This document shows, one piece after another, positions 1 to 40,193 of a stretch of DNA of 40,193 nucleotides; position 1 is the first letter of the stretch; every line of letters begins with the position of its first letter. The stretch is from a virus. Taxonomy: Duplodnaviria > Caudoviricetes. Made by a program: the position numbers and the translations under genes. The stretch covers positions 1 through 40,193 of the IMG/VR virus record IMGVR_UViG_3300012041_000041; one strand, written 5' to 3'. The notes under the pieces were generated by a model that saw nothing but the letters and a program-made list of their open reading frames with translations, did no database searches and was not told the origin of the DNA.

Positions 1-14
1 TACTAAATTATCAA
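1..14. repeat. Terminal direct repeat TACTAAATTATCAA (circular overlap)
   Basis: Identical to 40180-40193; joining the ends gives a continuous reading frame. Confidence 0.9.
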
Positions 15-178
15 TTGCTAGTGGTGCAACATCAGGTTTAGGATTTACAGCAGATAGCGGAACAGAAACGGCATTAAGTGATTATATAAGTGTTGATTGT
101 GATTCAGTAAGCACAACAGCTCCGATAGATGCTTATATAGAGTTATTTATGATGCCATTAAATAATCAATATTTATAA
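1..178 (+). CDS. C-terminal part of the tail fibre that starts at 37790 and wraps the junction
   Basis: Frame starting at position 2 reads TKLSIASGATSG...PLNNQYL* with TAA 176-178 overlapping the next ATG (TAATG); same frame as the ORF open at the window end. Confidence 0.85.
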   Translation, partial: TKLSIASGATSGLGFTADSGTETALSDYISVDCDSVSTTAPIDAYIELFMMPLNNQYL

Positions 179-891
179 TGGGATTAGGAGAACTACCACC
201 ATCGGGAAATTATAGAGGTTATTATCATCTTGATACGGATGGTACAGACTCAAGTGGTCGTGGGAATAATCTAATAAACATAAGTAATTTCTGCACTTTT
301 GATACAGGAAAATTCGGAGGCGCTGTGAGTACTGGAACATCAGGGACAAGCAAAGGGATGACATCTAGCTCAACAAATATCATGAGTGGAGTGAAACCAG
401 CAAACTGCTCCGTTTCTTTATGGATGAAATTTAATAGCGTAGCTAACAAAGCATCTAGCGTAATTTGGTCAATTGACACTAATGGACTTGCAACAGGAAG
501 CACATTTATTTTCTTATATGCAATAACGGCTGGAGTTTTAACGGTTACGGCTCAGCAGGTACTTTCAACAACAGCTGCAACAGTAGCTTATGTATTTCCT
601 TCTTTACCTAGCACGAGCGACTGGATAAATTTTGTCATTACAAAAAACGCATCTACAACAGTTCAAATAAATATTAACGGAATTAGAGTTGCTACAAATA
701 CTGGAGCAGGAACAGAAGTAGGATTAACAACTGGGTCTCACAGGTTTATTTTAGGCAATGGAAGGACGGCAGCACAGCAAACATTTGCAACCTATGATGA
801 ACTAATAGTAGAAGAAAGAGTCTGGAGCGATTCAGAAATAAGAAAATATTACACACAATCAAAAGGAAGATTTCAAACGGTTAACGGATAA
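178..891 (+). CDS. LamG/concanavalin A-like lectin domain tail protein
   Basis: YYHLD..DSSGRGN, GKFGGA, SVSLWMK, W..FVIT...ININGI, YDELIVEERVWSDSEI pattern typical of LamG folds. Confidence 0.8.
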   Translation: MGLGELPPSGNYRGYYHLDTDGTDSSGRGNNLINISNFCTFDTGKFGGAVSTGTSGTSKGMTSSSTNIMSGVKPANCSVSLWMKFNSVANKASSVIWSIDTNGLATGSTFIFLYAITAGVLTVTAQQVLSTTAATVAYVFPSLPSTSDWINFVITKNASTTVQININGIRVATNTGAGTEVGLTTGSHRFILGNGRTAAQQTFATYDELIVEERVWSDSEIRKYYTQSKGRFQTVNG

Positions 892-902
892 AATAAAGTA
901 AA

Positions 903-1700
903 ATGCCAATAAATAACATAAATAACGGGGACTCAGGATTATCAGTAAGAGGAATTATAAACTCAGTAATTGATTTTATAAACAACATAACTAAATCAGA
1001 CGTTGGATTGGGTAACGTAGATAATACAAGCGATGCAAACAAGCCAGTAAGCACAGCAACACAAACGGCTTTAAATGCAAAACAAGATACAATAACAAAT
1101 ACAGATAGTATAACTGAGGGTTCAACAAACTTGTTTTTTACAGCAGCTAGGTCAGTGGGATCAGCTCTAACAGGTTTTGCAACAGCCGTAGTAAGTGCAA
1201 GCATATTAGCAACCGATACTATTTTAGTGGCTTTGGGTAAGATTCAAAAATTCATGGATGATAATATTCCATCTACAATGATCTCTATTTCAAGCGATCA
1301 ACCAACTACATCAGGCACAGCGGTTGATATTACAGACCTTGTTTTCCCTGTTGCTGCCAATAAAAAATATTTTATTCGTGGCGGCTTACACGTTGGATCA
1401 ACTACTGGCGGTTTTAAATTCGCTACTGTTCTTCCATCAGGTGCTACAATGTTTATAGAGGTTATTACAAGAAACACAGTAGGTACGACCATAGTTTGGG
1501 GACCTATGGAGACGTCAGGACTTTTAAGTGGTGCAGTTTCTGCTTCTGCCTCTTCTAATGCTTATGTTCTTTTTATGGGTACGGTAACTGTTGGATCAAC
1601 GGCTGGAAATGTACAGTTTCAAATGGCATCTGCTGTTGCAGGACAAACAACAACCGTTTATTCAGAAGGATCAGCAATTGAAATAATTCCTTTATCGTAG
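903..1700 (+). CDS. Tail fibre/minor tail protein
   Basis: TKSDVGLGNVDNTSDANKPVSTATQTAL and TDSITEGSTNLFFT motifs common in phage fibres; beta-rich C-terminus. Confidence 0.75.
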   Translation: MPINNINNGDSGLSVRGIINSVIDFINNITKSDVGLGNVDNTSDANKPVSTATQTALNAKQDTITNTDSITEGSTNLFFTAARSVGSALTGFATAVVSASILATDTILVALGKIQKFMDDNIPSTMISISSDQPTTSGTAVDITDLVFPVAANKKYFIRGGLHVGSTTGGFKFATVLPSGATMFIEVITRNTVGTTIVWGPMETSGLLSGAVSASASSNAYVLFMGTVTVGSTAGNVQFQMASAVAGQTTTVYSEGSAIEIIPLS

Positions 1701-1704
1701 TATT

Positions 1705-2517
1705 ATGCTATACAGAATAAAACCTAGAGTAACGGTAGATTGCGTTTTAATGTTTGGGCAATCTAATATAACGGGAGCAGATGATGCTGCTCCAGATTCT
1801 TCATATTTAGGGGTTCAACCGCATACAAAAATTCTATATAAAAATGGTGGTACTTTTTCATCAGACATAAACTGCTTATGGCAAAGCTATATTTTTGGTG
1901 TAAACAATTACATCTCTGGTTCTGCTTCTTGGGTTGGTGCAGATGTATCACTTGGTAAAACTTATTATGATTTAACAGGTCGTGATTTATGGATAATTAA
2001 ATATGGTTACGGTGGTTCGAATTTAGTTGATGTGGGTGTATCAAGTCCGAATGGAATTTGGCAATGGGATGCAAATTTAGCAAACTGTAACGGGTTGCCT
2101 CACTATACTAATGTCAGGGATGGTTTTTTATTTCCTGCTATTTCAAGAGCTAAAGCAAATGGAATAGATTTAAATATAAAGGGTTTGGATTGGATGCAAG
2201 GGGAGTCTGAAGCATTGGGAGGTACAGGTTATTTAACGTATGAAACTACATTGATTTCATTAATAGATAAGTTTGTTTCTGATTTAACTCCTTTAGGTGT
2301 TTTATCTTCAACTTTTAAACCTATTATAAGCAGGATTAATGGACCAGGTCGTATATATAGAACAGAGATAAGAACAGCCTTGGTTAATGTAGCTAATCAT
2401 TATTCGGCACCTTGGATAGATAATGATTCTTATGGTTTATATGATTCCGTTCACTATAACACAGCTGGGCAAGTACAACGAGGAATAGACATTGCAACAA
2501 TTTTAGCATCATTATAA
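1705..2517 (+). CDS. SGNH/SASA-family carbohydrate acetylesterase (CE6-like), probably virion-associated
   Basis: GQSN, WMQGESE and D-S-V-H catalytic motifs. Confidence 0.8.
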   Translation: MLYRIKPRVTVDCVLMFGQSNITGADDAAPDSSYLGVQPHTKILYKNGGTFSSDINCLWQSYIFGVNNYISGSASWVGADVSLGKTYYDLTGRDLWIIKYGYGGSNLVDVGVSSPNGIWQWDANLANCNGLPHYTNVRDGFLFPAISRAKANGIDLNIKGLDWMQGESEALGGTGYLTYETTLISLIDKFVSDLTPLGVLSSTFKPIISRINGPGRIYRTEIRTALVNVANHYSAPWIDNDSYGLYDSVHYNTAGQVQRGIDIATILASL

Positions 2518-2572
2518 TTTGTATATTTAGGCAACTCTAAAAAATAACTTAGTCAAACCTAAAAAAAGAAAC

Positions 2573-2767
2573 ATGAAAGCACAAATAGAAATTACAGAAA
2601 CAGAAGCAAACCAATTAAACTTCTTACTAGACATTGCATTAAAGACAAAGGGAGTAGAAGTAATGGGAAACGTAAGTTATTTTTTAAATAAAATAAACGC
2701 TCCTTTTGTAAAGGTAGAAGATAATACAAGTGTAGATAACATAGTAATTAAAGACGAAACAAAATGA
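2573..2767 (+). CDS. Small hypothetical protein (possible fibre chaperone)
   Basis: ORF track; position after fibre genes. Confidence 0.55.
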   Translation: MKAQIEITETEANQLNFLLDIALKTKGVEVMGNVSYFLNKINAPFVKVEDNTSVDNIVIKDETK

Positions 2768-3066
2768 AAAACGTAATATTCTACTCTATGTATAACGTCC
2801 TATTTGCTTTAATGCTAGGTTTCTGTTTATACTATTCTATTTATACGATTCTAACAAAAAGAAGTCCAGAGCATAACACAGTATTTAATGAGATAGATCC
2901 ATACTCAACAATTAAGGGAGATAATAATTTCAGTATGTTTTTTAACCAAGACTGGTTAGAAAATAAAAACAACGTAAATAGTATAATAGAAAAACAAAAC
3001 ATAATAACAGGCAAAGTAATTACAACAAAAAAAGAAATAGAAAATAATAAAACCGTTAAATTTTAA
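2764..3066 (+). CDS. Hypothetical protein with N-terminal TM helix
   Basis: Overlaps the preceding ORF stop; hydrophobic residues about 5-31. Confidence 0.55.
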   Translation: MKNVIFYSMYNVLFALMLGFCLYYSIYTILTKRSPEHNTVFNEIDPYSTIKGDNNFSMFFNQDWLENKNNVNSIIEKQNIITGKVITTKKEIENNKTVKF

Positions 3067-3071
3067 AGATT

Positions 3072-3398
3072 ATGAGTGAGCAACCCGATTTAGTAAAAAA
3101 ATTACCAATTATTAAAGATTTAACTTATTTGATTGGGTCTGCGCTAGTAACGCTTGGTGTGTTCTTTGGTTTTTATTACGACAATGCTAATTTTAAGAAA
3201 AACACTCAGATTGAGTTTATGGAAATAAAGAGAGTTCAAAATGTCCATACGGATCAAATCAATAAGGGAATATTAGAGCAGGGGATTATTTCAACTGAAT
3301 TGAAAAACACGAATAAAAAGATGGATGAGTTTGATAGGAAGCAGGATAAAACGATTGATTTGTTGAATCAAATATTAATGCGTCAAAAAGAAAAATAA
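3072..3398 (+). CDS. Putative holin/antiholin-like membrane protein (1 TM plus coiled coil)
   Basis: TM LIGSALVTLGVFFGFYY; directly upstream of endolysin. Confidence 0.5.
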   Translation: MSEQPDLVKKLPIIKDLTYLIGSALVTLGVFFGFYYDNANFKKNTQIEFMEIKRVQNVHTDQINKGILEQGIISTELKNTNKKMDEFDRKQDKTIDLLNQILMRQKEK

Positions 3399-3403
3399 AC
3401 TAA

Positions 3404-3895
3404 ATGGATAAAGTTACTTTAGATAGAATACAGTTATTGCATCCTAGATTAAGAGAAGAGGCTTTATCTATTTATAATGAGATATGCGATGCTTTAAGAG
3501 GTAAGGCAATGTGTAGGTTCTCTCACACGTTAAGAACGTTTGCGGAACAGGACGCATTGTTTTACGCAAAGCCTCAAGTAACTAAAGCAAAGGGAGGGCA
3601 ATCGTACCACAATTACGGGCTAGCCATTGACATAGTTTTAATATTGGATAAGGATGGAAACGGCACTTTTGAAAGTGCTTCGTGGGACGTTAAATTAGAT
3701 CATGACGGGGACGGTCAAAGCGATTGGATGGAAGTGGTAGCCATATTTAAACGATACGGATGGGATGCTGGTATAGATTGGAAATTTTACGATGCGCCTC
3801 ATTTCCAAAAGACATTAGGACATTCCATAGTTGACTTAAAAAAGAGATGGGACGACAATAGATTTATTCCAAACACAAATTACATATTAATATAA
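3404..3895 (+). CDS. Endolysin, M15 family L-Ala-D-Glu peptidase
   Basis: RTFAEQDALF, GQSYHNYGLAID and DAPHFQ zinc peptidase motifs. Confidence 0.9.
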   Translation: MDKVTLDRIQLLHPRLREEALSIYNEICDALRGKAMCRFSHTLRTFAEQDALFYAKPQVTKAKGGQSYHNYGLAIDIVLILDKDGNGTFESASWDVKLDHDGDGQSDWMEVVAIFKRYGWDAGIDWKFYDAPHFQKTLGHSIVDLKKRWDDNRFIPNTNYILI

Positions 3896-4017
3896 TGGCA
3901 AAGGTTAAAAAAGAAGCTGTAAAATCAGTAGTTAAAAAGGTTAAGAAACGAGGGTCTCAAAAAAAGCATCCGAATAAAAAAGAAGATGCAAAAAAGTACG
4001 CAGGGCAAGGAAGGTAA
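3895..4017 (+). CDS. 40-aa basic protein MAKVKKEAVK...KKYAGQGR (below ORF-track cutoff)
   Basis: TAATG coupling with the endolysin stop; Lys-rich with the KKYxGQGR ending seen in small phage proteins. Confidence 0.6.
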   Translation: MAKVKKEAVKSVVKKVKKRGSQKKHPNKKEDAKKYAGQGR

Positions 4018-4113
4018 GAATCTAACTTCATCTTGGTTGCCATTCCCAGAGTCATTAACACCTCGTTATTTCGAGGACTCAATTAGATACTAAAAATTAA
4101 TCGGTGCAAATAT

Positions 4114-4323
4114 ATGAAAAAGATACTTTTAAATAAATACGATAAACTAAAATTAATCGGTCTTTGCATAAAAGGTGCAACGGGAATAATTGGAGGTTCT
4201 TTAATATTAACAGAAACGCATCCTTATTTATCACTTTCAATACTTGCATTGGGTGCAATATCAAACGAAGTAGTTAACTTCATTAAAGACAAAGAAAACG
4301 AGAATGAAACTACAAATCCATGA
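4114..4323 (+). CDS. Putative holin (two hydrophobic segments, charged C-terminus)
   Basis: Hydrophobicity pattern and lysis-module context. Confidence 0.5.
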   Translation: MKKILLNKYDKLKLIGLCIKGATGIIGGSLILTETHPYLSLSILALGAISNEVVNFIKDKENENETTNP

Positions 4324-4636
4324 ACTAATCTATGTTATCATTATTGCTGCTTTACTTATATTCATTTTTAAAAAAGACGTTCCGAAATCGGAGTACGTGG
4401 ATAGATTAAAGTTTCAAAATGACTCAATTATAAAGTCTATGAACCACGATTCAGAGGTTAAGGAGCAAATCTACGAGCATAAGATATATAGCTTAAATAG
4501 GGCTTTAAAAATAAACAATAAGACTGATAGTTTAAATCACTACAAAAATGCAAAAGAGAAAAAACGTGTACTTATTCTTTCTGTTGACGATCGTAAACGT
4601 TTACGCGATTCAATCTTTAGGGCAAACGGTTTATAA
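4304..4636 (+). CDS. Putative inner-membrane spanin (Rz-like)
   Basis: N-terminal TM plus helical periplasmic tail; overlapped by the next ORF. Confidence 0.5.
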   Translation: MKLQIHELIYVIIIAALLIFIFKKDVPKSEYVDRLKFQNDSIIKSMNHDSEVKEQIYEHKIYSLNRALKINNKTDSLNHYKNAKEKKRVLILSVDDRKRLRDSIFRANGL

Positions 4637-4985
4637 AACTGTTCCAGATTCAATGGTTTGCATAACTCCTAGACAGGATATTTTTTTTATTCAACAAACA
4701 TTCGAAGCAAAGGAATATAAAAACTCCTTTGAGACTAATTCAAATACTATTTACGGATTAGAATTAAAGAATAATTATTTAGAAGGTGTTGTTTTTGAAG
4801 GTAAAAAACAATTAAGTTATTCCAAGCTACAGACAGGCAATTGTATAATTGAAAAGCGATATTACTCAGATAACCTAAACAAAGCCACAACTAAAATAAA
4901 GCTGCTTAAAACAGGATTTAATCTAGTTGTAGCTATTGCAATTGCAGAGGCTGCGTATATTGGAGTTAATTATATGATGCGTTAA
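4548..4985 (+). CDS. Putative second spanin-like component (signal peptide plus C-terminal hydrophobic segment)
   Basis: 89-nt overlap with 4304-4636; no clear lipobox. Confidence 0.4.
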   Translation: MQKRKNVYLFFLLTIVNVYAIQSLGQTVYKTVPDSMVCITPRQDIFFIQQTFEAKEYKNSFETNSNTIYGLELKNNYLEGVVFEGKKQLSYSKLQTGNCIIEKRYYSDNLNKATTKIKLLKTGFNLVVAIAIAEAAYIGVNYMMR

Positions 4986-5191
4986 AACGGACAATCATCA
5001 TTATTTTCAATTTCACACTTATAAGCTAGTGATCTAAGTTTAATAAGTCCGTATTTAGTTTTACCACATAAAATAGAAACGCTACCATTATTGTAAACCT
5101 TTTTTGCTAGTTTCCCCTTATAGAAAAACGTTCCGTATAAGTTGCAATAAAGATCATTTACGCCCTTAAATTTATAAACAGTCTCTTTCAT
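4982..5191 (-). CDS. Hypothetical protein, last gene of the leftward arm
   Basis: ORF track; convergent with the lysis module. Confidence 0.6.
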   Translation of the reverse strand: MKETVYKFKGVNDLYCNLYGTFFYKGKLAKKVYNNGSVSILCGKTKYGLIKLRSLAYKCEIENNDDCPF

Positions 5192-5239
5192 GATAAATCT
5201 AATTAAGTGATTGATAATTAAGCTCCTTGCTTAGCACTA

Positions 5240-5266
5240 AATCGCTTCAATCTACGAGTTACAGGT
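5240..5266 (+). repeat. attC-like half site 1 (right arm only, GTTACAGGT at 5258)
   Basis: GTTACAGGT is the exact complement of ACCTGTAAC at 5998; no left arm found. Confidence 0.5.
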
Positions 5267-5306
5267 AATGTTTTTTGCCACCGCACTCCTAAAACTTTCC
5301 AAGTTT

Positions 5307-5942
5307 TTAAAATAACTGTGTTTGGGCTGTGTGGTCATTTATTCGTTTCATTGCCTTTGTATAGTAGTCGGCATCTATTTCACAAGCTGTCAAATCTAAC
5401 TTATAGTTATGGCAAGCAATAGCAATTGATCCACTGCCTAAATGTGTATCTAATATTTTATCGCCTTCTTTAGCATATTTATTCAATAGCCATTCATAAA
5501 GTTTAACTGGTTTTTGTGTTGGATGAATACTGCCTCCATTTTGAGCAATCAAACCCCTATTCAAATTAACTATTCTTGTTGCTCTTTGGAAACTTGTATA
5601 AGCGATTTCACCATCACTCATACTTAAATCCTCTTGTCCTTTATACCAAAAAATCCAACCCATTGTGCCTTTATTCAAATGCTCTACGAAATAATTTGCA
5701 CCCCATATTATTTGATTTTTACTAACTCTTTCCAGCTCCCTAAAATATTCTGCATTAGGGATTTCATTGTCCCAATATTTATGCTCATGTCCTCTCCTTT
5801 TATGTTTTGGATTTTTAGTGAACGTTTCAGTTTGTCCACTTCTATTTATTCCATACGGAGGATCAACAATAGCTAAATCAAAGTATTTATCAGGGTATCT
5901 AGCCATTAACTGCCTATTGTTTTCATTCGTAATCTGTAACAT
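5307..5942 (-). CDS. DNA methyltransferase, N6-adenine/N4-cytosine beta class (cassette A cargo)
   Basis: DPPY, HPTQKP and ILDTHLGSGS motifs; likely start MLQITN at 5942 because the longer 6008 start lies inside the attC-like site. Confidence 0.9.
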   Translation of the reverse strand: MLQITNENNRQLMARYPDKYFDLAIVDPPYGINRSGQTETFTKNPKHKRRGHEHKYWDNEIPNAEYFRELERVSKNQIIWGANYFVEHLNKGTMGWIFWYKGQEDLSMSDGEIAYTSFQRATRIVNLNRGLIAQNGGSIHPTQKPVKLYEWLLNKYAKEGDKILDTHLGSGSIAIACHNYKLDLTACEIDADYYTKAMKRINDHTAQTQLF

Positions 5943-5997
5943 ATCTTTATTATTAATAATTATTAAATCCCACCGCACTCCACCTAAAAAAACACAT

Positions 5998-6067
5998 ACC
6001 TGTAACATTGGCTAAGGGCAAACCACGTACTTTGTTTTCATGCCCCTAGCCAAGTACCGTTAGCTGC
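5998..6067 (+). repeat. attC-like site 2
   Basis: ACCTGTAAC a TTGGCTA aGGGCA ... TGCCCc TAGCCAA gtacc GTTAGCTGC. Confidence 0.75.
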
Positions 6068-6070
6068 AAT

Positions 6071-6238
6071 TTATTTTTTCTTTTTTGCCACCGCACTCTG
6101 TTGCTTTTTCAAAGCAATTATATCTGTACGTGTTAATCCCATGTATTTTAAAACTGAATCAGGCCATTCAACCGTACATATTGTATGTATAACTGAGTCT
6201 TCTAATGTTTTATGTTTCTTTTTTTTCTCTTTCGTCAT
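6071..6238 (-). CDS. 55-aa hypothetical protein (cassette B), not in ORF track
   Basis: MTKEKKKKHK...QQSAVAKKKK*, overlapping the upstream ORF. Confidence 0.4.
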   Translation of the reverse strand: MTKEKKKKHKTLEDSVIHTICTVEWPDSVLKYMGLTRTDIIALKKQQSAVAKKKK

Positions 6239-6353
6239 AAGAATTATGTATTACTATTATTTCATATTCATCAAATATAACTTGTGGGCAACAATCGCAC
6301 GTAGTATTTTCCTCATGCTCTTTTAAATCTCCTATAGGTAATATGTGTACCAT
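6210..6353 (-). CDS. 47-aa His/Cys-containing hypothetical protein (cassette B), not in ORF track
   Basis: MVHILPIGDLKEHEENTTCDCCPQ...IHNSYDERE; TAATG-coupled to 6353-6613. Confidence 0.6.
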   Translation of the reverse strand: MVHILPIGDLKEHEENTTCDCCPQVIFDEYEIIVIHNSYDEREKKET

Positions 6354-6613
6354 TATTCTGGAATTAAGGCATATTCAATTATATCTTTTATCACATCTAC
6401 GCCTTTCCAATCAACAGTATAGCATCCATACAAAACAACTCTGTCTCCTTCATTAAGCTGGATTTCTTTATTAAACATCATATAAACTGTCTCTTCTTCT
6501 TTATCTAAAATAAAACCAAGTTGTTTGTAATGGTTTTCATATAATTCAAAACATTCTGTTAGGGTTCCGTTATCTAAAAATATTTCTTTATTTATTGTAA
6601 ATTTTGTTTTCAT
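6353..6613 (-). CDS. Hypothetical protein (cassette B)
   Basis: ORF track; AT-rich leader. Confidence 0.65.
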   Translation of the reverse strand: MKTKFTINKEIFLDNGTLTECFELYENHYKQLGFILDKEEETVYMMFNKEIQLNEGDRVVLYGCYTVDWKGVDVIKDIIEYALIPE

Positions 6614-6680
6614 CTTTATAAGTTTAATTATTAATAATAAATCCTGCCCACGCCACCTTAAAAAAGTAAAAATAAACAGA

Positions 6681-6814
6681 CAGCTAACACAAGCTAAGGA
6701 AACATGCGGCTGAATCTCTCCGTCTGAGACTTCATCTTATAGTTTGAGGAGTTTCGCCTTTATGGGAGTTCACCAGTACATGCCGCACGTCTCTTAGCTT
6801 GATACCGTTAGCTT
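6681..6814 (+). repeat. attC-like site 3 (long central loop)
   Basis: CAGCTAAC ac AAGCTAAG gaaac ATGCGGC ... GCCGCAC gtct CTTAGCTT gatacc GTTAGCTT. Confidence 0.8.
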
Positions 6815-7137
6815 CAAGTTTTAAAAATTTTGCCGACCCACAAATACAATTGATATAGTTTTCGTTTTATCGGATTTTTAAAATATTTTCTTGTTGCAAA
6901 TTCCTCTAATGTTCCCGTATATTTTTCTATGCAATAAAGTTTTCCATCTTCATTCATAGCCTTCTTGAAATCAGCAACCGCCTCTAAATAACAAGCGTGT
7001 AAATTATCTGAACGTGATACATTATATCGGCTATGAATTTTACCTTTATACATAATTGTATAGCAAAACCCATTTATCGGAAACCCTCTCCATCCGATTA
7101 CTAAAATTGGGCTATCATATCCTTCTTCTATATTCAT
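6814..7137 (-). CDS. Hypothetical protein (cassette C)
   Basis: ORF fills the space between sites 3 and 4; its stop abuts the site 3 core. Confidence 0.7.
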   Translation of the reverse strand: MNIEEGYDSPILVIGWRGFPINGFCYTIMYKGKIHSRYNVSRSDNLHACYLEAVADFKKAMNEDGKLYCIEKYTGTLEEFATRKYFKNPIKRKLYQLYLWVGKIFKT

Positions 7138-7179
7138 AATTTCGTTTTTTAAAGCCCTCCCTAAAATTTTTAAAACCTA

Positions 7180-7277
7180 AAGCTAACATAGGGTTGGCAA
7201 AATGCCGCTTCAGGTTTGGTGCTAAATATTGAGTTTTCGGTTAGCGGCACTATCGCCAACCCTCAGCCGTTAGCGGT
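7180..7277 (+). repeat. attC-like site 4
   Basis: AAGCTAAC at AGGGTTGGC aaaa TGCCGCT ... AGCGGCA ctatc GCCAACCCT cagcc GTTAGCGGT. Confidence 0.8.
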
Positions 7278-7283
7278 AATATT

Positions 7284-7721
7284 TTAACCCTCCGCGCCTG
7301 TGTGTAACAAACTAGGTGTTTCATAAATATTTCCAATAACAACCATGTCTTCTAAATGGTCTTCATTAATCATGTTTATAGGATATTTCCAATCTTTACC
7401 TATTGCCATAAACCAAAAACAGCCTTTAAAATGCTCTACTTTTCTGTAAATACCATTAAAAATACAATGGAGTATATCACCTTCATAAATCTCTTTTAGA
7501 TTTTTGTCTTTCAATCCAGTATATTGCATCAATTCAAATTCAGCATTATCACAAAATCTACCATCCAAAGGAGCTATTACAATCGTTTTGCCATAATCAA
7601 AATCTTCTGTTGGTGTTGTTCCGTATAAAAACGCTCCATGTCTTTTGAAGCTAATTACATCTATGTCGCACATTTTTTCTTCTGCAATGTGCCATGCTCT
7701 AAACTGTATGTCTCTTTTCAT
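7284..7721 (-). CDS. yopX: YopX family protein (cassette D)
   Basis: IQFRAW, LMQYTGLKDKNLKEIYEGDI and VIGNIYETP motifs. Confidence 0.9.
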   Translation of the reverse strand: MKRDIQFRAWHIAEEKMCDIDVISFKRHGAFLYGTTPTEDFDYGKTIVIAPLDGRFCDNAEFELMQYTGLKDKNLKEIYEGDILHCIFNGIYRKVEHFKGCFWFMAIGKDWKYPINMINEDHLEDMVVIGNIYETPSLLHTGAEG

Positions 7722-7795
7722 TTTCCTTTGGTTAAATGTTTATTCTTTCAATTGCTACTCTTCGTTAAAATACTAACCGCCAACATTGGCTAAAA
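7718..7795. repeat. 78-bp direct repeat, copy 1 (gene leader plus left arm of site 5)
   Basis: 77/78 identical to 8189-8266. Confidence 0.95.
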
Positions 7796-7855
7796 GCAAG
7801 CGCACGTACTAACTGCTTATAATGCGCCAGCTTCTAGCCAAAAACCGTTAGAAAG
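7776..7855 (+). repeat. attC-like site 5
   Basis: ACCGCCAAC a TTGGCTA aAAGC aa GCGCA ... TGCGC ca GCTTc TAGCCAA aaacc GTTAGAAAG. Confidence 0.75.
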
Positions 7856-7943
7856 CAAGTTTGCGCCCTCGCGCCTGTGGGTTTAAAAAAATATGTATTT
7901 ATTGTTTTTGTCAAACTTGCCTTTTAAAAATATTTCCCAATAT

Positions 7944-8192
7944 TTAGATTGTTCGTCCATTGTTTATCCAATATTTATAAGTGTTTGTTTCGTCTTTAAA
8001 AATCCTTATTCTGTACCCCTCATATAGATCATCGCTTCCTTCTACTTTAACTAATCCACCACAATTATAATTCTCCTTTAATGATGTTATATGTGTAGGT
8101 TCTTTATTAAACTTATAGCTTCCTTCGATTATTATTGGAACTCTCAGTTCAAAACAATCCTTTAATTCTTCAAATGTTAATTGTTCGCTCAT
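7944..8192 (-). CDS. Hypothetical protein in the cassette array
   Basis: ORF track; shares its leader with yopX. Confidence 0.65.
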   Translation of the reverse strand: MSEQLTFEELKDCFELRVPIIIEGSYKFNKEPTHITSLKENYNCGGLVKVEGSDDLYEGYRIRIFKDETNTYKYWINNGRTI

Positions 8193-8266
8193 TTTCCTTT
8201 GGTTAAATGTTTATTCTTTCAATTGCTACTCTTCGTTAAAATACTAACCGCTAACATTGGCTAAAA
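8189..8266. repeat. 78-bp direct repeat, copy 2
   Basis: 77/78 identical to 7718-7795. Confidence 0.95.
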
Positions 8267-8272
8267 ACCGTT
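8247..8272 (+). repeat. Internally deleted attC-like site 6
   Basis: ACCGCTAAC aTTGGCTA AAAACC GTT: both ends of site 5 joined at the A-run with no hairpin body. Confidence 0.6.
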
Positions 8273-8306
8273 ATTTCACACTATATTACTTTTAAGGTTT
8301 TCGTTT

Positions 8307-10046
8307 TCAAAAAGGCATGTTGTCATTTACGCTTAAAAAATCAAATGTTTCATTTATTTTTGATTGTGTTTCTGTTTTTTCCAAAGGGTTGTAATTGTAA
8401 AGCATGTACCTATTTGTAGATGTGTCAAACTCAAAATCAATTTCTCCTCCTATACCTACTAATCTTTGGTTCTTTACTTTTTCAAAACAAACTTTTACTG
8501 TTTTATTTAATCTGTCTGTTTTTCTAAATGGTCGCCAAACATATGCTACATTATCCGCCTTGTCAGCAAAAGTACCGCCCCCCTTTATTTTATACGAACT
8601 AGGTTCTGGGAAGTCTTGCCCGTTTACAAATGATGGTGTTACTTGATGTGCTACTAAATGAACAGACGTGTCAGTTTCTAAGGCAAACCTTTTAAGTTGA
8701 CTCATAAACCAACTTACATATTGGTCTATTTGTTTGTTGCCTTGATTATGATCGAATTGATTGTAGGGGTCTAATACAATTCTCTTAACACCTTGTCTAC
8801 GAATCAGATATAGCATTTTGTTTTTAACAGATTCCCATGTGTGATCCTTTTCTGGATAAACATAAAAGAAGTGTTTTTTTACAAATTCCATCCCTTTCTC
8901 ATATTCGCTTTTATTCATCACATTTTTATAAAAACTATCTGTACTTTTCCCAATATACGAATGTATTATATCATCATAAAACTCATCGGCAGGAAACTCT
9001 TCTGGAGAAAATACAGCCGTTTTAACTCCATCGAATTTGGCGTTAATTAACAATAATTGTTTTAAAAACTTACTTTTACCTTCATTCATGTACCCAGTCC
9101 AGATAGTTACTTCACCTGTTCTGTGTGTCCAAATAGTATCGAAATCATTAAAATATGTTGTTTCTCCTCTTCTCTTACCATTATGGAACGTGTAAAGCAT
9201 TGAATCCCTAACATCTTCAAGATTAAACACCCCATCCACCTTAACGTCTATTGCGTTTTTAAAACATTCTTTTAATACTTCTTTACCTTCATAAATTAAA
9301 ACATCGTTTGCATCTTTGTGGTCATTAGGGAAATTTATTATTTTACATTTTTCAGCACCAAAACGTATAATTAATTCTTTCTCTAATCTTTTGCCGTTTG
9401 CATCTTTGTCGACAGCTATGTAAATAGTTTCTGCCTGTTCAAAAACATCATAACAATTTGTTATGCATTCTAATTTTTTATCTACATTTTTATCGTTTTC
9501 ATTTGGCGCACCCTGATTAACTGAAGTTACATTTTTAAATCCAGCTACTTCAAATGCCATAACATCAAATTCCCCCTCACAAATAATAATTTCTTTTTGA
9601 CCTTTTATTTGATCTAAATTATAAACTATTACTTCAGCATCTTTGGTCTGTCTAAAATCTTTGCCATTTAACGCCCTTTTCTTTACGTTTACGAGCATTT
9701 TATCTCTTAGATAAGGAAACACTACCCAGCCGTTCTCTTGTTTGATCTTATGGGCTAAAACAACTTCTTGAGTAATTCCCCGATTTGTGAAAAGTTGAAG
9801 CCCTGAATCTGTTAACTCGGTAAAATTTGTTCTAATTGGTTTTTGAAACATAGGCTTTGCGGCATCCTTAACGCATCCCTTCCACCCGCATTTGTGGCAA
9901 TTGTAAAGCCCTTTGAAGTAGTCAATGGATAAGCACGTGTCTTTTATGTTTGTTTTGCCTATTTTAACGCAGTTAGGGCATGGTAATTTTTGTTGTGCTG
10001 AATTGCCTTTTGGTTCTATTCCGATTTCGTAAAACTTATTTCTCAT
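8307..10046 (-). CDS. Bifunctional primase-helicase (T7 gp4/Twinkle-like)
   Basis: N-terminal zinc finger CPNC...CHKC, TOPRIM ICEGEFD and AVDKDANG, Walker A GYMNEGKS, SF4 motifs LVAH and ADKAD. Confidence 0.92.
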   Translation of the reverse strand: MRNKFYEIGIEPKGNSAQQKLPCPNCVKIGKTNIKDTCLSIDYFKGLYNCHKCGWKGCVKDAAKPMFQKPIRTNFTELTDSGLQLFTNRGITQEVVLAHKIKQENGWVVFPYLRDKMLVNVKKRALNGKDFRQTKDAEVIVYNLDQIKGQKEIIICEGEFDVMAFEVAGFKNVTSVNQGAPNENDKNVDKKLECITNCYDVFEQAETIYIAVDKDANGKRLEKELIIRFGAEKCKIINFPNDHKDANDVLIYEGKEVLKECFKNAIDVKVDGVFNLEDVRDSMLYTFHNGKRRGETTYFNDFDTIWTHRTGEVTIWTGYMNEGKSKFLKQLLLINAKFDGVKTAVFSPEEFPADEFYDDIIHSYIGKSTDSFYKNVMNKSEYEKGMEFVKKHFFYVYPEKDHTWESVKNKMLYLIRRQGVKRIVLDPYNQFDHNQGNKQIDQYVSWFMSQLKRFALETDTSVHLVAHQVTPSFVNGQDFPEPSSYKIKGGGTFADKADNVAYVWRPFRKTDRLNKTVKVCFEKVKNQRLVGIGGEIDFEFDTSTNRYMLYNYNPLEKTETQSKINETFDFLSVNDNMPF

Positions 10047-10611
10047 AAATTATCCCTTCGTTTTTACAATGATCCATAATTGCTTTTTCACTCATCCCTC
10101 CCTGACCTCTTTGATGTTGATTGCCGAATAAAAGTTCACCCTTGACGTAGGCACATTTCAATTTATATTTTTCATCAAAAAATTCCTCTTCTTCTCTTTT
10201 CTTTTCTTCTCTTTTCTTTTCTTTATTGCTTTGTTTCGCTTTATCTTCGCTAACCGTTCGGTTAGCGTTCGGTTTTCCGCTTAGATTGTCAGGCGTTTTG
10301 GGTCTACCTCCTTTTTTGCCGTTTTCGGAATTTACACAACTTAGCTTCTTTCTTTCTGTAAATTGTTCATCCAGAAATTTAATTGAAATGGCATCATCTA
10401 TAATGGTTAAAAAACGATCTTTTAACTCTAATAATTGGGGTGGATTTTTAAATCTTTTATTAATATCTGATAAAGACAATGCGCCTTCTCTTTGCCAATA
10501 AATAGCACAAATATTTATAAATAAACCCTGTACATCATAATTTTCAAAAACAATATCTCCAGTAAGCCAATCAGCAACAGTAAACTTAAAATAAGGAAGT
10601 TCTTTAGCCAT
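10036..10611 (-). CDS. Replication initiator-like protein (YdaU/DUF1376-like N-terminus)
   Basis: LPYFKF.VADWL and NGKKGGRP motifs, low-complexity linker, position upstream of helicase; likely start MAKELPY. Confidence 0.7.
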   Translation of the reverse strand: MAKELPYFKFTVADWLTGDIVFENYDVQGLFINICAIYWQREGALSLSDINKRFKNPPQLLELKDRFLTIIDDAISIKFLDEQFTERKKLSCVNSENGKKGGRPKTPDNLSGKPNANRTVSEDKAKQSNKEKKREEKKREEEEFFDEKYKLKCAYVKGELLFGNQHQRGQGGMSEKAIMDHCKNEGIIYEK

Positions 10612-10780
10612 TCGTCCCTCCACACTCTAATTCATTATAACATAACCATATAGCAGTTTTAATGTCGACACCCTTTTTAAGATGATTGTAAAGTCTAAAT
10701 AAGTAGGCTGTATTGTGTTTTTTGAATAGCTTTTCAGCAGTAGCTTCTGTGCTTTCCATTCTATTGTAACTTCTTTTCAT
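10604..10780 (-). CDS. Small hypothetical protein
   Basis: ORF track, start trimmed to ATG MKRSYN. Confidence 0.5.
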   Translation of the reverse strand: MKRSYNRMESTEATAEKLFKKHNTAYLFRLYNHLKKGVDIKTAIWLCYNELECGGTNG

Positions 10781-10925
10781 AAATGTATAAAAACAAAATA
10801 CCCCCAAAGATGTGGTCGCATCAATGAGGGCATTTGTTATATAGTTGTCGTGAGTAACCTCAACCTACAACTTATTTCAAACTATCATCCGACCAAATGA
10901 TATTATATTTTCATAAAGAACTGCA

Positions 10926-10957
10926 CAAATATAGTCAATGATTTTCATCACTACAAA
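10926..10957 (-). promoter_or_regulatory. Bacteroidota sigma-A type promoter for replication genes
   Basis: Minus strand TTTG-N20-TATATTTG. Confidence 0.65.
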
Positions 10958-11146
10958 TTATAAATGATATTTTGCAATGTTTTTTCCGTTCTTTAGTTCT
11001 ACCATAGTTGTTTTTATTTCCATGCCAGACTTTCTAAGATCGTAAATACGTGCCGACAATCTTAATATTCCGTAACGGTTAAATGCTTCTAAACAAGTGA
11101 TTGGCTTTTTAGATAAGTGCTGTGCTATTTGTTTATTTTGTTCCAT
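10958..11146 (-). CDS. Winged HTH domain protein
   Basis: ITCLEAFNRYGILRLSARIYDLRKSG motif. Confidence 0.8.
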   Translation of the reverse strand: MEQNKQIAQHLSKKPITCLEAFNRYGILRLSARIYDLRKSGMEIKTTMVELKNGKNIAKYHL

Positions 11147-11339
11147 GTATTGAATTGGTTTCTAGTTGGTTAATACGTTCTTTATAAAGGTTTAGTTTAA
11201 CATACAACCCACCCGAAATAATAACATGAGAAAGGAGTATAATTAATACAAGTTGAAAGTCTTTTTTGCGCTTCCATTTTACAATCTGATTCTTTAAATC
11301 GTTTTTTATAATTGCTTGGTTTAGTTCGTGATCTGTCAT
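11133..11339 (-). CDS. Hypothetical membrane protein
   Basis: ORF track; single hydrophobic segment. Confidence 0.55.
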   Translation of the reverse strand: MTDHELNQAIIKNDLKNQIVKWKRKKDFQLVLIILLSHVIISGGLYVKLNLYKERINQLETNSIHGTK

Positions 11340-11521
11340 TTTAATGATTGTTTTATTTTGTTTAATTCATCTAAATAATTAAGATGGGTTTCAATAATCT
11401 TTTCAATGTCACGATAGTCTTTTGCGTCTATTGGATTGGGTCTTAATATTGTGAAGTTTATTTCCCAATATGGAATCTCACATTCTTTGTTTTCGTATTG
11501 TGATTGTATGGGCTGCTTCAT
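11336..11521 (-). CDS. Hypothetical protein
   Basis: ATGA coupling on both sides. Confidence 0.6.
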   Translation of the reverse strand: MKQPIQSQYENKECEIPYWEINFTILRPNPIDAKDYRDIEKIIETHLNYLDELNKIKQSLK

Positions 11522-12060
11522 TTTTTTAGTTCTTTAGTTTTTGATTTATACTCTTTGATTTTATCCATTATTTCAGGTATTGACATTAACAAAGGAATGT
11601 GTCTAGTATTCTCAATATGCTCCACTTGTTCTAATCCTATTCTTTTAATCAATTCTAAGCGGTATGGGATTAGATTACCTCTTAAATGGGTGTTACATTG
11701 GCTGCATTGTTTCCAAACGTTAGACTCGTTAAAACGGTGGTATTGATAAGTAGTAGCTATGTAATGTCCTGCGTGGAACTCTTCAACATTATTTCGCCCA
11801 CAACTGACGCATGGTAAATCCTTATCCCTAATCCTTATGTAAGTATTAAAAACAGTTTGAAGCATTTTAATATAGTCCTTATGAGTTAAAAGGCTAGTTT
11901 TTCGTTCTTTAGTGTCTTGTTTTTCTTCTCTCTCTCGTTTAACCTTATTAAGAGAGTAGGAGCGTTCTATTGCACAAGCGATTGAACAGACAGAATTTAA
12001 CGGGGCTGTTTTTTGAAATACTTTAGAACATTGTTTGCATTTTCTTTTACCTAACTTCAT
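11518..12060 (-). CDS. ninG: NinG/Rap-like recombination endonuclease
   Basis: CKQC..CSIACA, FNTYIRIRDKDLPCVSCG, HAGHY, QCSQCNTHLRGN. Confidence 0.9.
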   Translation of the reverse strand: MKLGKRKCKQCSKVFQKTAPLNSVCSIACAIERSYSLNKVKREREEKQDTKERKTSLLTHKDYIKMLQTVFNTYIRIRDKDLPCVSCGRNNVEEFHAGHYIATTYQYHRFNESNVWKQCSQCNTHLRGNLIPYRLELIKRIGLEQVEHIENTRHIPLLMSIPEIMDKIKEYKSKTKELKK

Positions 12061-12401
12061 ATACTTTGCTTTTCTGATTTAAGCCAACTTATTTGTGTTC
12101 TTATTGCTCCAACTATTTCATAACTACATTGCATTACGTGCCTTAGTTTATACATTTGAGGTATTTGTACATGTGCTTCATTTTCAGCACGAGAAACGCT
12201 ATTGCCATCTAAAACCAGACTGTTAATTATCCTTTGAAATTCATCATGAAATTTGCTTCTTTCGTTTTCCAAATAATATAAAGTAGCTGTTATTTGTTGG
12301 AGCAATTGAACCAAACCTTCTCCATCCATTATATCAGTCTGTCGGTATAATTTTATTTGTTCTGTTAGGTAGTCAAGTGATTTTTCTAAGTCGTTTTTCA
12401 T
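12057..12401 (-). CDS. Hypothetical helical protein
   Basis: ORF track, coupled overlaps. Confidence 0.65.
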   Translation of the reverse strand: MKNDLEKSLDYLTEQIKLYRQTDIMDGEGLVQLLQQITATLYYLENERSKFHDEFQRIINSLVLDGNSVSRAENEAHVQIPQMYKLRHVMQCSYEIVGAIRTQISWLKSEKQSI

Positions 12402-12607
12402 TTATGTCTTATATCAAATTCTATTTGCTTCAATTGCTTGTAAGCCTTGTTGCTTTTTTCTTTTGCAGCTACCCATAAAGGATTATCTGTGTAATCGTAG
12501 CTATCTTCATCGCAGCCAATTAATTGAAAATCAGAGGTTTTTAACGCCTCTGAATCCACTAACATCTGTAATGTTTCTTTTGGTATGGATATTTTTACTA
12601 TCTCCAT
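12398..12607 (-). CDS. Hypothetical protein
   Basis: ORF track, coupled overlaps. Confidence 0.6.
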   Translation of the reverse strand: MEIVKISIPKETLQMLVDSEALKTSDFQLIGCDEDSYDYTDNPLWVAAKEKSNKAYKQLKQIEFDIRHK

Positions 12608-13161
12608 TAGTTTAAAACAGCGTCTTGTAATGCACGTTCTACCGTTTCAGAAACGTAATACTTCATTTTAATCTTTTCGATTGATCCGTTATCTTTTAGG
12701 TACTTAACAGCTTCTTGAAATTCTGGACTTGATTCGTTTAGGTATTTCTTTTCTTGTTTTGGTGCTTCTTTTTTCTCCTGTTTTTGTGGTTGACTTGCCT
12801 TATTTCCGTCGTCGTCCTCAGCTCCTACATTTACCAAACTTTGTAATCCGTATCTTCGTGCGTATGTTATTCCGCTTCCTTGACTTTGAGCATCGTTTTG
12901 TTTGCTGTAAATGATTTCTGTTAATGACTCGACACTTTCACCGCTATCATGTAAAAGAATCGTTTTAATGAAGTTTTTGCCATCAATGTATGCCGTTGGT
13001 TGTAGTACTACAATGCCATGATTATTTAAAGCTGGCATACAAGCCTCTCTAATTGAATTAAGATCAGCGTAACTCGATTTGAAAAAAGGATTTTTGCTAT
13101 CTTTTTTAGCTATTCCCATTTCCTTTTGTGCATCTAATAATGCTTTTGCTATTAGCTTCAT
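12607..13161 (-). CDS. erf: ERF family single-strand annealing protein
   Basis: KNPFFKSSYADL, QSQGSGITYARRYGL and EDDDGN motifs. Confidence 0.92.
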   Translation of the reverse strand: MKLIAKALLDAQKEMGIAKKDSKNPFFKSSYADLNSIREACMPALNNHGIVVLQPTAYIDGKNFIKTILLHDSGESVESLTEIIYSKQNDAQSQGSGITYARRYGLQSLVNVGAEDDDGNKASQPQKQEKKEAPKQEKKYLNESSPEFQEAVKYLKDNGSIEKIKMKYYVSETVERALQDAVLN

Positions 13162-13298
13162 GTCTTTAGGTTTTAGGTTTATTTATTTTTAGCTTCTAAT
13201 ATTCTAAGTAATAATTCAAGGTTAAAATTTCCCCCGTCTCTCCACCATTTAATTGCTTCGTATAATTCTGTAGGTGTCATGTTTGCTGGTTGCATATT

Positions 13299-13547
13299 TT
13301 AGTAATTTTGATTAATAAATAATTGATCCATAAATTTTATACAAGCATTATCTATCCTTATTACTTCGTCTAGAATGCTGTTAATGATTCTTTGATTAGG
13401 TTGTCCACTTGGATATTGCAAAATACCATCCTTACTAGCCATGTACTTAATAGCGTTTGAAGTGTAGTTTTGCATTGTTTTGATCTGTTCAAATGTTACA
13501 ACTACCTTAATGTTACTTTTAGTAAAAAAATAATCTTCGTTTTTCAT
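13299..13547 (-). CDS. Hypothetical protein
   Basis: ORF track, co-oriented early arm. Confidence 0.6.
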   Translation of the reverse strand: MKNEDYFFTKSNIKVVVTFEQIKTMQNYTSNAIKYMASKDGILQYPSGQPNQRIINSILDEVIRIDNACIKFMDQLFINQNY

Positions 13548-13747
13548 ACATTAGTAGTTAATTGTTTAATTGATAGAAAGTAGTTGTCTACATGTTTTAA
13601 AGCCCAATACATATTATCTTCTCTATTAGACATTACTATCTCAGCATATCTAAGAATAGTTACATGTGTATGATTTTTAGATGAATAGATTTTATAGGCG
13701 TAACCCTGAGGGATGTTATCATCTATTCTGTTTATTATTTCTTCCAT
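13544..13747 (-). CDS. Hypothetical protein
   Basis: ORF track, ATGA overlap. Confidence 0.6.
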   Translation of the reverse strand: MEEIINRIDDNIPQGYAYKIYSSKNHTHVTILRYAEIVMSNREDNMYWALKHVDNYFLSIKQLTTNV

Positions 13748-13748
13748 T

Positions 13749-13943
13749 TTATCTGTAAATTATTTTTAATTGCTTATCTCTATATTCGTGTGTTAAATGG
13801 GTGTTTAATGTGTGAAGGTGTATTTTGTATGTAGGCCAAAGCGAAGCAACTTCATTTATTTGGGCTATAAAAATAATATCTGCATTAAGGGTGTCTATTG
13901 TGACTCTTCTGCCGTTTTCTATTGTTTCTATTTCTATTTGCAT
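13749..13943 (-). CDS. Hypothetical protein
   Basis: ORF track, tight packing. Confidence 0.55.
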   Translation of the reverse strand: MQIEIETIENGRRVTIDTLNADIIFIAQINEVASLWPTYKIHLHTLNTHLTHEYRDKQLKIIYR

Positions 13944-13948
13944 TTTAT

Positions 13949-14131
13949 TTAAGGTTCTTGGTTATGATAATCGTGTAAACATTTTGAACAGACAAACTCT
14001 TTGCTGCCCATTTCTAATCTGAATAAATTTTCTTTTTCAAAAGGATTGTAACACATTGGACAATTCTCTAATTCTGGCTCACTATCTTCATAAAAAGAAG
14101 GAGGGTTTATTTCTCTATCTGGTGTAAACAT
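13949..14131 (-). CDS. Small zinc-finger protein
   Basis: CPMC...CSKC. Confidence 0.65.
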   Translation of the reverse strand: MFTPDREINPPSFYEDSEPELENCPMCYNPFEKENLFRLEMGSKEFVCSKCLHDYHNQEP

Positions 14132-14149
14132 TTTTTAAGGGTTTTAGAT

Positions 14150-14474
14150 TAGTGCCTCCTAATGCATCGAAGCAAGTCCCACGTAAAAACAAACTAAATG
14201 GCGGTATAATTATAAATGACGTAGACTAGGAGGCGTATATATGTTGCCCTGATTAAAACGAAATAACAAAGGGCAACTAAAAGGCAACTGTTCATTCAGT
14301 CTTAGCTAAACTCTATGGTTTAGAACCTTTGTAATTTTCTTATTCTCACAGGCAACAGTAAACTTGCCTTAGTCTAACTCCCTATGGTTAGAGACCTGTG
14401 TTAATCCAATATGTCAAATAACGATGATCTTTGAAGAGCGTAGGGAGTCGAACCCTACTAATCCGTTCGCTCTT
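14150..14474 (-). ncRNA. Cluster of predicted structured RNA elements in the early transcript
   Basis: Largely non-coding 330 nt with five stem modules, two T-loop-like motifs and a covarying tandem pair. Confidence 0.45.
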
Positions 14475-14646
14475 ATTTTTTACTAAAATACTCCTCTATT
14501 GCTTCTATTGTTTCTTTTGAAGCCCTGCCACTAAATGCCCTACTAATTGCGTTTTCGCTTATTTGGGTAAATTCGCTTATTTTTTTCTGGTCTCCGCTTT
14601 CTCGTTTAACCTTCCAACGATTAAGCATTTTTTTCTCTACTATCAT
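14473..14646 (-). CDS. 57-aa Cro-like HTH regulator, not in ORF track
   Basis: MIVEKKMLNRWKVKRESGDQKKISEFTQISENAISRAFSGRASKETIEAIEEYFSKK; first gene after the leftward promoter. Confidence 0.7.
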   Translation of the reverse strand: MIVEKKMLNRWKVKRESGDQKKISEFTQISENAISRAFSGRASKETIEAIEEYFSKK

Positions 14647-14684
14647 TTTTGTTGTGTTTATTTCTACATGTATATTTCCGTTGA

Positions 14685-14715
14685 CAAATGTACGTTAAAA
14701 ATAACGCCATGCAAA
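14685..14715 (-). promoter_or_regulatory. Leftward Bacteroidota sigma-A type promoter
   Basis: Minus strand TTTG-N19-TACATTTG. Confidence 0.75.
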
Positions 14716-14762
14716 TTTATTTTCACTTATTTTAAAAATAAATGAATTATTTTGTTAAAATA

Positions 14763-14793
14763 CTTGCAAACGAAATAATATTTTGTATTTTTG
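14763..14793 (+). promoter_or_regulatory. Rightward Bacteroidota sigma-A type promoter
   Basis: CTTG-N19-TATTTTTG upstream of 14827. Confidence 0.65.
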
Positions 14794-14826
14794 AAACTGC
14801 ACAGAATTTAATAACGTATAAAAGTC

Positions 14827-15027
14827 ATGAAATTACCGAACAAAGTAGAACTATTATTTATCTGTATGGGATTGGTTGTAATTTTTGGTGTCCTATCCAA
14901 CTTTTTCGATTGGGCTTTATACGTTTGTTTTATTTGTTTGGCTTATCCAGTAGGATTAAGTTTAGTTATGTTGGCTTATGCTTGGATCATTAACCCTATT
15001 AAAGCACTAAAAGAGAAACTCAAATGA
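14827..15027 (+). CDS. Small 2-TM membrane protein
   Basis: Two hydrophobic helices; ATGA coupling to the next gene. Confidence 0.6.
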   Translation: MKLPNKVELLFICMGLVVIFGVLSNFFDWALYVCFICLAYPVGLSLVMLAYAWIINPIKALKEKLK

Positions 15028-15380
15028 TTCTAAGTCTTGTTTTCTTTTGTTTAGCTGCCATATCGAATGCGATTACCGATAACCTGTCTCACCACTTTTA
15101 CAAATCAATATTCAATACTAATAAATTAAACCGTCGATTCTGGGACGAAGAAGTAAGTAATAAGCTTCCAAAGTTTTTGCCCTATACAGATTACAAGTGG
15201 AGTGCATGGCATGTATTTAAGTCATTGTGGATAGTTCTTGTTGCTTGCAGTGCTGTTTGTTTGTACGGCAATAGATATAGCCTAGAATGGTATATGTACC
15301 CTGTTATCCTAATTGTTTACGGTGTTTGTTGGATTAGCGTATTTAATATTTTTTACAACAGACTATTGAATAAGTTTTGA
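15024..15380 (+). CDS. Multi-pass membrane protein
   Basis: About three TM segments; AWHVFK motif. Confidence 0.65.
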   Translation: MILSLVFFCLAAISNAITDNLSHHFYKSIFNTNKLNRRFWDEEVSNKLPKFLPYTDYKWSAWHVFKSLWIVLVACSAVCLYGNRYSLEWYMYPVILIVYGVCWISVFNIFYNRLLNKF

Positions 15381-15880
15381 TGAATGAGATTTTAGAGTTT
15401 ATATATAAATCAAAGATCATACTTAATTCTGCAAAGAAGATAACAAACGGGAATGATTTATATGAGGACTTAATATCTGAACTTATAATAATTATATCAG
15501 GAACAAACGAAGGGATTATAAAAGGACTTTACGAACGTGGGGAATTAGAACTATACTGTTATAAGATAATGTATAATCAGTATACTAATCCAAGAAACGA
15601 GTTTTATAAAAAGTACAGGACGTTTGAAACACAGGTAGAGGGTGAAGAAAATATAGAGTCTAACATTGATGAACAGTACTCAGATGTTGTAAAGTTGATG
15701 AAAACCATGTATCGGAACGGGCAACAAGCTGAGATTAGGTTATTGCAATTAAAAGTAAAGTTTAAAACATATAGAGCAGTAGGAAAAGAATTAGGACTAG
15801 CATATAAGACAGTAGAGTACGTAGTTAAAAACATAACAGAACAAATCAGGAAACAATATGATCTTAGTAATAACCGCTAA
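15377..15880 (+). CDS. Sigma factor-like (ECF-like) transcription activator
   Basis: LYEDLISE region-2-like segment and C-terminal HTH TYRAVGKELGLAYKTVEYVVK. Confidence 0.65.
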   Translation: MMNEILEFIYKSKIILNSAKKITNGNDLYEDLISELIIIISGTNEGIIKGLYERGELELYCYKIMYNQYTNPRNEFYKKYRTFETQVEGEENIESNIDEQYSDVVKLMKTMYRNGQQAEIRLLQLKVKFKTYRAVGKELGLAYKTVEYVVKNITEQIRKQYDLSNNR

Positions 15881-16997
15881 TAGAATAACAGGATTACAAT
15901 ATCATAGGCAAATAGTACCCTTTAGGTCGCTAGGATTAGAGGTCGAATATCAACCAACTGAGGAGGGATTAACAGACGACTACCTAAAAAAGTTCAGCAT
16001 AATTTCAGTATTAAGAGATATTAAGTATCCAGAGAAGTATAAAAAGTTAGGTTTAAAGATTCATTTTGATATAGATGATTACTGGGTTTTACCCGTTTCG
16101 CATGGAATGTGCAAGATTTACAAGCAAATGGATTACGCTAATAAAACCATTTACGCATTAAACCAAGCCGATTTCATTACTACTACTACACAATACCTTG
16201 CAGACAAAATACAAAGCGTAATTAAACCGACTCACATTATACCTATTCACGTCTTACCAAACGCAATAGACCCATACTATACTCAGTGGATTCCCTACAA
16301 CTTTGAACCTTCACACGAACGCATGAGGTTTGGATATATCGCAGGGTCTCACCATCAAAAAGATGTAGAGATGTTGCATCCTGAACTAATAGGACTATAC
16401 AACGATAAAACAGTAGAGCATAAATGGCAACTATTAGCAGCTGGTTACAACTTTACACCTAACCAAGATGGAACTGTTACATCAAATCCATACTATAAAT
16501 ACATTGAGAAGCTATTTACTTGCAGGATAACCAATAGTAACGCAGTTAGCTTACTTAAAAAACAATATGCTGAACAGCTTAATAAAGAAATGCTTTGCGA
16601 GTATCGGGATATGGACGAGCCTTATCAAAGGATAAACGGAAAAGACGTTTATAGCTATGGTAAACTTTATGATCTTATAGATGTGTCTATGATACCATTG
16701 GTTAATAATGACTTTAATAGATGCAAATCACAATTAAAACTTATTGAGGCTGGATTTAAAAAGAAAGCATGTTTAGTGTCAGATGTTATCCCTTACTCTT
16801 TAGATAAGACAAAAGATAATGCTATGTATGTAACTGATAAAGAATGGAGAAAAAGCATTAAGTATCTAATAATGAACCCTAACAAGGTCGAGGACTTAAA
16901 AGAATCTATGTATCAGTATGTAAATGAGAGGTATAGAATTGATATAGTTAATAAGGAACGTAAACAGATATTCGAATCATGGCTAAAATTGGGATAG
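15858..16997 (+). CDS. Glycosyltransferase, GT-B fold
   Basis: FDIDDYW, ADFITTTT..LA, VLPNAID, FNRCKSQLKLIEAG, VSDV.PY. Confidence 0.85.
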   Translation: MILVITANRITGLQYHRQIVPFRSLGLEVEYQPTEEGLTDDYLKKFSIISVLRDIKYPEKYKKLGLKIHFDIDDYWVLPVSHGMCKIYKQMDYANKTIYALNQADFITTTTQYLADKIQSVIKPTHIIPIHVLPNAIDPYYTQWIPYNFEPSHERMRFGYIAGSHHQKDVEMLHPELIGLYNDKTVEHKWQLLAAGYNFTPNQDGTVTSNPYYKYIEKLFTCRITNSNAVSLLKKQYAEQLNKEMLCEYRDMDEPYQRINGKDVYSYGKLYDLIDVSMIPLVNNDFNRCKSQLKLIEAGFKKKACLVSDVIPYSLDKTKDNAMYVTDKEWRKSIKYLIMNPNKVEDLKESMYQYVNERYRIDIVNKERKQIFESWLKLG

Positions 16998-17668
16998 GTT
17001 GTACTACATATAATAGGGATGGGATGATTAAGGAGTGGAAGGTGCGAACATTCTGCGAGTCTATTGATTGGGAATATTTTTATCAAACTACTGGGACAAA
17101 AAACCAGTTTGACGGGATAGATAAAAAGGGTAATTTGATTTATGCTTATATAGCAGAAGATACAGACGAAGACAGAAGAGGTATTTCATATCGAAAAAAT
17201 GAATGCTTGAGAGCCTTAAAAGACTGTGATTATATTTTCCTTTTCGATGATGACACATTCCCAATAAAAGAGGGGTGGATTGATTATTTTATAAATAATA
17301 GCGGAGGGTGTCATTTATTATACTTAAACGAAAGCCATAATAAACAGCACTCTCTTATGGATGTTGATGTTTATTCTAATTGTGGAGGAGCTTTTATGTT
17401 TATGACTAGCAAGCATATTAAAAAGGTAGGGGCATTTAACGAGAAGTTTGGTTTATATGGCTTTGAGCATGCTGAATATTCAATGAGAATCAATGGAGCA
17501 AGACGGTTTTATTGCTTAAATAGAACACAGGAATACATATACGCACACGATTACTCAACGCCAAACCACAAAAGCAGCATAACAGACGAAGAAAAACAAA
17601 AGCATATTAAAGAGAGCTGGAACAAGTTCTTTAACGAACCGATTAAACAAATACATATCCCATTATGA
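16979..17668 (+). CDS. Glycosyltransferase, GT-A fold (GT2-like)
   Basis: TTYNR, YIFLFDDD, VGAFNEKFGLYGFEH. Confidence 0.85.
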   Translation: MAKIGIGCTTYNRDGMIKEWKVRTFCESIDWEYFYQTTGTKNQFDGIDKKGNLIYAYIAEDTDEDRRGISYRKNECLRALKDCDYIFLFDDDTFPIKEGWIDYFINNSGGCHLLYLNESHNKQHSLMDVDVYSNCGGAFMFMTSKHIKKVGAFNEKFGLYGFEHAEYSMRINGARRFYCLNRTQEYIYAHDYSTPNHKSSITDEEKQKHIKESWNKFFNEPIKQIHIPL

Positions 17669-17874
17669 AAAACACTTGGCTATTTTACATAGATGATTTT
17701 AAATCCAAAGGAACAAAGAAGTATTTCTTTAGGAATTATAAGATTTATCGTGCATATAAATGGCACATAGCAGAAATGATAGATAAGAACGGATTGCCTT
17801 TTATTTCTTTTTCTAACCCTTCGCCAGGAGAAGAAACCAGAGTTTATACTAATAACGCTAATAGATACTATTAA
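17665..17874 (+). CDS. Hypothetical protein
   Basis: Coupled overlaps. Confidence 0.55.
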   Translation: MKNTWLFYIDDFKSKGTKKYFFRNYKIYRAYKWHIAEMIDKNGLPFISFSNPSPGEETRVYTNNANRYY

Positions 17875-18521
17875 TGAAGATACTCTTTAAATATACTACG
17901 AGGTCAAGACGAACCAACTTTCACAGGGGACTAGACTCAATCGTCAATAACCTAAACGATAAAGACAATTACCATGTTCTTATATCAATTGATAGCGATG
18001 ATAAAACAATGGAGCCGATACCCGTACTTAATTGCAACCATACCTATATGATTGATGATTCTAAATCAAAGGTAGACGCAATCAATAGAGACATAAACGA
18101 ATTTACTTATGACTGGGACATACTTGTAAACTTTAGTGACGATCAAATATTTACCAAACGAGGCTTTGATGATACAATAAGAGAGCAGTTCTATAAAAGT
18201 CCAGATCAGTTTATTCATTTTCCAGATGGTTTCACAGGTGATAGACTAGCAACAATGAGTATAATGGACAGGAAATATTACAACCGTTTCAATTACATAT
18301 ACCATCCAGATTATAAGTCTTTATGGTGTGATAACGAAGCAATGGAAGTAGCAAAGATACTAGGGTGTTATAGTTACGTAGATCAAGACATCTTTAAACA
18401 TCTTCACCCAGTTTGGATTGGAAACCATGCGGATGATGCACAATACAGACATACTGAATCTTATCACCCAGTAGACAATGCAACTTATTTAAGACGTAAA
18501 CAAAACAACTTTGATCTATAA
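17874..18521 (+). CDS. Glycosyltransferase, GT-A fold
   Basis: TRSR, IDSDD, KVDAINRD, NFSDD, SLWCDNE, HLHP. Confidence 0.8.
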   Translation: MKILFKYTTRSRRTNFHRGLDSIVNNLNDKDNYHVLISIDSDDKTMEPIPVLNCNHTYMIDDSKSKVDAINRDINEFTYDWDILVNFSDDQIFTKRGFDDTIREQFYKSPDQFIHFPDGFTGDRLATMSIMDRKYYNRFNYIYHPDYKSLWCDNEAMEVAKILGCYSYVDQDIFKHLHPVWIGNHADDAQYRHTESYHPVDNATYLRRKQNNFDL

Positions 18522-18524
18522 AAC

Positions 18525-19106
18525 ATGCTATTAAGTATACTTATACCCACTTTAGAATCAAGACAGGATAAATACCTATCCTTAGTAGATAACATATTAG
18601 ATCAGGTCGAGAAAGGTTATACCAACTTAGTTGAGGTCATACCAATGGCAGACAAAGGAGAAAAGCCAACGGGTCAAAAGCGTAACGAACTAATCGACAT
18701 GGCTAAAGGTGAATACATTTGCTTCGTAGATGATGATGATGAACTGGCTAAAAACTATATTGATTTAGTAATGGAGGGAATTAAACAGAATATTGATTGC
18801 TGCTCTTTACGTGGTGTTATGACATGGGACGGGTTAAACCCTCAAGTGTTTGAGCATAGCATAAGATACAACGCCTACGCTACAAACACAAATTACCATC
18901 CAGACCCTAACCGTATTATCTACGAACGTTACCCAAACCACTTAAACGTAGTAAAGAAGTCAATAGCGGAGCAAGTCAGGTTTAGAGAGATATTCCAAGG
19001 CGAAGATACATTGTGGGCGAATGAAATACATCAACGTGGTTTAATTAAGTCAGAGCATTACATAGATCAGGTATTATATCACTATAAATTCATAACAAAG
19101 AAATGA
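18525..19106 (+). CDS. Glycosyltransferase family 2
   Basis: LSILIPT, GQKRN, GEYICFVDDDD, GED..W. Confidence 0.88.
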   Translation: MLLSILIPTLESRQDKYLSLVDNILDQVEKGYTNLVEVIPMADKGEKPTGQKRNELIDMAKGEYICFVDDDDELAKNYIDLVMEGIKQNIDCCSLRGVMTWDGLNPQVFEHSIRYNAYATNTNYHPDPNRIIYERYPNHLNVVKKSIAEQVRFREIFQGEDTLWANEIHQRGLIKSEHYIDQVLYHYKFITKK

Positions 19107-19348
19107 GCAAAGGAACTGTTACGATCTCGCTAGAAGAGTACGAGCAAATAATTAGAATTAATAGGGCTATAAGAGATATGAAGTCTTTTTTTTCTTACAC
19201 TAGTAGCTGTATGGTTTATGTCCCAGATAGTAAAGACGATGTTAATGCTATGTTTTTTGATAAAATAAACACAATGCAAGAAACCATTAACAATCTAAGA
19301 TCAGAATTAAATATAGTTCAACCTAAAAAGAAATGGTATCAAGCATGA
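19103..19348 (+). CDS. Hypothetical protein
   Basis: ATGA overlaps; VTISLEEY N-terminus. Confidence 0.6.
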   Translation: MSKGTVTISLEEYEQIIRINRAIRDMKSFFSYTSSCMVYVPDSKDDVNAMFFDKINTMQETINNLRSELNIVQPKKKWYQA

Positions 19349-20583
19349 AATTATCACTCTTAATCTGTACAGTAGAAGAACGCAAAGAACAATTTGAAGC
19401 CCTTAAAGCTAAACTATCTAAGATGATAGAAGGTTATGGAGGCATTGAGATTATATCCGATTGCTCACCTCGTTATGATGAACCTGGTGGATTAACAGTA
19501 GGAGAAAAAAGACAGCTACTAATTGATCTTGCAGACGGTAAATATATTTGCTTTGTTGATGATGATGATGATGTTACCGATAACTTCATTAAAGAACTAC
19601 ACCCATTATTAAGTCAGGATGTTGACGTTATCAATGCAAAGGTATGTGCATATATTAACGGAAACAAACACATCATAGATCAATCAATATACTACGAGAA
19701 CGAACAATTACACGAAGGTGAAACAAAACGTTACCCGTCTGTTATGTCTGTATGGTCTAGAGCCTTAACAAAGAAAGTAAGATTCAAACCTATGAATTGT
19801 GGTGAGGACTTCGACTGGACTAAGCAAATGAATCCACAAAGTGAGATTAAAGTTTATACTACATGGCAAATCTATAACTACTCGGACGAACATACCATTG
19901 CTAGTAAGTCACCTAAAAGATGTATCGTAACCTTTTCAAATACAGAACGGTATAACAGACTTGCAGAACGGTTAAAGGAAACGGCTAAACCTTTTGGCTA
20001 TGACTTCATTCACTTCAAAACATTTGACGAAATAAATTGCAGAGAACACAGTCAGCACCCGTATGCGTTTAAGCCTTATGCAATACATAAATGTAGGGAC
20101 TTAGGATATAACTCTATACTTTGGATTGACTCAGCTATCTATTTAACTCAAGACCCTATTAAAGTATTCCAATACATTGAAAGGAACGGGTACATGCTAT
20201 TCGATAACATAGGGCATAACATGGGAACTTATACTAATGATGATTGCTTAAGCCACTTTAATATAAGTAGGTCAGACTCTTTTAATATTAAAATGGTAAT
20301 GGCTTGTTCAATGGGTTTTAACTTCCACAATAAAGAAGCTACAAAGGTTTTCGAGGAGTGGATGGGCAAGGCTTACTCGACAGCATTTCAGGGAGCGCAT
20401 GAACAAATTGGATGGGATGGAAAAACAAAAGGACATCGACACGATCAGTCGGCTATTTCTTGCATAGCTCACAATAAAAGTTTATCTTTGATACACCCAA
20501 GTGAAACATTTATAGTTTACAATTCATGGTCTCAAAGCGAGATGCCACGAGCAGAAACAGTATGTATGATTTCAGCAGGATAA
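19345..20583 (+). CDS. Two-domain glycosyltransferase (GT2 plus second GT-A-like domain)
   Basis: N-domain GKYICFVDDDD and GEDFDW; C-domain FKPYAI, ILWIDS, HRHDQS; start at the ATGA overlap. Confidence 0.8.
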   Translation: MKLSLLICTVEERKEQFEALKAKLSKMIEGYGGIEIISDCSPRYDEPGGLTVGEKRQLLIDLADGKYICFVDDDDDVTDNFIKELHPLLSQDVDVINAKVCAYINGNKHIIDQSIYYENEQLHEGETKRYPSVMSVWSRALTKKVRFKPMNCGEDFDWTKQMNPQSEIKVYTTWQIYNYSDEHTIASKSPKRCIVTFSNTERYNRLAERLKETAKPFGYDFIHFKTFDEINCREHSQHPYAFKPYAIHKCRDLGYNSILWIDSAIYLTQDPIKVFQYIERNGYMLFDNIGHNMGTYTNDDCLSHFNISRSDSFNIKMVMACSMGFNFHNKEATKVFEEWMGKAYSTAFQGAHEQIGWDGKTKGHRHDQSAISCIAHNKSLSLIHPSETFIVYNSWSQSEMPRAETVCMISAG

Positions 20584-20676
20584 TATGGAAAACGATGTAT
20601 ATTTATTAGTGTTAATATGTACGGCAATACTTTCATGGAAATTAGGCGCTTTAATAAGATATATAAAGGATAATTA

Positions 20677-21285
20677 ATGGAAAAGATTTACCCAACATAC
20701 AGCACCCAAGAAGTATTTGAAAGTACCTACTCAATGGTTAAAGACATAACCCTAGATGGTGCAATAGTAGAATGTGGAATAGCAGCAGGTTCTAACTTTG
20801 CTCAAATGATTAAGGCCTCAATAGATTCTGGAATTGATAGAGCGTATTGGGGTTACGATTCATTCGAGGGCATTCCCTACGGCATAGCACTTGACGAACA
20901 GCAACCTGGTATAGGTGCAATGGATGCAACCAAATACGGTGTATTACAGTCCACAGGAATAACAGCACATAACATAAGCGGAGTAATACAAAACTTAGAG
21001 AAGTGGGGTGTAAATAACGAACGGGTTAAATTAGTAAAGGGATGGTTTCAAGACACATTGCCAAACTACAAACCAGATAAGATTGCAGTCCTTAGACTAG
21101 ACGGCGACCTTTACGAATCAACAAAGGTTTGTTTAGAACATTTATACTCTAAGGTTCAAAAGGGTGGTTTAATAATAATAGACGACTACGAACTCGCAGG
21201 ATGCAAAAAGGCAGTAGACGACTTTATTAAGTTTAGAAAGGTTAAGTTAAAAAGATTTGAATACATAGCTTACTGGTATAAATGA
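20677..21285 (+). CDS. TylF/MycF-family sugar O-methyltransferase
   Basis: VECG..AG, YDSFEG.P, VKGWFQDTLP, LRLDGDLYEST, IDDY. Confidence 0.9.
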   Translation: MEKIYPTYSTQEVFESTYSMVKDITLDGAIVECGIAAGSNFAQMIKASIDSGIDRAYWGYDSFEGIPYGIALDEQQPGIGAMDATKYGVLQSTGITAHNISGVIQNLEKWGVNNERVKLVKGWFQDTLPNYKPDKIAVLRLDGDLYESTKVCLEHLYSKVQKGGLIIIDDYELAGCKKAVDDFIKFRKVKLKRFEYIAYWYK

Positions 21286-21488
21286 AAAAGGATCATCCAC
21301 TATACAAGCCAGCGTTCTACTTTGTTAACATAATGCCTTTGTGTTTTGTTTATTGCATGGCTTTTATCTATTCAATTGTATGTTCATTAATTTGGCTTTG
21401 TATAATAGATGGTGGATTTACTTTTGTTTGGCTAGAATTTGCAGAGTTTTCTAAAGACTATTGGAATCACAAAGAATATTTTGAATGA
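21282..21488 (+). CDS. Small membrane protein
   Basis: Hydrophobic; ATGA overlaps. Confidence 0.55.
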   Translation: MKKDHPLYKPAFYFVNIMPLCFVYCMAFIYSIVCSLIWLCIIDGGFTFVWLEFAEFSKDYWNHKEYFE

Positions 21489-21706
21489 CAATAGAACAAT
21501 ATAACGAAGCTATTAAGTATCGAGGGATAATAGAACTATTTGTTTCCTCTGGTCAATACATTGGAGGAGCAGAGCCATTAATGGATTATTACGAGTTCAA
21601 AGGTTCAGAGAGAAGCTGCCCTTCATGTGTAGGGAGATTCCTTTTAGAACGTTACAGCGAACTAAAAAACTATGAAAGCATTAAGAATGGAACAGGGTAT
21701 TTGTAA
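21485..21706 (+). CDS. Hypothetical protein with CxxC
   Basis: SCPSCV motif. Confidence 0.6.
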   Translation: MTIEQYNEAIKYRGIIELFVSSGQYIGGAEPLMDYYEFKGSERSCPSCVGRFLLERYSELKNYESIKNGTGYL

Positions 21707-21857
21707 AGTATGCGAACTATTAGACAAAGATATACGTATAAAAAATATATCTTTCTGTAAACAATGTAATGAGTATATTTGTTTCGATTGCGAACCTAAC
21801 CTTTTAAGAAGAGGCAAAGCAGCATTCATACAAGCAATTAAAAACCTAAAGACATGA
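21672..21857 (+). CDS. Small Cys-rich zinc-finger protein
   Basis: CKVC, CKQC, CFDC. Confidence 0.6.
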   Translation: MKALRMEQGICKVCELLDKDIRIKNISFCKQCNEYICFDCEPNLLRRGKAAFIQAIKNLKT

Positions 21858-22054
21858 AAAACAACGATTTTGATTATGCCATTGATAAAAATGGTGATTT
21901 GATATGGACGGCATATAAAACAACTCATAAAGGGATTGTAGTTGGTGTGACTTGTCCTTGGATGTTTAATACAGAATTTAGACAGTGGAAAAGTAAGGCA
22001 GAACTAAAAAGACAAAAAAAAATGAATCACAATCTATCATTGGTACAATATTAA
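21854..22054 (+). CDS. Hypothetical protein
   Basis: ATGA overlap. Confidence 0.55.
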   Translation: MKNNDFDYAIDKNGDLIWTAYKTTHKGIVVGVTCPWMFNTEFRQWKSKAELKRQKKMNHNLSLVQY

Positions 22055-22065
22055 ACCCTAAAGAC

Positions 22066-22428
22066 ATGAAAAAGCTATTAATCATCATCCCTACATTAAT
22101 CCTGTTTTTAACCTCGTGCCATAAAACAGATAACGAAAACCCACAACCAATACCAACAGGACACACTAAACAACTTCACTACTTTGAAATAGTAGGAGAA
22201 ACACCAAGCAGCCAGGTAATTTATCACGATTCAAGTTTCCAAGCTCAACAGACAGGTGAATTACCAAACTTTTGGCTATCATGCGGAGACTCATTACAAT
22301 TTCTAGCTAAACCAAACCAATACAACCCTTCTCTTAATATTACTATTTACATGGATGGTAAAGTATTAAAACAATGGGTTAACTATACAGATAACGTAAA
22401 AATAGTTTATAACTACATAACAGATTAA
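22066..22428 (+). CDS. Lipoprotein
   Basis: MKK plus hydrophobic core plus LTSC lipobox. Confidence 0.75.
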   Translation: MKKLLIIIPTLILFLTSCHKTDNENPQPIPTGHTKQLHYFEIVGETPSSQVIYHDSSFQAQQTGELPNFWLSCGDSLQFLAKPNQYNPSLNITIYMDGKVLKQWVNYTDNVKIVYNYITD

Positions 22429-22430
22429 CA

Positions 22431-22832
22431 ATGGCAAAAGGCGACATTGATTTTAACAAAGTAGGAAGACCATCTAGAATAAATACACCAGAAGAGATGT
22501 GGGATAAAGCTGTAGAGTTCTTTGAGCAATCTAAAACATCATCAGGTAAATATCAACCTACAATGGACGGGCTTACTTTCCATATGGGATTCTCTAGCAG
22601 ATCATCGTGGGTAGATTATTCTAAAAGAAGTGAAGAATTTTCGCACATGGTAGATAGAATCAAGATGTTTGTTCGTTCTTGCTACGAGAAACAGCTCTAT
22701 GGTTTCGCATGGGCAGGGTCTCAATTTGCCTTACGTAACATAGGCAAAGAGGATTGGAAGGACGAAATAACAGAACATCAGGATAGGAAAGTAACTAATG
22801 TAGTTATCGAGGAGAAAAAAAGAGATGAATAA
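22431..22832 (+). CDS. terS: Terminase small subunit (P22 gp3-like)
   Basis: GRP...TPEEMW, PT.DGL..HMG, FALRN...W.D; upstream of terL. Confidence 0.8.
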   Translation: MAKGDIDFNKVGRPSRINTPEEMWDKAVEFFEQSKTSSGKYQPTMDGLTFHMGFSSRSSWVDYSKRSEEFSHMVDRIKMFVRSCYEKQLYGFAWAGSQFALRNIGKEDWKDEITEHQDRKVTNVVIEEKKRDE

Positions 22833-22840
22833 TTTTGAAA

Positions 22841-22876
22841 GCCCTATGCCTATTGGTCTAGGGTATTTATTTTTTT
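22841..22876 (+). terminator. Possible intrinsic terminator
   Basis: GCCCTA...TAGGGT followed by a T-rich run. Confidence 0.4.
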
Positions 22877-22891
22877 AAATATTTCGCACTT

Positions 22892-23107
22892 ATGGATTGG
22901 ATAAATGTAACCGAGAAACTGCCCGCTAATAATAGAGAGGTATTAATCTTTTCTAATATTGGTATTAGTATAGGGGTGTATGATTTATCGCTAACATATT
23001 TAAAAAAACCTGCATTCTATGATTTGCAAATGTGGAGTGATTTATGGGGGTATGAGGAAGACGAAACTGTAACTCACTGGATGGAGCTACCAACTAAACC
23101 AATTTAA
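22892..23107 (+). CDS. DUF551-like phage protein
   Basis: WI.V..KLP...VTHWMELP. Confidence 0.8.
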   Translation: MDWINVTEKLPANNREVLIFSNIGISIGVYDLSLTYLKKPAFYDLQMWSDLWGYEEDETVTHWMELPTKPI

Positions 23108-24303
23108 TGCAGCTCGACACAACCCCCGTATTCACACGTAACTATGCATCCGATAAAAAGATTAAAATCAATCGAGGCGGCACTCGATCAAGCAAGACAC
23201 GAAGTATCGCTCAATTATCTGTATTGTGGTTGTTTACAGGGCAAGTATCTAGGACTAAGAACATTTCTAAAGGAGTTTGGAGTACGGTTAGGAAGTATTC
23301 TACTACGTTGGATGCAACGGTTATCAGAGATTTTGAAGAGGAACTCGAAAAACAAGACTTATACGGTGCAGTTAAGCATAATAAAACAAAGCGTACCTAC
23401 TCTTATGGCGATAGAATGGTGGAGTTCTTCGGAGCAGATGACGAGAAGAAACTTCGTGGAGCTAAACGAAACATACTGTATTGCAATGAAGCAAACGAAC
23501 TCGAATTTAAAACACAATTCTTTCAGTTGCTCATACGGACAGAAGATGACATCTTTATCGACTTCAATCCAGATGACGAGAACGTGTGGATTAATACTGA
23601 ATTAGAAAAGAAGCGATTAAACGATATGAATGATGTTGAGGTCATAGTATCAACTTATAAAGACAACACCTTCCTTCCTGAATCCTTAGTAAAGGAAATT
23701 GAATACCTAGAAAAAACAGACCCTGAGTTTTGGAAAATATACGGACTAGGTGAGTATGGTAAGATATTCGGTTTAATATTCCCAGATTATAAAGTAATTG
23801 ACGCAATCCCAAACGATGCAACCTTCATAGCGAACGGGGGCGACTTTGGTTTCACTAATGATCCATGCGCTATATTAGAAGTCTATAAACAAGATGGTGA
23901 ATTGTGGATTAATGAGATAGAATATAAAAGGGGAATGACTAATCCAGACATTGCGCAAAGGCTAAAAGAATTAGGTAAGGATAGAGAAGAAACGATATTC
24001 GATAGTGCAGAGCCTAAAAGTATAGCAGAGCTGTCAAACCTTCAAATAAGAGTTGAGGGTGCTGAAAAAGGTAAGGATAGCATAAAGAACTCAATAGACA
24101 TTTTAAAACGGTATAAGTTAAACATCACTTCAAATAGCACAAACCTTATCAAAGAACTAAGAACCTACAAATGGAAACTAGACAAGTCAGGCAATGGAAT
24201 AAACGAGCCAGTAGATTACAATAACCACTTAATAGATGCCCTCCGATACGTTGCTTTAAATAAATTAAGCAACAATAACTCAGGAATTTACCACATAGTA
24301 TAA
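23107..24303 (+). CDS. terL: Terminase large subunit (PBSX-like)
   Basis: GGTRSSKT Walker A, YCNEANE, DFNP, DFGFTNDP, DSAEP, NHLIDALRY. Confidence 0.95.
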   Translation: MQLDTTPVFTRNYASDKKIKINRGGTRSSKTRSIAQLSVLWLFTGQVSRTKNISKGVWSTVRKYSTTLDATVIRDFEEELEKQDLYGAVKHNKTKRTYSYGDRMVEFFGADDEKKLRGAKRNILYCNEANELEFKTQFFQLLIRTEDDIFIDFNPDDENVWINTELEKKRLNDMNDVEVIVSTYKDNTFLPESLVKEIEYLEKTDPEFWKIYGLGEYGKIFGLIFPDYKVIDAIPNDATFIANGGDFGFTNDPCAILEVYKQDGELWINEIEYKRGMTNPDIAQRLKELGKDREETIFDSAEPKSIAELSNLQIRVEGAEKGKDSIKNSIDILKRYKLNITSNSTNLIKELRTYKWKLDKSGNGINEPVDYNNHLIDALRYVALNKLSNNNSGIYHIV

Positions 24304-24332
24304 TTGCACAAAGAGTCCTTTTCATACATATA
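24304..24332 (+). promoter_or_regulatory. Candidate late promoter, copy 1 (TTGCACAAA-N13-ACATATA)
   Basis: Same motif and spacing at 31923 and 34232. Confidence 0.6.
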
Positions 24333-24337
24333 ATAGT

Positions 24338-24946
24338 ATGAACTGGAATGATGTAACAATAAGGCAATACCAAAATCTTTGTAGAGAAACGAATGAAACT
24401 TATCCGAGTGAATTGGATAGGTCGATTGGTCTTTTATCTGCATTGACTGGTAAGTTCATATCCTATTATGAAGCGTTGCCTATCTCTCAATTAAAAAAAG
24501 AGATATTCTCTATTGAGTTCATCAAAGAAAAACCCAAAGACATTAAGGTTAAATCAAAAGTAAGGGTCGGAACTAGACGGTTTCGATTCTGTATTGATAT
24601 GCGATCATCTTTAACGGCTGGTCAGTATATCGATTTGACTGAATTAGTAAAGGATGGTAAAAAGATTAACGATAATCTACACATGATCTTAGCTGTGATG
24701 TGTGAAGAGATGAACTGGCTAGGGATAAAGAAAAAGACAACAGCAAAAGAGCGGGGTGAATACTTATTAGATCACTTGACTATGCCGAATGTGTTTGCAC
24801 TTAGTGGTTTTTTTTTAACCAATTATCAGAGATTAACAAAGGGTATAAGCGTCTATTTGGAATTAGAGATGAAGAAAGCGAGGAAACAGATGAGCGAAGT
24901 AATCGACCAGGCTTTGTCAGCCATTGGGGGTGGTATTACACCTTAG
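24338..24946 (+). CDS. Tail assembly chaperone (short form)
   Basis: T9 slippery run at 24808-24816 with a long open -1 frame. Confidence 0.65.
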   Translation: MNWNDVTIRQYQNLCRETNETYPSELDRSIGLLSALTGKFISYYEALPISQLKKEIFSIEFIKEKPKDIKVKSKVRVGTRRFRFCIDMRSSLTAGQYIDLTELVKDGKKINDNLHMILAVMCEEMNWLGIKKKTTAKERGEYLLDHLTMPNVFALSGFFLTNYQRLTKGISVYLELEMKKARKQMSEVIDQALSAIGGGITP

Positions 24947-25101
24947 ATAGTTTGAGTAATAACGATAGGACAAAGTGGGATTTCTTTTTAGATATGAATG
25001 TGATTGAGTTCTTAAACACACTTGCATATTATAAAGATAAACAGGGTTACATAGCAGAGCAACAAGAGATACTAAATAAAAAGTATAAGCATGGCAGGTG
25101 A
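24338..25101 (+). CDS. Tail assembly chaperone, -1 frameshift-extended form
   Basis: -1 frame open from the T run to TGA 25099-25101 (...HWGWYYTLDSLSNNDRTKWD...) and lacking an early ATG. Confidence 0.65.
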
Positions 25102-25615
25102 GTTAACTCCAAGGCAAATACTGGATTCATACAGGCAACGGATTATTGATGCTTTAGTAGAGTCTTTAGATAAGAATGGTAAGGTAGCTGGTGGAGGGTT
25201 AAGACAAAGTATAGATGTAAGGTTTGATGCATTTGCTACTTCGTTCGTGGTTAACATTGATTTGCTTAGTTATTATAAATGGGTTGACGAAGGTAGAAAA
25301 CCAGGAGGTAAGATGCCGCCAATGGATGCAATGTTAAAACATGTTGCAAATAGAGGAGAGTGGTACACAGGGTTTAAACCTATACCAAAATCAACTAAAA
25401 AGAATAAGATACCAAAAGAGAAAAAGAAGTCATTAAAAGAAACAAGAAACAGACAGTTAGCTTTTTTAATAGGAAGGTCAATAGCTAAAAAAGGAATTAA
25501 GCCTACCAATTTTATACAAGAAGCTTTGGATGGTGGAGTATTGGATAGCCTTGTAAAAGATATGTCAATAGCATTGAGTAGAGAATTAACAATAATATTT
25601 AAGACACCTGAATGA
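25091..25615 (+). CDS. Putative neck/tail completion protein (HK97 gp10-like)
   Basis: G.LRQSI, YYKWVDEGRKPG, GIKPTNF. Confidence 0.6.
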   Translation: MAGELTPRQILDSYRQRIIDALVESLDKNGKVAGGGLRQSIDVRFDAFATSFVVNIDLLSYYKWVDEGRKPGGKMPPMDAMLKHVANRGEWYTGFKPIPKSTKKNKIPKEKKKSLKETRNRQLAFLIGRSIAKKGIKPTNFIQEALDGGVLDSLVKDMSIALSRELTIIFKTPE

Positions 25616-26823
25616 TTACGATACAACAAAGACCTCAAACACTAAGCCCTGTTTATAATGACATGGTTTATATTTTGTCGTCTACCAATGTTTCCCAAAC
25701 AAACTTTAAGTTCGTTGTAGATATTTATGAAGGTGCTACTTTAGTAAATCGATTACTTGTACCTCCTCACCCTACCCACTTAACAGGGTTTGTAAACATT
25801 GCACCAGTATTAGAGGGATTAATAACACAATTCCCTGATAAGAATGTTGAGGACAATGATGTATCTGCTCTCGTAGACTTTGGATTAAGCTATCAATGTA
25901 AGTTTGGGGAACAGTATGGAAGCTCAGGTACAATATATCCAGACCTAGTTACTGATACATCTGCTTATACATGGGGGTCAGTATTTGACTATCCAGAATA
26001 TTGCACTTATTCAAGTGGAGACTATACGGCATCAGTAGCAGACCCTTGTCAGTTCTTAACAAACAAGGCAACAAGCGGAGACATTATGATAGATGATAAC
26101 GCATGGTTGTACTGGTTGAGGATTGTTAACGCTGGCAATAATGGCATGGCTAGAATAAGTACATACGATTCGAGCGGAACGTTAATACAGAACGCAGTTG
26201 TCGGTGGTTCATTTGGTGCAAAGGGTTGCAGGATTCCGTCGGGTCCTAGAAATATAAACCTTATACAGTCAGGGTCAATAACAGGATCAATACCTATTAT
26301 TACGGCATCGGTAGCCAAGTATTGCGTAACGGTATTAGATCATCCAGCTAATCAGGTTCCCGTAACTACTTCGTTTTGGTATACCATTGTTTCAAACTGT
26401 TCTCGATATGAAAAGACAAGGATTCAATTCTTAAACAAATTAGGAGGTTACGACTTTTTTAATTTCACTTTAGTAAGTAAACAAGCGTCCGATATAGAAA
26501 GGACTACATACAAAAAGAATCTAGGATCATATACGAACGCTAATAGCTATGCATTTTCACCTAGCGATAGATCAAGATCACAATTCTATACTAAGATAGT
26601 TGACAGGGTTACAATCAATAGTGATTGGTTAAGCGAAGATGTTTATAACTGGTTAGAGGAATTAGTTACTTCGCCCGATGTTTATGTAGACAATGGAACA
26701 TATTTACAACCTATCAATATAACAAACGCATCATTTGAGCAAAAGAAAACAGTAAATCAAAAGCTGTTTAATTTGACTTTAGAGTATACTATTAGTTACG
26801 ATAGATATAGACAAAGGTTATGA
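25612..26823 (+). CDS. Minor tail/tail-tip structural protein
   Basis: FLNKLGGYD.F.F and EELVTSPDVY motifs; tail-module context. Confidence 0.6.
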   Translation: MITIQQRPQTLSPVYNDMVYILSSTNVSQTNFKFVVDIYEGATLVNRLLVPPHPTHLTGFVNIAPVLEGLITQFPDKNVEDNDVSALVDFGLSYQCKFGEQYGSSGTIYPDLVTDTSAYTWGSVFDYPEYCTYSSGDYTASVADPCQFLTNKATSGDIMIDDNAWLYWLRIVNAGNNGMARISTYDSSGTLIQNAVVGGSFGAKGCRIPSGPRNINLIQSGSITGSIPIITASVAKYCVTVLDHPANQVPVTTSFWYTIVSNCSRYEKTRIQFLNKLGGYDFFNFTLVSKQASDIERTTYKKNLGSYTNANSYAFSPSDRSRSQFYTKIVDRVTINSDWLSEDVYNWLEELVTSPDVYVDNGTYLQPINITNASFEQKKTVNQKLFNLTLEYTISYDRYRQRL

Positions 26824-28910
26824 GTAGAACGTCTATAATAATCCCTAGTAGTGGCACAATTGATATGTATGATGATATATCAACGCCTTTAAATTTCAGC
26901 ATAGCAGATATACGAGAGCCTGAGAAAAGAAATAGTTCTTATTCAAAGACTATTAAAATACCAGGCACTGCAAACAACAATGTTATGTTTGGGAACATCT
27001 TTGATATAAATGTATCTGCAAGTTCTTACAACCCAAATAGAAAAATACCTTGCATACTCTTAATAGATGATGAACAGGTAATGAACGGTTATTTACAATT
27101 AACCAACATTATAAGAGTAGATAAAAAGATAGAGTACGAAGTTGTTATACTTGGTAACGTAGGCAACCCATTTAATGACATGGGTAATTTAGAGTTAACT
27201 GACTTAGACTTTAGCTCAGGCGACCACTTATACAACTATGCAACTCAAGTAGCAAGCTGGAATAATACCTGGCAGAACTTATATTGCTATCCTTATATTG
27301 ATTACGGTTTTGATCCTGATTTAAGTAAGGTAGATGTTGAGCATTTACTACCTGCGATATTTGTAAAGGCTTATATCATAAAGATACTTGAACAAATAGG
27401 ATATAGATACGAGAGTAATTTTATTGATAGTACATTCTTTGAGAATCTTATTATTCCTGCAACTGGAGGGCGTTTAATTTATAGTGATGCTCAAATAAGT
27501 CCACGTTTATTTAGTGCTGATATTGGAGCAACACAATCAGGTGCATCGAATACCTTGTTTGATATAATCTTTGATACTGAAACGATAGACCCTAGTTTTC
27601 AATACGATCCAGTAACAGGCGAATGGACTGTTTTAAATACGGGTTATTATAACTTAAATGTAACTGCAACGGGTTCGTCTACGGTCTCAGGGACTAATTA
27701 CTTTGGTTTCTTAAGAAAGCCTTCTGGGGGGGCTTATGCTGGAATAGGGGGGAATGGATTTGGATTGCAATCTGATCCAAATATTAATACTAGCGTATCA
27801 AATGTTCAATTAAACGCAGGGGACAAAGTTAAGTTTGTTCACTCTGTAACATCTAGTGGAGGGTCAATAGGCACAGTTACTGTATTAACTGGCACATTTA
27901 AAAACGCCGTGGTTAACTCTGGATTAATCGAAGGCGAAACAGTTCCATTGAATAACGCTATACCAATTAAGATAAAACAAAAGGACTTCTTTTTAAATAT
28001 CATTAAGTTGTTTAATCTGTATGTAGACATAGATAAGAATGATGATAGAAAGTTAATCATTGAACCGAGAGATGTTTTCTATTCTAGTGGTACGAATATA
28101 GATTGGTCTTACAAATTAGACTTATCTCGAGACGTAGAGTATAACCCGATGGGTGCATTAGACTTTAAAGAATTGATCTATACTTATACTGAGGACTCCG
28201 ATTACTATAATACTAAGTATAAGAATGACTACCAAGAAGTTTACGGACGTAGAAGAGTAGTAACAGAAAACGAGTTCTTGCAAAAGACTAGCACTAACCA
28301 AGTGATATTTGCTGCTACTCCTTTAGTGGGCGACTTAACGAATGACAGGGTTATACCTAGAATCTGGACTGAGGAGTCTATAAATGTAAAGGCAAAAGCA
28401 TTTAAAATGCGAATCCTTTATAGAGGTGGTATTAAAACAACTTCGAGTACTTATGACTATACAGGTCGTTTTAGTGGATCACATTTATTAACCCAATACT
28501 TATACGCTGGACATTTAGATGATGTTGCTAATCCAACACTAGACCTATGTTTTGGAGTCCCCCAAGAAGTTTATTATGATCTTGTGATATACACGACCAA
28601 CAATCTATATAACGCTTACCATAGGTCTTATGTAGAGGAAATAATAGATATAGATAGTAGGATAGTAACAGCATGGTTTTACTTAACTAAGACCGACATA
28701 GGTAAGTTAGATTTTAGAAACCAGTTCTTTTTTGATAATCAGTATTTCAGATTAAATAAGATATACGATTACGATCCTGTAAAACACGATGTAACCAAAT
28801 GCGAATTTATAAAGATAAAAGTACAAGCACCTTTTTCAGCTTCTCAAACAAGTTTAAACGGTGGGTACAATTTGAATTACGAAGATGGTTATCCAACACG
28901 AGGCGAATGA
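26820..28910 (+). CDS. Large tail-tip/hub protein
   Basis: SYSKTIKIPGT..N, IIKLFNLY, IDWSYKLD; size and context. Confidence 0.65.
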   Translation: MSRTSIIIPSSGTIDMYDDISTPLNFSIADIREPEKRNSSYSKTIKIPGTANNNVMFGNIFDINVSASSYNPNRKIPCILLIDDEQVMNGYLQLTNIIRVDKKIEYEVVILGNVGNPFNDMGNLELTDLDFSSGDHLYNYATQVASWNNTWQNLYCYPYIDYGFDPDLSKVDVEHLLPAIFVKAYIIKILEQIGYRYESNFIDSTFFENLIIPATGGRLIYSDAQISPRLFSADIGATQSGASNTLFDIIFDTETIDPSFQYDPVTGEWTVLNTGYYNLNVTATGSSTVSGTNYFGFLRKPSGGAYAGIGGNGFGLQSDPNINTSVSNVQLNAGDKVKFVHSVTSSGGSIGTVTVLTGTFKNAVVNSGLIEGETVPLNNAIPIKIKQKDFFLNIIKLFNLYVDIDKNDDRKLIIEPRDVFYSSGTNIDWSYKLDLSRDVEYNPMGALDFKELIYTYTEDSDYYNTKYKNDYQEVYGRRRVVTENEFLQKTSTNQVIFAATPLVGDLTNDRVIPRIWTEESINVKAKAFKMRILYRGGIKTTSSTYDYTGRFSGSHLLTQYLYAGHLDDVANPTLDLCFGVPQEVYYDLVIYTTNNLYNAYHRSYVEEIIDIDSRIVTAWFYLTKTDIGKLDFRNQFFFDNQYFRLNKIYDYDPVKHDVTKCEFIKIKVQAPFSASQTSLNGGYNLNYEDGYPTRGE

Positions 28911-29638
28911 GAAGTAAAAATAACATAACACCAAAGAGCAGTTCACCATTTGTAATGGCTGGGTCTAATAATATTATTGACGCTAATTTAAAGGAGGCTA
29001 TAATATTAGGAGACGGCAATATAGTGGGCGACTCTAAGAACGTTGCATTAATTGGAAGTAGTGGAAATATTATAGGTTCTGGTTGTGAGAATATTACTAT
29101 GATTTCAAGTAGTGGCAATACGATTAATCCAGGATTAACAAACGTAACGCTTCACAATACTTATGGCTTAACAGTAACCGAAAGTGATAAAACTTATAGA
29201 GGTGGTGCGGAAGAGAGAGGAGCGCAAAGTGGTGAAGTACTAGCAAACATCTATGAGATAAAAGTAGATGTGTCAAGTGCTGACATATTGCAATTGTTTA
29301 CTGTTCCTTTTCAATTATTACCAGCACCACCAACGGGATTCTTTACAGACGTAATATCGGCACAGGCAAAGGTTAATACAGTTACAACGGGTTACGCTTT
29401 TGCAAATGACATAGTAATAAAGGGAACTGGTGTAAGCAGGATGATAACGTTCGATAATATACTATTGTTCCCCTTTGCTGTACCTGCTTACTTATTACAT
29501 AGTGGAGTAAAAGAAACAAATACCAATAGTCAGTATTTAGTTAATGGTGCTTTGTATTTGTTTGCTGAAACTAGCAACCCAGTAGGCGGTGATTACACAA
29601 TGACTATTTATTTAACATATAAATACACAGAATTATAA
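28907..29638 (+). CDS. Minor tail protein with beta-helix-like G.N.I repeats
   Basis: IGSSGNII-type repeats; start at the ATGA overlap rather than 28799. Confidence 0.55.
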   Translation: MRSKNNITPKSSSPFVMAGSNNIIDANLKEAIILGDGNIVGDSKNVALIGSSGNIIGSGCENITMISSSGNTINPGLTNVTLHNTYGLTVTESDKTYRGGAEERGAQSGEVLANIYEIKVDVSSADILQLFTVPFQLLPAPPTGFFTDVISAQAKVNTVTTGYAFANDIVIKGTGVSRMITFDNILLFPFAVPAYLLHSGVKETNTNSQYLVNGALYLFAETSNPVGGDYTMTIYLTYKYTEL

Positions 29639-31332
29639 TGGCAGATCAAACATCTACTATAAAGATAAACATAGAAACTGGGGCTGGTGGTAAGTCTCTA
29701 TCTGCTTTAAAGAATGAGTTTAAGGAAACACAAAAGACCTTAGAAGGATTAGACACGTCCTCTAAAGCGTATGTTAAAACTCTTGAGAAGTTAGGAGGGA
29801 TTAAAGACCAGATAGGCGACTTAAACACTGAGATAAAAGCATTTAATCCAGAGGGTAAAGTTCAGGCTTTCGGAAATGTTATTGGAGGTCTTGCATCGGG
29901 CTTTCAGGCGGCTCAGGGTGCAGCTGCTTTATTTGGTGCAGAGGGTGAAGAGTTACAAAAGACACTTTTAAAGGTTCAGGCTGCTAGTGCTTTTGCAGAT
30001 GGGATAAAGGGTGTTATGGGAATGGGTGACGCATTTAAGGTATTGGGAAATATCATTAAACAAAATCCTTTCTATTTGCTCGTCCCAATTCTAATTGGTA
30101 TCGGCACTGCACTATTTGAATTAAAGGATAAGATTGCAATTGTAGGTTTTTACTTTGACTTAATGGGTAAAGCAATTGACGGTGTAGTCCAGATGTTCAA
30201 AGACTTAACGGACTGGATGGGTATCACTTCAAACGCATCGGACGACCTAGCAGCAACGCAAATAAAGAACGCTCAAGAAGTCGGAGCAATTCAACAAAGC
30301 AATTTCGATAGAGAGATAAACCGATTAAAAGCAGCTGGTAAAGCTACTGAGGAAGTAGAGATACAAAAACAACAAGCAATATTAAAGACTTTACAATTAG
30401 AAGTTGAAGCAATGAGAACCGCTGCAATGCAACGGGGGTCGATAACTGAGGAGGAGAAAAAGAGAATAGCTGAGATTATAAAATTAGCTGGTGAGGCTAA
30501 GGAAGAAATTGTTTTAATCAATATTGGTAAGAACAAACAAATTACAGATGATAATAAAAAGGCATACGATCAACAATTAAAAGATTTAGCAGAGCATCAA
30601 AAACATTTAGCTGAGATAGATTTAATCCTTAGACAATCGGCTGAGGACGCGAGAGAAAGGGAATATTTTGAGAAGTTAGAGAGAGATAAAAAAAGAGGAG
30701 AAGACAACTTAGAATTATTGGATGAGCAGCAAGAAGAAGAAAGGGCAATGCACCAAGAGCATGAAGAAATTAAAGTTGAGTTTAAACAAAAGTTAAGTGA
30801 AGAAGAAAGGCAACAGGCAATAGATGGGGCGCAATCATTAGCTACTAGTCTTGCAGGAATTGGAGACTTGGTTTTTGCACATCAATTAAATCAGGCTCAA
30901 GGAAACGCTAAGAAACAAAACGAAATACGTAAAAAACAATTCAAACTAGGTAAGGCTTTAGGTATTGCAACTGCTACAATAGATGGGATACAAGCAGTAC
31001 AAAAGGCTTTAAATAATCCTTATCCTTTAAACATTGTCCTAGCAGCTGCAAGTGGTGTAATGGCAGCGGTTAACATTGCTAAGATCGCATCTACAAAATT
31101 TGCAGGTGATGATGGTGGTGGTGAAGGTGGTGGAGGTTCTTTAGGTGCTGCAAGTGGTGGTGTTGCAATTGCTCCCCCTACTTCAAGTAGCACACAACTA
31201 AACGCAGACGGCACAATTAAAAAGCCTTCAATGGTAGAACAACCAGTTGTAAAGGCAATAGTAACAGAAACGGACATTACAAAAACACAAACGAGAATAA
31301 GTGGCATAGAAGAAAAATCTAAACTAGCATAA
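29638..31332 (+). CDS. Tape measure protein
   Basis: Ala/Gly-rich amphipathic helices, coiled coil and hydrophobic segments. Confidence 0.75.
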   Translation: MADQTSTIKINIETGAGGKSLSALKNEFKETQKTLEGLDTSSKAYVKTLEKLGGIKDQIGDLNTEIKAFNPEGKVQAFGNVIGGLASGFQAAQGAAALFGAEGEELQKTLLKVQAASAFADGIKGVMGMGDAFKVLGNIIKQNPFYLLVPILIGIGTALFELKDKIAIVGFYFDLMGKAIDGVVQMFKDLTDWMGITSNASDDLAATQIKNAQEVGAIQQSNFDREINRLKAAGKATEEVEIQKQQAILKTLQLEVEAMRTAAMQRGSITEEEKKRIAEIIKLAGEAKEEIVLINIGKNKQITDDNKKAYDQQLKDLAEHQKHLAEIDLILRQSAEDAREREYFEKLERDKKRGEDNLELLDEQQEEERAMHQEHEEIKVEFKQKLSEEERQQAIDGAQSLATSLAGIGDLVFAHQLNQAQGNAKKQNEIRKKQFKLGKALGIATATIDGIQAVQKALNNPYPLNIVLAAASGVMAAVNIAKIASTKFAGDDGGGEGGGGSLGAASGGVAIAPPTSSSTQLNADGTIKKPSMVEQPVVKAIVTETDITKTQTRISGIEEKSKLA

Positions 31333-31333
31333 G

Positions 31334-31945
31334 ATGGAAAAGAATAAAAAATTACCAGTTTATAAAATGTTTATAGACTTAGAAAAAGAAGGCAGTGGAG
31401 TTGATTTCATTGCGGTTGTCGATGCCCCTGCAATTGAGGAGGACTGGTTTGCATTTGACAAACAAGAGCCTTTAGAGTTTAAGTTTAGCACTGACAATGA
31501 GAGAAAAATTATTGTCGCACCTGCTATGATTCCCAATAAACTAATCTATCGCAGAACGGATGCACTAGGTGAGTTTCAAGTGTTTTTCCCACCAGAGGAG
31601 ATAAACAAGATACAAGAGAAGTTTATGCAAAACCTTTATCTGAATAACGTAAATAAGATGCACGATTCTAATAAAGTATTAGATGGAATATTTATGAAAA
31701 ATAGCTGGGTGTCTGACAAGTCAATGGGTATACACGCTCCAGAGATGTTTAAGCATTTACCAGACCAAACATGGTTCATCTCTTACAAATTTACAGATGA
31801 AAAGGTATGGCAGGAAGTTGTTAAGACTGGACAATTCAAAGGTGTGAGCGTTGAAGGCATGTTTGATCTAATACCTATTGAACAATCATTCGAATACCAG
31901 TTCGCTAATTTGATAAACGAAATTGCACAAATTACAAATAAATAA
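31334..31945 (+). CDS. Putative prohead serine protease (XkdF-like)
   Basis: VDAPAIE, PAMIPNKLIYR, N.MH, FKGVSVEG; precedes scaffold and capsid genes. Confidence 0.75.
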   Translation: MEKNKKLPVYKMFIDLEKEGSGVDFIAVVDAPAIEEDWFAFDKQEPLEFKFSTDNERKIIVAPAMIPNKLIYRRTDALGEFQVFFPPEEINKIQEKFMQNLYLNNVNKMHDSNKVLDGIFMKNSWVSDKSMGIHAPEMFKHLPDQTWFISYKFTDEKVWQEVVKTGQFKGVSVEGMFDLIPIEQSFEYQFANLINEIAQITNK

Positions 31946-31951
31946 CATTTA
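31923..31951 (+). promoter_or_regulatory. Candidate late promoter, copy 2 (TTGCACAAA-N13-ACATTTA)
   Basis: Upstream of scaffold and major capsid genes. Confidence 0.55.
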
Positions 31952-31972
31952 ATATAAATAATATCTATAAAA

Positions 31973-32629
31973 ATGAAATTCAAATCAGAGGTTATACAGT
32001 CTGCTTACGATAAAATGGAAGCATTATTTTCAAAGTTTGCAGTTGAGCCAGTAGTAGAGATTGCAGCGAAATTCACAGACGCTAAGTTAGAAGATGGTGT
32101 GACTATCATTCAATACGAAGGTGATGTTCCATCTCAAGGACAACCGATTAACGTTGTAACTCCAGAAGGTGTTTTACCTATGCCAGACGGTGAATATAAA
32201 TTAGAGGACGGATCAATCTTAGTTTGTTCAGGTGGTCTAGTAGCTGAATATACACCAGCCGAAGAGAAACCAGAGGACGAAGTATCAAACGAGCCAGCAA
32301 CAGTTCCAGCAACTCCAAACGCAGCTTCAATGGAACAAGCAGCACCTAAAAGAGTAATTAAATCTCAAGTAGAAGAGCATGTATTTTCTTTAGAGATTGA
32401 AGGAATCGAAACTATCAAAGTTGATTTATCATCAATGTTTAAACCTCTTATTGAAGAGAACAAAGCATTAAAAGAACTTAACAAAGAAATGTTTTCTGTA
32501 ATCAATGAGATCGCAGCAGAGCCAGCAACACAGCCAACTGAAAGAGTTCAATCATTCAATAGAAATGAAGAACTTAAAAAAGTACGTGAGGCGTTTAAAT
32601 CAATTACAAGCACATCAAAAAGAAAATAA
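31973..32629 (+). CDS. Putative capsid scaffolding protein
   Basis: Acidic, PDGEYKLEDG motif, C-terminal coiled coil; immediately upstream of the capsid gene. Confidence 0.65.
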   Translation: MKFKSEVIQSAYDKMEALFSKFAVEPVVEIAAKFTDAKLEDGVTIIQYEGDVPSQGQPINVVTPEGVLPMPDGEYKLEDGSILVCSGGLVAEYTPAEEKPEDEVSNEPATVPATPNAASMEQAAPKRVIKSQVEEHVFSLEIEGIETIKVDLSSMFKPLIEENKALKELNKEMFSVINEIAAEPATQPTERVQSFNRNEELKKVREAFKSITSTSKRK

Positions 32630-32655
32630 ATATTAACTAATTAAATTAAAATACA

Positions 32656-33600
32656 ATGGCAGATTATACCGTTTCAGCTCTACCAGAATATATTGAGCAA
32701 AACAAATCCGAACTTATCACAGCATCCGTAACAGGTGCTCAATCACTTACTTACCCTATCACTATTATCACAGGTGTTAAGCATAAAGAAACTATCAACT
32801 TCGCAGAGGTGTCAGCACCTTTCCAAGCTGGTGGAACATGTGCTTTCAATGCATCTGGTGACACTACTTTCACTCAATCTACTTTAACAGTAGCAGACGT
32901 AAAAGTAGAAAATGAATTTTGCCCTAAAACATTGGAAGAAAAATACACTCAAAAGTATTTACGTCCAGGTGTTAAACAAGATGTAATGCCTTTAGAGCAA
33001 TTTATCACTGGTGAGATTACAACTAAAATCCAATCACAAATGGAGCAAGTTGTATGGCAAGGTAACACTTCTTACACATTCGATACTAACTTAAAACAGT
33101 TTGACGGATGGATGAAAGCTATTGACGCTGGTTCTCCAGTAGTAGTTTCTTCTGGAACTATCACAGCTTCTAACATTATCGCAATCATGCAATCAATGTA
33201 CACTTATGCTCCTGCTAGAATCCTTTCTAAGGACTTAGAATACAGAATGGGTAAAGATGTATTTAGATTATTAGTTATCGCTTTAGGTAACGCAAATCTA
33301 TACCATGTTGCAATAAACCAAGCTACAAGCAACTGGGAAATGACATTCCCTTACTTCAACATTAAAGTTGTAGGAGTAGATGGATTGAACAACATCGCAG
33401 CAGCACCAGCAGGAATGCAAGATCGTATCGTTCTTACTTATACTGATAACTATGTATACGTAACGGATTTAGAAAACGACAAAGAGAACTTTGAAATGTG
33501 GTATTCTCAAGATGACCGTAAATTCAAATTATCTGTTGAGTGGAAAGCAGGAACAGCAATTAAATTCGCATCGGAAGTAGTTACTTACAAAAGAGCATAA
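32656..33600 (+). CDS. Major capsid protein
   Basis: 314 aa, FCPKTLE, VWQG, FDGW; biased codon usage; followed by a hairpin. Confidence 0.85.
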   Translation: MADYTVSALPEYIEQNKSELITASVTGAQSLTYPITIITGVKHKETINFAEVSAPFQAGGTCAFNASGDTTFTQSTLTVADVKVENEFCPKTLEEKYTQKYLRPGVKQDVMPLEQFITGEITTKIQSQMEQVVWQGNTSYTFDTNLKQFDGWMKAIDAGSPVVVSSGTITASNIIAIMQSMYTYAPARILSKDLEYRMGKDVFRLLVIALGNANLYHVAINQATSNWEMTFPYFNIKVVGVDGLNNIAAAPAGMQDRIVLTYTDNYVYVTDLENDKENFEMWYSQDDRKFKLSVEWKAGTAIKFASEVVTYKRA

Positions 33601-33606
33601 TTAATC

Positions 33607-33631
33607 GGGGAGGCGTTAAAAACCTCCCCTT
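33607..33631 (+). terminator. Hairpin after the capsid gene (terminator or stabiliser)
   Basis: GGGGAGG...CCTCCCC. Confidence 0.6.
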
Positions 33632-33646
33632 AATAACTTATATAAT

Positions 33647-34168
33647 ATGGCAACGTGTACAATTATTAGTGGCAATCAATTAGACTGTGCGGATAGCGTT
33701 GGTGGTGTTGCAGAAATTTACTTAACTGAATTTGCAAATGTAGCAAGTATCACAGCAACGTCTGGTGTTATTACTGCAATGACATGTTCAACAGGTAAAA
33801 AGTTTTGGACATTCCAAGTAGAAAAAGAAAACGCAACATTCACACAACCAGGTACAAGATCAGTTGAAAATGGAACTTTGTTCTACGATCAAACTGCTAC
33901 TTATACTTTGAAAAAGATGAGTGCTCAAAAAAGAAACTTACTAGACAATCTAATGAAAAACAGATTGATGGTAATCATCAAAGACAATAACGGCGAGTAT
34001 CAGTTAATGGGTCAAGTAAATGGTGCAGATGTAACAACCGTAGAAGGAACAACTGGTAAAGCATTTGGAGACATGAACGGTTATACAGTAACGGTAACAG
34101 GAAAAGAAAAAGACCCTGCTAACTTCGTAACAGCTGCATTATTAGCAACATTAACAGTACCAGCTTAA
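33647..34168 (+). CDS. Major tail tube protein
   Basis: C.DSVGGV, S.ENGT.FY.Q, D.NG, G.A.GD.NGY; Thr-rich. Confidence 0.7.
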   Translation: MATCTIISGNQLDCADSVGGVAEIYLTEFANVASITATSGVITAMTCSTGKKFWTFQVEKENATFTQPGTRSVENGTLFYDQTATYTLKKMSAQKRNLLDNLMKNRLMVIIKDNNGEYQLMGQVNGADVTTVEGTTGKAFGDMNGYTVTVTGKEKDPANFVTAALLATLTVPA

Positions 34169-34200
34169 TTTCTCTATATATAAATTTGGTTCAAAGGGTG

Positions 34201-34233
34201 AAGGACGGTAGTAAAATACCGTCTTTCTTTTTT
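34201..34233 (+). terminator. Intrinsic terminator after the tail tube gene
   Basis: GACGGTA-gtaaaa-TACCGTC followed by a T tract. Confidence 0.7.
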
Positions 34234-34260
34234 GCACAAAAGACTGATTTTGTACATATA
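34232..34260 (+). promoter_or_regulatory. Candidate late promoter, copy 3 (TTGCACAAA-N13-ACATATA)
   Basis: Directly after a terminator and upstream of 34267 and the portal gene. Confidence 0.6.
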
Positions 34261-34266
34261 TATATA

Positions 34267-34752
34267 ATGCTAATCATAAATAAGAATACTAATAATTATT
34301 TAAGGGTTACGGTTACCGAGAAAGTGACTATAAGTAGTCCTTATTATTTGTTTGTGTTTACTAGCGATATAACTAAACAGGAAGTAGTTTTTTTACAATC
34401 AAATAGTTCAATACATCAAGATAGATATGATGAATTTTTGATAACTGAAACAAGTGGAACAACAAATTATTCTAGTGGTGTAGTTACATTTTTACCAGTT
34501 GGAAGTTGGACTTATCAAATATATGAACAAGCCAGCAGCACTAATCTAGACCCTACTTTAACAGGTGGTTTATTAGAGAGTGGGATGGCAAAGGTTATCG
34601 GAACAAACGAGACTTACAGTAGATATACAGGTCAAGACATAACATATAAAGTGCACGAGAGGAATAGTTTACCAGTTAGTACATGGTTGTTATTGTCGGG
34701 CTTTTGGAATGATTTAGGTACGTGGGTAGATTCGGCAACTTGGATTGATTAA
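34267..34752 (+). CDS. Structural hypothetical protein with Trp-rich C-terminal tail
   Basis: Likely start MLIINK (the longer start overlaps the terminator); ends WLLLSGFWNDLGTWVDSATWID. Confidence 0.6.
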   Translation: MLIINKNTNNYLRVTVTEKVTISSPYYLFVFTSDITKQEVVFLQSNSSIHQDRYDEFLITETSGTTNYSSGVVTFLPVGSWTYQIYEQASSTNLDPTLTGGLLESGMAKVIGTNETYSRYTGQDITYKVHERNSLPVSTWLLLSGFWNDLGTWVDSATWID

Positions 34753-34767
34753 ATATAAATAAAGTAC

Positions 34768-36570
34768 ATGAGCGAAACCAATAATAAAATAGATAGTAAT
34801 GTTATTTACCTAGAATTTGCGAATTATAGTATTCCTAAATTCAAAGAAGTAAAGAACAAAGACTACGTGTATTTTGGTGAAGATAATACGTATGCTGATT
34901 ATCTAATAGAACTATACTTACAATGTGCTATTCACAATGCAATCATTAACGGCAAAGTAAATTATATCTACGGTGCAGGATTAGGAGTTGATGAAAAAAC
35001 AAGCACAACACCACAAAAAGCAGTAGCAGACAATTTTATTAATATGATGCGTCCTTTTATCGGTCAAACGATTAAGGACTTTGAAATATTTAATTCAATA
35101 GCATTCGAGATTATACCTAACAAAACAGGCTCAGGTATTTCTAAAATTGCTTACATGCCTATGAGTAAGATTAGAACCAATAAAGACGAAACACTTTATT
35201 TCTATTCAAATGATTGGGCGCAAAACAAACAAAGCGAAGAGAAAACGGGATATAAAGAGTTTAAACCATTCGACCCAAACGATATAACCAAACAATCTAC
35301 ACTAGCAGTCTTTAAGGTTAAAAGCCCTAAAAACGGTGTAGATAAAAACGTATACGGTATACCTAATTATATCGGTGCAACGGCTGCAATCGAGTCAGAC
35401 ATTGAAATATCAAACTTTCACTTAAACAACTTAAAAAGCGGTTTTAGTGCTGGTACTATGATTAATTTCAATAATGGTGAACCAACTGAGGAGGCGAAAG
35501 AAACTATCACTAAGCAGATTAAAAAGAAAGCAACTGGAACTGAAAAGGCTGGAGGTTTAGTTATCACTTTCAATAAATCAACTGAAAACGCTCCTACAAT
35601 AACAAACTTCACTCCGAACGATTTAGATAAACAATTTATTGAAATATCTAAAAGAATCGATCAACAAATCTTTACGGCTCATTCAGTCGTTAGCCCTGTT
35701 TTATTTGGAGTATCTACTGAGGGTGCATTGGGTCAGAGAAACGAAATGATGACAGCTTACGAGTTGTTTAGAAGCACTTATATTTTAGTACGTCAAGGAA
35801 TATTAGAAGATGTGATAAATGAATTTGCTTCATTCTTTGGCGTATCAAACAAGATCATCTTTAAGAAAACAAGCCCTTTAAAATCTCTTTTGCCAGACTC
35901 AATCATTGAGAAAGTTTACAATGATATGAGTATTGATGAACTAAGAGAGATAATGGATTTGCCTAAAAAAAAAGTAGTGTTTAGCGAAGAGTCTAAACCT
36001 AGTTTAAAGTGGGCTAAGTCTGGAGTAAAAGCATCTAATTACGAAATACTTTTTGAAAGAGAATTTGATGGGATGAGTGATGATGAGTGTTTATCGTTAT
36101 TTCACAAACAAACTTTTAAAAGTGAACTGTCTGCAAATGAAAAAGCCATTGTAGATATGCTAGGTAAAGAGCCTTTAACGTCTAGTGATGTTCTTGCAAA
36201 ACTTTTAAAGATAAGTGTTAAGGAAGTTAATCAAATGATTGACTCTTTAGTAGAGAGGAAATATATTTCAAGTGCTGGCGAACCAACTAAAAAAGGTGAA
36301 GCGGAAAGCGAAGATGCTAAGACAGTCGGCACAGAAATAAAATACAGATATGGCTGGAGGGCTGGAATAACACCAGATAAAAACAGTAGGGAATTTTGTG
36401 CTGACTTATTAGAGAAAGACGAATTATTTACAAGGGCACAAATAGAGGGAATGGATAATGAACAGGGATTAGAGGTTTGGGATAGTCGAGGCGGTTGGTG
36501 GAATAAGGGCGGTGCAAACGTTCCATATTGTCGCCATATTTTTAAGCAGGTAGTGGTTAAATTAAAATAA
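34768..36570 (+). CDS. Portal protein with C-terminal wHTH and MuF-like Cys/His extension
   Basis: HNAIINGK, YGIPNY, LDKQF, TAH.V.SP.LFG, IDELRE; then an HTH and SREFC...CRH. Confidence 0.85.
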   Translation: MSETNNKIDSNVIYLEFANYSIPKFKEVKNKDYVYFGEDNTYADYLIELYLQCAIHNAIINGKVNYIYGAGLGVDEKTSTTPQKAVADNFINMMRPFIGQTIKDFEIFNSIAFEIIPNKTGSGISKIAYMPMSKIRTNKDETLYFYSNDWAQNKQSEEKTGYKEFKPFDPNDITKQSTLAVFKVKSPKNGVDKNVYGIPNYIGATAAIESDIEISNFHLNNLKSGFSAGTMINFNNGEPTEEAKETITKQIKKKATGTEKAGGLVITFNKSTENAPTITNFTPNDLDKQFIEISKRIDQQIFTAHSVVSPVLFGVSTEGALGQRNEMMTAYELFRSTYILVRQGILEDVINEFASFFGVSNKIIFKKTSPLKSLLPDSIIEKVYNDMSIDELREIMDLPKKKVVFSEESKPSLKWAKSGVKASNYEILFEREFDGMSDDECLSLFHKQTFKSELSANEKAIVDMLGKEPLTSSDVLAKLLKISVKEVNQMIDSLVERKYISSAGEPTKKGEAESEDAKTVGTEIKYRYGWRAGITPDKNSREFCADLLEKDELFTRAQIEGMDNEQGLEVWDSRGGWWNKGGANVPYCRHIFKQVVVKLK

Positions 36571-36571
36571 A

Positions 36572-37141
36572 ATGGCAGTAAACGTATTATTTATTTCGGA
36601 GCAATATATTAAAGATACATCGTATATCGACGAGAATGTAGACGCTAATTTACTGCGTTCTAACATACTCGAAACTCAAGACATACGCATACGTCGAATA
36701 ATTGGAACGGGCTTATATAACGAGCTAAAAACACAAATAAACGGCAATACTTTAACGGCATTAAACACAACCTTGTTAGACGATTACGTTTCGCCAGCCT
36801 TAAAATATTGGGTTCTTAATGATGGTGCATTTATCTTGCAATATAAGATAATGAACAAGGGGATTGTAACTAGACAATCTGAAAACACAACATCGGTAGG
36901 GGTTACGGAATTTGACAGGCTAGTATCTTTTTTCAAAGATCGTGCAGAATACTATTCTCAAAGGGTTACGGATTATTTGATAGAACATAATTTAGAATAT
37001 CCTTTATATAATAACCCAGGTAACGGGTACGACATAGAGCATCCTAATAATAATAACTATACACAGGGTTGGCATTTAGGTGATGATTTACATATACCAA
37101 AAGGAATTGATATTGATTACGGTAGAAATAGAAACTGTTAA
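36572..37141 (+). CDS. Putative head-tail adaptor
   Basis: Helical protein following portal; LFISE, IGTGLY..LK. Confidence 0.55.
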   Translation: MAVNVLFISEQYIKDTSYIDENVDANLLRSNILETQDIRIRRIIGTGLYNELKTQINGNTLTALNTTLLDDYVSPALKYWVLNDGAFILQYKIMNKGIVTRQSENTTSVGVTEFDRLVSFFKDRAEYYSQRVTDYLIEHNLEYPLYNNPGNGYDIEHPNNNNYTQGWHLGDDLHIPKGIDIDYGRNRNC

Positions 37142-37216
37142 ACTGAAACAATATGAAAAGAGGAGTTTATAAAAAAGTAGAAGAGAAAGTAAAGGAATAT
37201 TTTTTAAAGAAAAAAA

Positions 37217-37783
37217 ATGACGCTAAATCAAATCCTCGCCCAATTAAGACTGATAGCCGATAATCATCAGCTTATCAATGGTTATGGTGAGGGCGACATA
37301 TGGGAAATAGCGACAAGCGGAGATACTGCTTATCCTTTAATGTGGACTACTATTGAGAACGTTCAGATCAGCACAACGGAAAAGAGTGAAACGTATAATT
37401 TCTCTCTTTACTTTATGGATGTTGTAAAGAATGGAGAAGTAAATGAAACCGAAGTTTTAAGCGATCAGTTAAGCACCGCCAAGGATGTTTTAGCACAATT
37501 AAAGCACCCTAGTTATGAATGGAGTTTTGAAAGCAATAATAGTTCTTTAGAAGATTTCACAGAAAGGTTTTTAGATAGTGTAAGCGGTTGGAAAATGACT
37601 GTTTCATTAAAGCTACCTTTTGATAGCAATAGATGTGTTATCCCTTATGATGGGAATAATTTCCCTTCAACAGGTGGTGGTAGTGCAGGTGGTACGATAA
37701 ACGTTTATCTAGATGGTGTTTTACAATCTTCAACAGCATCAAGTGATTTAGACGCAGAGACAGTAATAATAGTTTGGCAATAA
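37217..37783 (+). CDS. Putative tail terminator/neck protein
   Basis: YPLMW, FTERF.D...GW; context. Confidence 0.5.
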   Translation: MTLNQILAQLRLIADNHQLINGYGEGDIWEIATSGDTAYPLMWTTIENVQISTTEKSETYNFSLYFMDVVKNGEVNETEVLSDQLSTAKDVLAQLKHPSYEWSFESNNSSLEDFTERFLDSVSGWKMTVSLKLPFDSNRCVIPYDGNNFPSTGGGSAGGTINVYLDGVLQSSTASSDLDAETVIIVWQ

Positions 37784-37789
37784 TAAGAT

Positions 37790-40193
37790 ATGAATATTTA
37801 CATAGATAGTCAGATAGTAGTACAAACGGGGGCTCAATGGGCTTTAGATTCTACTGTTTATAGTGGGCAACGATTATTAGTTACATCGGACGAAACTTAT
37901 ACAGGAACAGATCAAAGAAAATTTAAGATTGCAAACGGTGTAGACACGTGGAGTAATTTAGATTATTTTCCAGCGGGCGGTAGCCAGACGCTCGCACAAA
38001 CACTAGCATTAGGGAAACTAACAAACGAGCAAACTATTGATTCCAATAATGGGTTATCGAAATTAAGTGTTCTAGACGGGTCTGCAAAACTAGAAAGTTC
38101 TAGTGGTAATTTTGTGCTTATTAACCGATCAACAAACGAGATAACAATAGCGGCGTCAAATCGTGTTTTAGTTGGTCATAATTCTGCAACTCACTATCTG
38201 AATGTAAATGCGAGTCTTTTTGAAATTGGTGCGACTACTAGGGTGGCTATTCAAGACACAGCCGGAACATATTCAATGGCTTCTTATGCTCCAGACAGCA
38301 CTTTTATGTTCGGACAGGTAGGTGGTTCATTCCCAACCGTAGACGCAGCTATTCATATTATACACAGCGCAAAAGATCAATTTAAAAGCTCTTATAACAG
38401 TACTCAATACTGGAAAGCAGTAACAAACAATATAGGAGAAACAACATTCACAACGGCAGGATCTAGCCCTTTATTAAAGTTTAATTCAATAGTTAATTTT
38501 CCAAACTTAACGGCATCTACATTGCCATATCTAGACGCTTCTAAAAATCTAGTTTCTTTAGCAAACGCATCAGGAGTTTTAACAAATGACGGTGCAGGAA
38601 ATTTAAGTTGGGGCTCAGGTGGCGGTGGTGCATCGGCAATGGGTAACACAGGAGCTTTAACTTATGGTGGTATGACTGCTGCAAGTACAACTACTGTAAA
38701 TATTGGAGCATTAAAAGGGTGGGTAGTAGATAACGAAACTGATCCATTAAATCCCGTTTCAACGTATATTGATTATCCGGGAGCAAGTGGAGTAACAGTT
38801 CCTACAATTGGTAGTGGTCAGATAAGTTATTTATTATTTCTTCCTGACGGTGGTGGGTCAGCTACTTTAGTTTGGCAGAATACATTTCCAACATCGGCAC
38901 AAAGAAAAACACATATTTACGCTTCTAAAGCATCGCATCCAAACTTAACAACATTGGGTGTGGTTGGAAATGAAACGGATTATATTACAAGCCCTTTACA
39001 ATTTTCAAGAGATTTCTTTCAAGGATTTCCATATATAAACAAAGGTATTCATACATCAGCCTCCGCTGCAAATTTAACATTTGCAACATCTACTGGAAAG
39101 ATTATTGGAGACGGGATTAATTTCTATTTAGATAGAACTAATCCAAATGAGATTTCAAGAACAGGAACTTCTACAACTTCATTCTTTTACAGAACTCAAT
39201 TAGGTGGTGCTACTGGAGCAGTAACAAATATTGATCCTACAATGTATGATGTAGGTGGTGTTATAACAGCAATACCCGGAGGCGTTAACGTTTCTACTAT
39301 TCAATATATTTATGCAGTACCTTTTAATGGAGCTATTGGGTTTGTTACACAATATGGCCAAACATTATATTCAAATTTAGCAGCAGCTACGGCAGCAGTT
39401 GGTAAAGAAGAGCCTGTAATATTTTCTAACTTAGTTAGTGATGCAATTTTAGTTGGATACTTAGCTATTAGAAAAGGTGCAGCTGACTTAACAGATACAA
39501 CTCAGGCTAGATTTTCTAAAGCTGATATGTTTGGACAATCAGCTGGTGGAGCAGGTGGCACATCTGTAAGTACAATACAGCAAGTTTATACTAACTCTGG
39601 TGCAGTTACTCCTAAATTTACAACAACTACTGCCAATGATGGTTGGTCAGGTAGAAATGGTGGAACATCTGATACTGAAAAGATATTTAGAGCAGAAGAT
39701 ATTGCAGGAACTGAAAGATGGTATGTAAATGGACATGGTGACACTAATTATTGGAAAGGAGTAGCAGGAACACCAACACGAGTAGGGAATACATCTTTCA
39801 CAATTACAGATACTGCTAATGCTAATTTGTACGATTTAAAATATGGTAGAACAACTGTATTAAAATGGACTGATACGGCTGTTACTAAAATGGCTATGAT
39901 TGTTAGTGCTACTTATTCAGCTAATAATGTAACTATTACAATTATAGGCGACACATTAACGGCAACGGCAACAATGAGTACAATGAGTTATTCTCATGAG
40001 AAATGTAAACCAATAATTTTAGCTATTGCAGGAACATTGTCAACAGGAACAGATTTAACAGGTAGATACTTTTGCCCTTCTCCTATGAAGGTTTTCGGTG
40101 CAGATGGTTATCACATGACAGCTGGAACAACCAACGCGACTACATACGATATAAATAAAAACGGTACTACGTTTATGACTACTAAATTATCAA
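37790..40193 (+). CDS. Long tail fibre/receptor-binding protein (855 aa when joined to 15-178), not in ORF track
   Basis: ATG 37790; KFKIANGVDTWSNLDY (Mtd/hyaluronidase N-terminal-like anchor), GVLTNDGAGNLSW; Thr/Gly/Ser-rich; start and end segments are in one frame (interior only partly translated by hand). Confidence 0.8.
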   Translation, partial: MNIYIDSQIVVQTGAQWALDSTVYSGQRLLVTSDETYTGTDQRKFKIANGVDTWSNLDYFPAGGSQTLAQTLALGKLTNEQTIDSNNGLSKLSVLDGSAKLESSSGNFVLINRSTNEITIAASNRVLVGHNSATHYLNVNASLFEIGATTRVAIQDTAGTYSMASYAPDSTFMFGQVGGSFPTVDAAIHIIHSAKDQFKSSYNSTQYWKAVTNNIGETTFTTAGSSPLLKFNSIVNFPNLTASTLPYLDASKNLVSLANASGVLTNDGAGNLSWGSGGGGASAMGNTGALTYGGMTAASTTTVNIGALKGWVVDNETDPLNPVSTYIDYPGASGVTVPTIGSGQISYLLFLPDGGGSATLVWQNTFPTSAQRKTHIYASKASHPNLTTLGVVGNETDYITSPLQFSRDFFQGFPYINKGIHTSASAANLTFATSTGKIIGDGINFYLDRTNPNEISRTGTSTTSFFYRTQLGGATGAVTNIDPTMYDVGGVITAIPGGVNVSTIQYIYAVPFNGAIGFVTQYGQTLYSNLAAATAAVGKEEPVIFSNLVSDAILVGYLAIRKGAADLTDTTQARFSKADMFGQSAGGAGGTSVSTIQQVYTNSGAVTPKFTTTTANDGWSGRNGGTSDTEKIFRAEDIAGTERWYVNGHGDTNYWKGVAGTPTRVGNTSFTITDTANANLYDLKYGRTTVLKWTDTAVTKMAMIVSATYSANNVTITIIGDTLTATATMSTMSYSHEKCKPIILAIAGTLSTGTDLTGRYFCPSPMKVFGADGYHMTAGTTNATTYDINKNGTTFMTTKLS
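40180..40193. repeat. Terminal direct repeat (copy of 1-14)
   Basis: Exact 14-nt match. Confidence 0.9.

Follow-up and report, generated by a model that had tools for sequence, protein, structure and literature searches.

How can a phage gain and lose integron-like gene cassettes when its genome holds no recognisable site-specific recombinase to move them? The window analysed here, a stretch of 40,193 nucleotides from a Caudoviricetes virus (IMG/VR record IMGVR_UViG_3300012041_000041), raises this question, and an earlier note on the same DNA proposed that the phage keeps a shufflable cassette platform recombining at G/TT and served by an enzyme from outside the genome. In integrons, attC sites have the inverted cores RYYYAAC and GTTRRRY with the crossover at G/TT, each cassette gene lies on the top strand upstream of its own attC, a Pc promoter at the head reads the genes away from attI, and cassettes pass through a free circular intermediate. 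The features of the array are as follows.

5249..5268, plus strand: attI-like head site, simple and without a hairpin, crossover G5258
5258..6058: cassette 1, 801 bp, N6/N4 DNA methyltransferase and site 1
5307..5942, minus strand: orphan N6/N4 DNA methyltransferase gene (PF01555, E = 1e-15; phrog_67, E = 2e-38)
5998..6067, plus strand: site 1, attC-like hairpin without an extra-helical base, crossover G6059
6059..6806: cassette 2, 748 bp, three small minus-strand ORFs and site 2
6071..6238, 6210..6353 (phrog_2864) and 6353..6613, minus strand: ORFs of cassette 2
6681..6814, plus strand: site 2, long attC-like hairpin, crossover G6807, bottom-strand z-score -4.4
6807..7268: cassette 3, 462 bp, 107-aa ORF of unknown kind (6814..7137, minus strand) and site 3
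7180..7277, plus strand: site 3, attC-like hairpin, crossover G7269
7269..7846: cassette 4, 578 bp, YopX-family phage gene (7284..7721, minus strand) and site 4
7776..7855, plus strand: site 4, attC-like hairpin, crossover G7847
7847..8269: unit 5, 82-aa ORF of unknown kind (7944..8192, minus strand)
8189..8272, plus strand: array tail, a 78-nt copy of 7718..7795 running into a collapsed site 4, G at 8270, no fold
8307..10046, minus strand: primase-helicase gene, outside the array and just upstream on the strand of the cassette genes

All four hairpins described in the earlier note were found where it had placed them. Each combines AAC with GTT, the left cores (TAAC or CAAC) lying at 6003, 6685, 7184 and 7781, and the outer bases vary more than RRRY. 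The stricter hairpin detector reported only these four sites in the whole genome, compared with none in a block-shuffled copy; a looser first scan gave two extra weak minus-strand matches elsewhere. The DNA fold z-scores range from -1.9 to -4.4, and the bottom strand folds more stably in three of the four sites. Four sites within 1.9 kb and no recombinase correspond to the definition of an integrase-less attC cluster (CALIN), with the sites themselves being non-canonical. The two positions that had been called partial sites proved to be of different kinds, neither of which folds in the DNA folding test: 5258 is an attI-like head, and 8247 belongs to a collapsed site in which the left arm is joined to ACCGTT and the loop and right arm are lost. 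By a count made by eye, six of the nine bases preceding GTT at the head agree with heads of the TATATACAA-GTT type that adjoin short recombinases (one list of head sites used for this comparison had ten rows). Two other search patterns were dropped: a C-rich motif near the cassette ends of the window occurs at only 8 of 285 viral sites, and a narrow pattern modelled on sites 1 and 4 matched no more than 2 viral loci.

The expectation of single accessory genes between the hairpins holds in general; cassette 2, with its three small ORFs, is the exception. The methyltransferase gene has 74% DNA identity to Flavobacterium phage 11b, and the closest cultured relatives of the primase and the methyltransferase are Bacteroidota phages; its start at 5942 is inferred, as the longest ORF begins at 6008 within the site 1 hairpin. 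The YopX-family gene matches PF09643 (E = 2e-22) and phrog_98, and the 107-aa ORF gave only a Pfam match below the cut-off. A small ORF beyond the head (4982–5191) has no homologue in the array loci compared and shows no relation to the gene that Lillamyvirus has in that place; an Atlas search with an 86-aa ORF returned nothing usable. The genes are antisense to their sites in 3 of 3 gene–site pairs in the window and 185 of 191 viral pairs, and the cassette genes of the window point toward the head, not away from it. Among 89 bacterial pairs, 54 are sense, 28 antisense and 7 lack an ORF. No Pc promoter reading away from the head was detected, the sigma-70 scan being at chance level.

The outer bases of the cores match across the gene, as the earlier note had stated; our count over the outer six gives 6, 5, 5 and 5 pairs for the four units compared with only 2, 4, 4 and 1 within the same site. 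Random pairings of the four sites in the window reach five of six a quarter of the time, and because four sites are too few, we took the significance from relatives. Among adjacent viral sites 118 of 191 pairs match at all six positions, whereas 4 of 300 comparisons within a site do; for random pairs, 6% reach at least 5 matches. Of the two strands, the bottom one gives the better fold at 260 of 296 viral sites and 143 of 178 bacterial ones, and in viral sites the G–T wobbles favour it 231 to 61. The sites that would re-form on a circle are predicted to be 1.8–7.8 kcal/mol more stable. Where viral arrays share DNA, 13 of 25 ends of the shared stretches (two of the 13 being duplicate loci) are no more than 12 nt from G/TT, versus 3.6% expected; the other 12 ends, which lie away from G/TT, speak against recombination at the core.

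The relatives also show gains and losses with breakpoints at G/TT, both in contigs and in cultured isolates. Eight sequencing runs hold the phage, and they were read as contigs, which drop rare forms. Contigs that are otherwise at least 99% alike show precise cassette differences at four positions. Cassette 1 (801 nt) is skipped exactly in one contig of run X3, with 5257 joined to 6059; this contig is weak (depth 2.2, 26 letters on the short side). The depth of cassette 1 is low in X3 and X4, and the cassette is almost uncovered in X5. Site 2 is an insertion point, where identical foreign letters follow 6810 in X3, X4, X5 and X8 (four of eight runs) and one X4 contig has about 1245 extra nucleotides; contig pieces spanning 6056 or 6059 to 6810 occur in X3, X4 and X5. 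Foreign hairpin arms precede 5258, 6056, 6803 and, in one X4 contig, 7842, and contig joints and loose ends also fall at the head. No circular cassette joint was seen in the contigs of the eight runs, a form of evidence from which rare molecules are dropped, and no RNA run was among the runs listed as holding the phage. The variants may represent co-existing strains that diverged earlier instead of ongoing switching.

Cultured Flavobacterium phages of the genus Lillamyvirus show the same behaviour. Among isolates whose shared blocks are 99.2–100% identical, five separate events can be told apart in which a cassette was gained, lost or swapped at the core. One cassette of 439 bp lies mid-array in lillamy9-1 and, with 100% identity, at the array head in lillamy9-7; together with the non-folding head of the window and the conserved heads beside recombinases, this move is what an attI-type site would produce. 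No annotated or tblastn-detectable recombinase is present in lillamy9-1. One Lillamyvirus methyltransferase is a cassette; it is absent from the lillamy and morran isolates (Table S13), and these belong to the isolates with poor plating on host LMO6 (PMC7077304). We infer that it is the gene meant by the authors of that study, the colours of the table not being visible.

The earlier note found no tyrosine or serine recombinase in this genome, and our searches agree. Among 67 ORFs scanned with Pfam and PHROG, the only recombination-related matches are ERF and NinG. A six-frame search for PF00589 and PF00239 gave no match, with positive controls detected in 14 and 12 of 14 genomes, respectively, and tblastn with array-associated recombinases found none, so that the phage genome has no IntI gene either. 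CheckV estimates completeness at 100%, and IMG/VR classes the genome as 'linear', yet its two ends overlap by 14 nt. Since the phage has no recognisable site-specific recombinase, the enzyme is likely borrowed from the host.

A candidate for this enzyme appears where the same sites occur beside tyrosine recombinases of Bacteroidota. At 17 of 20 loci the sites lie downstream of a short tyrosine recombinase (the other three have no site), and the arrays begin about 70–250 nt past it via a conserved head site. On the recombinase strand we counted 78 sites in 158 kb downstream and none in 140 kb upstream, with none on the other strand. IntI is a tyrosine recombinase with an insertion of roughly 35 residues near patch III (according to an excerpt of PMC4889954); this insertion is absent from all 8 array-associated enzymes aligned, and 7 of 7 score below the TIGR02249 cut-off as well as below those for XerC and XerD. 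A search with a single query detected the short enzyme in 94 genomes of 121 from Flavobacteriaceae and in 58 of 101 from Flavobacterium; the remaining 27 and 43, respectively, gave no match. No sites occur in the stretches read around close homologues from phages Freya and Ingeline and from two tet(X) plasmids. A link to tet(X), suggested by the 44% homologue TnpF, was dropped, and we make no tet(X) claim because no site was detected on the two plasmids; plasmid searches with one bacterial site gave no match and with IntI1 only IntI1 copies.

The most serious competitor is an ordinary CALIN, in which a true IntI of the host would act in trans on canonical attC sites. Virulent phages with CALINs are on record, and 5 of 6 phage sites recombined with IntI1 (PMC9892861), including one of two from Polaribacter phages. 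The AAC...GTT cores and the bottom-strand bias are common to attC and the window sites, and 77 genomes in a sample of 251 from the Bacteroidota phylum have true IntI, which counts against our reading. Site structure argues the other way. Canonical attC has extra-helical bases near the L box, although IntI1 still recombines some sites stripped of them (excerpt of PMC5027507). Beside true IntI, 59 of 60 sites have an extra base at +6 to +11; the figure is 1 of 86 for sites adjoining the short enzyme, 13 of 339 for viral sites and 1 of 4 for those of the window, where none has it at the usual +9 and site 2 has one extra G at +11. These counts are from a gap-tolerant detector (an ungapped-stem detector cannot test extra-helical bases) that missed both R388 attC sites, and the true-IntI set therefore serves as the positive control; a strict canonical attC pattern was discarded after missing sites beside true IntI. 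Moreover, none of 101 Flavobacterium and none of 121 Flavobacteriaceae genomes gave a true IntI, even though phages of Flavobacterium do shuffle cassettes of this kind. P12002L_attC1, which by eye resembles sites 1 and 4 more than any other published site does, failed with IntI1. We consider this alternative improbable. The identification of the sites as integron attC stands as regards the G/TT cores and the match across the gene; they are not canonical attC, given the missing extra-helical base and genes placed on the other strand.

Marginally less probable still is that host XerC/XerD, hijacked on folded single strands in the manner of CTX phage (excerpt of PMC7790495), moves the cassettes with the short recombinase as a bystander. 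All 3 Flavobacteriaceae genomes tested have XerC/D-like genes, which would explain activity in hosts without the short enzyme. This scenario leaves unaccounted for that arrays begin past the short recombinase via its conserved head and never upstream, and that in several phages the array itself has the short enzyme at its head. In a quick tree (11 rows, 7 phage short enzymes and 4 other phage integrases, were left out) the short enzymes separate from six XerC/D-like proteins of three genomes with support 99; true IntI is nested among them with support of only 84–92, at a point where long branches meet. Calling the outside enzyme 'IntI/Xer-like', as had been done, was thus too loose, given the absence of IntI from both genome sets and a linked enzyme that is neither IntI nor XerC/D.

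Homology-driven exchange requires no site-specific enzyme at all: the hairpins would be RNA signals and the genes would be swapped at repeats by the ERF and NinG that the genome encodes. The 78-nt repeat shared by cassette 4 and unit 5 (copies 99% identical) and the collapsed tail resemble such events, and unit 5 breaks the core-match rule, its left core at 8247 differing from GTTAGAAAG, a point absent from the earlier note. Unit 5 is likely an older or chimeric cassette with non-matching cores; together with the repeat it suggests homologous recombination as an additional force. As a general explanation we regard this as very improbable: exchange junctions share only 4–7 bases, the match across the gene would be meaningless for RNA folding, and no terminator-like match falls on a site (the promoter and terminator scan was at chance level), nor does any Rfam family in 4900–8500, where two weak microRNA matches lie off the sites. 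Least probable is a frozen relic of an ancestor with its own recombinase; phages with the enzyme at the head, the partial agreement of the window head and the decayed unit 5 would fit it, whereas the precise cassette differences among near-identical contigs and two complete relatives (L007 and L028) with other cassette sets and no PF00589 do not.

We therefore favour, with a probability of roughly 80%, the explanation that cassettes are gained and lost at one G/TT crossover, with a short tyrosine recombinase likely cutting the hairpins in their folded single-stranded form; this enzyme is absent here and probably comes from the Bacteroidota host or a co-resident phage. The bottom strand would fold during phage replication, the recombinase would excise a cassette as a circle on which the matched cores re-form a site, and circles would be taken back in at the head (5258) or at an internal site. 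The antisense placement would let the leftward replication operon of the phage read through the cassettes, and methyltransferase cassettes may tune escape from host restriction.

The system shares with integrons, especially sedentary chromosomal ones with VCR-type sites, the AAC...GTT cores, the G/TT crossover, sites chimeric across genes, the bottom-strand bias and a simple head beside a tyrosine recombinase where re-insertion occurs. It differs in the lack of the IntI-specific insertion and of extra-helical bases and in the antisense phage genes; in the chromosomal arrays, unlike in integrons, the enzyme is mostly on the strand of the array. Qi et al. (2023, PMC9892861) reported 17 CALINs in 10,705 phages, often with DNA methyltransferases, and the stricter detector finds six sites of the window's type in Polaribacter phage P12002L. 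Those clusters were taken as IntI substrates, with no cognate enzyme named and no natural shuffling shown, whereas here natural cassette gains and losses are seen, and a single cultured phage has 13 sites. A homology-independent uptake of a gene with an attC-like 140-bp stem-loop in Riemerella anatipestifer (PMC13148043), also of the Bacteroidota, is similar in its fixed 27-bp leader, hairpin and specific site, with no enzyme named for it; the likeness is by description, 140 bp set against a median site of about 122 nt here. CTX-type elements likewise rely on a tyrosine recombinase of the host and a folded single strand (excerpt of PMC7790495), whereas here single genes move within an array, not a whole phage into dif, and the linked enzyme is not XerC/D. 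Our literature search found no description of a short-recombinase variant of phage attC-like arrays. Integrase-less attC clusters in virulent phages are thus known (PMC9892861); the variant with the short enzyme and its natural shuffling are apparently new.

The likely recombinase is probably a Bacteroidota enzyme without the domain thought essential for integrons, and such an enzyme heads cassette arrays widely in Flavobacteriaceae. These results lead us to speculate, at somewhat less than even odds, that Bacteroidota and their phages share a second widespread class of integrons, with a recombinase without I2 and hairpins without extra-helical bases, that would represent the pre-I2 state with true IntI nested inside, and that lytic phages hijack the host enzyme during infection to reshuffle host-range methyltransferase cassettes. 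Site structure goes with the type of enzyme almost without exception, which makes it possible to test with natural enzymes how single-strand recombination originated. Lillamyvirus provides a cultured test system, and the array offers a precise mechanism for phage mosaicism.

The earlier note had described an integron-like cassette array at about 5258-8272, and its four hairpins and two partial sites were confirmed at the following positions (the crossover is at G/TT).

5258: head site
5998-6067: site 1, attC-like hairpin
6681-6814: site 2, attC-like hairpin
7180-7277: site 3, attC-like hairpin
7776-7855: site 4, attC-like hairpin
8247: tail half-site

A TAAC/CAAC-stem-CGTT detector picked out 4 window sites and, across 268 sequences, 552 (5 after block shuffling), a total that is not a prevalence because many of the loci were retrieved by a pattern for such sites. 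The absence of a recognisable recombinase was likewise upheld, as four routes found no tyrosine or serine recombinase in the window genome. The cassettes carry an orphan methyltransferase, YopX, and five unknown ORFs. The eleventh base of the sites, counting the crossover G as the first, is a conserved A (93% of viral and 96% of bacterial sites); it lies outside the stretch involved in across-gene pairing and is a possible enzyme contact. A C-rich motif of the CCACCGCAC type occurs near both cassette ends (5271-5288, 5963-5980, and 6081-6098), and was rejected as a general site feature as it is not general in other viral sites.

A cassette unit extends from one G/TT to the next. The proposed core match across genes is clear in the relatives: comparing the six bases past GTT with the next left core in 191 adjacent viral site pairs gave 118 perfect matches and 138 with at least five, compared with 4 perfect matches in 300 own-site comparisons and at least five in 6% of random pairs. 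Bacterial sites behave similarly, with perfect across-gene matches in 62 of 89 pairs versus 16 of 183 own-site comparisons. The window by itself, however, is too small to serve as proof, and the fifth unit does not continue the chain. The half-site at 8247 is a copy of site 4 that has collapsed; it lies within a 78-nt repeat and probably arose by homologous recombination. This direct repeat (7718-7795 and 8189-8266) takes in the region around the start codon, the leader, and the left arm of site 4, and its second copy terminates in the collapsed site.

Contigs from eight sequencing runs holding near-identical phages (X1-X8), nearly all at least 99% alike to the window, were aligned on the array region. 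One X3 contig omits 5258-6058, exactly the methyltransferase cassette, with only GTTA compatible with both sides; this is a single contig with a depth of 2.2 and 26 letters on the short side, and is weak alone. Depth over the same cassette falls in X3 and X4, the cassette is nearly missing from X5, and contigs break at 5261 and 6059. In X3, X4, X5, and X8, base 6810 is followed by identical foreign sequence, with ~1245 additional bases in one X4 contig, while X1, X2, and X7 span this position without them and X6 has no cover there. Different hairpin arms lie ahead of 5258 and 7842 in X4 and ahead of 6056 and 6803 in X5. The contigs show precise, undated events and the variants may be co-existing strains; no circular cassette joint is listed among the contigs of the eight runs.

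Cultured Flavobacterium phages of the genus Lillamyvirus, with breakpoints mostly at or near the G/TT core, bear out the expected exchange in related phages. Isolate lillamy9-1 has 13 sites with a near-perfect core chain, and neither annotation nor tblastn found a recombinase in it. Six pairwise comparisons among nine isolates revealed five distinct array gains, losses, or swaps, all of them exactly at, or only a few bases from, the junction between C and GTTA, together with one small difference inside a loop and three breakpoints outside the array. A 439-bp cassette located mid-array in lillamy9-1 occurs with 100% identity at the lillamy9-7 head site, the outcome expected of excision followed by re-insertion at attI. 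Among 25 shared-DNA ends from 72 viral loci, 13 (two of them duplicates) fall within 12 nt of a crossover, compared with 3.6% expected. We put the probability of real, mobile cassettes at roughly 0.95. A methyltransferase cassette, hemulen6-1 gp14 (collected locus L372:1658-2500), occurs in the hemulen and sniff isolates but not in the lillamy, morran, or stinky isolates. It may be the plating-efficiency gene of PMC7077304, the accessible part of which ties a methyltransferase to plating efficiency and yielded no passage on the array in a term search.

The earlier note had proposed a shufflable platform served by a borrowed IntI/Xer-like enzyme. Precise gain and loss and the missing recombinase agree with this proposal, but the sites pair with a different enzyme, a short tyrosine recombinase without the ~31-residue IntI1 insertion and without a second short loop. 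An 80-locus scan of prokaryote genomes gave matches mainly in Bacteroidota, plus some other bins, and there sites lie beside tyrosine recombinases: the arrays start directly after the recombinase via a simple TATA-rich head site, whose GTT matches the left core of the first cassette. In 20 further loci picked by the enzyme alone, 17 have sites downstream on the short-enzyme strand (78 in 158 kb), and none of the 20 has sites on the opposite strand or in the 140 kb upstream. Among Flavobacteriaceae genomes the short enzyme was found in 94 of 121, among Flavobacterium genomes in 58 of 101, and true IntI, which has the insertion, in none of either set. Contrary to expectation, 77 genomes of a 251-genome phylum sample had true IntI, and loci with it (L488-L507) have VCR-like sites carrying as many as three extra bases. 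Some phages encode a short enzyme themselves: among viral loci with at least two sites, 6 of 61 contain a homologue of it, and arrays accompany close near-full-length homologues in 6 of 6 loci (two overlap other loci) and distant integrases in 1 of 23. Two complete array-bearing relatives have no PF00589. A quick tree, which gives a lead only, sets short enzymes and IntI apart from XerC/D (support 99); within it, IntI is nested among the short enzymes, weakly supported.

The loci with true IntI settled the pairing of site type with enzyme. Of the sites beside true IntI, 59 of 60 have an additional base between +6 and +11, usually a C at +9, compared with 1 of 86 beside the short enzyme. Such a base is present in 13 of 339 viral sites, in none of the 15 sites of lillamy9-1, and in one of the four window sites (at +11). 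A Chryseobacterium plasmid (L510:5995-11800) holds the whole system of short recombinase, head site, and five sites. Separately, a TnpF-type recombinase, a 44% homologue of the short enzyme, lies directly upstream of tet(X3)/tet(X5) (L508:5139-7160, L509:4516-6537), and no sites were detected in either locus.

The 40,193-nt window genome has a completeness rating of 100% and its ends share 14 nt. A Bacteroidota host is likely because the nearest relatives of its primase-helicase and methyltransferase are from Tenacibaculum and Flavobacterium phages and the top terminase matches (38%) are from Bacteroides phages. The 7 runs covering more than half of the array region are metagenomes from freshwater sediment or groundwater. 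A series of five glycosyltransferase-like genes plus one for a TylF-type methyltransferase precedes the terminase genes (15858-21285) and possibly serves virion or DNA glycosylation. An ORF of at least 801 codons (37790-40193, then 1-177), probably a tail protein, exits the genome end and likely extends over the 14-nt overlap.

Our literature search, with thin coverage of subscription journals and bioRxiv supplements, found no account of the short-enzyme system. The accessible part of PMC4889954 dismisses 21 recombinases without the IntI domain near attC, and that of PMC13148043 describes homology-independent uptake with an attC-like hairpin in Riemerella. PMC9892861, as far as accessible, describes 17 CALINs in phages, and five of the six sites it assayed were active with IntI1; P12002L_attC2 worked and P12002L_attC1, which by eye resembles window sites 1 and 4 with one extra A in the left arm, failed. 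Two detected sites of Polaribacter phage P12002L (L069:39518-39710, 40761-40949) are ~190 nt long, and their loops could hold most of a small gene.

Judged by defining features from the accessible parts of PMC7790495, PMC5027507, PMC8618304, and bioRxiv 2022.02.06.479319, the window array works like an integron cassette array but differs in IntI, extra-helical bases, and gene polarity. The substrate would be the folded bottom strand, which folds better in 260 of 296 viral sites (orientation being fixed by the bulge and not by energy), and the cassettes would pass through circular intermediates. The recombinase would be supplied in trans, and there is a good chance that it is the short enzyme. 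In all but 6 of 191 viral pairs (185 of 191) the cassette gene is antisense, and the longest ORF begins within its own hairpin in 63 of 120 well-matched viral cassettes. Expression may come by read-through from the primase operon, so that cassettes newly added at the head would come at the end of the transcript, opposite to the order in integrons.
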